64,000 bases of DNA, taken from positions 2,812 to 66,811 of the forward strand of contig CALXHP010000005.1 in NCBI GenBank assembly GCA_944388135.1, written 5' to 3'. The notes under the pieces were generated by a model. That model did not search any database. It was not told the origin of the DNA and saw only the letters and a list, made by a program, of their open reading frames with translations. Below, in pieces: positions 1-64,000 of this stretch. This DNA is from an uncultured Gemmiger sp. Its GTDB lineage: Bacteria; Bacillota; Clostridia; Oscillospirales; Ruminococcaceae. The number at the start of each line of letters is the position of its first letter. The first letter of the stretch is position 1. The position numbers were made by a program, and so were the translations under genes.

Positions 1-107
1 CGTCATTATAGCATATACCCTACCAATATGCCACCAAAGGGCCGTCCTAAACCAGAATTTTACAAAGGAAACGGCCTGCGCCGGGCAGGCACAGGCCGCA
101 AAGAGGA

Positions 108-2354
108 TCAATGATTCTTGTAGTAGTTGATCAGGCAGCCGTCCGCCAGGATCTGGCGCTCGGCGTCGGTCATGGCGCCCAGCCGCACGGTGAATTTCAC
201 CACACCGCCGTCCGGTTTGACGGCCACGGCCTCCAGTTCGTCGGCGGCCTCCAGCAGGGCTTTGCGCACGCCGGGCAGGTAAACATAGTCGCCGTTGTCC
301 AGCACGTTGGGAGTATCCAGCAGGAATGGCAGCATGCCCCAGTTGATGCAGTTGGAGCGATACCGCTTGGTGGCGTACTCGCAGGCGAAGTTGGCCGCGC
401 CGCCCAGCACACGCTGGCAGCTGGCGGCCTGCTCCCGGGCGGAGCCGTCGCCGGGCTTGTTGGCGAAGATGGCCGAACCGATGTTGGTGCCGACGGCGTC
501 GGGATGATACCCCAGCTTGGCCAGTTCGCCATAGACCTTGGCCACCTCCTCGGGCAGCGTACCGGCGCGGCGGGCCTCATCCAGGGCATGGACGGCCTTG
601 GCGTTCGGCACATAGGCCGGGTCCTTGCGGGAGAGGGTGAACTCCGCCAGACGCAGGGGGTTGGACCGGAAGGAAGAAGTCTCGCCGGAGGGGATCAGCT
701 CGTCGGTGGTGGTGACGGGGTCGGTGATGTAGCTGACGATCTTCACCAGCAGGTCCTCGGTGAGGGCGGGCTGTTCGGGCCAGTCCTTGATGTTGGGGCC
801 GAATTTCAGGGCGTAGTCCGGCTCGGGATGGCCCCAGCCGTTGTAGACCCGCTTGTCGTAGACGCCCTGGTCGAAGTGGTACTCGGGGGCGGTGTAGTCG
901 GTGTCACAGACCTCGCTGGCGGCGGTGAGGTAGCCGCCGTTGGCCGCCGTGGCGGCGATGGACCGGGCGTCCATCAGGGCCACCGCGCTGATCTGGCCCT
1001 CGCCGGGCTTGGAGCCTTCCCGGTTGGGGAAGTTGCGGGTGGTGTGCCGGATGGAGAACTCCCCGTTGGCGGGGGTGTCGCCGGCGCCGAAGCAGGGGCC
1101 GCAGAAGCACTCCCGGAAGATGCCCCCCGCACTGACAATGTCGGCCACGGCACCGTTCTTCACCAGTTCCAGGTAGGTGGGCATGCTGTCGGGGTAGACG
1201 CTGAACTTGAACTCCCCGTTGCCGCAGTTCTTGCCCCGCAGGATCTCGGCCACGGCGCAGATGTTCTCATAGGTGCCGCCGGAGCAGCCGGCCACCACGC
1301 CCTGCTCCACATAGATGCGGCCGTCGGGCCGGATCTTGCTCACCAGGTCCATCTGCACCTTGCCGCCCAGCTGCTTGTTGGCCTGTTCCTGGGCCGCAAA
1401 GAGGATGTCCCTGGCGTTGGCCTTCAGTTCCCGAATGGGATAGGCATAGCTGGGATGCATGGGCAGGGCGATCATGCACTCCACGGTGGAGAGGTCCAGC
1501 TCAATGACGCCGTCGTAGTAGGCCACGGCGGCGGGTTTCAGTTCCTTGTAGGCTTCGGGGCGGCCGTGCTGGACAAAGTACTGTTCGGTGATCTCATCGG
1601 TCTGCCAGATGGAGGACCAGCAGGTGGTCTCGGTGGTCATGACGTCGATGCCGTTGCGGTAGTCCGCCGACAGGTTTGCCACGCCGGGGCCGATGAACTC
1701 CATGACCTTGTTCTTCACATAGCCGTTGGCGTAGGTGGCGCCCACCAGGGCCAAGGCCACGTCGTGAGGGCCCACGCCGGGGTTGGGCTTGCCGGTGAGG
1801 TAGATGGCCACCACCCCGGGGTAGGCCATATCATAGGTGCGGCCCACCAGCTGTTTGGCCAGCTCGCCGCCGCCTTCGCCCACCGCCATGGTGCCCAGGG
1901 CACCGTACCGGGTGTGGGAGTCGGAGCCCAGGATCATCCGGCCGCAGCCCGACATCATCTCCCGGTTGTAGCTGTGGATGACCGCCATGTTCGGCGGAAC
2001 ATAGATGCCGCCGTATTTGTGGGCGGCAGAGAGGGCAAACTGGTGGTCGTCCTCATTGATGGTGCCGCCCACGGCGCAGAGGCTGTTGTGGCAGTTGGTC
2101 ATCACGTAGGGCAGGGGGAATTTCTCCATGCCGGAGGCGCGGGCCGTCTGGATGATGCCCACGTAGGTGATGTCGTGGCTGGTCATGGAATCAAACTTCA
2201 TGCGCAGGTTGTCCATCTCGCCGCTGGTGTTGTGGGCTTCCAGGATGGAGTACGCAATGGTGCCGCGGCGCGCCTCGGCCTGGGTGACGCCCGCCGGGGC
2301 GTCGGCCTGCAGGGTGCCGTTGACAAGATACATGCCTTGGGGGTGCAGTTTCAT
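108..2354 (-). CDS. Aconitase-family hydratase (YbhJ-like), probable aconitate hydratase
   Basis: Motifs GSDSHTRYG, AGCSGG, CFCGPCFG (4Fe-4S Cys) and TTRNFPNREG, plus a C-terminal swivel domain (GDGSAREQA). Start moved to ATG 2354 behind a GGAGG RBS. Divergent from citrate synthase. Confidence 0.9.
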   Translation of the reverse strand: MKLHPQGMYLVNGTLQADAPAGVTQAEARRGTIAYSILEAHNTSGEMDNLRMKFDSMTSHDITYVGIIQTARASGMEKFPLPYVMTNCHNSLCAVGGTINEDDHQFALSAAHKYGGIYVPPNMAVIHSYNREMMSGCGRMILGSDSHTRYGALGTMAVGEGGGELAKQLVGRTYDMAYPGVVAIYLTGKPNPGVGPHDVALALVGATYANGYVKNKVMEFIGPGVANLSADYRNGIDVMTTETTCWSSIWQTDEITEQYFVQHGRPEAYKELKPAAVAYYDGVIELDLSTVECMIALPMHPSYAYPIRELKANARDILFAAQEQANKQLGGKVQMDLVSKIRPDGRIYVEQGVVAGCSGGTYENICAVAEILRGKNCGNGEFKFSVYPDSMPTYLELVKNGAVADIVSAGGIFRECFCGPCFGAGDTPANGEFSIRHTTRNFPNREGSKPGEGQISAVALMDARSIAATAANGGYLTAASEVCDTDYTAPEYHFDQGVYDKRVYNGWGHPEPDYALKFGPNIKDWPEQPALTEDLLVKIVSYITDPVTTTDELIPSGETSSFRSNPLRLAEFTLSRKDPAYVPNAKAVHALDEARRAGTLPEEVAKVYGELAKLGYHPDAVGTNIGSAIFANKPGDGSAREQAASCQRVLGGAANFACEYATKRYRSNCINWGMLPFLLDTPNVLDNGDYVYLPGVRKALLEAADELEAVAVKPDGGVVKFTVRLGAMTDAERQILADGCLINYYKNH

Positions 2355-2430
2355 CGTGAAGATTCCCTCCGTTTCCGATTCCGAAAAGCAGCGTATCCAC
2401 ACGCTGCCCGATTTTATAAACTCTTACTAC

Positions 2431-2459
2431 ACTATACCCGCTTTAGTCGGGGTTGTCAA
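2431..2459 (-). promoter_or_regulatory. Sigma-A promoter for the aconitase gene
   Basis: TTGACA-17 nt-TATAGT on the minus strand. Confidence 0.75.
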
Positions 2460-2551
2460 CGCGGTTTTTTATACAATGCCGTGTAAAACGCCCACCAGCT
2501 TAATAAAATAAAGTGTTCCCTTGGTTATTCTGACAGAATTTTAAGTTCTCC

Positions 2552-2580
2552 TTGACGAACCGTGGAAAACATACTAAAAT
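2552..2580 (+). promoter_or_regulatory. Sigma-A promoter for citrate synthase
   Basis: TTGACG-17 nt-TAAAAT. Confidence 0.7.
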
Positions 2581-2666
2581 TACAGTATTCACCGCGCTAA
2601 AGTGTTTTGCATAGAGGGTGCATGCAGCGCGAATAAATATGCAGGGAAGAAAGAGAGGGCACGCCG

Positions 2667-4043
2667 ATGTATTACCCGGATGTACCGGCCCTGGAGCCGG
2701 ATGAACTGGAACTGCTTTGCCATGAGTATCTGGAGCACAACGCCCACCTGGACCCCAAGCTGGCGGACCAGATGGGGGTCAAGCGCGGCCTGCGCAACCT
2801 GGACGGTACCGGTGTGCTGGCCGGCATCACCAATGTGTCCAGCGTAATCGGCTACGACCGCACCGCCGAGGGCGCCGTTGTGCCCATTCCCGGGCGGCTG
2901 GTCTACCGGGGTATCGACATTGATACCCTGGCCGCCGAGGCCGACAACCACGACCGGTTCCTTTTTGAGGAAGTGGTGTGGCTGCTGCTCTTCGGGTCGC
3001 TGCCCAACCGGGAGCAGCACGCCAAGTTCTGCAAACTGCTGGAACACCACCGGGAGCTGCCCCGGGGCTTTGCGGACGACATGATCCTCAATTCCCCCTC
3101 CCCCAACCTGATGAACAAGATGGCCCGCAGCGTGCTGGCCATGTACAGCTACGACGAACACGCCGAGGATTCCAGCCTGCCCAACATCCTGCGCCAGAGC
3201 ATCAACCTCATCGCCGAGCTGCCCACCATGATGGTGAACGCCTACCAGATCAAGCGCCGGGTCTATGACCGGTCCAGCATGTACTTCCACCTGCCCACCG
3301 AGGGCCAGAGCACAGCAGAACATATCCTGAGCACCTACCGGGCCGACCAGAAGTTCACCCACGAGGAAGCCCGGCTGCTGGACCTCTGCCTGATGGTCCA
3401 CGCCGACCACGGCGGCGGCAACTGCTCCACCTTCACCTGCCGTGTGCTCTCCAGCTCGGGCACCGATACTTATGCGGCCATCTCGGCGGCCATCGGCGCC
3501 CTGAAAGGCCCCAAGCACGGCGGCGCCAACCTGAAGGTCATGCACCAGCTGGACTACATTCTGGAAAATGTGGAGAATCCCTCCAGCGATGATGAAGTGC
3601 GGGAATTCCTGCGCAAGATCATCCGCAAGGAAGCCGGGGACGGCAGCGGCCTGATCTACGGCATGGGCCACGCGGTGTACACCGTCAGCGACCCCCGCGC
3701 CCAGATCCTGAAGAGCCATGCCCGCCGGATGGCCTACGAGAAGGGCTACGACGAGGAATTTGAGATGCTGTGCAGCATCGAGCGGCTGGCTCCCCAGGTC
3801 TTTTCGGAGGAGAAGCACGGCCCCAAAAAGGTCTGCGCCAACGTGGACCTGTTCAGCGGGCTGATCTACCGGATGCTGGGCATCAGCGAGGATCTGTACA
3901 CCCCGCTGTTTGCCATCGCCCGTGTACCGGGCTGGTGTGCCCACCGGGTAGAGGAAGTGGAGTTTGCCAACCGGATCATCCGCCCCGCCTACAAGTATGT
4001 GGGCAAACCCCAGCCCTACGTTACGCTGGAAAACAGAACCTGA
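2667..4043 (+). CDS. gltA: Citrate synthase (Si-type / 2-methylcitrate synthase family)
   Basis: Catalytic motifs ADHGGGNCST, GPKHGGAN, GMGHAVY and NVDLFSG, plus C-terminal IIRP. Confidence 0.92.
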   Translation: MYYPDVPALEPDELELLCHEYLEHNAHLDPKLADQMGVKRGLRNLDGTGVLAGITNVSSVIGYDRTAEGAVVPIPGRLVYRGIDIDTLAAEADNHDRFLFEEVVWLLLFGSLPNREQHAKFCKLLEHHRELPRGFADDMILNSPSPNLMNKMARSVLAMYSYDEHAEDSSLPNILRQSINLIAELPTMMVNAYQIKRRVYDRSSMYFHLPTEGQSTAEHILSTYRADQKFTHEEARLLDLCLMVHADHGGGNCSTFTCRVLSSSGTDTYAAISAAIGALKGPKHGGANLKVMHQLDYILENVENPSSDDEVREFLRKIIRKEAGDGSGLIYGMGHAVYTVSDPRAQILKSHARRMAYEKGYDEEFEMLCSIERLAPQVFSEEKHGPKKVCANVDLFSGLIYRMLGISEDLYTPLFAIARVPGWCAHRVEEVEFANRIIRPAYKYVGKPQPYVTLENRT

Positions 4044-4049
4044 CAAGCC

Positions 4050-4079
4050 AAAAAGCCGCCCCGATGGGGGCGGCTTTTT
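4050..4079. terminator. Bidirectional intrinsic terminator between gltA and azlD
   Basis: AAAAAGCCGCCCC-GATG-GGGGCGGCTTTTT between convergent genes. Confidence 0.85.
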
Positions 4080-4082
4080 CCT

Positions 4083-4418
4083 TTATACAAAGACCCGCTG
4101 CACCAGCACCATATACAGCACCGTACCGGCGGCAATGCTCAGCAGGGTGTTTTTCCGCCAGAGCTGCAGCCCCACCACGGCGGCCCCCGCCAGCAGTTCC
4201 GGCAGGGCGTGGGTGGGGCCCAGGGGGTCGGCATTCCGCAGGCAGTAGACCACCAGCATGGCCATGATGGCGCAGGGCAGTACCCGGCCCAGGTAGACCA
4301 CATACCGGGGCGTGGGCCGTCCGCCGCCGAACACCGCAAAGGGCAAAAACCGCAGCAGAATGGTCACGGCAGCGATGACCGCCACCAGGGCGGCAGCGTG
4401 AAGATCAATCCCGAACAT
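4083..4418 (-). CDS. azlD: Branched-chain amino acid exporter small subunit AzlD
   Basis: 111 aa hydrophobic protein with LRFLPF, LPCAIMAMLVVYCL and LLSIAAGT motifs. Overlaps azlC. Confidence 0.9.
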   Translation of the reverse strand: MFGIDLHAAALVAVIAAVTILLRFLPFAVFGGGRPTPRYVVYLGRVLPCAIMAMLVVYCLRNADPLGPTHALPELLAGAAVVGLQLWRKNTLLSIAAGTVLYMVLVQRVFV

Positions 4419-5115
4419 GGGCGGCCTCCTCCTCTTCCTTGGACTGCAGGGCAGGCCGCAGCACCGTCAGCACCACCGTTATACCGATCATGGCGGGGAT
4501 AAGAAATTCCTCCGGTCCAAAGATCAGCAGGCAGACCACCGACACCCCCAGCCCCGTCAGGGCGGGGCGATGGTCCCGGGCGGTGCGCCACTGCTCGGTC
4601 ATGACCACCAGGAAGAGGGCGGTCATGGAAAAATCAATGCCGGTGCTGTCAAAGGGCAGCAGGGTGCCCACCAGGGCCCCCGCCACGCTGCCGGCGATCC
4701 AGTAGAGGTGGTCAAAGAGGGATACCAGGAAAAAGTACCCCTTCTGGTCCACCCCTTCGGGCACCCCGCCGCTGCAAACCAGGGAGTAGGTCTCGTCGGT
4801 AAGGGCGAAGATCAGATAGGGTTTGGCGGGGCCTGTATGCCGGTAGCGTTCCACCATGGAGATACCGTAGAACAGATGCCGGGCGTTGACGGTCAGGGTC
4901 ATGAGGGCCGCCGCGATCAGCGACGCGCCCCCCGCCACCAGGTCCACCGCCACATACTGCATGCTGCCCGCATAGATCAGGGTGCTCATGGCAAAGGCCC
5001 AGCCCACGCCGTAGCCCTTGGAGGCCAGCAGCACCCCGAACCCCAGCCCCAGCACCAGATACCCGGCCATCACCGGCAGCGACTGCACCAGGGCATATTT
5101 CGCTGTTTTCACCAT
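4405..5115 (-). CDS. azlC: Branched-chain amino acid exporter AzlC
   Basis: YAGSMQY, VNARHLFYG and LTDETYS motifs. Confidence 0.92.
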   Translation of the reverse strand: MVKTAKYALVQSLPVMAGYLVLGLGFGVLLASKGYGVGWAFAMSTLIYAGSMQYVAVDLVAGGASLIAAALMTLTVNARHLFYGISMVERYRHTGPAKPYLIFALTDETYSLVCSGGVPEGVDQKGYFFLVSLFDHLYWIAGSVAGALVGTLLPFDSTGIDFSMTALFLVVMTEQWRTARDHRPALTGLGVSVVCLLIFGPEEFLIPAMIGITVVLTVLRPALQSKEEEEAAHVRD

Positions 5116-5237
5116 TTCTTACGCCTCTTTTTGCTAAAATGCGGCTTTTATTATAGCACAACGGCCCGGAACTCCACAAGCGTTCCGGGCCGTTCACCAC
5201 AGGGAGGCCACCTGGCCGTTCTGCCGGGCCTCCCCCT

Positions 5238-7028
<1,791 letters not shown>

Positions 7029-7243
7029 AGTGCGGTTGTCCTTTCAAAAAAAGACCAGACGGGAGCACCGCAGTCCCGCAGGGGGTAAACCGAGGCCGAG
7101 CCGTGCCGCGATTCCTGCCGGACTGCACAGAAAATCCCTGTTTTGCTTTTATTGTAGCGCGCCGGCGGACAGAATGTGTTGCGATTTCGTAAATAAATTT
7201 TACAAATATTGCAGAGAATCGAAGAATCGAAAGTGCCCAAACG

Positions 7244-7272
7244 TTGACGCTGCGCCCCGGGCGTGCTATAGT
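7244..7272 (+). promoter_or_regulatory. Sigma-A promoter for hisB-glyA
   Basis: TTGACG-17 nt-TATAGT with a TGn extended -10. Confidence 0.75.
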
Positions 7273-7318
7273 TTTAGGTATATTGCAGCCCCAAAGGGCG
7301 GGAAAGGAGCCACACGCC

Positions 7319-7906
7319 ATGGCACGCACGGCAACGGTAACACGCACCACACGGGAGACCCGGATCACCCTGACGCTGAATCTGGACGGCACCGGCAAGA
7401 CCGAACTGAACACCGGCATCGGCTTTTTTGACCATATGCTGGACGGGTTTGCCCGCCACGGCCTGTTTGACCTGGCGGTGGACTGCCACGGGGATCTGGA
7501 GGTGGACTGCCACCACACCATTGAGGATATCGGTATTGCCCTGGGCACCGCCTTGCGGGAAGCCCTGGGGGACAAGGCGGGTCTGGTGCGGTACGGCAGC
7601 TGCCTGCTGCCCATGGACGAGACCCTGGCCCTTTGCGCGGTGGATCTGGGCGGGCGCCCCTATTTTGTCTACGACGCCCGGTTCGATACCCCCGCCTGCG
7701 GCGGCATGGATACCCAGATGGCCCGGGAGTTTTTTTACGCCATCTCTTACGCTGCGGCCATGAACCTGCACCTGAAGGTGCTTTACGGGGAGAATGACCA
7801 CCACAAACTGGAGGCGATGTTCAAGGCCTTTGCCAAGGCGCTGGACGCCGCCACCCGCACCGATGCACGGATCGAAGGGGTGCTTTCCACAAAAGGCACC
7901 CTGTGA
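7319..7906 (+). CDS. hisB: Imidazoleglycerol-phosphate dehydratase
   Basis: RTTRET, TGIGFFDHML, DCHHTIED, GENDHHKLEA and C-terminal STKGTL. Start ATG 7319 after an AAGGAG RBS. Confidence 0.95.
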   Translation: MARTATVTRTTRETRITLTLNLDGTGKTELNTGIGFFDHMLDGFARHGLFDLAVDCHGDLEVDCHHTIEDIGIALGTALREALGDKAGLVRYGSCLLPMDETLALCAVDLGGRPYFVYDARFDTPACGGMDTQMAREFFYAISYAAAMNLHLKVLYGENDHHKLEAMFKAFAKALDAATRTDARIEGVLSTKGTL

Positions 7907-7952
7907 TCCTTTGCATAAATCGTAGAGAGAGAGATTAGGGAGGTAAAGGGAA

Positions 7953-9206
7953 ATGTATCAGGACATGATCGACACCATTGGCTTTGTACAGAGCGCTGAC
8001 CCCGAAGTGGGCGCTGCCATGCAGCGGGAACTGGGCCGTCAGCGCGCCAACATCGAACTCATCGCCAGCGAGAACATCGTCTCCCCCGCCGTGATGGCCG
8101 CCATGGGCAGCGTGCTCACCAACAAGTACGCCGAGGGCTATCCCGGCCACCGCTACTACGGCGGCTGCCAGTATGTGGACGAGGTGGAGCAGATCGCCAT
8201 TGACCGGGCCTGCAAGCTCTTCGGCGCCAAGTACGCCAACGTGCAGCCCCATTCCGGCGCCCAGGCCAACCTGGCCGTCTACTTTGCCCTGCTCAATGTG
8301 GGCGACACCGTCATGGGCATGGACCTGTCCCAGGGCGGCCACCTGACCCACGGTTCCCCCGTGAACATGAGCGGCAAGAACTACAACTTTGTCTCCTACG
8401 GCGTGGGAGAGGACGGCCGCATCGATTACGCTGCCCTGGCCAAGCAGGTGGCCAAAGTCCGGCCCAAGCTGCTGGTGGCCGGTGCCTCGGCCTATCCCCG
8501 TGCCATCGACTTTGAGAAGCTGGCCGAGATCGCCCACGGCTACGGCGCCATGCTCATGGTGGATATGGCCCACATCGCCGGCCTGGTGGCGGGCGGTATG
8601 CACCAGAACCCCGTGCCCTACGCCGACGTGGTCACCACCACCACCCACAAGACCCTGCGGGGACCCCGGGGCGGCCTGATCCTGACCAACAACGAGTATC
8701 TCATCAAGCGGATCAACTCCGCCATCTTCCCCGGCACCCAGGGCGGCCCGCTGGAGCACGTCATCGCCGCCAAGGCGGTCTGCTTCGGGGAAGCGCTGCA
8801 ACCCGCCTTCAAGGAGTACGCCCGCAAGATCGTGGAGAACGCCGCCGCCATGGCCGACGAACTCACCGCCCGGGGCGTCAAGCTGGTGTCCGGCGGCACC
8901 GACAACCATCTGCTCCTCATCGACCTCACCGACGAGGACTGCACCGGCAAGGAGCTGGAGCACAACCTGGACGAGGTGCACATCACCGCCAACAAGAACA
9001 CCGTCCCCGGTGAGAAGCGCAGCCCCTTCGTGACCAGCGGCGTCCGGGTAGGCACCCCCGCCGTGACCACCCGCGGCATGGGCCCCGCCGAGATGAAGAT
9101 CATCGCCGACTGCATTGCCGACTGCATCTTTGACTTCGACGCCAAGAAGGCCGACATCACCGCCCGGGTGGAGGAGCTTTCCGCCCGGTTCCCCCTGTAC
9201 GAGTAA
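7953..9206 (+). CDS. glyA: Serine hydroxymethyltransferase
   Basis: [28 protein letters not shown] and [13 protein letters not shown] (PLP lysine). Confidence 0.97.
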
Positions 9207-9233
9207 TCCGCAATTTTACCAAATCACACAATC

Positions 9234-9265
9234 GCGTCCGCCCCGCCGGGGCGGGCGCTTTTTTT
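9234..9265 (+). terminator. Intrinsic terminator after glyA
   Basis: GCGTCCGCCCC-GCC-GGGGCGGGCGC followed by T7. Confidence 0.85.
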
Positions 9266-9381
9266 GGGGTTCTGCGGGTCCTTTTTCCTTGCCTTTCGGG
9301 TGAATTTCCGCTATACTAAAGGCAGGTATACAGTTACTTTTGTGCAATATGCACCATTCTGGAATGCGAGGTGTAAACAGT

Positions 9382-9990
9382 ATGGAACCTATGGTCATTA
9401 CGATTGCCCGTGAATATGCATCAGGCGGCAGCGAGATCGCCCAGGCAGTGGCAGACAAGATGGGCATCCCCCTCTACAACAAGGAGCTGATCACCCGGGC
9501 CGCCAAGAAGAGCGGCCTGACCGAGGAGGCCATCGCCGCCAGCGAGAACCAGCGCAGCGGCAGCCTGATCTACAGCCTGTACATGATGGGCAACACCATG
9601 CCTTTGGCGGACCAGGTCTACATCCTGCAGAGCAACGTCATCAAGGAGCTGGCCTCCGAAGGTTCCTGCGTGATCCTGGGCCGCTGCGGCGACTACGTGC
9701 TGCGGGAACGGCCCAATGTGCTCAGCGTCTTTATCTATGCCCCCCTGGAGGATCGCATTGCCCGGGCCAAGGCCCGTCCCGGCGCCAAGGAGCTGATGGA
9801 CCGCCAGTGGGAGGTCCAGCTAGCCAAGCATGACCGCGCCCGGGCCAGCTACTACAACTACTATACCGAAAACCGCTGGGGCGAGGCCAAGAACTACGAC
9901 CTCTGCCTGAACGCTGCCCTGGGGCTGGACACCTGCGCCGATCTGATCGTGGATGCCGCCCGGGCCATGGAGGCTGCGAGCAAGGCATGA
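9382..9990 (+). CDS. Cytidylate kinase-like family protein
   Basis: VITIAREYASGG, VILGRCGDY, and DRARASYYNYYT..WG...NYDL. Confidence 0.85.
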   Translation: MEPMVITIAREYASGGSEIAQAVADKMGIPLYNKELITRAAKKSGLTEEAIAASENQRSGSLIYSLYMMGNTMPLADQVYILQSNVIKELASEGSCVILGRCGDYVLRERPNVLSVFIYAPLEDRIARAKARPGAKELMDRQWEVQLAKHDRARASYYNYYTENRWGEAKNYDLCLNAALGLDTCADLIVDAARAMEAASKA

Positions 9991-11363
9991 GTACCGACGC
10001 CCATTCCGCCAGCCGGATGGGCACGGCCCCCATGGGGCCGCTGCTCTTCTCCCTGGCCATTCCCATGATGGTATCCATGCTGTTCCAGGCATTGTACAAT
10101 GTGGTGGACAGCATCTTTGTGTCCTATATCAACGAGGCGGCCCTCTCGGCGGTCTCGCTGGCCTTCCCCATCCAGAACCTGATGATCGCTTTCGCCGTGG
10201 GCACCGGCGTGGGGGTCAACGCCTATGTCTCCAAGTCCCTGGGGGAGGGCAACCGCACCGAAGCCGACCGGGCCGCCGCCAACGGGCTGTTCCTGGCCCT
10301 GTGCACCTTTGTGGTGTTCTTCCTCTTCGGGCTGCTGGGGGTGTCGGCCTTCATGAACTCCCAGACCGAGGACCCGCTGATCCGCCAGTACGGCAACGAC
10401 TATCTGGCTGTCTGCTGTATTTTCAGCCTGGGATGTATGATCCAGTGCATGGTGGAAAAACTGCTCAGTGCCACCGGCCGTTCCAACTACGCCATGATCA
10501 CCCAGCTGGTGGGGGCACTGACCAACATCGTCATGGACCCCATCCTGATCTTCGGGCTCTTCGGTTTCCCCCGGATGGAGGCCGCCGGCGCCGCCGCGGC
10601 CACCGTGGCCGGGCAGTTCCTGGGGGCCTTCACGGGGCTTTACCTGAACCTGCGCCACAACCACGACCTGCGGTTCCGGCTGGCGGATTTCCGTCCCCAG
10701 GGGCGCACCGTCAGGCGGATCTACCAGGTGGGCATCCCCTCCATCGCCATGACCTCGGTGGGCAGCGTCATGACCTTCTGCATGAACCGCATTCTCATCG
10801 CCTTTTCCAGCACCGCCGTGGCGGTGTTCGGCGTCTACTTCAAGATGCAGAGTTTCATCGTCATGCCCCTGATCGGGCTGAACAACGGCATGGTGCCCAT
10901 CATCGCCTACAACTACGGCGCCCGCAAGCCGGAGCGCATCACCAAAGTGGTGAAGATGTCGGTGGTGGCCGCGGTGGTCATCATGCTGCTGGGCTTTGCC
11001 GCCGCCCAGCTCTGGCCCGGCGCCATGCTCAGCATCTTCAACGCCGATTCCAATATGCTGGCCCTGGGCGAGGCGGCCCTGCGGATCATCTCGATCCACT
11101 TTGTCATTGCCGGGTTCAACATCGTCGCCTCGGCGGTGTTCCAGGCCCTGGGCCGGGGGGTCATGGCCCTGCTGGTGTCCCTGGTGCGCCAGCTCTTTGT
11201 GCTGGTGCCCGCTGCCTGGCTGCTGAGCCTGAGCGGCGATGTCAACCTGATCTGGTGGGCTTTCCCCATCGCGGAAGTGTCCTCCCTGATCCTATGCAGT
11301 CTGTTCCTGACCTACTGCTACCGCAAGGTGGTGCGGCCCCTGCTGGCCCCCGCCACCCTCTGA
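9987..11363 (+). CDS. MATE family efflux transporter
   Basis: About 12 TM segments with LYNVVDSIFV, NIVMDPILIFG and YNYGA motifs. ATGA overlap with the upstream gene. Confidence 0.92.
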   Translation: MSTDAHSASRMGTAPMGPLLFSLAIPMMVSMLFQALYNVVDSIFVSYINEAALSAVSLAFPIQNLMIAFAVGTGVGVNAYVSKSLGEGNRTEADRAAANGLFLALCTFVVFFLFGLLGVSAFMNSQTEDPLIRQYGNDYLAVCCIFSLGCMIQCMVEKLLSATGRSNYAMITQLVGALTNIVMDPILIFGLFGFPRMEAAGAAAATVAGQFLGAFTGLYLNLRHNHDLRFRLADFRPQGRTVRRIYQVGIPSIAMTSVGSVMTFCMNRILIAFSSTAVAVFGVYFKMQSFIVMPLIGLNNGMVPIIAYNYGARKPERITKVVKMSVVAAVVIMLLGFAAAQLWPGAMLSIFNADSNMLALGEAALRIISIHFVIAGFNIVASAVFQALGRGVMALLVSLVRQLFVLVPAAWLLSLSGDVNLIWWAFPIAEVSSLILCSLFLTYCYRKVVRPLLAPATL

Positions 11364-11388
11364 TTTCAACCGGAAGGAGCGCACATCT

Positions 11389-12087
11389 ATGCTGCGTTAC
11401 GTCAAAAACGGCATGCTGATCCTCAGCATCGTCTTTATCGCCCTGGGGCTGTTGCTGCTGGTCATGCCCCAGACCAGCCTGTTGTGGATCTGCTACGCCT
11501 TCGGCGCCGTGGTGCTCATCACCGGCGTGGTCTGCCTGGTACAGTATGTCCGCATCCGGGGCAGCGGGTTTGCCGCCCCCTTCTTCCTGGTAGCCGGCGT
11601 CATCACCGCGGCCCTGGGCCTTTTCACCCTGGCCCGGCCGGAGGTGGTGGCCAGCTTTCTGCCGGTGGTGTTCGGCATCTTCATTCTGGTGGACGGCTTC
11701 AGCCGCATCGGCACCGCCGTGGACCTGGCCCGCCGCCAGGGGGACAAGTGGTGGCTGATGATGCTGTTCAGTCTGCTGTCCATCGCGTTGGGCATCCTGC
11801 TGCTGGTGAACCCCTTTGGGGCGGCCGTCAGTGTGGTGATGCTCTGCGGTGTGCTGCTCATCGTGGAAGGGGTGGTCAACCTGAGCTGTGTGGTCTACAC
11901 CGCCATGGAGCTGCGGGCTCTGGACCGGATGGCCGATGCCGCCCAGGCAGCCGCCCTGGGTGCCCTGGGGGAACTGCTGGACGAGGAGGACGCCGCCGAG
12001 GCGGAGGCCCTGAACCGGGACCACGAGGGCATCGTCTACAACGCCGAAAGCACCGAGGTCCCGGACGACGAACATCAACCCCAATAA
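11389..12087 (+). CDS. DUF308/HdeD-family membrane protein
   Basis: Two repeats of three TM segments (LGLLLLVMP / LGILLLVNP) and an acidic C-terminal tail. Confidence 0.75.
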   Translation: MLRYVKNGMLILSIVFIALGLLLLVMPQTSLLWICYAFGAVVLITGVVCLVQYVRIRGSGFAAPFFLVAGVITAALGLFTLARPEVVASFLPVVFGIFILVDGFSRIGTAVDLARRQGDKWWLMMLFSLLSIALGILLLVNPFGAAVSVVMLCGVLLIVEGVVNLSCVVYTAMELRALDRMADAAQAAALGALGELLDEEDAAEAEALNRDHEGIVYNAESTEVPDDEHQPQ

Positions 12088-12124
12088 CTACCCCATCATT
12101 TTTTTGCAAGGAGACTTTTACCCC

Positions 12125-13528
12125 ATGTATGATCTGGTCATCGTAGGCGCCGGCCCGGCCGGTATTTTCACGGCTCTGGAGCTGCTGCGCAAAAGCGACC
12201 GTCCCCACAAGATCCTGTTGGTGGAAAAGGGCAAACCGGTGGAAAAACGCCATTGCCCCAAGGACAAGACCGGCGTCTGCGTCAACTGCAAGCCCACCTG
12301 CGCCATCACCACCGGATTTTCCGGGGCGGGGGCCTTCTCGGACGGCAAGCTCTCCCTCTCCTACCAGGTGGGCGGTGAACTGCCCGACCTGATCGGCGAG
12401 GATTTTGCCCAGGAACTCATCGACTACACCGACAAGATCTACCTGGAATTCGGTGCCGACCCCAAGGTGGAGGGCATCTACCAGGGCCAGGAGATCAAGG
12501 ACATCCGCAAGCGGGCCATCCAGGCCGGGTTGCAGCTGGTGGACTGCCCCATCCGCCACCTGGGTACCGAGAAAGCCCAGCAGCTCTACCTGAACATCCA
12601 GAATCACCTGCTGGCCGCCGGGGTGGAGATGCTTTTTGAGACAGAGTGTGAAAACATCATTCTGGATGGTCCCTCCTGCAAGGGCGTCATCCTGCGGGAA
12701 AAGACCGGCACCCGGGAAGTCTACGGCCGCCAGGTGGTCATTGCCACCGGCCGCCGGGGCGCCGACTGGCTGGAAAAGATCTGTGCCGAGCACAACATTG
12801 CCCACAAACCCGGCACGGTGGACATCGGCGTCCGGGTGGAATGCCGCAACGAAGTGATGGAGACCATCAACAAGGTGCTCTATGAGGGCAAGCTCATCGG
12901 CTACCCGGCCCCCTGGCGCAACAAGGTGCGCACCTTCTGCCAGAATCCGGGCGGCTTTGTGGCCCAGGAAAACTACGACAACGACCTGGCGGTGGTCAAC
13001 GGCCACAGCTTCAAGGAGAAAAAGAGCGACAACACCAACCTGGCCATTCTGGTGAGCCACAACTTTACCGAGCCCTTCAACCAGCCCATCGCCTACGCCC
13101 AGAAGGTGGGCGAGCTGACCAACATGCTGGGCGCCGGGCACATTCTGGTGCAGCGGTACGGCGACATCCTGGACGGCAAGCGCACCTGGAGCAAGGAACT
13201 GGCCCGGGCCAACGTCCGCCCCACCCTGAAGGACGCCGTGGCCGGTGACATCACCGCCGCCATGCCCTACCGGGCCATGGTGAACATCATCGAATTCATC
13301 AAGATGGTGGACCAGGTGGTGCCGGGTTTTGCCAGCCCCGAAACGCTGCTTTACAGCCCCGAGCTGAAGTTCTACTCCAACAAGGTGAAGATGGATACCG
13401 ACCTGGAGACCAACATCGAAGGTCTGCACTGCCTGGGGGATTCCTCCGGCTGGACCCGCGGCCTGATGATGGCTTCGGTGATGGGCGTGCTGATGGGCCG
13501 CAAACTGATGGAAAAACACGGCTTCTGA
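12125..13528 (+). CDS. FAD-dependent oxidoreductase (uncharacterised NAD(P)/FAD-dependent family)
   Basis: YDLVIVGAGPAG Rossmann motif, CPK..CVNCKPTC cluster, GAGAFSDGK and GDSSGWTRG. Confidence 0.85.
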   Translation: MYDLVIVGAGPAGIFTALELLRKSDRPHKILLVEKGKPVEKRHCPKDKTGVCVNCKPTCAITTGFSGAGAFSDGKLSLSYQVGGELPDLIGEDFAQELIDYTDKIYLEFGADPKVEGIYQGQEIKDIRKRAIQAGLQLVDCPIRHLGTEKAQQLYLNIQNHLLAAGVEMLFETECENIILDGPSCKGVILREKTGTREVYGRQVVIATGRRGADWLEKICAEHNIAHKPGTVDIGVRVECRNEVMETINKVLYEGKLIGYPAPWRNKVRTFCQNPGGFVAQENYDNDLAVVNGHSFKEKKSDNTNLAILVSHNFTEPFNQPIAYAQKVGELTNMLGAGHILVQRYGDILDGKRTWSKELARANVRPTLKDAVAGDITAAMPYRAMVNIIEFIKMVDQVVPGFASPETLLYSPELKFYSNKVKMDTDLETNIEGLHCLGDSSGWTRGLMMASVMGVLMGRKLMEKHGF

Positions 13529-13545
13529 TGCCGTAACGTCCAAAC

Positions 13546-13581
13546 AAAAATCCCCTGCCGGGAGACTCCCGGCAGGGGATT
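13546..13581. terminator. Intrinsic terminator between the convergent oxidoreductase and htrA genes
   Basis: AATCCCCTGCCGGGAG-A-CTCCCGGCAGGGGATT inverted repeat with a T-tract on the minus strand. Confidence 0.8.
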
Positions 13582-13596
13582 CTGCGTATATAGGGA

Positions 13597-15078
13597 TTAC
13601 TGGGTGCTGCTGCCCAGGGTGACGGTGAGGGTCAGGACCTTGCCTTCCCGCTCCACCTGCAGGTTGACGGTGTCGCCCACATTCTTGTCTTTCAGGTAGC
13701 TCTTCACATTGTTGGAAGAGGTAACCGCCGTGTCATCCACGGCAATGATGCGGTCGCCCGCCTGAACGCCTGCGGCCTCGGCACCGCTGCCCGCGGTGAC
13801 CTCCACCACATAGACGCCGGTGGCGCTGACGCCCAGCTGCTGGGCGGTGGCGGCATCCTGCACGTCATAGATCTTGACGCCCAGGGCCGGACGGGCCACC
13901 GAGCCGTTCTGGATCAGCTGCTGGGCAATATCCATGGCGGAGTTGATGGGGATGGCGAAGCCGATGCCCTCGGCCTCGGAGTAGCTGCTCTTGGCGTTGA
14001 CCACGCCGATGAGTTCACCGTTGCCGTTGAAGAGGCCGCCGCCCGAGTTGCCCGGGCTGATGGAGGCGCTGGTCTGGAGCAGCGTCATATCGTTGTCCTC
14101 CACCGTGACTTCACGGTTCAGGGCGCTGATGATGCCGTCGGTCACACTGTTGGAGAGGGTGCCCAGGGGGTTGCCCACAGCCACCACCGTCTCGCCTACG
14201 GCCAGGGCGTCGCTGTCGCCGATGACCGCCGGGGTCAGGCCGGTGGCTTCGATCTTGATGACGGCAATGTCGGAGGTGGAGTCGGAGCCCACCACCGTGG
14301 CGTCATAGGTGTCGCCGCTGTCCAGCTGGACCTTGATGCTGGTGGCGCCGCTGACCACATGGGCGCAGGTCAAGATGTAGCCATCCTGGCTGATGATGAC
14401 GCCGGAACCGGCGCCGCTCTGCACATAGTAGCCGCCGAACCAGGTCTGGGAACCGCTCATCTGCTCGGTGGTGATGGCCACCACGCTGGGGGAGACCAGC
14501 GACGCGATCTGCTGGACGCTCATGGTGGTGCCGTCGGTGCTGTTGGCATTGGTGGCGTCGGAGGTGGTGTCACGCTGGACCTGCTGGACCACCACGGGGG
14601 TGCCGGCCAGGCCGGAACGGCTGGCCACAATGGCGCCGCCGAAACCGCTGCCAAAGCCCAGCACTACCACGCCGACACCTGCCAGGACCCGCAGCAGCAC
14701 CGGATGGCGCTTCTTGGGTTTCTTGGGGGGCTGCTGGGGTGCGCTGGCATAGCTGTACCCGTTGTAGCTGCCGCCATTGCCGCCGTTGCCGCCAAAGCTG
14801 CTGGTGTAGCCGTTGCTGCCGGTGTAGCCCTGGCTGGTCCCGCCGGTATAACCATTCGGCTGGGGGGCCGGGTTGGAGGCGGCACCGGAATTGGGGGTGG
14901 AGTAGTCGGTCTGGGCGGTGTTGGCGGTGTTCATGCCGCTGCTGCCCACATTGGGATAGCTGCTTTGTGCCTGCTGGCTGGTCTCAGGGTTGGTGTGGTC
15001 TGCCGGGGGGGTGCCCTGAGGGGAACCCTCACCCGTTGTATGATTGTAAAGGCCGGAGTAATCAAATTCGTTGCTCAT
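13597..15078 (-). CDS. htrA: HtrA/DegP-like membrane-anchored serine protease with PDZ domain
   Basis: Low-complexity N-terminus, one TM, catalytic triad TCAHVV / SDIAV / SPGNSGG, and a C-terminal PDZ domain. Start at MSNEF after a GAAAGGAAGG RBS. Confidence 0.92.
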   Translation of the reverse strand: MSNEFDYSGLYNHTTGEGSPQGTPPADHTNPETSQQAQSSYPNVGSSGMNTANTAQTDYSTPNSGAASNPAPQPNGYTGGTSQGYTGSNGYTSSFGGNGGNGGSYNGYSYASAPQQPPKKPKKRHPVLLRVLAGVGVVVLGFGSGFGGAIVASRSGLAGTPVVVQQVQRDTTSDATNANSTDGTTMSVQQIASLVSPSVVAITTEQMSGSQTWFGGYYVQSGAGSGVIISQDGYILTCAHVVSGATSIKVQLDSGDTYDATVVGSDSTSDIAVIKIEATGLTPAVIGDSDALAVGETVVAVGNPLGTLSNSVTDGIISALNREVTVEDNDMTLLQTSASISPGNSGGGLFNGNGELIGVVNAKSSYSEAEGIGFAIPINSAMDIAQQLIQNGSVARPALGVKIYDVQDAATAQQLGVSATGVYVVEVTAGSGAEAAGVQAGDRIIAVDDTAVTSSNNVKSYLKDKNVGDTVNLQVEREGKVLTLTVTLGSSTQ

Positions 15079-15304
15079 ACGGGTCCTTCCTTTCCGATTT
15101 CTTTTGGAGGGGTCTTTCACCGTCTCTGGTAAAGAGTATACCCGCGAATTGTGAAATAGGTTTCGTTTGTGGGTGAAAAGAATGTGAAAAGCCGGGCTAT
15201 TTTGGCCCTTTTTGCCCCCATTTTCACATATTTTATCATTTTTGGCACCACTTGACAATGCCTGGCGGGGCCTGTATCCTTTTCAAAGAGAGAGGTGTTA
15301 CGGT

Positions 15305-16153
15305 ATGCAGATCCGCCGCGAAGGTCCGGTCTGGACCTTGTACAAGGAAAAAACGCCCATCGGCAGTGCCCGTCTGGAAGAGGGCGCCCTGTGGGTGGAG
15401 ATCGACCCCGCCTGGCGGCGCCGGGGGTACGGCAGTTATCTCGTCAAGGAACTGCTGCGGGCCCACGGCGGCCTGGACCCCAAGGCGGAGACCCGGTTCA
15501 CCGCCCCCCTGCCCGCCGACGAAGCCGCCCGGGCCCTGGCCGCCAAGTTCGACTTCCGGCCCGACGGGGACAAACTGGTGCGCCGCCGGGTGCCCGATCT
15601 TTCGGCGGTGGGGCTTTGCCATGAATTTCTCACCGCCCACCTGGCCCCGGGCGGTTTTTACATCGACGCCACCTGCGGCAACGGTCACGATACGGAATTT
15701 CTCTGCCGTCTGGCAGGGCCCTCGGGCCGGGTCCTGGCCCTGGACATCCAGCTCCGGGCGGTGGAAACCACCAATGCCCGGCTGGCCGCCGCCGGGCTGG
15801 GAGCCGTCGGCCGGGCGGTGGTGGCCGACCATGCCCGGCTGGGGGAGCTGGCCGCCCCCGGCAGTGCCGACTGCGTCCTCTTCAACTTCGGCTGGCTGCC
15901 GGGGGCCGACCACCAGGTCCACTCCACGGCGGCGGGCAGCCTGCCCGCCCTGCAGGCGGCCCTGGAGCTGCTCAAACCCCGGGGAATCCTGGCGGCGGTG
16001 CTCTACAGCGGGCAGGTCATCGGCGACGGGGAAAAACAGGCCGCCCTGGCCTTTTTCCGTTCCCTGCCCCTGACCCGGTACACCGTGCTGGTCTGTGAGT
16101 TTGCCAACTGGGCCCACACCGCCCCCCTGCCCTGTTTTATCCTGAAACGCTGA
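15305..16153 (+). CDS. GNAT-like domain fused to a YtqB/MnmM-like SAM-dependent RNA methyltransferase
   Basis: N-terminal VEIDPAWRRRGYGSYL (acetyl-CoA motif A). C-terminal IDATCGNGHDT, ALDIQ and FNFGWLPGADH. Confidence 0.78.
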   Translation: MQIRREGPVWTLYKEKTPIGSARLEEGALWVEIDPAWRRRGYGSYLVKELLRAHGGLDPKAETRFTAPLPADEAARALAAKFDFRPDGDKLVRRRVPDLSAVGLCHEFLTAHLAPGGFYIDATCGNGHDTEFLCRLAGPSGRVLALDIQLRAVETTNARLAAAGLGAVGRAVVADHARLGELAAPGSADCVLFNFGWLPGADHQVHSTAAGSLPALQAALELLKPRGILAAVLYSGQVIGDGEKQAALAFFRSLPLTRYTVLVCEFANWAHTAPLPCFILKR

Positions 16154-16174
16154 CCTGAAAGGAGGTCCCGCCCC

Positions 16175-18322
16175 GTGGAGGAATCCACCTTTGCCGCCCG
16201 GTATCTGGCGACGTTCCATCCCCAGCAGCAGGCGGCGGTGACCGCCGTGGAGGGGCCGGTGCTGCTGCTGGCCGTGCCGGGCAGCGGCAAGACCACCGTG
16301 CTGGTGACCCGGCTGGGGTATATGGTCCTCTGCCGGGGCATCGCCCCCGGGGAGATCCTTACCATGACCTACACGGTGGCCGCCACCCGGGAGATGCGCA
16401 GCCGGTTTGCCGCCCGGTTCGGGGCGGACCTGGCGGGACGGATGCAGTTCCGCACCATCAACGGGGTATCGGCGGTGGTGCTGCAATACTACAGCCGCCG
16501 CTACGGCCGCCAGCAGCCCCAGCTCGTCACCCGGGAGGGGGACCTGACCCGGCTGCTGACCCAGATCTACCAGCAAGTCAGCGATGATTTCCCCACCGAG
16601 AGCACCCTGAAAGAGTTGCGCACCGCCATCACCTACATCAAGAATATGGCCCTGGACGAGGAGGGCATCGCCGCCCTGGAAACCGACCTGCCCAATCTGC
16701 CCCAGCTCTACCGCCGGTACCAGGGGGAGCTGAAGCGCCGGGGCTGGATGGACTACGACGACCAGATGGTCTTTGCCCTTCAGATCCTGCGGGCGGTGCC
16801 GGCGGTGCTGGGCTATTTCCAGGACCGGTACCGGTACTTCTGCGTGGATGAATCCCAGGACACCTCCAAGATCCAGCACGAGATCATCGCCCTGCTGGCC
16901 GGGCGGTCCCGCAACCTCTTTATGGTGGGGGACGAGGACCAGAGCATCTACGGCTTCCGGGCGGCCTATCCCCAGGCCCTGATGGACTTTGAGAAGGTCT
17001 GGCCGGGGGCCCGGGTACTGCTCATGGAGCGAAACTACCGCTCGGGCAGCGAGATCGTAGAGGCAGCCAACCACTTTGTGGCCCGCAACCGGTACCGCCG
17101 CCCCAAGGTGATGGAAGCTACCTGCGGCAGCCGGGGTCCTTTGGAGATCGTTCCCATCCGGCGGCGGGAGGACCAGGTCACCTGGCTCTTCGACCGGGTC
17201 CAGCGGGGGGAGAAGCTGGCGGTGCTCTTCCGCAACAACGAAAGCGCCCTGCCCCTCATCGACCTCTGTGAGCGGCACAGCCTGGCCTACCGTTTTTCCA
17301 AGAACGACCTGACCTTCTTCACCGACAAGATCGTACTGGACGTGGAGGATTTTCTGACCTTTGCCCGCCAGCCCCGGGACGGGGAACGGTTCATGCGGCT
17401 CTACTATAAGATGGGGCTGCCGGTAGCCCGGCGGCAGGCCCTCTACGCCTGTGCCCAGAGCGCCCGCAGCGGACGCCCCATTCCGGAGGAACTGCTGCGC
17501 TGCCCCGATGTGAGCCACCGGGTGCGGGGCGGCCTGGCGGATGTATGGGCGGCTTTGCGGCAGCTGCCCGGGGCCACGGCGGTGCAGGCCCTGGACACCC
17601 TGCGGGACGGCGTGGGCTACGGGGCCTATCTGGAGCAAAAAAAGATGGACAGCGGCAAACTGTCCATCCTGGGGCTGCTGGCGGAACAGGAACCCACCCC
17701 CGACCGGCTGCTGGCCCGGCTGGAGGAGCTCCAGGCCCTGCTGGCCGACCACCAGGACCTGCCGGAAGCCCTGCTGACCCTTTCCACCATCCATTCCAGC
17801 AAGGGGCTGGAATACGACAGTGTGGTGTTGCTGGATGTCTTTGACGGCATTCTGCCCGCCCAGCTGGAGGTCTGCTGCCGCACACCGGAGGAGACCCGCC
17901 ACTACGAGGAGGACCGCCGCCTCTACTATGTGGCCATGACCCGGGCCAAAAACCGGCTGGTCCTCTTTGACTGTGCTTCGATGCCCTCGGTGTTCACCCA
18001 GGAGGTGCTCTTCTCTCTGCCCGAAGCCCGGGCCCGGCGGGAGCGCCAGGCTACCGAGACCGCCCGAATACAGGGAAAGCCCGTTTCTCCTTTTTCTTCC
18101 ACCCTGCTGCCGGACCGGCAGCCCGCCCAGGCCGCCCCGGTGGAGCTGGGTGCCCTGGCCCGGGTGGGGGCGGCGGTGGAACACGCCGTCTTTGGTCGGG
18201 GCACCGTCACCGAGGTGAACGGCCGGTTCCTCACCATTCAGTTCGGGGACGGCCGCCCCCGCCGCCTGGACGGTCCCACGGTGGCGGAACATCACCTGCT
18301 CTGGCCGGTGGAAACTTCCTGA
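16175..18322 (+). CDS. UvrD/PcrA-family ATP-dependent DNA helicase
   Basis: AVPGSGKT, VDESQD, VGDEDQSIYGFR, NYRS, STIHSSKGLE and RLYYVAMTRAK, plus a C-terminal Tudor-like VEHAVFGRGTV. Confidence 0.93.
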   Translation: MEESTFAARYLATFHPQQQAAVTAVEGPVLLLAVPGSGKTTVLVTRLGYMVLCRGIAPGEILTMTYTVAATREMRSRFAARFGADLAGRMQFRTINGVSAVVLQYYSRRYGRQQPQLVTREGDLTRLLTQIYQQVSDDFPTESTLKELRTAITYIKNMALDEEGIAALETDLPNLPQLYRRYQGELKRRGWMDYDDQMVFALQILRAVPAVLGYFQDRYRYFCVDESQDTSKIQHEIIALLAGRSRNLFMVGDEDQSIYGFRAAYPQALMDFEKVWPGARVLLMERNYRSGSEIVEAANHFVARNRYRRPKVMEATCGSRGPLEIVPIRRREDQVTWLFDRVQRGEKLAVLFRNNESALPLIDLCERHSLAYRFSKNDLTFFTDKIVLDVEDFLTFARQPRDGERFMRLYYKMGLPVARRQALYACAQSARSGRPIPEELLRCPDVSHRVRGGLADVWAALRQLPGATAVQALDTLRDGVGYGAYLEQKKMDSGKLSILGLLAEQEPTPDRLLARLEELQALLADHQDLPEALLTLSTIHSSKGLEYDSVVLLDVFDGILPAQLEVCCRTPEETRHYEEDRRLYYVAMTRAKNRLVLFDCASMPSVFTQEVLFSLPEARARRERQATETARIQGKPVSPFSSTLLPDRQPAQAAPVELGALARVGAAVEHAVFGRGTVTEVNGRFLTIQFGDGRPRRLDGPTVAEHHLLWPVETS

Positions 18323-18368
18323 ACTTAAAAACGCCTCACCGCTGTATGGCGGCGGGGCGTTTGCACTT

Positions 18369-19889
18369 TTACAGGAAAAGGACCACGATCTTCTGGCCCG
18401 ATTCATAGCAGGCATACCGGGAATTCTGCAGCAGAAGATGTTCATCGGTGCAGGCAGCGGTGTCCTCCTCGGTCAGGCCCACGATCTCCAGATCATATTG
18501 CAGATAGTGGTAGACCCAGGCACCGCCCAGCCAGGTGCTGTTGGTAAAGCAGGGCTGGATCAGCTCCTCCAGGAAGGGGTAATGGCTGCAGATCATCTGC
18601 ACTTCCCGGGGGCGGGGTGCCGTGCCCACAAAGCTCAGCTGGGTGTAGTTGCCCGCCCCGTTGATGGTCTCACAGTCGTGGGCGATCTGGGTCACCAGGT
18701 AGATCTCATACTCCTTCTGGCTTTTCAGGGCATTGCCGTAGGCGTACAGATAGCAGGTCTGGCAGAGCAGGCAGGCCCCCAGCAGCACCCCGGCCACCGC
18801 CCGGCGGCGGGGCACCGCCCACAGCCACAGCAGCCCGATGAACAGCATGGCACCGCCGCAGGCCAGGAACATCCGGGCGGAGCATTCCATATTCTGCAAA
18901 ACGATCAGGGGCAGGTAGCTGGCAAACAGCACCCCCAGGGGGGAGAGTACCAGCACCGCGCAGCCCAGCACCTTGCGCACCGGCCCGGCCTGGCTCTGCC
19001 GCCAGAACCGCCACAGGGCGGCGGCCACCGCCCCCACCACCGTGATCACCAGCACAGCCCGGTAGAGCGCCGGGGCCATCCGCAGCCGTTCCCGGATGTA
19101 ATAGGCTGCACTGAGGGTATTGGTCACCACGGTGGCCACCGTACCGGAGCCGCCCACCGTGCGGGAAGCCTCCTGCCGCCAGCCTTCGGCGTCCACAAAG
19201 CGGGGAGCCACCGCCAGCAGATAGACCACTGCCCCCAGGGCCACGCCGCCCAGCCGCCAGAGTTCCGGCCCCAGTTCCTTCCACCAACCGCCCGGCAGTT
19301 CCCGGCCGCCCAGCCATTGGAGCAGCCGGAACACCAGCCAGATGCCCGCCAGCACCAGGAACATCCCCGCCGCCGGCTGGTACAGGTCCATGACCAGCAG
19401 GGCAGCCACCGCCCCGGCCAGGGCCAGCCACGGCCCGCTCAGCGTAGACGGCAGGGCGTAAAGCAGGAAGCAGAAGGCCAGAGCCAGCAGCATGGTCAGG
19501 CAGTCGAATTTATAGGAAAGATTGGCCATGGCAAAGGGCTGGGCCAGCACCAGGCCCAGGGCCAGGGTGGCCAGGCGGCTTTGCCACAGCCCGGGGAAGG
19601 CCTGCCGGGCGTACAGGGTCATGGCGTAGGCAAGGGCCGCCAGACCCAGCAGCATAGGCAGCGGGGACAAATCCACAATGGTGGTGCCGCCCCCGGCCAG
19701 CAGTTCCATGATCCATTCGGTCAGGGGGCGGCCGTCCCCCGCCCAGCCGGTAGCACCGTAGAGCGACCGGGCCAGATCGTCCTGATAGTAGCGGTCTGCC
19801 AGCAGAATGGGCAGCACATAGATAAGACTTCCCACCGCCAGCAAGCCGAATCGGCGCCGTTCGGGGGCCTCCAGTTTCCACCAGTTCAT
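18369..19889 (-). CDS. GtrII-like (GT-C) polytopic glucosyltransferase
   Basis: N-terminal YYQDDLAR...GWAGDGRPL, DLSPLP, NLSYKFD and LYQPAAG motifs, about 11 TM segments and a C-terminal soluble domain. Confidence 0.78.
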   Translation of the reverse strand: MNWWKLEAPERRRFGLLAVGSLIYVLPILLADRYYQDDLARSLYGATGWAGDGRPLTEWIMELLAGGGTTIVDLSPLPMLLGLAALAYAMTLYARQAFPGLWQSRLATLALGLVLAQPFAMANLSYKFDCLTMLLALAFCFLLYALPSTLSGPWLALAGAVAALLVMDLYQPAAGMFLVLAGIWLVFRLLQWLGGRELPGGWWKELGPELWRLGGVALGAVVYLLAVAPRFVDAEGWRQEASRTVGGSGTVATVVTNTLSAAYYIRERLRMAPALYRAVLVITVVGAVAAALWRFWRQSQAGPVRKVLGCAVLVLSPLGVLFASYLPLIVLQNMECSARMFLACGGAMLFIGLLWLWAVPRRRAVAGVLLGACLLCQTCYLYAYGNALKSQKEYEIYLVTQIAHDCETINGAGNYTQLSFVGTAPRPREVQMICSHYPFLEELIQPCFTNSTWLGGAWVYHYLQYDLEIVGLTEEDTAACTDEHLLLQNSRYACYESGQKIVVLFL

Positions 19890-20029
19890 CCTGTTCCTCC
19901 TCAGGGGCGCCTTTTGCCCTGCGCCCCACATCCGGAACCGGAAGGGCGCCGCAGCCCTTCCGGTTTCTTTCCATTCCTTTTGGTTCCAGTATACCACGCC
20001 CGCCGCCGGGCCGCAACGGCAGCCCATAC

Positions 20030-20063
20030 AAAACGTCCCCGCAGCCTTCCGGCCGCGGGGCAT
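20030..20063 (-). terminator. Terminator hairpin, near-identical to 21616-21653
   Basis: AAAACGTCCCCGCAGCC-TTCC-GGCCGCGGGGCAT, directly downstream of the 20068 stop codon. Confidence 0.7.
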
Positions 20064-20067
20064 ATAG

Positions 20068-21540
20068 TCAGCAATTCACCGATACCATGTGGATACCCAG
20101 AGGGCTTTCCCGGATACAGAGGTCCACCGCTTCCTCCGGCTGGGGCAGATCGGAAACCGCCCCGTACCAGGTAGCGGTGTAGCGCCGCCCCTCCCACTGG
20201 AAGGTCAGGCTGGCGTAGTCCTGTTCCGGTTCCGGCGCCTGGACCTCCACCACGGTGCCCTGGTCGGGGTAGGCCTTTCTGGTCAGCGCCAGATTGAGGC
20301 CGAAGCCCATGGGGAAGGCCATCAGGGCCGCCAGCACCAGGACCGTTCCCCGGCCCCGGGTCAGCGGGCGGGGACGGCGAATTTCGCAGAGCAGGACCAG
20401 CAGGACCGCCAGCGCCACACAGAGCAGCGCCATCCGCTCGGGACGGCCTACCAGAAAGGCCATGGATTCCGCCACGGCCCACAGCAGCGCCCCCACTACA
20501 GGCAGGAAGGCGCCGCCCAGCCCCACATGCATCTGCCGCCAGGCTGGGGTGGCCACAACCTGCCGGCGGGAGCTCAGGCGGGGTCTGCGGGGATAATGTC
20601 TCCATACAAAGATCCGGGGCCAGACCAGGTACGCCCCGAAAAAGACCAGGGGCAACCAGCAGGCCAGCAGCGAAGCCGGGCGCAGCCCCAGCAGGCCCAG
20701 GCCATACACCAGCAGCCACCACTGGGCCAGCAGCGCCACCGGCGGGGTCAGCCAGGCAAAGAGGCGCAGCAGCGGCAGCCAGCGGTGGGCCGGGGTCCGG
20801 TCCTCTTCCGTCCAGTCCAGCACCCGGCAGGTCCGGGGGGTGGGCAGCCCCATCCGGCGGCGGGTCTCCTCGCCGGTGCCGGCCACCTTCTGTGCCTCCA
20901 GCCAGTCCAGCAGAGCCACCTCGTTGACCATTCCATGGCCAAAATGGTAGAGGGTATTGCCCGCTCCATCGCAGACATAATACCGCGCCAGAGCCGGACG
21001 GATACGCACCGCCGCCGGAAAAGCCTCCGTCTTGTGGTGACGGCCCAGCACATCCCACCATTCGGCGCTGCCGTCCGGTGACAGCAGCAGCAGTTCATTG
21101 CCGGAAGCCACCAGGTAGTAGGCCAGCATCACCATGACCAGAAGAAAAATCCCCAGCGTGGGCAGGCGCTCTGCCAGGGCGGCTGCCGGGTCGGGCTCTT
21201 CCAAAAGCGCCCGGGGCGCCAGCAGCCAGAAAAAAAGCAACACCAGCAGCTCCACGGTCATGAACGGCGACAGGGCCTTCTTGTTGAAAACCGCCAGTTC
21301 CTCCGGCCGCTGTTCCCGCCGGGCGGGACTGTCCAGCAGCATCCAGAGGGCGGGCAGCACCCCCAGCAGCAGAATTCCCGCCATCGGCCCCGCCTGGGGC
21401 AGGGGCTGCAGCCGCTGCCACCAGAAGTAGGCGCCGGCCACCGAGCCCACCAGCAGCACCGCACCGCTGCCCCGCTGCAAAGACCGCCGGAACGTCTGCC
21501 TGCCCTGCCATCGGGGCAGCTTCTCGGGAAAGCTCTTCAT
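20068..21540 (-). CDS. Hypothetical multi-pass membrane protein
   Basis: Long ORF with two TM clusters separated by a soluble segment. No family recognised. Confidence 0.65.
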   Translation of the reverse strand: MKSFPEKLPRWQGRQTFRRSLQRGSGAVLLVGSVAGAYFWWQRLQPLPQAGPMAGILLLGVLPALWMLLDSPARREQRPEELAVFNKKALSPFMTVELLVLLFFWLLAPRALLEEPDPAAALAERLPTLGIFLLVMVMLAYYLVASGNELLLLSPDGSAEWWDVLGRHHKTEAFPAAVRIRPALARYYVCDGAGNTLYHFGHGMVNEVALLDWLEAQKVAGTGEETRRRMGLPTPRTCRVLDWTEEDRTPAHRWLPLLRLFAWLTPPVALLAQWWLLVYGLGLLGLRPASLLACWLPLVFFGAYLVWPRIFVWRHYPRRPRLSSRRQVVATPAWRQMHVGLGGAFLPVVGALLWAVAESMAFLVGRPERMALLCVALAVLLVLLCEIRRPRPLTRGRGTVLVLAALMAFPMGFGLNLALTRKAYPDQGTVVEVQAPEPEQDYASLTFQWEGRRYTATWYGAVSDLPQPEEAVDLCIRESPLGIHMVSVNC

Positions 21541-21615
21541 GATCCGCACCACCTTTTTTTGGCTCTTTCTTTCAGTATACCATAAAATAAAGCGGTATGC
21601 CCCCGACACAGTTGT

Positions 21616-21653
21616 AAAAAACGCCCCCGCAGCCTTGCGGCCGCGGGGGCGTT
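21616..21653 (-). terminator. Intrinsic terminator of pckA
   Basis: AACGCCCCCGCAGCC-TTGC-GGCCGCGGGGGCGTT with T6 on the minus strand. Confidence 0.8.
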
Positions 21654-21686
21654 ATCATGCTATGGATTCAGGCAACGGCCTTGGGA

Positions 21687-23291
<1,605 letters not shown>

Positions 23292-23489
23292 GTTACATAT
23301 ACCTCTTTCTCTATACATTTGGCCGGGACGATCCGGCGGCCGGCTGGGCCGCCGACCGAACGCGATGAGAGACTACCGACCCTTGTCCCCCATGTTATTT
23401 TTATTATACATGATTCCCCGTCAAAAGCAATAATAAAAACTTTAAAAAAATTGTGACTTTTCCACTTTTCGACCCGTTCCGGCGCCCTT

Positions 23490-23990
23490 TTACGGCGTCT
23501 GTTCGTCGGGGGCGGACGCTTCCCGCCGGAACTGCCGCCAGCAGCTGACCGCGCACACCACATCGGAGAAAAACATGCAGTGCAGCAGGATCAGGAAGCT
23601 GCGTTTTTCCCAGCTGAGGGTGCCCCGGCGGTAGGCCCACTGCAGGGCGCTGATGCCGTAGGCCGAGGTGGAAAGCAGCAGCGTATAGGCAAAGACAAAA
23701 AGCATGGGCAGCAGGGGCAGTACCAGCAGGTTCAGGACCACCACCAGCAGCAAAACGGCCAGGAAGATGGGCAGCTGGCATAGTTTGAGCACCATGTTCC
23801 AGAAGAGAAGGTCCGCCTCCCGGCCGCCCCACCGGGGCAGCAGAAAGGCATAGATCATGTTGGGCAGTTCCACCAGCAGAAAGAACACCAGCCAGATATC
23901 CAGCACCGTGTCGGTGATGCCGTGGACCACCGCCAGCCCGGCGAACAGGTAGGACAGGACCAGCAGGGTCACCACGGGGATTTTTTTCAT
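23490..23990 (-). CDS. Hypothetical membrane protein
   Basis: About 166 aa with 4-5 hydrophobic segments. AGGAGGG RBS before MKKIPVV. Confidence 0.7.
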   Translation of the reverse strand: MKKIPVVTLLVLSYLFAGLAVVHGITDTVLDIWLVFFLLVELPNMIYAFLLPRWGGREADLLFWNMVLKLCQLPIFLAVLLLVVVLNLLVLPLLPMLFVFAYTLLLSTSAYGISALQWAYRRGTLSWEKRSFLILLHCMFFSDVVCAVSCWRQFRREASAPDEQTP

Positions 23991-24060
23991 AGGGTCCCTC
24001 CTTATGGGATATAGCAAGGTCCCCGCACCCGGCAACGGGGACGGGGACCGGAACAGTCCG

Positions 24061-24756
24061 TTACAGCTGGCCGTAGTAGGCACCGGGGCCATGCTTGCGA
24101 TGGTAGTGCTTGTCCTGGAGATACCGGGGTGCCGGGGCGGCGTCGGGGTCGATCTGCCGGGTCAGGATGGCCATCCGGGCCACCTCCTCCAGGATGACGG
24201 CGTTTTCCACCGCTTCGGCGGCGTCCTGCCCCCAGGTGAAGGGCCCGTGGCAGGCACACAGTACCCCGGGTACCGCCATGGGGTCCCAGCCCCCCTCCCG
24301 GAAGGTTTCCACGATGACGGTACCAGTGTGTTTTTCGTAGTCCTGCTCCACCTCCCCGGCAGTGAGCAGCCGGGTGCAGGGCACCGCACCGTAGAAGGTA
24401 TCCGCGTGGGTGGTGCCGTAGCAGGGCAGGTCCCGCCCGGTCTGGGCCCAGGCCGTGGCATGGGTGCTGTGGGTGTGGACGATGCCCCCCACCCCCGGGA
24501 AGGCCTTGTACAATTCCAGGTGGGTGGCCGTGTCGCTGGAGGGGCGCAGCGTTCCCTCGGCCACATGGCCCTCCAGGTCCACCACCACCAGGTTTTCCGG
24601 CGTAAGGTCGTCATATTCCACCCCGGAGGGCTTGATGACCACCAGACCCGACGCCCGGTCGATGGCCGACACATTGCCCCAGGTCAGGGTCACCAGCCCC
24701 CGGCGGGGCAGTTCCCGATTGGCCGCCCAGACGCGGCGGCGCAGCTCTTCCAGCAT
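24061..24756 (-). CDS. araD: L-ribulose-5-phosphate 4-epimerase
   Basis: TWGNVS, IKPSG, PSSDTATH, HTHS, GTTHAD, HGPFTWG and HYHRKHGPGAYYGQ. Confidence 0.93.
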   Translation of the reverse strand: MLEELRRRVWAANRELPRRGLVTLTWGNVSAIDRASGLVVIKPSGVEYDDLTPENLVVVDLEGHVAEGTLRPSSDTATHLELYKAFPGVGGIVHTHSTHATAWAQTGRDLPCYGTTHADTFYGAVPCTRLLTAGEVEQDYEKHTGTVIVETFREGGWDPMAVPGVLCACHGPFTWGQDAAEAVENAVILEEVARMAILTRQIDPDAAPAPRYLQDKHYHRKHGPGAYYGQL

Positions 24757-24784
24757 AGATGGTTTCTCCTTTTTCAGGGGACGG

Positions 24785-26098
24785 TCACAGCGTCATATCC
24801 CCCACAAGCATACCGCCTGCGGTGTCGATGGCATAGACCGTGTATTTGCGGTTTTCCCCCTGGGGGGTCAGCCGCAGCCCGCCCTGGTCCGGCTCCACAA
24901 AATGGAAGGTCCGGTGGGCCGTGGTGGCATGGGGATGGTCGTCCGGGGTGCTCCAGGCCAGAATGCCGCCGTTGGAACAGAAATCATCCCCCAGCAGGTG
25001 GAGCTCCCCGTTGCTGTACAACCGGTAGACGCCGGGGGCAGTCTCCCCCGCCGGGCGCACCCATACACTGCCCCGGCCGGGGCCGGTATGACCGTCCTCC
25101 GGGGTGCGCTGCCGCATCAACAGGGCCACATTGTCCCAGGCCACCAGGAAATCGTCCAGGGGCATCTCAGTCTCGGCGTCAAAATCCTTGTCACCGGCCC
25201 AGGGGTCACAAAGCAGCACCTTGGGGACGCCCCCTGTGGTGCTGAATCCCCGTACCGACACAAAACGCCGTTCCGGCAGACCGGCCGCCACCTGGGCCGG
25301 GGTGGATTCCAGCGCCACCACGGCACCGAATCCCTGGCGTACTTCCGCCCGCAGGGTGCCCAGGCCGCACCAGCAGGCCCAGGTGGGGAATCCCCAACAG
25401 CCCGCCGCAGCAGCAGCAAACCCCAGATTGCGGGGGTCGGCGCCGTCGGGGGCGCGCCAGTCCCGCAGTGCCTGGGCAAATTCCTCCGGCAGCAGGTCGG
25501 CCCCCCACCGGTTGGTCAGGCTCACCAGGCTGATGGCCAGATCCATCCAGGGGCGCAGCGCCTCGGCCCGGCGGCTCACCACATAGGGCATCAGGTGAAG
25601 GCTTCGGTTCACCGGCCGGCCCCGCTGGGGAATGACCCCCGTAGCCCGCACACTGACCCCCAGCAGCCGCACCGCCGGGGTGGCCTTTTCCTGCTTGGTA
25701 TACAGGTAGATCCGCAGCTGAGCCTGGGTGGCCCGCTTGCTTTCCAGCCGGAACATGTCCGCCCCCATATGCAGCGGACCCCGTTCCTGGGGCGGCATAC
25801 CCTCCCGCCGGAGGTAGGGGCTCCATTTGCCGAAACTGATCCAGGCGGTCCAGTTGCCGTCCACCAGCACCCGGGCCTGGGCCTCCACCGCAGTGCCCGG
25901 GGGCGAAACGGCATTCCAGCTCACCCACAGGGCATCAAACAGCGGCATGGGGATGGCCGCGCTGGTATAGCAGCCGTAGGGCACATAGCTGCCCTGGACC
26001 AGGTCCAGCACGATGCAGCCCCCGGCCACGGTCACATTGTCCAGCTCACCGCGCATGAAGGCTTCGGTGTCGCGCAGCAGCAGGGTATTTTTATCCAT
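24785..26098 (-). CDS. Peptidase C39-like family protein, apparently catalytically degenerate
   Basis: N-terminal domain with VSWNAVSPPGTAVEAQARV..WTAWISFGKW and QLRIYL..TPAVRLL. C-terminal domain with LLPEEFA, VSVRGF, VLLCDPW and FLVAW. The catalytic Cys and His positions appear substituted. Confidence 0.6.
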   Translation of the reverse strand: MDKNTLLLRDTEAFMRGELDNVTVAGGCIVLDLVQGSYVPYGCYTSAAIPMPLFDALWVSWNAVSPPGTAVEAQARVLVDGNWTAWISFGKWSPYLRREGMPPQERGPLHMGADMFRLESKRATQAQLRIYLYTKQEKATPAVRLLGVSVRATGVIPQRGRPVNRSLHLMPYVVSRRAEALRPWMDLAISLVSLTNRWGADLLPEEFAQALRDWRAPDGADPRNLGFAAAAAGCWGFPTWACWCGLGTLRAEVRQGFGAVVALESTPAQVAAGLPERRFVSVRGFSTTGGVPKVLLCDPWAGDKDFDAETEMPLDDFLVAWDNVALLMRQRTPEDGHTGPGRGSVWVRPAGETAPGVYRLYSNGELHLLGDDFCSNGGILAWSTPDDHPHATTAHRTFHFVEPDQGGLRLTPQGENRKYTVYAIDTAGGMLVGDMTL

Positions 26099-26253
26099 AC
26101 GGGTACCGTCCTCTCCCCTGTTCGGTGAATCTTTTCTTACATGATACCGATTTTGCACACGGTTTTCAAGGCTGTGTTAAAATAAGTTTACAAATACCGG
26201 GTCGATTTGTGGTATTATAAGAAGAACGCAAGTAAAAAGGAGTGGTCTTTCCT

Positions 26254-27009
26254 ATGGCATGGGTCACCAAAAGCAGTGACGAGCAATATACCCCCGAACC
26301 GGCACCTCGCGAATACACCAAACAGGAGAAAGCCGCCAACTGGTGGCATTACCATAAAGTGACCATCTTTGTGGTGCTGATCGTGATCGCGCTGATCGCC
26401 TGGGTTCTGCACGACACCCTGGATCAGGTCCAGCCCGACCTGCAGGTAGGGTACGTGGGCACCACCAGCCTGCCCGACGAAACGGTGGAAGCCCTGCAGA
26501 ATGCGCTGCTTCCCTACTGCACCGACCGCAACGGAGATGGTCAGGTGGTGGTGGAAGTCAGCCAGTACAACGTGGATTTTGCCACCAGCGATATGGGTGA
26601 GGACCCTTACACCCAGATTGCCGGTACCACCCAGCTGACCGCCGAATTGGCCGCCGGCAGCGACACCTATCTGTTCCTGCTGCAGGACCCGGAGGGATTC
26701 CAGACCCAGACCCAGGTGCTGCAATATGTGGACGGCACCCTGCCCCCCGACGACGGCACGGCCAATGACTGGCAGCGGATGGTTTACCGCTGGTCGGACT
26801 GCCCGGTGCTGGCCGCCATGGACCTGGGGGAATACACCCAGAACTATGCCAGTGCCGAGACCGCCGGTTCCAACCAGGACCTGATGGCATCGCTGTACAT
26901 CGGCTGCCGGGGCAACTGGAACCAGGAGGTATCGGAATCCTACACCGAGAGTCTGGCCCTGTGGGATACGCTGACGCTGGGGGCTACCTCCCCGGCGGCT
27001 GCCTCGTGA
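26254..27009 (+). CDS. Membrane-anchored extracellular protein of the clostridial N(F/W)WxY(Y/H)K type
   Basis: EKAANWWHYHK followed by one TM and an acidic ectodomain (DRNGDGQV). AAGGAG RBS. Confidence 0.75.
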   Translation: MAWVTKSSDEQYTPEPAPREYTKQEKAANWWHYHKVTIFVVLIVIALIAWVLHDTLDQVQPDLQVGYVGTTSLPDETVEALQNALLPYCTDRNGDGQVVVEVSQYNVDFATSDMGEDPYTQIAGTTQLTAELAAGSDTYLFLLQDPEGFQTQTQVLQYVDGTLPPDDGTANDWQRMVYRWSDCPVLAAMDLGEYTQNYASAETAGSNQDLMASLYIGCRGNWNQEVSESYTESLALWDTLTLGATSPAAAS

Positions 27010-27200
27010 GGACGCTGCGGGCGGGGCCGCGGCTGCGGGCCTGGATGCGGAAACACCGCAAACCGGCCCCTTCCCCGGCGCCCAAAACCCCGCTGCCCGA
27101 CAATCCCTACCACCGCTGCTTTACCCAAAACCGCAGCTTTGAGGAGCTGGTCCGGCCTGCCCCGGCCAAAGACCCGCCCCCCGTGCCCGGCAAATCATAG
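27006..27200 (+). CDS. Possible small Pro/Arg-rich protein (64 aa)
   Basis: GTG start overlaps the upstream TGA (GTGA) and fills an otherwise empty gap. No family recognised. Confidence 0.35.
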   Translation: MRTLRAGPRLRAWMRKHRKPAPSPAPKTPLPDNPYHRCFTQNRSFEELVRPAPAKDPPPVPGKS

Positions 27201-27296
27201 TTTGCCTTTCGCCCGCCCTGTTTCGGCAGTTTTGGCGGGCGTTTTTTCATACAATGATCCCGTATTCACTTTTTACTTACAGAAGGGACCTATTGT

Positions 27297-27950
27297 ATGC
27301 TGCAAACTTTGGAACGAACCACCACCTTTGACGCCCGGACACTGACCCCCGAGGACGAGGGAGCCTTACGGGCTTTCTGCGGCGGGGAGGGGCTGCCTCA
27401 GCTGCCCCCCGACGCCCTGGGCCCGGCCCTGCACAGCGGGCAGATTTTCGGGGATTATGCCGGTCAGCCCGCCTTGCAGGCGGCGGCCGCCCTGCTGCCC
27501 CTCTATGCCGATATCCCGCTGCCCACCAGCCTGCGGGCGGCGGGATATGGCGCCGACGGTCAGGGGGCCGTCCTCACCCAGCCGCTGCTGGCCGAACACT
27601 ATACCCAGCTGCGGCGGTTCCTGCGCACCGCCCTGGGGGTGGCCACCGCCCGGTATGCCAGCTACCATGTCTGGGCCGTCCAGCCCCTGGACCCCGGGGA
27701 TCTGCCCGGGTGTGAGGACCTGTGCGCCCAGTATCTTTCCGCCGGGCTGACGCTGCGGGCGGTGCGCCCCATGGCGGAGGCCACCATGCTGATCTTTTCG
27801 GCCCGGGGGCTGCCCCACTGGCGGGAAGCCTACCGCCGCCTCCATCTGGCCGACCCGGCCCTGCCCCGGATGCTGGAACGGGGCTATGCGGTGGGGGATT
27901 TTGGCTGGGGTGCCGCAGGCATGGAACTGATCCTGCGTCCTGCCGATTGA
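27297..27950 (+). CDS. Hypothetical protein, possibly a degenerate GNAT fold
   Basis: 217 aa ORF with a GAAGGGA RBS, ending just before a terminator. Confidence 0.65.
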   Translation: MLQTLERTTTFDARTLTPEDEGALRAFCGGEGLPQLPPDALGPALHSGQIFGDYAGQPALQAAAALLPLYADIPLPTSLRAAGYGADGQGAVLTQPLLAEHYTQLRRFLRTALGVATARYASYHVWAVQPLDPGDLPGCEDLCAQYLSAGLTLRAVRPMAEATMLIFSARGLPHWREAYRRLHLADPALPRMLERGYAVGDFGWGAAGMELILRPAD

Positions 27951-27956
27951 CAGAGC

Positions 27957-27989
27957 AAAGCCCCCGCGGCGCTGGCCGCGGGGGCTTTT
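27957..27989. terminator. Bidirectional terminator
   Basis: AAAGCCCCCGCGGC-GCTG-GCCGCGGGGGCTTTT between convergent genes. Confidence 0.8.
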
Positions 27990-27992
27990 GGT

Positions 27993-28985
27993 TCATTCTT
28001 CGCAAATCCGGTCGATCTCGGCCAGTTCCTCCTCGGTGAAGGCGGTGTTTTCCGTCGCCTTGATGTTGTCCAGGATCTGTTCCGGCCGGGAGGCCCCGAT
28101 GAGCACGCTGGTGACCACCGGCTGGGCCAGCAGCCAGGCCAGGGCCATCTCCGCCAGGGTCTGGCCCCGGCGGGCGGCCACCTGGTCCAGCGCCTGAATT
28201 TTGGCGATGACCTCGGGGGTGATGTCCTTTTCTTTCAGGTATCGGCCGTCGGTGCGGATGCGGCTGTCCGCCGGGATGCCGTGGAGATACCGGTCGGTGA
28301 GGCGTCCCTGGGCCAGGGGGCTGAAGGTGATGAGGCCCCTGCCCACCTTGCCCACGCTCTCTTTCAGGCCGTTTTCCTCAATTTTACGGTCAAAGAGGGA
28401 ATACCGGTTCTGGCAGATCACAAAGGGGCAGTGCAGCTCGTCGAGAATCGCCGCCGCCTTTTCCAGGGTGGGGCCGTCGTAGTTGGAAAGCCCCACATAC
28501 AGCGCCTTGCCGCTGCGCACCGCCTGGGCCAGGGCTTCCATGGTTTCCTCCAGCGGGGTGGCAGGGTCCATCCGGTGGTGGTAGAAGATATCCACGTAGT
28601 CCAGGCCCATCCGCCGCAGGCTCTGGTCCAGCCCGGCCAGCAGATGTTTCCGGCTGCCCCAGTCCCCGTAGGGGCCCGGCCACATGAGGTAGCCCGCCTT
28701 GGTGGAGAGGATCAGTTCGTCCCGGTGGGTGCGGAAATCCTCCCGCAGGATGCGGCCGAAGTTCCGTTCGGCGGCGCCGGGGGCGGGACCGTAGTTGTCG
28801 GCCAGATCAAAGTGGGTAATGCCGTGGTCGAAGGCGGTGCGGCAGAGGGCGCGCATATTCTCGTAGGGGGCGGTGTCCCCGAAGTTGTGCCACAGCCCCA
28901 GGGAGACGGCGGGCAGCAGCAGGCCGCTGCGCCCGCAGCGGTGATAGGTCATGGTTTCGTAACGGTGGGGGTCTGCCTGATACAT
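27993..28985 (-). CDS. Aldo/keto reductase (L-glyceraldehyde-3-phosphate reductase, YghZ-like)
   Basis: SLGLWHNFG, HFDLADNYGP, STKAGY.MWPGPYGDWGSRK, YHHR and FSPLAQG. Confidence 0.92.
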   Translation of the reverse strand: MYQADPHRYETMTYHRCGRSGLLLPAVSLGLWHNFGDTAPYENMRALCRTAFDHGITHFDLADNYGPAPGAAERNFGRILREDFRTHRDELILSTKAGYLMWPGPYGDWGSRKHLLAGLDQSLRRMGLDYVDIFYHHRMDPATPLEETMEALAQAVRSGKALYVGLSNYDGPTLEKAAAILDELHCPFVICQNRYSLFDRKIEENGLKESVGKVGRGLITFSPLAQGRLTDRYLHGIPADSRIRTDGRYLKEKDITPEVIAKIQALDQVAARRGQTLAEMALAWLLAQPVVTSVLIGASRPEQILDNIKATENTAFTEEELAEIDRICEE

Positions 28986-29058
28986 GGTGGGTCCCTCCTG
29001 TGCGGTTTTTCCCCATTGTACCCGATGCCCGACGGGCGGTCAAGGGGCGGGTGTCTCT

Positions 29059-29178
29059 GTTCTTTTCTTGCAAGAAAAGAACCAAAAGAACTCTAATTAA
29101 AAATTCTCCGCAGGGATTTATCCCTGCGGAGAATTTTTGTTTGGAATTTCTTCGGTTCCTTCTTTGCAAAGAAGGAAC
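29059..29178. repeat. Nested palindromic REP/REPIN-like element
   Basis: Perfect 24-bp palindromes at 29059-29082 (GTTCTTTTCTTGCAAGAAAAGAAC) and 29155-29178 (GTTCCTTCTTTGCAAAGAAGGAAC) flank a hairpin with 19-bp arms at 29099-29138. Confidence 0.85.
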
Positions 29179-29189
29179 ACACACAGCCG

Positions 29190-30101
29190 TCATTTGCCGG
29201 CCAGCAGAATGGCCAGGACGGCTTTTTCCACATGGAGGCGGTTTTCCGCCTCATCGAAGATTTCCTTGGCGTGCTGTTCAAACACATCGGTGGCGATCTC
29301 TTCGCCCCGGCGTGCGGGCAGCGGATGCTGCACCATACAATCCGGCTTGGCCAGGGCCATCCGGGCATCGTCCAGAGTAAAGCCGGTGAAATCCCGGTAC
29401 CGGCGCTCCATCTCCCGTTCCATGCCCATGCTCACCCACACATCGGTGAAAAGCACATCGGCATCCCGGGCAGCCTCGTCGGGGTCATGGACCAGCTTAA
29501 AGGCATCGCCGTAGGCCTTGGCCTGCATCAGCACATCGGCGGCGGGTCGGTAGCCCTTGGGGCAGGCCACCGTGACCTGCATGCCCACGGCCAGGCATCC
29601 CACGATCAGGCTGTTGGCCATGTTGTAGCCGTCCCCGATAAAGCCCATCCGCAGCCCTTCCAGTTTGCCCTTGTACTCCCGCACAGTCATCAGGTCGGTG
29701 AGCACCTGCAAGGGATGGGCGTAGTCGGTCATGCCGGAGACCACCGGCACCCCGCTGTACTGGGCCAGGGCGTCCAGGTCGGTCTGCTTGTAGGTGCGGC
29801 AGACAATGGCGTCATAGTACCGGCCCAGCACCCGGGCGGTGTCCTGGATGGGCTCGCCCCTGGCGGTCTGCAGATCGTTGGCACTCAGGTAGGTGCCCAG
29901 CCCCCCCATCTGGTAGATGCCCACCTCCAGGCTGGTGCGGGTACGGGTGGAATGTTTGGCGAACATCAGCGCCACGGCCTTGCCTTGCAGATCCTTGGGG
30001 TCCTCCCCTTGCTTGTGCAGCCGCTTGTATTCATCGGCCACATCCAGGATGTGCAGGATCTCGGCGCGGGTCAGTCCGCCCAATTTCAACAGATGTTTCA
30101 T
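29190..30101 (-). CDS. argF: Ornithine carbamoyltransferase
   Basis: STRTR, HPLQ, DVWVSMG and EAENRLH. Last gene of the arg operon. Confidence 0.92.
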   Translation of the reverse strand: MKHLLKLGGLTRAEILHILDVADEYKRLHKQGEDPKDLQGKAVALMFAKHSTRTRTSLEVGIYQMGGLGTYLSANDLQTARGEPIQDTARVLGRYYDAIVCRTYKQTDLDALAQYSGVPVVSGMTDYAHPLQVLTDLMTVREYKGKLEGLRMGFIGDGYNMANSLIVGCLAVGMQVTVACPKGYRPAADVLMQAKAYGDAFKLVHDPDEAARDADVLFTDVWVSMGMEREMERRYRDFTGFTLDDARMALAKPDCMVQHPLPARRGEEIATDVFEQHAKEIFDEAENRLHVEKAVLAILLAGK

Positions 30102-31279
30102 CAGATCTTCTCCAACACGGCGCGCAGGATGGCAAGGGCGTTGTCCACGTCCTCCTGCGTGAGAATCAGCGGCGGCAGCAGACGCAGGCGGGTCTTGGCG
30201 GTAAGCACCAGCAGGCCCTCCTGCTCACAGGCGGTGCGCACGGCGGCGGCGCTGATGCCCTCCTCGAAGGCAATGCCCACCATCAGGCCCAGACCGCTCA
30301 CGTCGGTGACATGGGGCAGTTTTTTGAGTTCTGCCCGCAGATAGCCTGCCAGGGCGTTGTCCCGGGCCAGCAGCTCGTCGGTAAGCTGCTCCATCACCGC
30401 CAGGGCACCGGCGCAGACCACCGGGTTGCCGCCGAAGGTGGAACCGTGGCTGCCGGGGCCCATATGGTCGGCCACCTTTTGGGTCATCATCACGGCGCCG
30501 ATGGGCAGACCGCCGCCAAGGCCTTTGGCCAGGGTGACGATGTCGGGGTGCAGGTCGAACTGCTCACAGGCCAGGAAGGTGCCGGTGCGGCCCACGCCGG
30601 TCTGGACTTCGTCCACCAGCAGCAGGATGTCCCGCTCCTTGCAGAAGGCAGCCACTTTGGCCACATATTCCTTGTCCAGGGCGACCACGCCGCCCTCCCC
30701 CTGCACCAGTTCCAGCAGAACGGCACAGGTGTCGCCGTCGGCGGCCTTTTCCAGGGCGGCAAAGTCCCCCGCCGGAACGTAGCCGAACCGCTCGGGGAAG
30801 GGTCCGAAATCATGATGGAAGACCTCCTGGCCGGTGGCGGTGAGGGTGGCCAGGGTGCGGCCATGGAAGGAGTTCACCAGGGTGAGGACCCGGTTCCGGT
30901 TGGGGCCGTAGGTATCCACGCTGTATTTCCGGGCCGCCTTGATGGCACCCTCGTTGGCCTCGGCGCCGGAGTTGCCGAAGAACACCGCGTCCAGCCCGGT
31001 GCGGCGGCAGAGTTCCTCCGCCAGGGCGCCGCAGGGCTCGGTGTAGTAGAGGTTGGAGGTATGCTGCAGCTTGCCCGCCTGGGCGGTGACGGCCGCCACC
31101 CAGGCCGGGCGGCAGAAGCCCAAAGAATTGACGCCGATGCCCGAGGTGAAGTCCAGGTACCGCTTGCCCTCGGCGTCGGTGGCGTACATACCCTCCCCGC
31201 TGACCAGGGCCACCTGGCTGCGGGCATAGGTGTGCAGGACGTAACCGTCGTCCCGCTGAATGATGGACTGCGTATTCAT
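30101..31279 (-). CDS. argD: Acetylornithine aminotransferase
   Basis: NSGAEANE, SFHGRT, DEVQTG.GRTG, TLAKGLGGG and HGSTFGGNP. Confidence 0.95.
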   Translation of the reverse strand: MNTQSIIQRDDGYVLHTYARSQVALVSGEGMYATDAEGKRYLDFTSGIGVNSLGFCRPAWVAAVTAQAGKLQHTSNLYYTEPCGALAEELCRRTGLDAVFFGNSGAEANEGAIKAARKYSVDTYGPNRNRVLTLVNSFHGRTLATLTATGQEVFHHDFGPFPERFGYVPAGDFAALEKAADGDTCAVLLELVQGEGGVVALDKEYVAKVAAFCKERDILLLVDEVQTGVGRTGTFLACEQFDLHPDIVTLAKGLGGGLPIGAVMMTQKVADHMGPGSHGSTFGGNPVVCAGALAVMEQLTDELLARDNALAGYLRAELKKLPHVTDVSGLGLMVGIAFEEGISAAAVRTACEQEGLLVLTAKTRLRLLPPLILTQEDVDNALAILRAVLEKI

Positions 31280-31294
31280 GACAGGTACCTCCCT

Positions 31295-32149
31295 TTACCG
31301 GTTGCCGCGGCGGTAGAACATGGTGCCGGCGCCGCGGTCGGAGAACATTTCCAGCAAGATGGAATGGGGCACCCGGCCGTCGATGATGACCGCCTCGTGG
31401 ACGCCCTTGTAGATGGCCTCGGCCATGCCCTCGATCTTGGGCAGCATGCCCCCGGCGATGACCCCCGCCTGTTTGTAGCCTTCGATCTCCGAGACTTCCA
31501 CCTCGGGGATGAGGGTGGATTCGTCGTCCTTGTCGTAGAGCAGACCCACGATGTCGGTCATGCTCACCAGCTTTTCGGCGTGGAGGGCGATGGCGATTTC
31601 GGCGGCAGCGGTATCGGCGTTGATGTTGTAGGGGATGCCGTTGCTGTCCATGCCCACCGTGGCGATCACCGGGATGAAGCTGTCCGCCAGCAGATGGTCG
31701 ATCAGGGTGGTGTCCACCCGCTCGATCTCGCCCACATAGCCCAGGTCCATGTCTGCCTTGCGGGAACAGGTGATCATATGGCCGTCCATGCCGCAGAGTC
31801 CCACGCCACGGCCCTTCAGCAGGGCCACCAGGTCCTTGTTCACCTGGCCTGCCAGCACCTGCTGGACGATGCCCATGGTCTCCTTGTCGGTGTAGCGCAG
31901 GCCGCCCACAAACTTGGACTCCTTGCCCACCTTTTTCAGCATCTGATTGATGGCCGGGCCGCCGCCGTGGACCAGCACCACCCGCACGCCCAGCAGCGTC
32001 AGGGTGACCAGGTCGTTCATGACGGCCAGTTTCAGCTCATCGTTGACCATGGCGTTGCCGCCGTATTTGATCACCAGCGTTTTGCCGTGGTATTTCTGGA
32101 TATAGGGCGTTGCTTCGCTGAAAAGCAGCGCCATCTGTTCGTTTTTCAT
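31295..32149 (-). CDS. argB: Acetylglutamate kinase
   Basis: VIKYGGNAM, VHGGGP, GLRYTD, YNINAD and GGMLPK. Confidence 0.95.
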   Translation of the reverse strand: MKNEQMALLFSEATPYIQKYHGKTLVIKYGGNAMVNDELKLAVMNDLVTLTLLGVRVVLVHGGGPAINQMLKKVGKESKFVGGLRYTDKETMGIVQQVLAGQVNKDLVALLKGRGVGLCGMDGHMITCSRKADMDLGYVGEIERVDTTLIDHLLADSFIPVIATVGMDSNGIPYNINADTAAAEIAIALHAEKLVSMTDIVGLLYDKDDESTLIPEVEVSEIEGYKQAGVIAGGMLPKIEGMAEAIYKGVHEAVIIDGRVPHSILLEMFSDRGAGTMFYRRGNR

Positions 32150-32169
32150 CGCCGTGTCCCCCTCGCTTC

Positions 32170-33396
32170 TCAGGTGCGGTAGTCGCCGTTGATCTTGACG
32201 TAGTCGTAGGTCAGATCACAGCCCCAGGCCTTGGCCGTGGCATCGCCGCAGCCCAGATCCACCAGGATCTCGATCTCGTCCTCTTTCAGGACCTTGGCGG
32301 CCTCCTCCTCGCTGTAGGGGTGGTAGGCGGCGTTCTCGCAGACAAAGACCTCCCCGGCCCGGCTCTTCAGCCGGACAGCGGTCTTGGAGATGTCGAAGTC
32401 TCCCGGGGTGTAGCCGATGGCGCAGAGCACCCGGCCCCAGTTGGCGTCGGCGCCGAACATGGCGGCCTTGAAGAGGGTGGAATGGATGACGCTCTTGGAG
32501 ACCGCCCGGGCCGTTGCCAGGTCGGGGGCGCCGGTGACGGTGCATTCCAGCAGCTTGGTGGCGCCTTCGCCGTCGGCGGCCAGTTCCCGGCAGAGATGCT
32601 CGGCCACCACGGTCAGCGCCGCCACGAAGGTGTCGTAGTCGGCGGTGCCTTCCGCCACTGCGGCGCCGGACAGGCCGGAAGCCAGCAGCAGGACGGTGTC
32701 GTTGGTGGAGGTGTCGCCGTCCACCGAGATCTGGTTGAACGTCGCGGGCACCACGGTGGACAGCGCCTTCTGGAGCACCGCGGGTTCCACCTGGGCGTCG
32801 GTGGTCATGAAGAGCAGCATGGTGGCCATGTTGGGATGGATCATGCCGGAGCCCTTGGCGATGGCGCCGATATGGCAGGTCTTGCCGCCGATGGCAAACT
32901 CCACGGCAAATTCCTTGGCGTGGGTGTCGGTGGTCATGATGGCGGTGGCGGCGTCGTGGCTGCCCTCCGGGGTGGCGGCCAGCTTGGCGGCCGCTTCGGG
33001 AACGCCCTTCTCGAAAGGCGCCAGCTCCATGGCCTGGCCGATGACACCGGTGGAGGCGGGCAGCACATCGGCGGCGTCGATGCCCAGGGCCTTGGCCACC
33101 AGGTCGCAGGTATCCTGGGCCAGCTGGATGCCGTTTGGGGCGCAGGTGTTGGCGTTGCCGCTGTTCACCACGATGGCCTGGGCGTAGCCGTCCTGCAGGT
33201 GTTCCCGGTCCACCGTGATGGGGGCGCCGTAGACCTTGTTGGTGGTGTAGCAGCCGGCGCCCGCACAGCGCACGTCCGCCTTAATCAGCGCCAGGTCCAG
33301 TTTGCTGTGGTTATGCCGGATGCCGCAGTGTACACCGGCGGCAGAAAAACCTTTGGCGGCGCAGATGCCGCCTGCAACAGGCTGAAAACTTTCCAT
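32170..33396 (-). CDS. argJ: Glutamate N-acetyltransferase / ornithine acetyltransferase
   Basis: NSGNAN, STGVIG, IMTTDT, KGSGMIHPNMATML, DGEGATK and INGDYRT. Confidence 0.95.
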   Translation of the reverse strand: MESFQPVAGGICAAKGFSAAGVHCGIRHNHSKLDLALIKADVRCAGAGCYTTNKVYGAPITVDREHLQDGYAQAIVVNSGNANTCAPNGIQLAQDTCDLVAKALGIDAADVLPASTGVIGQAMELAPFEKGVPEAAAKLAATPEGSHDAATAIMTTDTHAKEFAVEFAIGGKTCHIGAIAKGSGMIHPNMATMLLFMTTDAQVEPAVLQKALSTVVPATFNQISVDGDTSTNDTVLLLASGLSGAAVAEGTADYDTFVAALTVVAEHLCRELAADGEGATKLLECTVTGAPDLATARAVSKSVIHSTLFKAAMFGADANWGRVLCAIGYTPGDFDISKTAVRLKSRAGEVFVCENAAYHPYSEEEAAKVLKEDEIEILVDLGCGDATAKAWGCDLTYDYVKINGDYRT

Positions 33397-33435
33397 GATT
33401 GTTTTCCTCTCTCTCACTTTCCACGATCTATCGTA

Positions 33436-34377
33436 TTACAGGGCCAGACCCGCACATTCGTCCAGTCCCAGCATCAGGTTCATGCACTGTACCGCAGCCC
33501 CCGAGGAACCCTTGCCCAGGTTGTCAAACAGGCTGATGAGCTGCATCTGGGTGCCGTCGGGGTTGGCCAGGCAGAAGATCTCCAGCCGGTCCGACCCGGC
33601 CAGCTTGTTGGCGGCCAGGAAGCCCCCGTCGGTGCCCTCGCACAAGGGATGCACCGAGATCATCTTCGCCCCGGCGTAGTAGCTTGCCAGGGTCCCGGCC
33701 ACCTGGTCGGCAGTCAGGCCCAGGGCTTTCAGGTCCAGGGGGATCATCGTCTCCATGCCCGCGTAGTAGTCCGCCACGATGGGCACAAAGTTGGGGGCGG
33801 TATCCAGCCCGGTGATGGCCTTCATCTCGGGCAGGTGCTTGTGGTGGAGAGCCAGCCCGTAAGGCCGGGGGGCGTTAAGGGCAGTGTTTTCCCGGGGTGC
33901 CTCGTATTCGGCGATCATCTTTTTGCCGCCGCCGGAGTAGCCGGTGAGGCTGTAGCAGCTGAGCTGTGTTTCTTTGGGCAGCAGACCCTTTTCCACCAGG
34001 GGGGCCACCGGGGCGATAAAACCGGTGGCATGGCAGCCCGGCACCGCCACACGGGTGGCGGCGGGGAGCTTTGCCCGGGTATTGCCCAGTTCCGGCAGGC
34101 CATAGAGCCAGTCGGGGTTGGTGCGGTGGGCGGTGGAGGTGTCCAGCACCCGGACGTCGGGCCGCAGCAGCGGCACTACTTCCCGGGCTGCATCGTCGGG
34201 CAGGCAGAGGAAGGAAAGGTCACTCTCGTTGATGACCGCCGCCCGGGCGTGGACGTCCTTGCGGTCGGCCTCCGAGATGGTCAGGATTTCAAATTCCGGG
34301 CGGGCCGCCAGCCGGTCGGCAATGCGCAGCCCTGTGGTTCCGGCAGAGCCGTCCACAAAAATCTTGTATTTTGCCAC
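33436..34377 (-). CDS. argC: N-acetyl-gamma-glutamyl-phosphate reductase (short, type-2 form)
   Basis: IFVDGSAGTTG, STAHR, PGCHATG, GYSGGGK and DNLGKGSSGAAVQ. Confidence 0.93.
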   Translation of the reverse strand: MAKYKIFVDGSAGTTGLRIADRLAARPEFEILTISEADRKDVHARAAVINESDLSFLCLPDDAAREVVPLLRPDVRVLDTSTAHRTNPDWLYGLPELGNTRAKLPAATRVAVPGCHATGFIAPVAPLVEKGLLPKETQLSCYSLTGYSGGGKKMIAEYEAPRENTALNAPRPYGLALHHKHLPEMKAITGLDTAPNFVPIVADYYAGMETMIPLDLKALGLTADQVAGTLASYYAGAKMISVHPLCEGTDGGFLAANKLAGSDRLEIFCLANPDGTQMQLISLFDNLGKGSSGAAVQCMNLMLGLDECAGLAL

Positions 34378-34394
34378 AAAAACACCTGTTTCCG

Positions 34395-35777
34395 TTATTG
34401 GTTTTCCAGTTTCTTCCGGACCAGTTCGATCTGTTTCAGCACGCTGGACTTGGTGGGGCCGCCGTAGCTGGTGCGGCCCTCGCAGCAGTTGGTCAGGTCG
34501 ATGGCCTGATACACGTCCTCCTCAAAGAGGTCGCTGTATTTCTTGAACTCGTCGAGGGTCATCTCTTCCAGCGTCTTGTCGGCGGCGATGCAGGCCGCCA
34601 CCATGGTGCCGGTGCACTTGTAGGCATCCCGGAAGGGCATTCCCTTCTTGGTCAGGTAGTCGGCACAGTCGGTGGCGTTGATGAAGCCCTTGGCCGCCGC
34701 CCGGCGCATATTGGCGGGCAGCGGGGTCATGGTGGCCAGCATGGGGGTCACGGTGCGCAGGCAGAGTTCCAGGGTGTCCACCGCGTCGAAGATGGCCTCC
34801 TTGTCCTCCTGCATATCCTTGTCGTAGGCCAGGGGGATGCCCTTCATCATCACCAGCAGGGTGTTCAGGTCGCCGTAGACCCGGCCGGTCTTGCCCCGGA
34901 TGAGCTCGGTGACGTCGGGGTTCTTCTTCTGGGGCATGATGGAGGAACCGGTGGTGAAGGCGTCGTCCAGCTCGATGAACTTGAACTCCCAGCTGCACCA
35001 GAGGATGATCTCCTCCGACAGGCGGGAGAGGTGCATCATACAGGTGGCGATGGCCGCCCCCAGTTCGATGCAGAAATCCCGGTCGGAGACACCGTCGATG
35101 GAGTTGGCGCAGGGGGCGTCAAAGCCCAGTTCCTGGGCCGTATAGAACCGGTCCAGGGGGTAGGTGGTGCCGGCCAGGGCGCCGGAGCCTAAGGGGCATT
35201 CGGCGTTCATCCGGGCGGTGGCGTCCTGCATCCGGCCCAGGTCCCGCAGCAGCATCCAGGCGTAGGCCATAAGCTGGTGGCCGAAGGTCACCGGCTGGGC
35301 CCGCTGCAGATGGGTGTAGCCGGGCATGACATAGTCGGCGCCCTTGGCGGCCTGGTCGCAGAGGGTGTTGATCAGTTCCTTGATCTGGCCCTGGATGTGG
35401 GCGGAAGCCTGGCGCAGGTTGAGGCGCAGGTCCAGCGCCACCTGGTCGTTGCGGCTGCGGCCGGTGTGGAGCCGCTTGCCCGCATCCCCCACCCGGGCGG
35501 TGAGGGTCTGTTCCACAAAGGTGTGGACATCCTCGGCGGCGGGGTCGATCTCCAGGGCGCCGCTGTGCAAATCGTTCAGGATGCTGTGCAGCCCCTTGTG
35601 GATGTCCTCCACGTCCTGGGCGGAGATGATGCCCTGCCGCCCCAGCATGGCGGAGTGGACCAGGCTGCCCTGGATATCCTGCTCGATCATCCGTGCGTCG
35701 AAACGGATGGAAGAGTTGAAGTCATTGACGCGGCTGTCCACGGCCTTGCTGGCGCGGCCCTGCCAAAGTTGCGGCAT
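34395..35777 (-). CDS. argH: Argininosuccinate lyase
   Basis: LHTGRSRNDQ, PGYTHLQRAQP and GSSIMPQKKNPD. Confidence 0.96.
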   Translation of the reverse strand: MPQLWQGRASKAVDSRVNDFNSSIRFDARMIEQDIQGSLVHSAMLGRQGIISAQDVEDIHKGLHSILNDLHSGALEIDPAAEDVHTFVEQTLTARVGDAGKRLHTGRSRNDQVALDLRLNLRQASAHIQGQIKELINTLCDQAAKGADYVMPGYTHLQRAQPVTFGHQLMAYAWMLLRDLGRMQDATARMNAECPLGSGALAGTTYPLDRFYTAQELGFDAPCANSIDGVSDRDFCIELGAAIATCMMHLSRLSEEIILWCSWEFKFIELDDAFTTGSSIMPQKKNPDVTELIRGKTGRVYGDLNTLLVMMKGIPLAYDKDMQEDKEAIFDAVDTLELCLRTVTPMLATMTPLPANMRRAAAKGFINATDCADYLTKKGMPFRDAYKCTGTMVAACIAADKTLEEMTLDEFKKYSDLFEEDVYQAIDLTNCCEGRTSYGGPTKSSVLKQIELVRKKLENQ

Positions 35778-35797
35778 AGAGATACCTCCCAAAAGAT

Positions 35798-36925
35798 TTA
35801 TACATTGTCAGGCCGTTGGGCCGGATCAAGGGTTTCAAAGATTTGCAGTGCTTTTCGGTGCAAAGGCTGTTCCAGGAAGCGATAGGAGAGCCAGCCGATG
35901 GGCTGCAGGACCACCGCACAGACCAGCATGGTGGGCCAGTTGACCAGCAGCGCCGGATCCCGCCCCAGGAGTCTGACCACCGAATAGAGCAGAATATACA
36001 GCGGGAAATGCCAGACAAAGACACTGTAGCTGATCCCGGACAGTTTTTCCCAGACGGGAAGCCGGCTGAGGAGTGTGAAGGGGAACGACTGAACCAGCAG
36101 CAGGATCACCGGGTACAGCAGGAAGGTCAGCAAAAAAGGCATATATTGCAGATCGCCGTCTTTTTTATAGTAAGCTGCCGCAAACACTGCCAGAAATGCC
36201 AGCCCCGCCCAGAAAACACTCCGCCGTTTCTGGAGCCGCGGCATGAGCATGGCCAGCAAAATGCCGGCAAAAAAGGCGCTGTACCCGCGGCTGCAAACGC
36301 CGGTGAGGAAAGGGATCTCCGTCTGATACGTCTGATCGCCCTGGAATGTCTGTACGCTGCACCCCAGGAAGATCATAAAGGCAAATCCATAACAAGGGGA
36401 TACCTTTATGCGGTGGGACCAGTAGACGATGGCATAAAAGACCAGATAGCAGAGCATCAGGGCACTGCAATACCAGGTGGGATTGTTCAGATAGGGGTTT
36501 TTAAAAGCCCAGCCGGTCTGGATGCCCAGCGCCTGGATGACAACGCCGAAAAGGGAGGGGTCCTTCTCCCAGAAAGCTCCCTGATAGGCTTTGTCGTACA
36601 GAAGAAGGAAGATCGCGCAGCAAACACCGCTGATGGCCAACAGGGGCAGCAGCCTGGCCGCCCGGCGGGTATAAAAGCGATAGAAAGACAGTCCTTGCCG
36701 CACCTTTTGGATATAGGGCACCATGAAGAATCCCGAGAGCAGAAAAAACAGTTCAACGATATAGCCCCAGTTAAAAGAGCCCCCAAAGAAGTTGATGGGG
36801 AATCCATGAACATTTTGCCCGGTGACCATGACCGCCACCTGTTCATAGTGGTGCAAAACAATAAAGACCGTGGAAATCACTTTCACCATGTCAAAGGCGC
36901 GATTTCGTGCGCTGTGCATAAACAC
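35798..36925 (-). CDS. Acyltransferase-3 (OafA/WecH-like) membrane O-acyltransferase
   Basis: RNRAFDMVK...IVLHH, VELFFLLSGF, FYTRRAARLLP, WYCSA, ISYSVFVWHFP and SYRFLEQP. Confidence 0.88.
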   Translation of the reverse strand: MFMHSARNRAFDMVKVISTVFIVLHHYEQVAVMVTGQNVHGFPINFFGGSFNWGYIVELFFLLSGFFMVPYIQKVRQGLSFYRFYTRRAARLLPLLAISGVCCAIFLLLYDKAYQGAFWEKDPSLFGVVIQALGIQTGWAFKNPYLNNPTWYCSALMLCYLVFYAIVYWSHRIKVSPCYGFAFMIFLGCSVQTFQGDQTYQTEIPFLTGVCSRGYSAFFAGILLAMLMPRLQKRRSVFWAGLAFLAVFAAAYYKKDGDLQYMPFLLTFLLYPVILLLVQSFPFTLLSRLPVWEKLSGISYSVFVWHFPLYILLYSVVRLLGRDPALLVNWPTMLVCAVVLQPIGWLSYRFLEQPLHRKALQIFETLDPAQRPDNV

Positions 36926-37017
36926 ACTCCTTCATCCGGATTTTTCATCTTCCGTGAACGCCAAAGCCGCCCAGGAGGGAAACCCTCCCCGGCGGTTGGT
37001 AGGCAGATGGTGGAATT

Positions 37018-38256
37018 TTATTCCTCGGTGGGCCAGTTCTTGGCCAGCTTGGCGCGCTCGGCGATGGGCAGGCCAAACAGGTTGATGAAGCCGCTGGCAT
37101 CGGCCTGGTTGTAGTCCTCATCCTCGCCGAAGGAAGCGGTCTGCTCATCGTAGAGGGTGTAGGGGCTGGTGACGCCGGCGTTGATCATGTTGCCCTTGTA
37201 GAGCTTGAGGGTCACATCGCCGGTGACGGTCTTCTGCAGATCGTCGGTGAAGGCGGAGATGGCCTCCCGCAGCGGGGTGAACCACTGGCCGTTGTAGACC
37301 AGCTCGCCCATCTTCTGGGCGATGATCTCCTTGAAGTGGAAGCTCTCCTTGTCCAGGGTGATGGTCTCCAGCACGTTGTGGGCCTTGTAGAGGATGGCAC
37401 CGCCGGGAGTCTCGTAGACGCCGCGGCTCTTCATGCCGACGAGCCGGTTCTCCACGATGTCCAGCAGGCCGATGCCGTTCTCACCGCCCAGCTTGTTCAG
37501 GTATTCTACCAGCTCCACACTGCCCATTTCCTTGCCGTCCACGGCGGTGGGGATGCCCTTTTCAAAGTGGATCTTCACGTAGGTGGGGGTGTCGGGGGCC
37601 TGCTCGGGGCTGACGCCCAGCTCCAGGAAGCCGGGCTTGTTGTACTGGGGTTCCAGAGAGGGCTTCTCCAGGTCCAGGCCCTCATGGCTCAGGTGCCAGA
37701 GGTTCTTGTCCTTGGAGTAGTTGGTCTCCCGGTTGATCTTCAGGGGGATGTTGTGGGCCTCGGCGTAGTCGATCTCCTCGTCACGGCTCTTGATGTTCCA
37801 CTCCCGCCAGGGGGCGATGATGGTCATATCGGGGGCCAGGGCCTTGAGGGTCAGCTCAAAACGGACCTGGTCGTTGCCCTTGCCGGTGCAGCCGTGGCAG
37901 ATGGCGTCGGCGCCTTCCTTCTTGGCGATGTCGGCCAGGGCCTTGGCGATGCAGGGACGGGCGTGGGAGGTGCCCAGCAGGTAGTCCTCATACTTGGCAT
38001 CCGCCTTCAGGCAGGGCCAGATGTAGTTTTCCACATAATCCTTCTTCAGGTCCAGCACGTAGAGCTTGGAAGCGCCGGTCTTGATGGCCTTCTCTTCCAG
38101 GCCGTCCAGCTCGGTGCCCTGGCCCACGTCGCCGGAAACGGCAACCACTTCGCAGTTGTTGTAGTTTTCCTTCAGCCAGGGGATGATGATGGAGGTATCC
38201 AGGCCGCCGGAGTAAGCCAGAACGACTTTCTTGATGTCAGCTTTATTCTTTTTCAT
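37018..38256 (-). CDS. argG: Argininosuccinate synthase
   Basis: [24 protein letters not shown] and [11 protein letters not shown]. Confidence 0.97.
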
Positions 38257-38307
38257 GATCTTTCCCTCTCCTTGTGCCAGCGCCGGGGATCGGTTGCTTG
38301 CCGCCGC

Positions 38308-38321
38308 TGAATATTTATTCA
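38308..38321. promoter_or_regulatory. ARG box (ArgR operator), proximal
   Basis: TGAATATTTATTCA matches the TGMATWWWWATKCA consensus and lies just downstream of the argG promoter. Confidence 0.85.
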
Positions 38322-38334
38322 TTCAACGATGTAT

Positions 38335-38362
38335 ATTATACAACTTTTGCCGCAAAAGACAA
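38335..38362 (-). promoter_or_regulatory. Sigma-A promoter of the arg operon
   Basis: TTGTCT-16 nt-TATAAT. Confidence 0.65.
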
Positions 38363-38446
38363 GTGGAAAAACCACCAAAGGACTTTCCACATTTATAGGT
38401 CTTTTGGGTATTCTGCACAGAAGAATCTGTTTGTTATACGATTTCC

Positions 38447-38460
38447 TGCATGAATATTCA
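38447..38460. promoter_or_regulatory. ARG box, distal
   Basis: TGCATGAATATTCA, a close consensus match upstream of the arg promoter. Confidence 0.7.
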
Positions 38461-38512
38461 TTTTTTCTTGCAGAATCCTGTCGGGTCACCGGGATTTTTT
38501 CCCTTTGAGGGT

Positions 38513-39412
38513 TTATACACCGTTCACCCGGCCCAGGACTTCCGCTATCTCTTCTGCCCCCAACTGCTGCCGCACCGGGGCGGGCGGGTCGGCGGGCGGG
38601 TTGAGGGGGCAGGCCCAGTAGCCCAGGTCCAGCCAGCGGCCGAATTTGTAGCCGCTGTTCTTTTCCACCCCGTAGCGGGTGAAGCCCAGCGCCCTGTGGA
38701 AGGCGTCGCTCTGGGGGTTGGGCCGGGTGATGAGGGCAAAGGCGTTGTAGTACCCCTGCCGCTGCAGCAGTTCCAGCAAGGCCGTGTACAGCTTGCGGCC
38801 GGTGCCCTGGCCCACCACATCGGGAGCGCAGTAGACGGTGGTCTCCACATCCCAGGCGAAGGCCCGCCGGGTGTGCCAGGGGTGGGCGCAGGCGTAGCCC
38901 GCCAGACGTCCGTCGGCAGTACAGGCCACCAGGAAGGGGGCCTTTTCCAGCACCTCGGCGATGTTCTGCCGGTACTCTTCCCCGGTGGACGGTTCATACT
39001 GGAAGGTCTGGGTGCCGTGGGTCACATACCAATTATAAAGGGCCACCACGTCGGCCGCATCTTCCGGGGTGGCCATCCGCACGGTCAGCCGGCTGCGGGC
39101 GGCCCAGTCCGCCGCCAGGGCTTCCTTGTCGGCCTTGGGCAGCTTTTTCAGGGCCGCTTCCCGCCGCAGGGCCGCCGGTTTGTCGGGGCAGGCCTCGGCG
39201 TAGGCCAGCTGCACCGCCTCTTTGCCGTGGCTTTTGGTGTATTTGGCGCCCCCGGCCCCCGTGCGGTGGGCATGAAGGCGGCGGGCCAGGTCGTTGGTCC
39301 ACCCCGCATAGAGGCTGCCGTCGGCGCAGCGCAGCAGATAGACCCAGGCCGGGGTGTAGGGCTGGCGGTCGGCGGCCAGGCTGGCCGCCGGGCCGAAGGT
39401 TCCGGCGGTCAT
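38513..39412 (-). CDS. GIY-YIG (YazA/UPF0213) nuclease domain fused to a Pat/YncA-type GNAT acetyltransferase
   Basis: VYLLRCADGSLYAGWTNDLARRLHAH...GAKYT...REAALKK, followed by a GNAT domain (ETTVY...GQGTGRKLY...SDAFHRALGF...GYKFGRWLD). Confidence 0.85.
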   Translation of the reverse strand: MTAGTFGPAASLAADRQPYTPAWVYLLRCADGSLYAGWTNDLARRLHAHRTGAGGAKYTKSHGKEAVQLAYAEACPDKPAALRREAALKKLPKADKEALAADWAARSRLTVRMATPEDAADVVALYNWYVTHGTQTFQYEPSTGEEYRQNIAEVLEKAPFLVACTADGRLAGYACAHPWHTRRAFAWDVETTVYCAPDVVGQGTGRKLYTALLELLQRQGYYNAFALITRPNPQSDAFHRALGFTRYGVEKNSGYKFGRWLDLGYWACPLNPPADPPAPVRQQLGAEEIAEVLGRVNGV

Positions 39413-40242
39413 TCGCTTACCGGGCGGCCGGCGGCCCGCAGGGTGCGGCGGCAGGCTTCGATGGCGGTGGCCTTGTCGTCGGCGGTGATCAGGAACCGGC
39501 TGGGGTGGCAGAATCGCAGACCCAGGCCGCTGATCTCCCGGAGCTGCTCTTCCGGCTTACCGGCCCAGGCCGGCGGGAAGGGCACCTTGCTGCGCTTGGT
39601 ACGGTGGTCGTTGACGCACTGGGCGCTGTAGCCCCCCCGCTGGCTGGGATAGACCACAAAGAGGGCGTCGGTCTTGTAGAGGCCGTTCTTCCAGGGCATA
39701 TAGGAGGGCAGCACCACGATGCCGTCCCGCATGTTGGCGTAGGCCCGGCGCACCGTCTCGTCGGCACGGTTCACGGCGTTGGCGGCGGCGATCTCATTCT
39801 CCAGGATGGTCTTGGCCACCGGCACCGCCCGCCAGAAGCAGGCATCGGGGTCGTCCTTGGAATCCCACAGGGGGTTGAAGCTGCCGATGGCGTCGGCCAG
39901 GGAGTTCTGTTCCCCGGTATTGTCGTTCAGGTCCAGGGGCTGGATAAAGTTTTCATCCATGAGCCGGGCCTGGTGCTCCCCCACCAGCTGGGCCCCCAGC
40001 ACCCGCCACAAAAGGCCGAAAGCCGCATAGGGCACCCCGTTGGGGCGGGTCTCCCGGGGTTCCGAGTGGTGGTCGAACATGCCGCCCCCCACATCGTAGA
40101 CGATGCCCTCAAAATCATCGGGCACGGTAAAGCCCCGGGTGATCTTGATGTCGGGGCGGACGATCTGCAAAAGCGCCGTGGAAAACACATCGTCGGCATG
40201 GAACTTGCCGCCGTGGGTAAAACCGTTTGCGGGTATCTTCAT
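39409..40242 (-). CDS. MYG1-family (DHH-like) hydrolase / exonuclease
   Basis: THGGKFHADDV, YDVGGGMFDHH, YAAFGLLW, LDLNDN and FCHPSRF. Confidence 0.88.
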   Translation of the reverse strand: MKIPANGFTHGGKFHADDVFSTALLQIVRPDIKITRGFTVPDDFEGIVYDVGGGMFDHHSEPRETRPNGVPYAAFGLLWRVLGAQLVGEHQARLMDENFIQPLDLNDNTGEQNSLADAIGSFNPLWDSKDDPDACFWRAVPVAKTILENEIAAANAVNRADETVRRAYANMRDGIVVLPSYMPWKNGLYKTDALFVVYPSQRGGYSAQCVNDHRTKRSKVPFPPAWAGKPEEQLREISGLGLRFCHPSRFLITADDKATAIEACRRTLRAAGRPVSE

Positions 40243-40378
40243 AACAGTGATCTCCTGTTTCGTTTTTCTGCCATTATACCACAACCCGCAGGCCGGTGCA
40301 CACCGTTTTCCGCACAAAAAACGGCGGACTGCACCTTTGTCTCCCCGTGCAGTCCGCCGTCCGGCGACCTTATTTTGT

Positions 40379-40582
40379 TCAGTGCCCTGTCTGTGAGCCT
40401 ATGTATCCCCCTGCCTGCCGGTAGCTGTAGAGCACCTGGCGAAAGGACTCATTGGCTCGCCGCAGGTATTCTTTCCGGCGCTGTTGGTCCTCGTGCTGGC
40501 GCTGCTGCAAGGCACGCCAGGCCGCGCAGGTCTTGTGGCAGCCTTCGCAATAGTGGGGGCAATTCATCTGACAGGGCAGCAT
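40379..40582 (-). CDS. Small Cys-rich hypothetical protein (67 aa)
   Basis: AAGGGAGG RBS. C-x3-C-x3-C-x2-CH-x2-C cluster followed by a charged helix. Confidence 0.65.
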   Translation of the reverse strand: MLPCQMNCPHYCEGCHKTCAAWRALQQRQHEDQQRRKEYLRRANESFRQVLYSYRQAGGYIGSQTGH

Positions 40583-40679
40583 GGGCGGTTCCTCCCTTAT
40601 TCTCGGTCGTTACCCCCAGTATACTGCGCCCCCGGCGCGAAATCTATCGCATTCCGGTCATGTTTGCGTAAAGAATCGG

Positions 40680-41390
40680 TCAACAGGCCCCCACAAAGGC
40701 GGCAAAGATCTTGCGGCTGTCCTCGTTGACTTTCCAGGAAAATTCCGGGTGCCACTGCACCGCCCAGACAAACCGCTTGCCAGGCTCGTAGACCGCCTCC
40801 ACAATGCCGTCGGGAGCGGTGGCCATGGCGGCAAGCCCCGGGGCCAGGGTGTGGATGGCCTGGTGGTGGTAGCTGTTCACCGCCAGGGTGTCCTTGCCCA
40901 GCAGGTCCGCCAGAGGGGTGCCGGGCAGCAGCCGCACCGTATGGATGGGCTGGTCGTAGGCGCCGGTCTGGTGATGGTTCACCTCCGAAGGGTACTCCAC
41001 CGGCAGGTCCTGCCAGAGGGTGCCCCCCAGCGCCCCGTTGAGGAACTGGATGCCCCGGCAGATACCCAGCACCGGTTTGTCCTGGGCCCGGGCCAGGGCC
41101 AGCAGTTTCTGTTCCATGGCGTCCCGCTGGGGGCTGGTCTCCCCGCAGAGGGCGGTGCGGGCGCTGCCGTAAAGTTCCGGGGCCACATCCTGGCCGCCGG
41201 TGAGCAGAAAGCCGTCGCAGGTGGCCGCCAACTGGGCCAGCTGGTCATCCGCGTCGGTGAGGGGCAGCATCACCGGCAGACCGCCGGCCTGCTGGATGCC
41301 CTCCATATAGCCGGGCAGCATCCAGTAGCTGGCCCGTTGATAATCCACCAGCGGCACCAGGCCGATGAGCGGACGTTTTTCCTCTTGCAT
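40680..41390 (-). CDS. Gamma-glutamyl-gamma-aminobutyrate hydrolase family (peptidase C26, class I glutamine amidotransferase)
   Basis: LLTGGQDV, LGICRGIQ, VNSYHHQA and VQWHPE. Confidence 0.9.
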   Translation of the reverse strand: MQEEKRPLIGLVPLVDYQRASYWMLPGYMEGIQQAGGLPVMLPLTDADDQLAQLAATCDGFLLTGGQDVAPELYGSARTALCGETSPQRDAMEQKLLALARAQDKPVLGICRGIQFLNGALGGTLWQDLPVEYPSEVNHHQTGAYDQPIHTVRLLPGTPLADLLGKDTLAVNSYHHQAIHTLAPGLAAMATAPDGIVEAVYEPGKRFVWAVQWHPEFSWKVNEDSRKIFAAFVGAC

Positions 41391-41407
41391 CGTTCTTTCC
41401 TCCCCTG

Positions 41408-41448
41408 AAAAAAGGCGAAGACACCCCCGGCGGGGCATCTTCGCCTTT
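41408..41448 (-). terminator. Intrinsic terminator downstream of glycan module B
   Basis: AAAGGCGAAGA...TCTTCGCCTTTTTT hairpin with a U-tract on the minus strand. Confidence 0.7.
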
Positions 41449-41493
41449 CTGTCTTTATTCATTGTAGCGCGCCGGGCCCCGGTTCGTCAAGCC

Positions 41494-42051
41494 TCAAAAT
41501 TTTTCCACCTTAAAGACCGACGCCCCGCTGGCCAGCGCCGCCGCCAGGCCGGGCCCGGAATCCTCAAAGATCATCGTCTCGGCAGGGGTGACGCCGAAAT
41601 GCTCCATGGCCTTCACATACCCTTCGGGGTCGGGCTTGCTGCGGGTCACATCCTCACTGGTGAGGACCAGGTCAAACCAGCAGACGCAGCCGAAATGGCT
41701 GAGCACCTCGGTGGCATTGCGGCGGCTGCCGGTGGTGACGCAGGCCAGCCGGTTGCCCGCCGCCCGCATGTTCTGCAGCAGCTCAAACAGCGCCCGGTTG
41801 GGCCGCACCGAGTCCAGAAAATCCCCGTACAGTTCCTTTTTCCGGTCATGGACCCGCTCCACATCGGCGGGGTCGGGGTCGCCGCCCATGAGGGGACGGA
41901 GAAAATCCTTATAGTAGCCGCCGTTGCAGTGGGCGGCGTAGTATTCGTCGGTGACGGTAAAGCCCAGTTCTTCCAGGGCGGCCCGGTAGGAAGCCGCGTT
42001 GGCGGGCACGGTATCCAGCAGGGTACCGTCCAGATCGACGCAGATCAGCAT
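41494..42051 (-). CDS. HAD-family phosphatase (beta-PGM-like)
   Basis: Motif I DLDGT, motif II VTTG, motif III KPDP and motif IV FEDS. Confidence 0.9.
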   Translation of the reverse strand: MLICVDLDGTLLDTVPANAASYRAALEELGFTVTDEYYAAHCNGGYYKDFLRPLMGGDPDPADVERVHDRKKELYGDFLDSVRPNRALFELLQNMRAAGNRLACVTTGSRRNATEVLSHFGCVCWFDLVLTSEDVTRSKPDPEGYVKAMEHFGVTPAETMIFEDSGPGLAAALASGASVFKVEKF

Positions 42052-42067
42052 AGAGGGAAAACTCCTT

Positions 42068-43993
42068 TCAGGGGCGGGCGTGGAGGGCGGCATCGTTGGC
42101 CACCATCACCAGCCCGGCGTAAAACATGGGGGCCCGTTTGCGGTCCTTGGAAAGCTTGTAGGGCATCAGCCGCAGCCAGTGGATGACCTCGTGCATGAGG
42201 ATGCTGTCCAGCTGGTCAGGATACCGGCGGCCCAGGTCGGCCATCAGGTCGGCCAACAGACCGTCGTAGGCGGCCGAACGGGTCAGGGCAAAGTCGATGT
42301 GGTTGCCCTGCACCGTCACCCGGGGGGTCATCATCATGAACTCGTACCCGCCGTGAAGGCTTTGCAGCAGCTTGCCGTAATCCAGGAAGGGGCTCTCATG
42401 AAGGTTGCCGGTGTTGGGGTCGATAAGATACCACCCCTTGTCGTCGGTGCGGCAGATGATGTTTTCGATGGTCAGGTCGCCGTGGATGGTGGCCACCGGG
42501 TCGGCGGCAAAAAGGGCTTCCAGCCGCTGCCGGTCAAACAGCCAGTCCAGCCGGTTCAGGTTCTGGTATTCCTTGCCGTTGATCCAGAGGGTGGGGGCCT
42601 CCATCAGGTCGTGCAGGCTGCGGGCCTCCCGCAGTTTTTGCAGGTTGCCGTCCACTTTTTTGGCGATGTACTGCCGGATTTTTTCCGGGTCAGCCGCCAC
42701 CGCCGTGGGGCGGTACAGTTTCTCTTCCAGGGTATCCAGCACCTGGCGGAGCACCGCGGCGCTTTTTTCCACCGGGTTGGAGTGAAGATACCGGAACATC
42801 CCCACCGCCTGGGGGTCGTAGGTCATATCATACCAGCAGCAGCCCGCCTCCTCGCCGGTGCGCAGGATCTCGCACAGGGGCAGCTTGTCCTGCTGGGCAC
42901 GCAGCCAGTGGAGCTGCTCCGCCAGCTTTTCCCCGTCGGCGCCAAAGGCGTATTTCCGGTAGAAGGTGCGGTTCTTGTCCATGCAGAGCATGGTGGTGGC
43001 GTTGGACCCCGCCGAATAGTCCTGCAGGATGGTGATATCCCGGTTCATCTGAAGGAACCGGTCCACCCAGGCCTTGTTCTGCAGCCCGAAATACTGGCTC
43101 AGGAAGGCGGCCCGGTCCTGGGGATCGGCCTGGGGCAGCAGGTTCAGGTAGCTTTCTTCCGCCGGGGCGGCGGCGGTGGCCTGGTTCACGGCCCCCCGCA
43201 CCCGTTCCGGCAGCAAAGTCACCAGCCACATCACGGCCAGCGGCACCAGATACCAGCTGAGCATGGCGGCGCAGGCGGCAAGGGGGGCACCGTCCAGCAC
43301 GCCGCCGGGCAGCACCACCCGCAGGTCCCCTGCGGACTGCCCGAACAGGGCGTCAAAGACATCCACCAGCCCCATGGACTGCCCGGCAGCCGTCATGGAG
43401 GCGGCCAGCGCCGTGTAAGAGCCCAGGTAGGCCGCCCACATAAGCACCGTATTGAGCCCCAGGCGCACCAGGTTGACCCGGCCCAGGTCCTTGAAGGTGT
43501 TGATCAGGCTCCAGCAAAAGACCATGCCGTCCAGCTTGAGGGTATCGTTGAAGATGCCGCAGACGGCCAGGCAGATCCGCTTGATGCCGTCCCGCAGGGC
43601 GACCACCACCACCAGTGCCACAGCCAGCACCACCGCCAGCACAAGGTAATACCGGGCCGCCATGCGGGCCGCATCGCCCCCCTGCCCCAGCAGCGCAAAG
43701 GCCGCGAAGCCCAGGGCCACAAACCAGACATCCAGGAAGCGGTCCATAATGACGGTGGCCAGGGCAAAACCGATGCCGGATTTCATCCGGCGGCCCACAA
43801 AGACCGCCCGGAACACATCCCCCAGGTGGAGGGGCAGCACGGTATTGATGGCATAGCCCCCTGCCATGCCCCGCAGCATGGTGCCCCGCTGGGGACGCTC
43901 ATAAATGCGCACAAACTGTTCCCACCGCAGCAGCCGGAAGGCATGCCCGGCAAGGACCAGCGCCATGGAAAGCAGCAAAAATGCCAGCATCAT
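42068..43993 (-). CDS. UPF0104/LPG-synthase-TM (flippase-like) membrane domain fused to an APH/choline-kinase-like phosphotransferase
   Basis: N-terminal RLLRW, GYAINTVLPLHLGDVFR and MDRFLD with about 7 TM segments. C-terminal AGSNAT, IHGDLTIENI, LIDPN and DYGKLLQS. Confidence 0.82.
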   Translation of the reverse strand: MMLAFLLLSMALVLAGHAFRLLRWEQFVRIYERPQRGTMLRGMAGGYAINTVLPLHLGDVFRAVFVGRRMKSGIGFALATVIMDRFLDVWFVALGFAAFALLGQGGDAARMAARYYLVLAVVLAVALVVVVALRDGIKRICLAVCGIFNDTLKLDGMVFCWSLINTFKDLGRVNLVRLGLNTVLMWAAYLGSYTALAASMTAAGQSMGLVDVFDALFGQSAGDLRVVLPGGVLDGAPLAACAAMLSWYLVPLAVMWLVTLLPERVRGAVNQATAAAPAEESYLNLLPQADPQDRAAFLSQYFGLQNKAWVDRFLQMNRDITILQDYSAGSNATTMLCMDKNRTFYRKYAFGADGEKLAEQLHWLRAQQDKLPLCEILRTGEEAGCCWYDMTYDPQAVGMFRYLHSNPVEKSAAVLRQVLDTLEEKLYRPTAVAADPEKIRQYIAKKVDGNLQKLREARSLHDLMEAPTLWINGKEYQNLNRLDWLFDRQRLEALFAADPVATIHGDLTIENIICRTDDKGWYLIDPNTGNLHESPFLDYGKLLQSLHGGYEFMMMTPRVTVQGNHIDFALTRSAAYDGLLADLMADLGRRYPDQLDSILMHEVIHWLRLMPYKLSKDRKRAPMFYAGLVMVANDAALHARP

Positions 43994-45621
43994 TGGGGGA
44001 TTCCTCTTTCCTGTTTTTTCTTTTGGTGCAGCAGGATTCCATACACCACCGCGGCGGCTGTAATGGCATACCCCGCAATATACGGCGTAAGGTAGTACAT
44101 GAAGTAGGTGTCGGGCGCCGTAAGGAACACCAGGGGAATACGGGCCGCCAGCGCCCCCGCCGCAAAGAAGAGCATCCACCGGCGGCGGAGCAGCAGCACA
44201 ACGATGGCCGCCGCCAGCAGAAGGAAGGAGGGCACCATCAGCCAGGTGACGGCCACCAGCCCGCCCAGGAACTCCGTCCGGTAAGACAGACTCATAATAA
44301 AATTCTCCCGCAGCGTCTGGTTCAGGGGGTAGGCTGCTACACTGTCATAGAGAAATTCTTTCTGGTTGTCCCGCATAGCTTCCGGCGGGTCGGTATAGAC
44401 AAGAACGGTGGTGGCAAAAACGATTTTCTGGTTGGATTCCGTCTCGTGCTGTTCCACCGTGTTCCAGAACACGCCCAGGCGTTCCCGCAGCAGGGAACCG
44501 GGATACTTCAGCGCCAGCTGAACGATCCCCTTTTTGCAGTTGTTCCAGTCCTCCTCGGTCAGGTCGCCGCTGACCCGGGTGATGGCATCCCGCAGCTGAT
44601 TTCCGTGCAGGGTGGAGTAGTCCCGGCAGGCCTGCACATCAAAAATGGGGTCGATCAAGGCCAGTGCTTCGGCGTCTGCCTCGGGGTCGGCGTCCTGCAC
44701 AAGGGCCGCCGCTTGATAGCACAGGGCCACCCGCTGGTACAGCCAGGCTTCCCCCATCAGATGGCTGCTGTAGGCATTGCAGGCCAGGGTACCGGCCACC
44801 AGGACCGCCGCACTGAGGACCACCCCCGCCGGGCGCACCAGTTTTTTCACGGCCAGCACAACAAGCAGTACCGGCAGGGCGGCCAGATAATAGATATTTT
44901 CGCTGCGCCAGGAAGCGGTCAAAATCCCCAGCAGGGTCAGCACGGCCAGCTGCTTTTTTCCCACCGGACGGCCCCGCAGGTACCACCATACCAGCAGGAA
45001 GAGAGTGAACAGCTCGGTCCAGGTGGACCAGGTAGAGCGAAACGGCTGCATATCATGCAGTACCACCGGCGGCAGCAAGAACGGGATATACAGAAGGGCA
45101 AACCAGCCCCGGGCCGGTGCCCTGGGCATCCGCTGTACCGCCAGGGTTTCGGCAGCCGCCAGAAAACAGCCCACCACCCCGGCAATGAGCAGCGTCTGGA
45201 TCAGCACCACCCCGCCGGGCAGGGGGATGAACATCAGCGACAGAATAAAGGCCCCGCTGGTGAGGAAATGCTGCCAGGAGGAAGGTTCCAGGGTACGGGC
45301 CAGATGGAGCACATCCAGGTCGTCGCTGCCCCAGCATCCGGGCCAGACGATGACCAGCACGATCAGGGTCACCGCCAGATAGGGCAGGGCCCAGCGCAGC
45401 CAGGCCAGGGTAAAGGGGTCCTTCCGCCGCAGGTTGCACACCAGGGTCACCGCCCCGTGAATGACCGCAAACGCCAGCAGAAGGAACAGGGCCTTATACA
45501 CAAAAAAGTAGGGCGTATGCCGGTCATAGCGGAAGAACAGCCGGTCGGTGGCCAGTGTCAGCAGGCACCATACCAGGGCAGCCGCCCCTTCCCGGAGCAG
45601 ACGTTTGCGGGATTGTTCCAT
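43990..45621 (-). CDS. Polytopic membrane protein, GT-C-like glycosyltransferase candidate
   Basis: About 12 TM segments with WPGCWGSDD (acidic loop after an early TM) and WQH, and a large extracytoplasmic loop before the last TMs. AAGGAG RBS. Confidence 0.6.
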   Translation of the reverse strand: MEQSRKRLLREGAAALVWCLLTLATDRLFFRYDRHTPYFFVYKALFLLLAFAVIHGAVTLVCNLRRKDPFTLAWLRWALPYLAVTLIVLVIVWPGCWGSDDLDVLHLARTLEPSSWQHFLTSGAFILSLMFIPLPGGVVLIQTLLIAGVVGCFLAAAETLAVQRMPRAPARGWFALLYIPFLLPPVVLHDMQPFRSTWSTWTELFTLFLLVWWYLRGRPVGKKQLAVLTLLGILTASWRSENIYYLAALPVLLVVLAVKKLVRPAGVVLSAAVLVAGTLACNAYSSHLMGEAWLYQRVALCYQAAALVQDADPEADAEALALIDPIFDVQACRDYSTLHGNQLRDAITRVSGDLTEEDWNNCKKGIVQLALKYPGSLLRERLGVFWNTVEQHETESNQKIVFATTVLVYTDPPEAMRDNQKEFLYDSVAAYPLNQTLRENFIMSLSYRTEFLGGLVAVTWLMVPSFLLLAAAIVVLLLRRRWMLFFAAGALAARIPLVFLTAPDTYFMYYLTPYIAGYAITAAAVVYGILLHQKKKQERGIPQ

Positions 45622-45647
45622 AGGGTTCTCCTTTGCCGGGGCACCGC

Positions 45648-46400
45648 TCACAGCAGCGCCTCAAATCCGGCAGCGTTTTCGGGGCTTTCGGCGGCGCGGT
45701 ATTCCGCCGGCGTGCCGAAAGGCAGATGCAGGTCGGTGGCAAAGCCCTGCACCGCGGCGCCCTGTTCCGCCAGCACATTGTAGATGCCCGACACAAAGAA
45801 CTCCTTGTACTCGCAGGCATGGAGGTACCGGGCGCAGGCATCGGCGTAGGTCTTTTTGTCCTTGAAATAGTAGGCGCCGCAGATGGCGTCATGGCTGACC
45901 ACTTGTTTTTCCACCGTGTGGCAGACGTTGCCGTCCGGGCCGTACTGCAGGTAGCTGTAGGCCGGGGAATCGCTCCGGAAGGTCAGCAGCGCCCCCGCCG
46001 GGCCGTGGGCAAAGTCGCCCCGGGCGCAGAAGTCGTTGAACGCCCGGCAGAGGAAGAGATGGTCGCAGTCGTTGAAGAGCAGAGGTTCCCCGTCGGGCAG
46101 CCCCTCGGCCCCCTTCAGCGCCGTGATGGCCGCCCCGGCCGTCACCTCCGGCAGGGCAATGATCCGGGCCTGGGGCCAGTATTCCCGGACCCTGGTATCG
46201 ATGGCAAAATCCCGGATATGCTCTTCCAGCACCACAAAGGTCAGGTCGGCGCAGTCCACGAACTTTTCCACACTGCGGGCCGCCCAGTAGAAGAAGGGCT
46301 TGCCGTGAATTTCGATGAGGGGTTTGGGGCAGACAAAGCCGTTTTCAAAAAAGCGGCTGCCCCGCCCCGCCATGGGCAGGATCAGATGGAGTTTGGACAT
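45648..46400 (-). CDS. Sugar-phosphate nucleotidyltransferase
   Basis: LPMAGRGSRF, PKPLIEIHGKP, NDCD, VEKQVVS and EFFVSGIYN. Confidence 0.85.
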   Translation of the reverse strand: MSKLHLILPMAGRGSRFFENGFVCPKPLIEIHGKPFFYWAARSVEKFVDCADLTFVVLEEHIRDFAIDTRVREYWPQARIIALPEVTAGAAITALKGAEGLPDGEPLLFNDCDHLFLCRAFNDFCARGDFAHGPAGALLTFRSDSPAYSYLQYGPDGNVCHTVEKQVVSHDAICGAYYFKDKKTYADACARYLHACEYKEFFVSGIYNVLAEQGAAVQGFATDLHLPFGTPAEYRAAESPENAAGFEALL

Positions 46401-46424
46401 AAGGCGGCTCCTTTCCGGCGGCGC

Positions 46425-47453
46425 TCAGGCGTTGTCCCGGGCCGCCAGCATCTTGCATTCTTCCGCAATCACCCGGGAAAGTCCGGTTTCGATATCCACC
46501 TGGGGTACCCAGCCGTAGGCTTCCTTCCCGTGGGTGTTGTCGCAGAGGCTGAACTTGTTCACCTCGTGGTCCAGGATCTCCGGCTTGATGCCGTAGGCCC
46601 CGCCGTACAGTTCGGGGTATTTGGCCCAGTAGTGGCTGGTGGGGCAGTATTTGGCCTCGATCTCCTTGCCCATCAGGCGGCAGGCGGTGGCGTAGAGCTC
46701 CCGCACCGAGTAGCTCTGGTTGCTGGAAACGTTCACCGCGTCAAAACCGGGCTGGGGATGGTCCACCACCCGCAGGGCCAGGTCGATGAGGTCGTCCACA
46801 TAGATGTAGTCCCGGCGCTGGTTGCCGTCGGAGTGGAACTCCGGCGTGCGGCCGTAGTAGAGTTCCCGGATCATATAGCCCACAAAGGGGGGCTGTTTGC
46901 GCAGGCAGTCGATATGGGGGCCGTAGACGTTGGCAAACCGCAGGCAGGTCACCGTCATGCCGTAGGTATCGGCAAAGCTCTGGCAGAACCGCTCGCCGCA
47001 GTACTTGGTGTTGGGGTAGATCAGGGTGGGGGTGTGGAAGGAGGTCTCCACCGTGGGGAACTCGGTCTCATTCTCATACATGGCGTTGGTGGAGGCCTGC
47101 ACCAGCTGCTTGACGCCGGTGCGGCGGGCACATTCCAGCAGATGCACCAGGCCCAGGGTGTTCACTTCCACCGCCTGGACCGGGTCGCTCTGGCAGTCGG
47201 GCAGCGGGGCGATGCCCGCAATATTGTACACCACGTCGAACTTTTCCGCCTCAAAGAGGGCGGGAATGGCCTCCCGGTCCCGGATGTCCATCCGGCGCAC
47301 TTCGCCGCCGAAGTCGTGGTCGTCGAATTTCAGGTTGTCCAGATTGCCGTAGGAGAAGTTGTCGATGCCCACGACCTCATCGCCGCGCTTCCACAGCGCA
47401 TGCCACAGCTGGCCGCCGATGAATCCGGCGGCGCCCGTTACCAGAACTTTCAT
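46425..47453 (-). CDS. NAD-dependent NDP-sugar epimerase/dehydratase (extended SDR)
   Basis: TGAAGFIG, QAST, YPNTK (YxxxK), RFANVYGP and QRRDYIYVDD. Confidence 0.9.
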   Translation of the reverse strand: MKVLVTGAAGFIGGQLWHALWKRGDEVVGIDNFSYGNLDNLKFDDHDFGGEVRRMDIRDREAIPALFEAEKFDVVYNIAGIAPLPDCQSDPVQAVEVNTLGLVHLLECARRTGVKQLVQASTNAMYENETEFPTVETSFHTPTLIYPNTKYCGERFCQSFADTYGMTVTCLRFANVYGPHIDCLRKQPPFVGYMIRELYYGRTPEFHSDGNQRRDYIYVDDLIDLALRVVDHPQPGFDAVNVSSNQSYSVRELYATACRLMGKEIEAKYCPTSHYWAKYPELYGGAYGIKPEILDHEVNKFSLCDNTHGKEAYGWVPQVDIETGLSRVIAEECKMLAARDNA

Positions 47454-47466
47454 GAGAAAAGCCTCC

Positions 47467-48261
47467 TTACTGCTGCACCGGAATTTCGGTGTAGGTGTAA
47501 TCGTCGATGATGGTATCCCGCCATTCCCGTTCCACAAAGGCTTTGGGGCTGCGCAGATACCGCCCGCAGAGTTTCAGCAGGCTGATGCCGAAGCTGGTGA
47601 GTTTGTTGTTGCTGACCTGATCTTCCTCCCGCCAGCTGATGGGGAAGAACAGCACCTTCTGTTTCAGCTGGCAGAGGGCCAGGATCATGCAGTCATTGAA
47701 ATAGAGGGTGTCGGGGAATTTTTTGTAGTATCCGTTTTTCAGGGGCGCCACGGCGTAGAGGTTCAGCCCGCTGCCCAGGTCGGTGATGCGGTGCCGGGCC
47801 ACCAGGGTGAACAGGGCGTTGAACCCGTGGTTGCCCACCACCCGCAGGGTGCTGTACCCCTGGATGCGGCTGCCCTTCATGAAGCGGGAGCCCAGGCAGC
47901 AGTCGTAGTTGCGGTAGCTGCCGTCCTCCAGGATGGGCAGCAGGTCGGCGATGGCACCCTGGTCGTCGCCGTGGAGCACCACCAGATGGTCATACCCGTG
48001 GGCCGCCGCATAGCCGAAGGCTACCTTGTGGCTGCCCCCCAGGCCGTAGTTTTTGTCGTTGCGCAGCAGATGCACCGGCGCCTCGGGGTGGCGGCGGCAC
48101 CAGTCCTGCACGGCGTTTTCGGTGCCGTCGGTGGAGCGGTTGTTGACCACGATGCACTCCCCCACCCAGGGGGCAATGCGGGCGTCCAGCAGCTGGGAAA
48201 GCACGCGGGGCACCTGTTTTTCACAGTTGTAAGCGGGAATGAATACCAGCAGTTTTTCCAT
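47467..48261 (-). CDS. GT2, DPM1/GtrB-like polyprenol-phosphate glycosyltransferase
   Basis: IPAYNCE, NNRSTDGT, NYGLGGSHK, HGDDQ, GSRF and TDLGSG. Confidence 0.85.
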   Translation of the reverse strand: MEKLLVFIPAYNCEKQVPRVLSQLLDARIAPWVGECIVVNNRSTDGTENAVQDWCRRHPEAPVHLLRNDKNYGLGGSHKVAFGYAAAHGYDHLVVLHGDDQGAIADLLPILEDGSYRNYDCCLGSRFMKGSRIQGYSTLRVVGNHGFNALFTLVARHRITDLGSGLNLYAVAPLKNGYYKKFPDTLYFNDCMILALCQLKQKVLFFPISWREEDQVSNNKLTSFGISLLKLCGRYLRSPKAFVEREWRDTIIDDYTYTEIPVQQ

Positions 48262-48292
48262 GGGTCAGGCTCCTTTATTCCAATTCGGTTCA

Positions 48293-48321
48293 AGCATAGC
48301 ACAAAATGCCGCAGCCCGCAA
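48293..48321 (-). promoter_or_regulatory. Internal sigma-A-like promoter for glycan module B
   Basis: TTGCGG-17 nt-TATGCT with a TGn extension, in the 71-nt gap upstream of an AAAGGAG RBS. Confidence 0.55.
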
Positions 48322-48332
48322 CGGGCCGGGGC

Positions 48333-50054
48333 TTATTCCGCCCAGCCGTCCACCACCAGCACCTGCAGGCTGGCGGTGCCGTGGGTGACGGTGTACCGGC
48401 GGCTGATGGCGAAGTTTTCTTCGATCCAGGCATGGAACGCCGCCATATCCCGCACTTCGGCATCGTCATAGAGGATGACGTCGGGCAGTTTGTCCGGTTC
48501 CACCCGGTAGTATTCTTCAAAACGGGGGTCGCTGTCGGTGCCGGAGATCACCGACGCCTGGGCCACCTCCAGGGTGCCGTCGGCCATCAGGAAGCCCAGG
48601 CCGTTCTGCTCGCCGATGGCCTGCAGCACCTTCTGCCCGGCGTAGGGTTCCAGGGCTTCGTAAAGGCATTCCTGCATGTCGGCGGCCTTTTCATCGGCAC
48701 GGATGCCTTTGGCCGGGCCGTTTTCGATGGTCACCAGGGGGGTGTCGGCCAGGTCGGCGGGTTTCCAGCCGGTGGTCTGTACGCACCACAGCCGGCAGAC
48801 CGCAAGGAAGAAGAGCATTCCCCCCAGGCAGGCCAGGGCCATCCCCCGCCGCGCCCGGTCCTTCTCCCGGGCCGTCAGCACCAGCCCGCAGAGGGCCGGC
48901 CAGGTCAGGTACAAAAAGGTGGCGGGCAGTCCCAGCACGGTGGACCGCACAATGAAGCCATAGGCCGCCAGCCCCGGCAGGTATCCCAGCCAGAGGAGGG
49001 CCGCCATGCCCGGCTGTTTCCGGGCCTGCCAGAAGCCCCAGGCCCCCGCCAGTACCAGCACCGGCAGGAACTGCCGTTCGTCCAGGCTGGCATCCCGCAC
49101 AGCCCGCACCGTGCATTGCAGGGTGGTCATTCCGGCCCAGGCCAGCAGCAGGGTGTTGACCCCGCCGGGCAAGGTTCCCTTGCGCCACCGCACCGCCCCG
49201 CCAAGGAGCAGGGCGGCCAGCAGCGGCCACAGCAGGCTGCGCAGCACCGGCAGCACCTGACCGGCCATTTCGGCCAGACGCTGGGCCGCCGTAAAGCCGT
49301 ACTGGGGGTCGTCCAGGATCAGGCTGACCCGGGCCAGGAAGGCGGCCAGGTCAAAGCCCATGCCCTGCAAGGCCCAGACCAGAAAGGCCCCGCCGCAGAC
49401 CGCGCAGCTGCCCAGCAGCAGCCAGGCACCCCGGGGCACGCCGAGAAAGCGGGGTTCCCCGCCCCGGCGCCCCAGCAGGAACAGCCCCAGCCAGAGCACC
49501 GGGAAGGCCGCGGCGCTTTGGGGGTAAGCCAGAAAGCTGAAGCAGGCGCAGAGGGCGCCCGCCGCCACCAGCCAGGGGCGGCGGAACCCCCGGGTCACAT
49601 AGTGGTGGAAGCAGAGAAACGCCGCCACCGTAAAATAGAACTGCTGGCCGGTGTAGTCCGGCCCCAGGAACCATTTGGGCGCATACAGAAAGAGCACCAG
49701 GGCCGCCAGGGCGGCGCCGCCCCGGCCCAGGTCCCGGCGGAATTCCCGGTAAAAGACCCAGCTCATGGCCCCTTTGCAGAGGAGCACCGCCAGCCGCACA
49801 AAGACCAGAAGGCCGGTGGTGGTGCCGGTGACCCCCAGATAGAGGGCTACCAGGGCCGCCGGCGGCAGGGCGCAGAGCTGATGGGGTTCCCACATGGTGG
49901 CAAAGAGCCGGTCCCCGCTGACCAGACGGTACCCCAGGGAGAGGGCGTAGACTTCGTCGATCTCCAGACCCACAAAGACCTGGCGCACCATCACCAGGGC
50001 GCAGACCAGCACCAGCACCGCCCAGGCGGCACGCACTTTCCGTTCCCGCGTCAT
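48333..50054 (-). CDS. Polytopic membrane protein, GT-C-like (ligase/transferase candidate)
   Basis: GLEIDEVY acidic motif after TM1, about 13 TM segments and a C-terminal soluble domain. ATGA overlap with the GT6 gene. Confidence 0.62.
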   Translation of the reverse strand: MTRERKVRAAWAVLVLVCALVMVRQVFVGLEIDEVYALSLGYRLVSGDRLFATMWEPHQLCALPPAALVALYLGVTGTTTGLLVFVRLAVLLCKGAMSWVFYREFRRDLGRGGAALAALVLFLYAPKWFLGPDYTGQQFYFTVAAFLCFHHYVTRGFRRPWLVAAGALCACFSFLAYPQSAAAFPVLWLGLFLLGRRGGEPRFLGVPRGAWLLLGSCAVCGGAFLVWALQGMGFDLAAFLARVSLILDDPQYGFTAAQRLAEMAGQVLPVLRSLLWPLLAALLLGGAVRWRKGTLPGGVNTLLLAWAGMTTLQCTVRAVRDASLDERQFLPVLVLAGAWGFWQARKQPGMAALLWLGYLPGLAAYGFIVRSTVLGLPATFLYLTWPALCGLVLTAREKDRARRGMALACLGGMLFFLAVCRLWCVQTTGWKPADLADTPLVTIENGPAKGIRADEKAADMQECLYEALEPYAGQKVLQAIGEQNGLGFLMADGTLEVAQASVISGTDSDPRFEEYYRVEPDKLPDVILYDDAEVRDMAAFHAWIEENFAISRRYTVTHGTASLQVLVVDGWAE

Positions 50055-50902
50055 TTGGGCACCTCTTTCAGCGTTTTGTGGAGCAGCGCGTCCCGGGCGT
50101 ACCACAGGTAGGGCAGCCAGTTTTCCCGGAAGGCTTCCCACTTGCGCACCAGCCAGCTGCGGGGGTGTTCCTCCTGGTGCTTCACCGCCGCCACATCAAA
50201 GTGGCGGGCCTTGTTGCGCACCACGATCTTCGCCTCAAAGGGCAGGTCCCAGCCCTCGGGGTACCAGTAGGCGGGGGTGAGCAGCCGGTAGTCCCTGCGC
50301 TCCGCCGCATAGCGGTTCAGCTGGCTTTCGTCGTGCCACAGGGCGATGACCCCCCGGGCCAGATCCGCCTCGGTGCGGCGTTCCAGCTCATGGCAGAGGG
50401 CCAGAAAGGCCGGGGCCGTGCCCCCGTTGAGCCCGCCGGACACATAATCCCGGCCGCAGTTGTAGGGGATGTAGGCGGTACTTCTGGGGTTGCGGTCGTA
50501 GGAGTAAAAGATGGGTTTCTTGTTCCAGAACCCGGGCTGCTGCACCAGCAGCAGGTTTTCTCCCCGTTCCGGCCGGGGGAGGAATTCCTCCGCCGTGACG
50601 GTCTTTTCGCAGACCAGGTTGGCATTGAAGAAGAAGAGGAAATCACAGGCGGCCAGGGCCTTTTCCTGACTCAGGAAGATGGAAAACCGGCGCAGGGTGC
50701 TGTAGGGCCAGTCGTAGGCTTCCTGGCAGATCCGGCGGACGTTGGGGGCGTCCTCGTATTCGATATGGTCTGCGTCGGTAAAGACGAAGTATTCCTTTTC
50801 GCAGCCGGGCAGAAAGTTCGCTTCAAAGCTGCGGTAAAATTCCGGCCAGAACACCGTGTATTTTCCGGTGCAGAGGTAGAGCATCCCGATTTTCGGCATC
50901 AT
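50051..50902 (-). CDS. GT6 alpha-1,3-(N-acetyl)galactosaminyl/galactosyltransferase, bacterial NXN type
   Basis: LYLCTGKY, YFVFTD, WPYSTLRRF, FFFNAN, YVSGGLNGG and WHDESQLNRY. True start at ATG 50902 (ATGA overlap with wzx). Confidence 0.9.
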   Translation of the reverse strand: MMPKIGMLYLCTGKYTVFWPEFYRSFEANFLPGCEKEYFVFTDADHIEYEDAPNVRRICQEAYDWPYSTLRRFSIFLSQEKALAACDFLFFFNANLVCEKTVTAEEFLPRPERGENLLLVQQPGFWNKKPIFYSYDRNPRSTAYIPYNCGRDYVSGGLNGGTAPAFLALCHELERRTEADLARGVIALWHDESQLNRYAAERRDYRLLTPAYWYPEGWDLPFEAKIVVRNKARHFDVAAVKHQEEHPRSWLVRKWEAFRENWLPYLWYARDALLHKTLKEVPK

Positions 50903-52431
50903 GCGCTCCTTTTGTGTTTGAGTTTCTGCCAGATGCCGGCGGCGTACCGGCGCAGATAGGCGGCATCGCTGCCCCAGCCGTAGACCAGCAGGTTCAGCAG
51001 GTTGGGCAGGGCACAGACGATCACCGCCCGGGGCACAAGGCCCAGCCAGCCGCCCAGGGGCACCGCCTCGCAGACCGCCCAGGTGCCCCCCATGCAGGCG
51101 GCCAGGGTGACGAGATGGAGGGCCTGAGCCCGGAGATAATGGCCCAGGCTGCCCTGCATATACCGGCGGAACACCACCAGGATACGCCCCGCCCACATGA
51201 TGCAGTGGGCCACCACGGTGGCGATGAGGGCACCGGTGATGTCGAACAGGGGGAAGAGGGCGAAGCTGAGGATGAGGTTGACGGCGGCGGAAGCCACCAT
51301 GAACCACTGGTCCTGTTCAAAGTGGCCCAGCACCGCCCGGTAGGAGCCCAGCATCCGGTGGTTCCAGCCCACATATTCGTTGAGGCAGAAGACCAGCACA
51401 AAGCCCAGGGGAAGCAGCCAGTCCTCCCCCATCCAGGCGGCCATGAAGGGCTGGAAAAGGCAGAAGTAGGCGGTGGCCACAAAGCTGGCAAAGAGGTAGC
51501 TGAAGAGGTCCATTCCCCAGAACACCTGTTTGTCGTGGTCGTTGGCGGCGGCGGATTTGTCGTAGACGATGTTGCCGATGGCAGCGGCAAAGCTGTCCAT
51601 GATCTTGTTGCCCAGGTCGGTGGCGCTGGTGGAGATATTGGTATAGTTGCCCAGCAGGGTGGTCTGGGTAGAGCCGCCCATCCGGGAGGTGACGATGGTA
51701 TCCGACGAGCCGTAGATGGTGTTGGAGAGCCGGTGGACCAGATAGTACCGCAGGTCGTGGAAGATGCCCAGTTCCTTGAAATCCCGCAGGCTGACCTTCA
51801 CATCCCGGACATAGGGGAAATCCTTGCGGAACCGCCGGGCGATGACCAGGTTGGCGCAGACATTGCAGACGATGGCCACGCTGAAATAGAGCACATAGTT
51901 GGGGAACCAGAGGGAGACGGCGATCTTGGCCAGGGAGGTAAGGACATTGAAGCAGAAGTCGATGCGGGTGCACAGATACCCCTGCTGGGTGCAGGTGTAC
52001 ATGAGCCGCCGGGTGACCAGGAAGTAGCTGCACAGGGTGGACACCACGTTGAGGCCGTACACCGTGTAGCCGGTGACCAGGGGCACATCGGGCATGATCC
52101 AGGGCAGGGCGGCGGCCCCCAGCAGGGCCAGCACCGCGATGGCCAGGCCCACCGCCCGGTAGGCCCACTTGTACATCGACATGTATTTGCTGATCTTGTC
52201 GGCATTTTTGGCGGCGATCTGTTCATACAGCCGGTAGCTGATGACGCTGCCCACCCCGAACTCGGCGATGGAGAAGAAGTTGAACAGCTGGGTGACCACC
52301 TGGGAGGCGGTGCTGATCTGGGTACCGAAGTTGTAGACCAGCAGCCGCCGGGTGACCAGCCCCAGCAGGAGCAGCAGCAGGCTGGAGCCCACCGCATAAG
52401 CCATATTGATAAGGGTACGTCTGGTACGCAA
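50899..52431 (-). CDS. wzx: Wzx-type oligosaccharide flippase
   Basis: About 13 TM segments of MOP-superfamily type, with RTRRTLIN, AEFGVG and SDTIVTS..G...LGNY. Confidence 0.8.
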   Translation of the reverse strand: MRTRRTLINMAYAVGSSLLLLLLGLVTRRLLVYNFGTQISTASQVVTQLFNFFSIAEFGVGSVISYRLYEQIAAKNADKISKYMSMYKWAYRAVGLAIAVLALLGAAALPWIMPDVPLVTGYTVYGLNVVSTLCSYFLVTRRLMYTCTQQGYLCTRIDFCFNVLTSLAKIAVSLWFPNYVLYFSVAIVCNVCANLVIARRFRKDFPYVRDVKVSLRDFKELGIFHDLRYYLVHRLSNTIYGSSDTIVTSRMGGSTQTTLLGNYTNISTSATDLGNKIMDSFAAAIGNIVYDKSAAANDHDKQVFWGMDLFSYLFASFVATAYFCLFQPFMAAWMGEDWLLPLGFVLVFCLNEYVGWNHRMLGSYRAVLGHFEQDQWFMVASAAVNLILSFALFPLFDITGALIATVVAHCIMWAGRILVVFRRYMQGSLGHYLRAQALHLVTLAACMGGTWAVCEAVPLGGWLGLVPRAVIVCALPNLLNLLVYGWGSDAAYLRRYAAGIWQKLKHKRSA

Positions 52432-52437
52432 AACAGG

Positions 52438-53436
52438 TTATCCTTTCTTGCGGCGGGCTGCCAGCCAGAGGGTGAAACGGGGGCCGAACAGCCGCATCAT
52501 GGTGCGGAAGAGCCGCCAGTCCCGGCGGGTGTTTACCTCGGTGCCGTGGGCGTAGAGGGGGCGCAGCTGCCGGATGTACTTGAGGCATTTCCGGCGGATG
52601 GCTGCATCGGGTACGGCGGCGGTGCGGGCCTGGGGCCAGAAGACGTCGGCGGCCGCGTCCTGGATGACGGCGTAGGCCGCGGCGTCCACATGGCCGGCAG
52701 CGGCCATGGCCGCCAGATGCCGCTGGGCCGCCACCAGGGCCTTGAACCGCTTGGGTAGGTTTTTGGCGTCGGTGAGCAGGCTTCCCTGCCGGCCCACCCG
52801 GTAGTGGGTAAAGACCACATCCAGAAAATAGAGGCACTCGCACCGGGTGAGCAGCAGCAGGTCGAAGGGCCAGTCCTCGGCCCAGCGCACATCGGCCCAG
52901 AACTGGAACCGGTGTTCCGCCAGCCAGGACCGGCGCAGGCAGTATTTCCACACCGACCAGTGCCCCGCCCTGTAGAGGGCGTGGAGACGCTGGGCGTAGT
53001 CGCTGCTGTCAAAGGGGCCGGGCAGCAGCCGCATTCCCTCGTGTTCCCGCAAAGTCCCGTCGGGCATCCATTCCAGATGCTTGCCCACAAACCAGTCGTA
53101 GCCGGGGTGGGCGGCCAGTTCCCGCCGCAGCGCCGCCAGCAGCCCCGGGGCCATGGCGTCGTCGCTGTCCAGAAAGAGAATCCACTCCCCGGTGGCGGCC
53201 TTCAGGCCGGTGTTGCGGGCGGCGGCCAGTCCCCCGTTCTGCCGGTGGATGACCCGCATGCCGGGGATCTCGGCGGCAAAGGTGTCGCAGAGCTGGGGGC
53301 CCATGTCGGTGGAACCGTCATCCACCAGGATGCACTCCCAGTCCCGGGGGCCTTCCTGCTCGGCCACGCTCTTGACGCAGGCCGACAGATAGTTCTGCAC
53401 ATTGTACACCGGCACAATGATGGAAAACAGCGGCAT
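52438..53436 (-). CDS. GT2 glycosyltransferase
   Basis: SIIVPVYNV, VDDGSTD, NGGLAAARNTG, FLDSDD and AED. Confidence 0.92.
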   Translation of the reverse strand: MPLFSIIVPVYNVQNYLSACVKSVAEQEGPRDWECILVDDGSTDMGPQLCDTFAAEIPGMRVIHRQNGGLAAARNTGLKAATGEWILFLDSDDAMAPGLLAALRRELAAHPGYDWFVGKHLEWMPDGTLREHEGMRLLPGPFDSSDYAQRLHALYRAGHWSVWKYCLRRSWLAEHRFQFWADVRWAEDWPFDLLLLTRCECLYFLDVVFTHYRVGRQGSLLTDAKNLPKRFKALVAAQRHLAAMAAAGHVDAAAYAVIQDAAADVFWPQARTAAVPDAAIRRKCLKYIRQLRPLYAHGTEVNTRRDWRLFRTMMRLFGPRFTLWLAARRKKG

Positions 53437-53452
53437 GAGAGCCCCCTTTCGG

Positions 53453-54370
53453 TCAGTGGGTTGGGATGCGGTGCCAGTCCGGCTGGTAGAGCGCGGTCTG
53501 TTTGGTGTGGGCATACCACCGGTCGGGGGCCCAGACCTGCCGGCCGGGTTCTGCCAGGTACTGGGCCCACCAGCTGTAGGTGGAGTTGCTGAGGATGAAT
53601 CCCCGGCAGAGGGCCATAAGGCTCATATCCCCCACGGCGCTGCCCCGGGGCATAAAGACGACGGGCAGCCCCGCAGTGTCCAGATGTTCCCGGGCCCACC
53701 CGATGTCATCGGAAAAGACAAAGAGGGTGGCTTCCGGGTGGGCGGCTGCGGCGGCCGCGGCGGCCCGGGCGTAGTAGGCGGGGGTGCAGACCTGCAAAAT
53801 CTCGTTTTCCGGCTTGCAGTAGTCCCCCCGGCGCAGATGGAGCGCCACCGGCCAGGCGGCAGCCCGGATGGCTTCCGCCTCCGCCCCCGCCGGCGGGTCC
53901 TTGGGGCGCAGTTCCGCCCGGATGGTATCGGCAAAATCCTCAAAATAGGCTTCCCCCTGGAAATACCCCCAGGCCAGAAAGTCCTTGGCGGGGCCCCGGC
54001 GCACCGGCACATAGCCGTCGGTGGCAAAGTGCACCCCCGCCAGGTTCAGCAGCGGGGCGCAGCGGCGTTCCCACCGGTTCCAGTCCCGGGCCAGCAGTCC
54101 CCGGCGCTGCTCGAACTTGATCATCAGCGCCTTGGCGGCGTTCTGCCGGGGCAGATGGGCCTTGGCAAAGCCCGGCTCCGCCAGGATCTTCACCTCGGGC
54201 GAGAGCTGCAGCGCCTCCAGGGCGCAGACCGTATGGGCGGGGGCGCCGTCCCGCCAGTCCTGCCGGTCCAGCAGGGTGACGGGTTCGCCGCAGCGCAGCC
54301 CCAGGGCCCGGGCAAAGGCATAGATGAACATCTGGTTGCCCAGGCCACCGGCCAGTTCGGCGTAGATCAT
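53453..54370 (-). CDS. GT11 alpha-1,2-fucosyltransferase
   Basis: GGLGNQMF, GYFQ, HLRRGDY, FSDDIGW and NSTYSWWA. Confidence 0.93.
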   Translation of the reverse strand: MIYAELAGGLGNQMFIYAFARALGLRCGEPVTLLDRQDWRDGAPAHTVCALEALQLSPEVKILAEPGFAKAHLPRQNAAKALMIKFEQRRGLLARDWNRWERRCAPLLNLAGVHFATDGYVPVRRGPAKDFLAWGYFQGEAYFEDFADTIRAELRPKDPPAGAEAEAIRAAAWPVALHLRRGDYCKPENEILQVCTPAYYARAAAAAAAAHPEATLFVFSDDIGWAREHLDTAGLPVVFMPRGSAVGDMSLMALCRGFILSNSTYSWWAQYLAEPGRQVWAPDRWYAHTKQTALYQPDWHRIPTH

Positions 54371-55473
54371 GGGTTTCCTCCCAGTTGGTCGTAGAGTTGT
54401 TCCATCCGGGCGGCGGCGGTGTGCAGCTCGTACCCGGCGGCGGAAAGTTCCGCCCAGTGGTCGGCATGGTCCCCCCGCCCCGCAATCCGGTTGGCCGTGG
54501 CCGCCCACTCCGTGAGGGGGGCGTCCAGGGGCAGGAAATGGACCAGATCGGTGACGGCGCCGTCATCCGGCACGTTGGTGGAGGCCAGACAGGGCACGCC
54601 GCAGCCCTGGGCTTCCACCAGGGTGACGGGGCTGCCCTCAAAGTTGCTGGGCAGCAGGAAGAGGTCGAAGGCGTTCATGTAGGCGGGCACATCGCTCTGC
54701 ACCCCCGCAAAGATCACCCGGCCAGTCAGGCCGTGACGGGCGGCGGACTGCCGCATGGCCTCCTCCATCTCGCCAGTGCCCACCAGCAGCAGTTTCCAGG
54801 CGGGGTCGGTCCCGGCCAGGGCGGCAAAGACCTCCATCAGGAACAGCGGGTTCTTCTGGTGGTTCAGCCGTCCCACAAAGCCCGCCAGCCGGTCGGTGCC
54901 GGTGATGCCGTACCGGGCCCGGGTGGCGGCCCGTGCGGCGGCGTCGGGGTGAAACCGCCCCTGGTCCACGGCGTTGCAGGCAACGGCAAAGTTGGGCTTG
55001 CGGTCGATATGGTTCCCAAAGACGAACCGCCCCGCCGCCACACCGCAGCCCAGGAAATAATCGGCAAAGAGCTGGTAGACCCCGTGGGCCACCCGCCAGG
55101 TCAGGGTCAGGGGCGGGTAGACGATGTGGCTGTGGACGATGATTTTGGCCCGGGGGCAGAGGACCCGCATCATGGCGCAGACCGGCGCGCCGATCTTGCT
55201 GGCGGTGTGGTAGTGGATGATGTCGTAGTCCTTGTGGCTGCGCAGGTGATGCCACAGCCCCCGGATGCGGTCCTTTTTGTGGTCGGGCACCGGAAAGATG
55301 CGCACGCCCGCGGCTTCCAGGGCGGGGGCGGTGCCGGCCTGGTCGGGGGGACACTGCCCCACAAAGAGGTCCACCTGATACCGGGTGGTGTCCAGGTGGA
55401 GCAGCAGATTCTGCACATACCGCTGTACGCCGCTCTGCACGCCCAGGTGGTTGCTGATCATCAGAATGCGCAT
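54367..55473 (-). CDS. GT4 glycosyltransferase (EpsF/CapH-like)
   Basis: IVHSH, VGRLNHQKN and PSNFEGSPVTLVEAQ (EX7E motif). Confidence 0.9.
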   Translation of the reverse strand: MRILMISNHLGVQSGVQRYVQNLLLHLDTTRYQVDLFVGQCPPDQAGTAPALEAAGVRIFPVPDHKKDRIRGLWHHLRSHKDYDIIHYHTASKIGAPVCAMMRVLCPRAKIIVHSHIVYPPLTLTWRVAHGVYQLFADYFLGCGVAAGRFVFGNHIDRKPNFAVACNAVDQGRFHPDAAARAATRARYGITGTDRLAGFVGRLNHQKNPLFLMEVFAALAGTDPAWKLLLVGTGEMEEAMRQSAARHGLTGRVIFAGVQSDVPAYMNAFDLFLLPSNFEGSPVTLVEAQGCGVPCLASTNVPDDGAVTDLVHFLPLDAPLTEWAATANRIAGRGDHADHWAELSAAGYELHTAAARMEQLYDQLGGNP

Positions 55474-55506
55474 GCCGTCGCCTCGTTTCCTTTCCGAAGA
55501 GTTTTT

Positions 55507-55621
55507 GTTCCTTCTTTGCAAAGAAGGAACCGAAGAAATTCCAAACGAAAATACAAAGGATGGGCGACACACACAGCGCCGCTGTACCCGGCCGGTTGCA
55601 GGGCGGGGATTCATCCCCGCC
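55507..55621. repeat. Second copy of the palindromic REP-like element
   Basis: 55507-55546 is the exact reverse complement of 29139-29178. It is followed by the hairpin GCGGGGATTCATCCCCGC near 55603-55620. Confidence 0.8.
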
Positions 55622-55653
55622 GGGCGGCCTTTCGGTAGCGCGGAGCTGCCGGT

Positions 55654-56559
55654 TTACCAGTAGCTGCCGCCCTCCACCGCTTCCCGGTGGGCGATGCCTT
55701 CCGTCTCCGCCGGGCGGACCCAGGCGTCGTTATAAAGCCCCGAAATCACCGGGTGGTCGTCCCACCGTTTGCCCCGTATGCCGAAGAGCAGCTGGGTGGC
55801 GCCGCTCATCTGGATGGCCACATGGCCGGTGTCCCGGGCGTGGGCGGCCAGGGGCAGGCTGTAGGCCCCTGCCCCGATGATGGCCACCTCATAGTCGGCG
55901 GCGTCCATCTGTTTTTTCATAGCGGCCAGGGCGTCAAACCAGCTGTCGTAGCCGGTCTCCTGCCCCGCCAGTCCCTGCACCGCCCGGATGACGGTCAGGC
56001 TGGCGAAGGCGGGCAGAATGTCGGTGCCGGGAAAGATTGCTTCCCGCCGGGCGTACTGCTTTAAGATAGTCTCCCGGAAGGGGTGGACCACCAGCACTTT
56101 TTTCCCCGCCAGGGCGTTGCTCCAGGGGTTCCGGTGGTAGTAGGGTTCCAGGGCCCGCAGCTTGGTGAAGAGGGTGCCCCGGCAGCCCCGGATCACCTCC
56201 CGCTCGGCCCCCACATCCCACAGCGCCAGCAGGTCGGCGTTCCGGGCGCAGCGGGTATACAGATCGCAGAACCGGTTCAGGGTGTCGTCGTCGGTGGGGA
56301 ACACGCCGGACAGGTTGCGGATGTCCTGCCGGGTGCGGTCGGTGAAATGGCCGTCGTGTGCCAGCTTGTCGGCCACAGTGCGCATCTCGGTGGCGCCGCA
56401 CCGGCCGAAGAGGAAGGGCTCCCCCCGCAGCACCGCGGCCCGGGCCAGGTCGTTGCCTGCCTGGGCTTCCAGCACTTTGACGCCCCGGTATTTCCACCCG
56501 AAGCGCAGCCCCTTGTAGAGGTTGCGGGCGGTTTCCAGCAGCGCGTTATCGTTGTCCAT
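55654..56559 (-). CDS. Uncharacterised glycan-locus protein (possible glycosyltransferase)
   Basis: GRCGATE, GKKVLVVHPF, AIIGAGAYSLPL and GATQLLFGIRGKRWD. Overlaps the upstream GT4. Confidence 0.6.
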   Translation of the reverse strand: MDNDNALLETARNLYKGLRFGWKYRGVKVLEAQAGNDLARAAVLRGEPFLFGRCGATEMRTVADKLAHDGHFTDRTRQDIRNLSGVFPTDDDTLNRFCDLYTRCARNADLLALWDVGAEREVIRGCRGTLFTKLRALEPYYHRNPWSNALAGKKVLVVHPFRETILKQYARREAIFPGTDILPAFASLTVIRAVQGLAGQETGYDSWFDALAAMKKQMDAADYEVAIIGAGAYSLPLAAHARDTGHVAIQMSGATQLLFGIRGKRWDDHPVISGLYNDAWVRPAETEGIAHREAVEGGSYW

Positions 56560-57667
56560 GGGCGGCCTCCCGCTTGTTGGGCAGCAGGGTCAGCGCCAGT
56601 TCGGCACTGTTCTGCCACAGAAAATGTTCGTTGATCCGCCTCTGGGCGGCGGCCCCCATCTCCTCGTTCACCTTGCCCAGGGCGGCGGCCATCTCCTCCA
56701 CCGAGTTGCAGAGGATACCGCTGGTTCCGTCCTCGATGATCAGGTCCGGGCCGGGGGCATGGCGGGCCACCGGCGGGCAGCCCGCATACATGGCTTCCAG
56801 CAGGCTCATGCCGAAGATTTCCTGGTCATTCAGGTTCACAAAGGCGTCGCAGGCGTGGTAGTAGACATGCACCGCCGTGTTGGCCAGCTGGGGGATCAGC
56901 CGGCAGCGGCGGGCAAGGCCCGCTTCTTCCAGGGCGGCGCGCAGGGCGTCCCCCTGGCTGCCCTGGCCGATGATCACCGCCAGCCAGTCGGGGGCGGCCT
57001 GCAGCAGCGGCACCAGGTCCAGCGGCCGCTTGTAGGGGTCCAGCCGCCCCACAAAGACGAGAATTTTGGCCCGGGGGTCCAGCCCCACCGCCCCCCGCAG
57101 CTTGGCCTTTTCGGCGGGCACATCGGGGATGATGGCGGTATCCAGCCCCACCGGCATCAGCCCGGCGCAGGGCACCCCCAGGCTTTCCAGCTCGGCGGCC
57201 ACCGCCGGGGTCTTGGCGTAGGTGGGCGTTTTTTTATAGATGGCCAGGTTGCGGCGCAGCAAAAGGTCCATGATGAACCGCACGGCCCCGTGGGGGGAGG
57301 TGCTTTTCAGCGCCCCCAGCTGGCTGTAGAACAGAATGCCGTGGCGGCGGCAGAACCGGTAGAGGGCGGGCACCCCGGGGGAATTGTCCCCCATCACATG
57401 GACGGCGTCCACCTTTTCCTCCAGCAGGACCTGCCAGCTTTTGAAGAAGGCCTGGGACCCCAGGGCCCGCACCGGCAGGTAGTAGATCTTCACGTTGGGT
57501 TCCGGTTCCTCCACCGTGGGGGCGGCGGCGTCCGGCGCCGGATAGAGCACAATGCCCCGGGCCCCCAGAGCCGCAAAGGCGCGGGCCAGCCCCACTTCCT
57601 GCCGGTTATACAGGCCCTTGCGGCCCGAAGGTCCGCAGTAAAACTGCGGGATGGCGATGGTTTTCAT
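56546..57667 (-). CDS. GT4 glycosyltransferase
   Basis: FVGRLDPYKRP and EIFGMSLLEAM. Confidence 0.9.
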   Translation of the reverse strand: MKTIAIPQFYCGPSGRKGLYNRQEVGLARAFAALGARGIVLYPAPDAAAPTVEEPEPNVKIYYLPVRALGSQAFFKSWQVLLEEKVDAVHVMGDNSPGVPALYRFCRRHGILFYSQLGALKSTSPHGAVRFIMDLLLRRNLAIYKKTPTYAKTPAVAAELESLGVPCAGLMPVGLDTAIIPDVPAEKAKLRGAVGLDPRAKILVFVGRLDPYKRPLDLVPLLQAAPDWLAVIIGQGSQGDALRAALEEAGLARRCRLIPQLANTAVHVYYHACDAFVNLNDQEIFGMSLLEAMYAGCPPVARHAPGPDLIIEDGTSGILCNSVEEMAAALGKVNEEMGAAAQRRINEHFLWQNSAELALTLLPNKREAAHGQR

Positions 57668-58641
57668 GAATTTGTATTCACCTTTGTAAGGTACCGCGCA
57701 TCGATGACTTCCATACGGTCATCGCGGCAGTAGGTGTGGATGCCGATAAGGTCCCTGGGTTCCACCCCCGCAATGCGCACCGCCCTGGGCAGGGCGGCAC
57801 AGAGGGGCACTTCCGAGTTGCCCCGGCGGGCCAGGAATTGCAAATAGACCCCGTAGTCCACCGTGGTACTGACCTGGGTGGGATGGATGACCTGCTCCCC
57901 CAGCACAAAGAGGGGCCCGGCGTTGCGGCTGACCAGATTGTATTCCCGGTGCTGCAGGTTGAAGGCTTCGTCGGGCACCAGTTCAAAGGGTTCGCCGGAA
58001 GGTTCCGGCGGCTCGGTGCCGGGCAGCGGTTCGGGTGGATCGATGGTCTTGCCCAGGGTATACCGGCGCCACCGCACATAGAACTGGTTGTCCGGTTTGG
58101 TCTCGCTGCACAGCAGGGTCAGGGCGGCGGGGGTGCGGTCCACCAGGATGGTATCGCAGAGTTCCGCCCCCACCGGGAACCGCTGTACCAGTTCCCACCC
58201 GGTGGGAAATTCCTTGCAGCGGTAGAGCCGCAGGCTGTGGTCACTGCCGGTCTCGGGGATCATCCAGGTATCCCCGTTCCAGTCAAAAACCATGGGGAAG
58301 GAAAGATGGAAATCCTCCTCCAGGGCCAGCTGCCACTCCCCCGCGGTGCCGTCGTCCAGCAGGTGGCAGACCTCGATGCGGCCCTTGCCGGTGGCCAGGT
58401 CCATGGCTTCGGCAAAGAGGTACCGGCTGGTGTTCCGGCGGTAGAGCAGCGGGTCGGCAAACCAGAACCCTTCCCGCCCCGGCAGCTGGGTGTAGGCCTC
58501 GCCGCCCAGGGCCGGCAGGGGTTCGGTGCCTTCCGCCGTGGGCAGCGGCCGCACGGCGATGGTATAGATCTCTTTTTCGCCCCGCAGTTTGCGCAGCAGC
58601 CGGTCGGGCGGCATGTGCAGGGCACGGTACAGTTGGTTCAT
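57664..58641 (-). CDS. Five-bladed beta-propeller protein (GINT1 N-terminal / GH43-like)
   Basis: FADPLL, LFAE, HLSFPMVF, WMIPET, FPTGW, RNAG and GIHT repeats. Confidence 0.7.
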   Translation of the reverse strand: MNQLYRALHMPPDRLLRKLRGEKEIYTIAVRPLPTAEGTEPLPALGGEAYTQLPGREGFWFADPLLYRRNTSRYLFAEAMDLATGKGRIEVCHLLDDGTAGEWQLALEEDFHLSFPMVFDWNGDTWMIPETGSDHSLRLYRCKEFPTGWELVQRFPVGAELCDTILVDRTPAALTLLCSETKPDNQFYVRWRRYTLGKTIDPPEPLPGTEPPEPSGEPFELVPDEAFNLQHREYNLVSRNAGPLFVLGEQVIHPTQVSTTVDYGVYLQFLARRGNSEVPLCAALPRAVRIAGVEPRDLIGIHTYCRDDRMEVIDARYLTKVNTNS

Positions 58642-59801
58642 CGTTCTTCCTTTGCATATAAGCGCAGCAGGGCGCGGTAGTTTTCTTTTTCACTGTAGGC
58701 GCGGCGGGCCGCGGCGGCAATGGCGTTGCAGTCAAACTGCATGGCACACAGGGCCTTCACCGCACCGGCCAGGGCTTTGGCATCCCCGGGGGCAAACCGC
58801 AGCCCGTCGATGCCGGGGCGCACCGACGCCCCCACGTTGCCCAGGTCGCTGGCCAGCACCGGGGTGCCCAGCAGGTGGGCCTCGGCGGGGACGAGGGCAA
58901 AGCTTTCGTAGCAGAGGCTGGCCGCCACCACCGCCCGGCTTTCCGCCATATGGCGGTGTAGTTCCGCCGGGGTCAGCTGGCCCAGGAAATGCACCTTCGG
59001 CCCGGCCTCTTGCCGGGCCCGGTCCCCCAGGGGTCCCTCCCCCGCCACCAGCAGGTCGGGGGCATCCTCCCCCAGCAGCCGCCAGGCTTCCAGCACGGTG
59101 GGCAGGCCTTTCAGTTCCTCCAGCCGCCCGGCAAACACCATCTGGGGTTTGCGGTCCGCCCAGGGCAGGATCTCCCGGGGTTCCACCCCCACGGGGTTGG
59201 GTTTGACCACCAGCCGGCCGGCGTCAAACATCGGCCGTTCATGGTTGAATTCCAGCAGTTTGCGGCGGTCGAACTCGGTCAGGGCCACCATGGTGACCCC
59301 CCGCCAGGTCCCCAGCCGCCGGTGCAGGGCATAGGCGGCCGCCACCACAGCGGTCTGGAGCAGACTGCCCCGGTAGCACCGGTGGCGCAGCGCACAGGTC
59401 AGGCCGTGATGGGGGCAGTCCTCGCAGACCTTGCCTGCCCGCAGCAGGATACCGTTGGGGCAGAACAGCCGGAAGTTGTGCAGCGTCTGCACCACCGGCA
59501 CCCCGCTTTGTTTGGCGGCCCGCACCACGGCGGGGCTGAGCAGCAGCAGGGTGTTGTGGATGTGGACGGCGTCGGGCTTTTCCCGGGCAATCAGGTCCTT
59601 TACCTCCCGGGCGGCGCGGCGGTTCCAGATGGCATGGAGGGGCAGCAGCAATTTGGCCGGGCCGTGGGCCGCTTCCTCGTTGCTGCGCTCATAGACCACC
59701 ACCTGGTGGCCGTGGCTTTCCAGCAGGGCTCGTTCGGCGGCAAAAACGGCGTCCTCGCCGCCGGGCAGGCGGTAATGGCAGTGGATGAGCAGGATCTTCA
59801 C
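58638..59801 (-). CDS. GT4 glycosyltransferase, first gene of the glycan operon
   Basis: GGEDAV, HIHN, TLHNFRLFCPNG, GRLEELKG and YESFALVPAEA. GTG start after AAGGAGG. Confidence 0.9.
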   Translation of the reverse strand: MKILLIHCHYRLPGGEDAVFAAERALLESHGHQVVVYERSNEEAAHGPAKLLLPLHAIWNRRAAREVKDLIAREKPDAVHIHNTLLLLSPAVVRAAKQSGVPVVQTLHNFRLFCPNGILLRAGKVCEDCPHHGLTCALRHRCYRGSLLQTAVVAAAYALHRRLGTWRGVTMVALTEFDRRKLLEFNHERPMFDAGRLVVKPNPVGVEPREILPWADRKPQMVFAGRLEELKGLPTVLEAWRLLGEDAPDLLVAGEGPLGDRARQEAGPKVHFLGQLTPAELHRHMAESRAVVAASLCYESFALVPAEAHLLGTPVLASDLGNVGASVRPGIDGLRFAPGDAKALAGAVKALCAMQFDCNAIAAAARRAYSEKENYRALLRLYAKEER

Positions 59802-59842
59802 GCCGTTTTTCCTCCTTTTTGCGACAATTCACCTATTTTGCT

Positions 59843-59871
59843 ATTATACCCTTTTTAGGCAGTCTGCGCAA
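59843..59871 (-). promoter_or_regulatory. Sigma-A promoter of glycan module A
   Basis: TTGCGC-17 nt-TATAAT. Confidence 0.7.
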
Positions 59872-59923
59872 GGACGGGCAGCAAAAAGCCGGGCCCTCCC
59901 CGCGGGGGAGACCCGGCCGAAAA

Positions 59924-60715
59924 TCACGGTTCTTTGGTTTGTTCCTGGAATTGTTCTTCCCGCATTTTTTTCACCCGTTCTTCGATCTGGAAGCTCTTGT
60001 CCAGCACGGGGTAGATGGCCATGAGGCTGAGCAGGGCGGGCAGCCAGGTACCGGTAATGACCACCAGCACCGAGCTGAAAGGCCAGAAAGCCAGCAGCAG
60101 CCCCCAGTACAGCAGCTGCCACACCACCCCCAGCATGGTGCGGGGCAGATACCCCAGGAAGAGGAGGATGGCGTTTTTCAGGATGCCGCCGAAGGGCATA
60201 TTCAGCAGGGCCACCTGGGCAAAAACATACTGAGCCAGACCGGTCAGGAAGATGACGCCCAGCAGCAGCGCCACCGGCAGCCAGAAGCTCTGGCCGCTGG
60301 CAAGATGATAGGCCGAGAAGATCTGCATGGCCAGCACCAGGCCCCCCAGGGCACCGGGCAGCAGGCTGGCTTTGGCGTTGCGCTTCCAGGCACGGCGGTA
60401 GGTGGTCCACCAGTAGCCCGGTTCATCCCGCAGGCTGCGCAGGATGGTGTCCTGCAGACCGCAGATCTGGGGGGCGGCGATCAGACCGCCCAGCACGCCG
60501 GCCAGCAGGGCGGGCAGCACCGCATGGCTGACGATGGAAAACCAGAGGCCGAACAAAAAGGGGACGGCGCTGAGCATACTCAGCAGGCCGGCCATCCAGA
60601 AGCTGGTCAGGTCCCGGCCCAGCAGTTCCAGAAACCGGGCGGCGCCTTTTTTGCGGGGGGTATCGGGGTCCACACCGGGGCCCGGGCGGTCGTAGTGCAT
60701 GTTGAAAAGGGGCAT
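59924..60715 (-). CDS. DUF624/YesL-family membrane protein
   Basis: GPGV..DTPRKKG..RF and YRRAWKRNAKASL, with 6 TM segments. Confidence 0.75.
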   Translation of the reverse strand: MPLFNMHYDRPGPGVDPDTPRKKGAARFLELLGRDLTSFWMAGLLSMLSAVPFLFGLWFSIVSHAVLPALLAGVLGGLIAAPQICGLQDTILRSLRDEPGYWWTTYRRAWKRNAKASLLPGALGGLVLAMQIFSAYHLASGQSFWLPVALLLGVIFLTGLAQYVFAQVALLNMPFGGILKNAILLFLGYLPRTMLGVVWQLLYWGLLLAFWPFSSVLVVITGTWLPALLSLMAIYPVLDKSFQIEERVKKMREEQFQEQTKEP

Positions 60716-60730
60716 GTTCGTTTTCTCCTT

Positions 60731-61414
60731 TTATTGTGATCCGTAACGTGCGGCACCGGATTCCGCCACCAGGTCGGGTTCCAGCCGCAGGCCGGGGCGG
60801 CGGCCTTTCTGGGCCTCCACCACAAAAAGCCAGGGAATACTGCCGGGGCGCTGGCGGGCAAAGGCCAGCCGCTTGGGTTCCAGCCGGGCGGCCCGCAAAG
60901 TGCAGAATACCTCCGCCATCTGGTCGGGCCGGTGGCAGAGGATGAACCGGCCCCCTTCCCGCAGGGCCCGGGCAGCGGCGTTCACCGCGTCGGTCAGGGT
61001 GCAGCTGTCGGTATGGCGGGCGGCGGCCCGCACCGGGTCGGGGCTGCGGGGCCCGGCGGCAAAATAGGGCGGGTTGCAGGCGGCAAAATCATACCACCCC
61101 TGGTCGGGGCCCGCCCGGCAGAAATCCCGCAGGTCGGCACACAAGGGGGTGATATGGTCCGCACCGTTTTCCGTCACCGCGGCGGCACAGAGGGCGCTGG
61201 CCTCGGGGTCCAGCTCCACCGCCGCGCAGGGGCCCCGGTGGCCTTCGTCGTGCCAGACCAGGGCCACAATGCCGCAGCCGCTGCACAGGTCCACCGCCCG
61301 CTCCCGGGGTTTGGGCCGGGCGAACCGGGCCAGCAGCAAAGCGTCGGAGCCGAAGGTGGCCCCGGGGGCGGTGTACACCAGGGTGCCCCGGTCCAGCCGC
61401 TCGGTCTTACTCAC
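60731..61414 (-). CDS. tRNA1(Val) A37 N6-methyltransferase-like protein (TrmN6/YabB)
   Basis: FGSDALLLA, VDLCSGCG, ACNPPYF, ARH and LEPKRL. Confidence 0.85.
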   Translation of the reverse strand: MSKTERLDRGTLVYTAPGATFGSDALLLARFARPKPRERAVDLCSGCGIVALVWHDEGHRGPCAAVELDPEASALCAAAVTENGADHITPLCADLRDFCRAGPDQGWYDFAACNPPYFAAGPRSPDPVRAAARHTDSCTLTDAVNAAARALREGGRFILCHRPDQMAEVFCTLRAARLEPKRLAFARQRPGSIPWLFVVEAQKGRRPGLRLEPDLVAESGAARYGSQ

Positions 61415-61952
61415 CCTGCTTTTGGCGCAGCAGCGCGTATTTCATCAAGCCCACCTGGGTCTTGGAGTCCCGGATGGTGCCGTCCAGCACCATGGCAAGG
61501 GCCTTTTCAAAAGGCATCTTCACCACGTCCAGGAACTCGTCGGGGTCCAGGTGCTGGTTCACCGGGTGGAGCCCGTCGGCGGCCCAGAGATAGATCTTCT
61601 CGCTGTCATAGCCCACGGTGGCGTAGACCACCCCCAGGTCGGTAAAGCGGTCGGCGGTCAGGCCGCACTCCTCCCCCAGTTCCCGCTTGGCCGCCTCAAA
61701 GGGGTCCTCCCCCGCTTCCAGTTTGCCGGCGGGCAGTTCCCAGATCTCTTCGCCCATGGCGTAGCGGAACTGGCGGACCATATAGACGTTTCCTTCGGCA
61801 TCCACCGGCAGGATGCAGGCCCCGCCGTGATGGTGGACCACTTCCCGGGTGCTGGTGTGGCCGTTTTCCAGCCGGACGGTGTCCAGTGTGACCCGGATGA
61901 CCCGGCCCTTGAAGATTTCTTTGCTTTCCAGTGTGGTTTCGGTATGGGGCAT
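61407..61952 (-). CDS. nudF: Nudix hydrolase, ADP-ribose pyrophosphatase
   Basis: REVVHHHG, VRQFRY, Nudix box ELPAGKLEAGEDPFEAAKRELGEECG, LDPDEF and IRDSKT. Confidence 0.88.
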   Translation of the reverse strand: MPHTETTLESKEIFKGRVIRVTLDTVRLENGHTSTREVVHHHGGACILPVDAEGNVYMVRQFRYAMGEEIWELPAGKLEAGEDPFEAAKRELGEECGLTADRFTDLGVVYATVGYDSEKIYLWAADGLHPVNQHLDPDEFLDVVKMPFEKALAMVLDGTIRDSKTQVGLMKYALLRQKQGE

Positions 61953-62165
61953 AGTGCAAGGCTCCTTTGCGGTTGGTTTTGGCATGAACCTATTGTACCG
62001 CAGCCGCGGTCAGGAATCAACCGCATTCTGTGCAGAAGTTGTACCGCCGTGCAGGCCTGTTCCCCTCTTTGAGTGAGATATAACCAAAGCGGGGCCCGCA
62101 TTGCTGCGAGCCCCGCTCTGGTTGGTATAGGAAAATAAGGGAATGGTAAAGAAAGGGACGGCTAC

Positions 62166-62852
62166 TTACACGATCTTGCGGGATTTGTGCACGCCGGTCT
62201 TGAGGAACTCCACCCATTCGGCCACGTTGACGGCGTGGTCGCCCAGGCGTTCCAGGTATTTGCTGATCATGAAGAGGTCCAGAGCGGTCTCGGCCTGGTC
62301 CGGGTGGGCGGCAATGTACTGGGCGACCTCGCCGCTGATCTTGCGGAACATGGCGTCGCACTCGTCGTCCCGGGCAATGACCTGGGCCGCCACCGACAGG
62401 TCCACCTGCACATAAGCGCCGATGGCGTCCTTGACCATACGCAGGGCGATGGCGCCCATCTTGTCCAGGTCTTCCAGCACGCCCACACCTTGGGCGCCCT
62501 CGGTTTTCAGGTGCAGCGTGATCTCGGCGATGTCGCTGGCCTGGTCGGCGATGCGCTCGATGTCGGTGACCATTTTAAGGGCCGTGGAGACTTTGCGCAG
62601 GTCCCCGGCCACCGGCTGCTGGCGCAAAAACAGCGTCAGGCAGCGGTGTTCGATCTCGTGTTCGGCGGCGTCGATCTCGCTGTCCCGGGCAATGACCCCC
62701 CGGGCCAGCTCCACATCGCCGGTGCGCAGGGCGGTCATGGCGCTCTCGATGGCGCCGCCTGCCGCGTGGCCCATCCGGGCCAGCATCGTGTCAAGCTGCA
62801 TCAGTTCGGCGTCGTAGACCTTGCGGCTGCTGTAGGGCATAGTAAAAGCCAT
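62166..62852 (-). CDS. phoU: Phosphate signalling complex protein PhoU
   Basis: QQPVAGDLR, DIERIADQA and YLERLGDHAVNVAE. Confidence 0.95.
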   Translation of the reverse strand: MAFTMPYSSRKVYDAELMQLDTMLARMGHAAGGAIESAMTALRTGDVELARGVIARDSEIDAAEHEIEHRCLTLFLRQQPVAGDLRKVSTALKMVTDIERIADQASDIAEITLHLKTEGAQGVGVLEDLDKMGAIALRMVKDAIGAYVQVDLSVAAQVIARDDECDAMFRKISGEVAQYIAAHPDQAETALDLFMISKYLERLGDHAVNVAEWVEFLKTGVHKSRKIV

Positions 62853-62867
62853 AATTTTCTCCTTCCA

Positions 62868-63620
62868 TCAACCGAAACGGCCGGAGATGTAATCTTCGGT
62901 GCGTTTGTCCACCGGGGTGGCAAAGACGCTCTCGGTGGGGCCCATTTCCACCAGTTCACCCAGCAGGAAGAAGGCGGTCTTGTCGGAAATACGGGCTGCC
63001 TGCTGCATGTTGTGGGTGACCATGATGATGGTGTAGTTTTCTTTCAGCTCCATCGCCAGCTCTTCCACTTTGGAGGTGGAGATGGGGTCCAGGGCGGAGG
63101 TGGGCTCATCCATGAGGAGCACTTCCGGTTCCACGGCCAGGGCCCGGGCGATGCAAAGACGCTGCTGCTGACCGCCGGACATGCCCAGGGCGCTCTTGTT
63201 CAGGCGGTCCTTCACCTCGTCCCAGATGGCGGCGCCCCGCAGGGACCGCTCCACGATCTCATCCAGCTGGGCCTTGTTGTGGATGCCGTGGGTGCGCGGG
63301 CCGTAGGCGATGTTGTCATAGATGGACATGGGGAAGGGGTTGGGTTTCTGGAACACCATGCCCACCCGCTTGCGCAGCACGTTGACATCCATCTTGTCTT
63401 TGTAGATGTCCACGCCGTCCAGCAGGATATCGCCGGAAATACGGCAGCCTTCCACCAGATCGTTCATCCGGTTCAGGCTCTTCAGAAAGGTGGATTTGCC
63501 GCAGCCGGAAGGGCCGATGAAGGCGGTGATCTCCTTTTCGGGGATGGAAATATTGATATCTTTCAGGGCATGGAAGCTGCCGTAGTACAGATCCATGTTT
63601 TTGACTTCGAATTTATTCAC
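62868..63620 (-). CDS. pstB: Phosphate ABC transporter ATP-binding protein
   Basis: [33 protein letters not shown] and YISGRFG. Confidence 0.96.
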
Positions 63621-63637
63621 GGTAGTTCCCTCTCGTT

Positions 63638-64000
63638 TCAATGTTTGGCCAGTTTGCCCGCAATGAAGCTGGACAGGCAGTTGATGGCAAGCACCAGGAC
63701 CAGCAGCACCACGGCGGTGCCGTAGGTCTCGTTCACATGCAGGCCCTCGTTGGAGAGCAGGTACATATGGACGGCCAGGGTGCGGGTGGAGCTGAAGACG
63801 CTTTCGGGGATCTTGGCCACCGAGCTGGCGGTGTAGATCAAAGCAGCGGTCTCGCCCACGATACGGCCGGTGGCCAGGATGACGCCGGACAGGATGCCGG
63901 GCATGGCGCTGGGCAGCACGATGGTAAAGACGGTGCGCAGCTTACCGGCGCCCAGACCGAAGGAGCCTTCCCGGTAGGAATCGGGCACGGCGATGAGGGC
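63638..64000 (-). CDS. pstA: Phosphate ABC transporter permease PstA (3' part; 5' end lies outside the window)
   Basis: [18 protein letters not shown] and TLAVH. The ORF runs off the window edge. Confidence 0.92.

Follow-up and report, generated by a model that had tools for sequence, protein, structure and literature searches.

A conserved fusion of a UPF0104 membrane domain with an APH-fold kinase, encoded in a candidate extracytoplasmic glycosylation cassette of an uncultured Gemmiger sp.

UPF0104 proteins are predicted to act as lipid or glycolipid flippases, and for all of them except MprF this activity is a prediction (PMC5898192, PMC12713373). The membrane domain of MprF scrambles diverse lipids (PMC11980842). 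Helices TM2 to TM8 of this domain form Cavity C, which holds a lipid head group and opens laterally towards the lipid leaflet, while TM1 and Subdomain 2 form an outward-facing Cavity P; the lipid in Cavity C also regulates the synthase domain (PMC8131360). MprF is the only UPF0104 protein whose activity has been demonstrated. In multi-component transmembrane glycosylation systems, the flippase step has been assigned by inference alone. A 2021 review of such systems describes no UPF0104 component (PMC8035078). In the present study, a 64,000-nt stretch of the genome of an uncultured Gemmiger sp. (GCA_944388135.1, contig CALXHP010000005.1, positions 2,812 to 66,811; hereafter the window) was analysed at a gene that joins a UPF0104 domain to a kinase (Table 1). 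No paper on a UPF0104-kinase fusion was found in the limited collection of literature searched.

The fusion is encoded by one ORF of 641 codons, as the original prediction had it, plus stop; it lies on the minus strand, and all four motifs named in that prediction were recovered from the translation: NTVLPLHLGDVFR (aa 50-62), DRFLD (aa 84-88), HGDLTIEN (aa 504-511) and LIDP (aa 523-526). The ATG at 43993 is the best start codon, since it shares bases with the TGA that ends the upstream gene (ATGA) and is preceded by a GGAAAGAGGA ribosome-binding site. A longer frame of 703 aa, beginning with GTG at 44179, is unlikely and was rejected; it overlaps the neighbouring GT-C gene, and homologues begin at the ATG. 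In the AlphaFold2 model (pLDDT 92, pTM 0.85), about seven membrane helices, of which two are broken, are followed by a linker and then by a kinase with two lobes. Full-length fusions are kept in 37 of the 62 other species genomes of the genus, single-contig genomes among them, so the possibility raised earlier that the fusion is an assembly artefact absent from related strains can be discarded. Overall, the protein occurs in at least 198 species genomes but is seldom found outside the genus; its homologues number about 1284. Sampling 400 genomes evenly across the phylum yielded no further matches and no extra stand-alone forms. The fusion protein is real, conserved and uncharacterised.

Table 1. 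Features of the fusion gene and its neighbours (window positions; aa numbering of the 641-aa fusion for domains and motifs within it)
Feature	Position	Strand	Evidence
Fusion gene, 641 aa: UPF0104/LPG_synthase_TM membrane half and APH-fold kinase half	42068..43993	-	ORF and translation, Pfam, AF2 model, homologues
Membrane domain, aa 1-262; like MprF Subdomain 1, about TM2 to TM8, two broken helices	43208..43993	-	PF03706, VIA, helix map
Intramembrane motif P54-x-[K/R/H]-x-G58-D59-x-x-R62 at a transmembrane-helix break	43808..43834	-	Invariant or sign-invariant, 45 family members and 56 loci
D84-R85-x-x-D88 motif, next transmembrane helix	43730..43744	-	Conserved in family alignments and 56 loci
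Kinase domain, aa ~300-641, predicted cytoplasmic	42071..43096	-	Foldseek and VIA matches; K+R-rich region after last transmembrane helix
Nucleotide-binding loop G329-S-x-A-x-T334 and N-lobe K347	42953..43009	-	Invariant; model strands E333-338, E343-350
Brenner catalytic loop H504-G-D506-L-T-I-E-N511	42461..42484	-	Invariant in alignments A1, A2, A3
I-D525-P-N, metal-binding Asp (DFG equivalent)	42413..42424	-	Invariant
HAD-IA hydrolase, beta-PGM/YqaB type, 185 aa	41494..42051	-	Pfam, NCBIfam; 80/80 loci
GT-C-fold glycosyltransferase, polytopic, 553 aa, upstream of fusion, translationally coupled	43990..45651	-	AF2, VIA
Sugar-1-phosphate nucleotidyltransferase-like gene (NTP), 250 aa	45648..46400	-	NTP_transf_3 and NTP_transferase matches; adjoins fusion in 79/80 loci
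GalE-like SDR 4-epimerase/dehydratase, 342 aa from ATG 47453, facultative cassette member	46425..47453	-	Pfam, NCBIfam, start codon and RBS; 46/80 loci
GT2, 264 aa, DPMS-like, candidate polyprenyl-phosphate sugar synthase	47467..48261	-	PF00535; 69/80 loci

The N-terminal half matches LPG_synthase_TM (PF03706, COG0392) with 58.6 bits against a cut-off of 33.4, over positions 34-279 of the 302 in the profile; the same model is matched by 44 of 45 family members. In a Foldseek-independent search (VIA), it superposed on MprF (6lvf_B, residues 66-325) with Z 11.0, 219 residues aligned and an rmsd of 4.8, and on 9j8q_A with Z 10.2. Because helical bundles with Z below about 13 can share a common arrangement, UPF0104 membership is taken mainly from the Pfam match and the fold serves as support. 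MprF surfaced solely in VIA; Foldseek with the full fusion model returned kinases only. All of the roughly seven membrane helices of the model lie within aa 1-262, and the alignment to RtMprF covers its residues 66-325 only. Topology was taken from the model helices and family-wide K+R counts, a simple hydropathy scan having under-called the transmembrane segments. The true number of crossings is five or seven, and either count puts the kinase in the cytoplasm; the stretch that follows the last transmembrane helix has many K+R, from which the linker and the kinase are predicted to be cytoplasmic. Residues P54, G58, D59, R62, D84 and D88 of the membrane site are invariant across the family. When the E280-R304 gate and the YRxxY motif on TM8 of MprF were sought, no residue-level alignment was obtained; in the family, the last transmembrane helix has 0.2 K+R on average, with no evident conserved arginine equivalent to R304 of the gate.

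The C-terminal half is a divergent APH-fold small-molecule kinase that keeps all catalytic-type residues: K347, H504/D506/N511 and D525 are invariant in the family. Its match to the Pfam model APH (PF01636) is borderline (23.3-23.6 bits, cut-off 23.2), and only 11 of 45 family members match this model. In about three quarters of the family members the kinase half escapes Pfam, and databases therefore name these proteins 'flippase-like' only. Foldseek (E about 1e-7) and VIA returned APH enzymes, NahK, LicA, MTR kinase and glucosamine kinase. The VIA scores were 14.3 for APH(2'')-IIIa (3tdv), 14.2 for APH(3')-Ia (4ej7), 14.1 for glucosamine kinase (6hwj) and 13.4 for LicA (4r77), with maltokinase also at Z 13-14, a spread that does not tell kinases for sugars apart from those for choline or antibiotics. 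When this half was searched by sequence and by profile against all PDB chains, the only match was to the catalytic loop of a protein kinase, over 24 residues; sequence thus revealed no characterised relative from which to read the substrate class. Look-alikes in the ESM Atlas were just 'hypothetical protein' or generic APH clusters. The original prediction of a UPF0104/MprF-type domain fused to a kinase with an intact catalytic set is thus borne out by Pfam, fold matches and invariant residues.

The genes around the fusion are largely constant. Among 80 loci, the HAD gene is present in 80, the NTP gene in 79, the GT2 in 69 and the epimerase in 46; in the window, the cassette genes are translationally coupled through ATGA overlaps and gaps of at most 17 nt, the HAD gene starting 17 nt past the fusion stop codon behind an AAGGAG ribosome-binding site. 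The NTP gene carries the motif PMgGxGxRF...PKPLI of the sugar-1-P nucleotidyltransferase type and matches NTP_transf_3 weakly; its PDB matches are 4evw (the best, E 2.7e-14) and 1tzf only. The best PDB match of the GT2 is the DPMS of P. furiosus (5mlz, E 6.6e-7), with weak matches to models of PpgS, AglJ and Dol-P-hexose transferase, and no hydrophobic or transmembrane segment was found in its 264 residues. The 553-aa protein upstream of the fusion is encoded by an unannotated gene without a Pfam match, and its relatives are DUF6020/YfhO-like. Its AlphaFold2 model (pLDDT 89) has a GT-C fold: every one of the 20 best matches in VIA is a GT-C protein (Z 17.4 to 8.0, next match 6.9), including Pmt1/2 (17.4), ALG12 (17.0) and ArnT (13.7), while Foldseek gave nothing significant (best E 0.28). 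This GT-C family was found in 30 loci and has an invariant D110. A few operons (L037, L045, L047) carry a sodium:solute symporter of the PutP/PanF-like, not the sugar, type beside the HAD gene. No flippase candidate other than the UPF0104 half was found in the window's own operon.

The presence of the NTP gene and the HAD gene at nearly all loci ties the kinase to synthesis of a sugar-nucleotide donor, and the DPMS-like GT2 and the GT-C protein in its context tie the fusion to a lipid-linked route of extracytoplasmic glycosylation. We therefore propose, with moderate confidence, that the fusion is a bifunctional inner-membrane protein in a self-contained extracytoplasmic glycosylation cassette that makes its own activated sugar. 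The cytoplasmic, ATP-dependent kinase half, of APH/ELK fold, would start dedicated NDP-sugar synthesis and, together with the downstream HAD and the upstream nucleotidyltransferase, would convert a sugar or sugar phosphate to the NDP-sugar, with 4-epimerisation by the epimerase as a possible further step. Loading of the sugar onto polyprenyl phosphate would fall to the DPMS-like GT2, which lacks transmembrane segments. The membrane half may bind polyprenyl phosphate or polyprenyl-phosphate-sugar in the cytoplasmic leaflet through its conserved charged intramembrane site and move it through the membrane or deliver it to the outer side, where the co-encoded GT-C would transfer the sugar to a cell-envelope polymer. 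The data show the identity of both domains, intact catalytic motifs, a conserved fusion and cassette, and the GT-C fold of the neighbouring protein. We infer which sugar is used, which lipid is bound, in what order the kinase, HAD and NTP act, and translocation by the membrane half itself.

The original prediction also held that the fusion replaces a GtrA flippase missing here, which is not supported: GtrA-family or ArnE/F-like genes share the operon with the fusion in 28 of 56 non-Gemmiger loci, and the window's own genome has three GtrA-family genes, all on other contigs. The polar residues of the membrane domain are equally invariant with or without such partners at these 56 loci. It is conceivable, though unlikely, that the membrane half serves as a docking module or as a sensor for lipid, with flipping left to GtrA, ArnE/F-like or other proteins. 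It would bind free polyprenyl phosphate or the polyprenyl-P-sugar product in a Cavity-C-like site and recruit the GT2 or feed back on the kinase, so that donor synthesis, of which the kinase would be the first committed step, follows the availability of the carrier lipid. The invariant polar site in operons that already have a flippase candidate speaks for this reading, as does the pTM of the model, which implies a fixed interface between kinase and membrane domain. Against it, the other 28 operons, like that of the window, have no other flippase candidate nearby. To our knowledge, the flippase role of GtrA is moreover unproven. PF04138, the GtrA family, is also the membrane domain of DPMS, and GtrA could for this reason be the partner of the GT2 instead. 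Lacking TM1, Subdomain 2 and with them Cavity P, and showing no evident conserved R304-like arginine, the membrane half may indeed bind lipid without translocating it, and MprF provides a precedent for a Cavity C lipid that regulates the attached enzyme (PMC8131360). The transmembrane-less GT2 would likewise fit a membrane partner, as in GacI/GacJ, where a transmembrane-less GT-A has one (PMC8035078). A bolder and somewhat more doubtful idea is that the UPF0104 half forms the core of a new coupling device, either the true polyprenyl-P-sugar translocase of these systems, with the co-encoded GtrA-family protein as membrane subunit of the GT2 in keeping with its homology to the DPMS membrane domain, or a gate on the kinase that senses the lipid-linked intermediate or free carrier in the Cavity-C-like site. 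If the sensing version is true, the state of the undecaprenyl-phosphate pool would throttle the first committed cytoplasmic step.

Other readings change the substrate of the kinase. Lipid-linked sugars are substrates of LPS-core kinases from the protein-kinase-like superfamily, and with this precedent the membrane half could present a lipid-linked substrate to the kinase, be it polyprenol, polyprenyl-P-sugar or the head group of a glycolipid; its phosphorylation would yield an activated carrier lipid or a phosphorylated lipid-linked sugar. The conserved charged site in the membrane domain would suit such a substrate, and the placement of a cytoplasmic enzyme on a UPF0104 domain parallels, by analogy, the hand-off from synthase to flippase in MprF. 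This is nevertheless improbable, since it leaves the nucleotidyltransferase without a role, and the universal NTP-kinase-HAD adjacency is a signature of soluble sugar-nucleotide synthesis. Kinase-only forms make up about 10% of cluster representatives (e.g. P0188, P0198, P0212). One of the loci (L088), the single clean stand-alone-kinase locus from a metagenome scan and the only one of its kind examined, has a soluble kinase flanked by the usual NTP and HAD genes, within a polysaccharide cluster that is purely cytoplasmic (cytoplasmic-GT) and has no UPF0104, DPMS-like GT2 or GT-C. A soluble substrate is favoured because this kinase keeps its NTP and HAD partners without a lipid-P-sugar route. 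Of the two links offered by the original prediction, donor synthesis is thus supported by the cassette counts, whereas phosphorylation of the lipid-linked sugar is opposed by L088. The membrane domain, which co-occurs with the lipid-linked route, is absent from that locus, which also counts against a permease for free sugar or another small solute whose cargo the kinase traps by phosphorylation, a LicB/LicA-type salvage in one polypeptide. Salvage needs an importer, which most operons lack, and a transporter-kinase fusion would favour channelling; yet we know of no solute carrier among UPF0104 or MprF-fold proteins, and the few operons with a symporter next to the HAD gene have their own importer candidate. 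Cavity C of MprF, moreover, opens to the lipid leaflet (PMC8131360), and we regard a permease as quite improbable. Most remote of all is a LicA-like choline or ethanolamine kinase that, with a LicC-like cytidylyltransferase, would serve to add phosphocholine to surface polymers. Among the structural matches with tied scores is LicA, the NTP gene weakly matches NTP_transf_3, the family of LicC, and the occasional symporter is not of the sugar type. However, the fusion has no match to the Choline_kinase Pfam model (PF01633), the genome, at 83% completeness, yielded no LicD (PF04991), the best solved relative of the NTP protein is an NDP-sugar pyrophosphorylase, and the GalE-like epimerase and DPMS-like GT2 point to a sugar.

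The proposed role as a bifunctional protein of donor synthesis and lipid-linked glycosylation makes the locus a compact test case, with donor-synthesis enzymes, a lipid-loading GT2, a UPF0104 domain and a GT-C in one operon. Point mutants in its two separable invariant sites, D506 of the kinase and R62/D88 of the membrane half, should give distinct phenotypes. Among the Oscillospiraceae and Lachnospiraceae that abound in human and animal guts, the cassette occurs patchily as an accessory trait, and from this distribution it probably adds to strain-specific diversity of surface glycans.

Compared with known systems, the fusion resembles MprF in joining a UPF0104/LPG_synthase_TM domain to a C-terminal cytoplasmic enzyme of one pathway, and its membrane half superposes on the part of RtMprF that forms the cytoplasm-facing head-group cavity. 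Unlike MprF, with its fourteen transmembrane helices, Subdomain 2 and Cavity P, it has only about TM2-TM8 and no TM1, the R304/E280 gate is not evident, and its C-terminus is an APH-fold kinase without a Pfam match to the DUF2156/LPG_synthase_C aminoacyl-PG synthase; the context is glycan decoration and not phospholipid aminoacylation. The phosphocholine pathway of LicA/LicC/LicD differs in both its choline kinase and LicD families, the first unmatched in the fusion and the second in the 83%-complete genome. In AglD-type GT2-UPF0104 fusions and the stand-alone UPF0104 proteins GpgF and HexF, all predicted flippases, UPF0104 has a genetic link to a glycosyltransferase for the synthesis of a lipid-linked sugar (PMC5898192, PMC12713373). 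The partner in AglD-type fusions is the GT2 itself, whereas here it is a kinase, and the GT2 is separate and transmembrane-less. AmgK-MurU-MupP and NahK-type salvage share the combination of an APH-fold sugar kinase, a sugar-1-P nucleotidyltransferase and a HAD phosphatase that yields an NDP-sugar while bypassing the normal route. There is no orthology to AmgK-MurU-MupP, however: the cassette HAD reaches only 42 of the 359 bits required by the MupP model, the NTP protein is closest to the uncharacterised 4evw, and the kinase is membrane-tethered and has no sequence match to any solved kinase. With GtrA/B/V, CsbB-GtcA-YfhO, ArnC-ArnE/F-ArnT and GacI/J/K/L, the cassette shares the logic by which a GT-A, for which the GT2 is the candidate here, makes a C55-P-sugar and a GT-C transfers the sugar outside, and GtrA or ArnE/F-like genes often stand in the same operon as relatives of the fusion. 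What sets it apart from these multi-component systems is that it carries UPF0104 and its own NDP-sugar supply, formed by the kinase, the HAD, the nucleotidyltransferase and sometimes the epimerase.

The 641-aa open reading frame joining a UPF0104 membrane domain to an APH-fold kinase proved to be real, lies on the minus strand and contains all four motifs quoted in the original prediction. Its start codon, the ATG at 43993, shares bases with the upstream gene's TGA (ATGA) and is preceded by the ribosome-binding site GGAAAGAGGA. Because the window has a G+C content of 64%, the opposite strand holds many overlapping long ORFs, which are spurious and should be disregarded. The N-terminal region matched Pfam LPG_synthase_TM, as had been anticipated (58.6 bits, cut-off 33.4; profile positions 34-279 of 302), the APH match was borderline (23.3 bits, cut-off 23.2), and NCBIfam gave a sub-threshold 'flippase-like domain' alone. 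Database names are limited to 'flippase-like' since Pfam detects the kinase half in just 11 of 45 family members; the membrane domain is detected in 44. The protein is uncharacterised, and no description of a UPF0104-kinase fusion was found in the literature searched.

Coordinates of the fusion gene and of the other features discussed
Feature	Sequence	Positions	Strand
Fusion ORF, 641 aa	window	42068-43993	-
Upstream 553-aa protein	window	43990-45651	-
GIY-YIG/GNAT ORF	window	38513-39412	-
602-aa polytopic ORF	window	48333-50141	-
GT11/GT6 operon	window	50051-54508	-
510-aa polytopic ORF	window	50899-52431	-
EamA gene pair	L034	12611-13295	
EamA gene pair	L057	12495-13161	
EamA gene pair	L069	12623-13307	
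Sodium:solute symporter	L037	7281-8855	
Stand-alone kinase locus	L088	5197-8418	
981-aa open frame	G641:C1	2442361-2443350	

An exhaustive representative search returned 1284 clusters at E <= 1e-3, of which 314 reach E <= 1e-30. Co-linear full-length fusions make up over 100 of the clusters, with identity down to about 25%, while kinase-only proteins (320-440 aa) account for about 10%. At least 198 species carry the fusion according to a pattern scan that took a single genome for each species; most are Gemmiger/Subdoligranulum, other Oscillospiraceae and Lachnospiraceae, and the remainder include some Paenibacillus, other Bacilli, Treponema and Johnsonella. Within the genus it occurs in 37 of 62 other species genomes, single-contig ones included, always with an open frame of at least 633 aa, so it is not an assembly artefact. 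It was found in 2 of 200 genomes of the family and in none of 400 sampled evenly across the phylum. Given this distribution, the fusion is a genuine, patchy accessory gene.

An AlphaFold2 model built from the 45 members (23-66% identity to the window protein) reached a pLDDT of 92.1 and a pTM of 0.85. In it the membrane domain (aa 1-262) consists of helices, of which about seven are long and two of these broken, and a linker connects it to a bilobal kinase (aa ~300-641). Foldseek returned APH/ELK small-molecule kinases and nothing else, namely NahK, MTR kinase, LicA, APH(3')-Ia, FN3K, glucosamine kinase and maltokinase (E ~1e-6 to 1e-7, identity 12-17%). In a second, Foldseek-independent search, the kinase half matched APH(2'')-IIIa (Z 14.3), APH(3')-Ia (14.2), glucosamine kinase (14.1), maltokinase (13.5) and LicA (13.4); these are practically tied and therefore assign no substrate. 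There, aa 1-265 aligned with residues 66-325 of MprF 6lvf_B (Z 11.0, 219 residues), and PaMprF 9j8q also matched the membrane half (Z 10.2).

Invariant or nearly invariant family-wide are the G329-S-x-A-x-T loop, K347, H504-G-D506-x-T-x-E-N511 and I-D525-P-N in the kinase half, which is predicted by sequence criteria to be catalytically competent, and R23, P54, G58, D/E59, R62, D/E84, D88, K138, W186 and Y189 in the membrane half. Because this charged intramembrane site is conserved, the membrane domain does more than anchor the protein passively. Counts of K+R in each loop across the family place the linker after the TMs on the positive side, hence in the cytoplasm, with the N-terminus outside; whether the true crossings number 5 or 7, the predicted location of the kinase is cytoplasmic, which answers the question of topology raised earlier.

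The neighbours of the fusion point to a sugar-type cassette. In a tblastn comparison of the window's neighbouring genes with 80 loci, a nucleotidyltransferase (NTP) is present in 79, almost always directly upstream, and a HAD hydrolase directly downstream in all 80, with the 264-aa GT2 in 69 and a GalE-like epimerase in 46. Peptidase_C26, MYG1 and GNAT genes downstream are kept in close relatives only. A 299-aa ORF downstream of a MYG1-family gene, with a GIY-YIG nuclease domain at its N-terminus followed by a GNAT acetyltransferase domain, is likewise restricted to close relatives. Neighbour clustering gave the typical operon (GtrA)-(~533-aa polytopic)-GT2-(epimerase)-NTP-fusion-HAD-(GtrA)-(~533-aa polytopic); in the window, the cassette genes are translationally coupled by ATGA overlaps or by gaps of <=17 nt with strong ribosome-binding sites. 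The NTP carries the PMgGxGxRF...PKPLI motif of sugar-1-phosphate nucleotidyltransferases (closest solved relative 4evw, an uncharacterised NDP-sugar pyrophosphorylase, E 2.7e-14), and the HAD belongs to the beta-PGM/YqaB type and has its four HAD motifs complete. The GT2, in which no hydrophobic segment was found, has Pyrococcus DPMS 5mlz (E 6.6e-7) as its closest solved relative.

The 553-aa upstream protein has no Pfam match. Its model (26 homologues, pLDDT 89) has GT-C transferases only as its top 20 fold matches, including Pmt1/2 (Z 17.4), ALG12 (17.0), AglB (15.3), ArnT (13.7) and PglB (13.4), after which Z falls below 7; D110 is invariant. Some Gemmiger genomes, including a complete one, have the GT-C and UPF0104-kinase genes joined in a single 981-aa open frame (P0087, P0089 and genome G641; YfhO PF09586 plus PF03706), a natural triple fusion whose joint is at the place of the ATGA overlap in the window. 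Further upstream, GT11 and GT6 genes share an operon with GT2, GT4 and GT-D-like genes. GT11 is the alpha-1,2-fucosyltransferase family and GT6 the ABO-type alpha-1,3-Gal/GalNAc transferase family; such an operon may give a gut commensal a histo-blood-group-like glycan. Two polytopic membrane ORFs amid the glycosyltransferase genes, with no Pfam or NCBIfam match, are candidates for a polymerase or flippase of the Wzy or Wzx kind, or for a further GT-C. In a few loci of Lachnospira/Eubacterium (L037, L045, L047) the gene after the HAD encodes a PutP/PanF-like sodium:solute symporter, which may import the kinase substrate.

Kinase, HAD and nucleotidyltransferase, with or without an epimerase, follow the standard logic for a dedicated NDP-sugar, made either via a bisphosphate, the route of heptose synthesis, or by phosphatase, anomeric kinase and pyrophosphorylase, as in MupP/AmgK/MurU; orthology of the cassette enzymes to the latter three was tested and not found. 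The cassette appears to supply its own donor, which would be loaded onto polyprenyl phosphate and used outside the membrane. In L088, the sole clean stand-alone kinase locus examined and hence a single case, a 334-aa kinase stands in the order epimerase-NTP-kinase-HAD (the HAD ORF, of 131 aa only, may be truncated) within a low-G+C, conventional cytoplasmic polysaccharide cluster (GT4, WavE, GT28, DegT, UDP-sugar dehydrogenase) lacking UPF0104, DPMS-like GT2 and GT-C. This context suggests that the kinase substrate is soluble and that the membrane half goes with the lipid-linked stage. Phosphorylation of a lipid-linked substrate is improbable, as both L088 and the universal NTP partner speak against it. 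Still less probable is a permease whose imported substrate the kinase traps, since the fold has no precedent as a permease and a separate symporter is encoded in some operons. A LicA-like choline kinase can hardly be entertained: the fusion has no Choline_kinase match, the genome, 83% complete, yielded no LicD, and the cassette partners are sugar-type enzymes. That the membrane half is a lipid sensor or docking module is rather unlikely, though more probable than any of these.

The NDP-sugar donor context supports one part of the original prediction; another part, in which GtrA is missing and the fusion takes its place, is not supported. GtrA-family genes (PF04138) lie within the operon at 24 or more loci, with more in L043 and L057, and three are found elsewhere in the window's genome. 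In L034, L057 and L069 (Paenibacillus and one Lachnospiraceae genome), two overlapping half-size EamA genes of ~115 and 120 aa directly follow the HAD, arranged like ArnE/ArnF, the undecaprenyl-phosphate-aminoarabinose flippase pair. A GtrA or ArnE/F-like partner occurs in 28 of 56 non-Gemmiger loci, and the polar residues of the membrane domain are invariant both with and without one. Because GtrA co-occurs and these residues are invariant regardless, the membrane domain has its own conserved function and is no stand-in for GtrA. As PF04138 is also the membrane domain of DPMS, GtrA might instead serve the transmembrane-less GT2 of these operons as its membrane partner.

The conserved function of the membrane half may be translocation. 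UPF0104 proteins are predicted flippases (PMC5898192), likewise GpgF and HexF (PMC12713373), and the MprF membrane domain translocates or scrambles lipids (PMC8131360, PMC11980842). The MprF region matched by the fusion is TM2-TM8 of Subdomain 1, forming the cytoplasm-facing Cavity C that binds the lipid head group; TM1 and Subdomain 2 (TM9-14) form the outward-facing Cavity P (PMC8131360). Like MprF, the fusion carries an enzyme on a UPF0104 domain; unlike MprF, it has no counterpart of TM1 or Subdomain 2, and its membrane domain lacks the Cavity P half. The fusion varies the MprF-style plan of an enzyme on UPF0104, and its cassette would vary the multi-component glycosylation system by a built-in donor supply.
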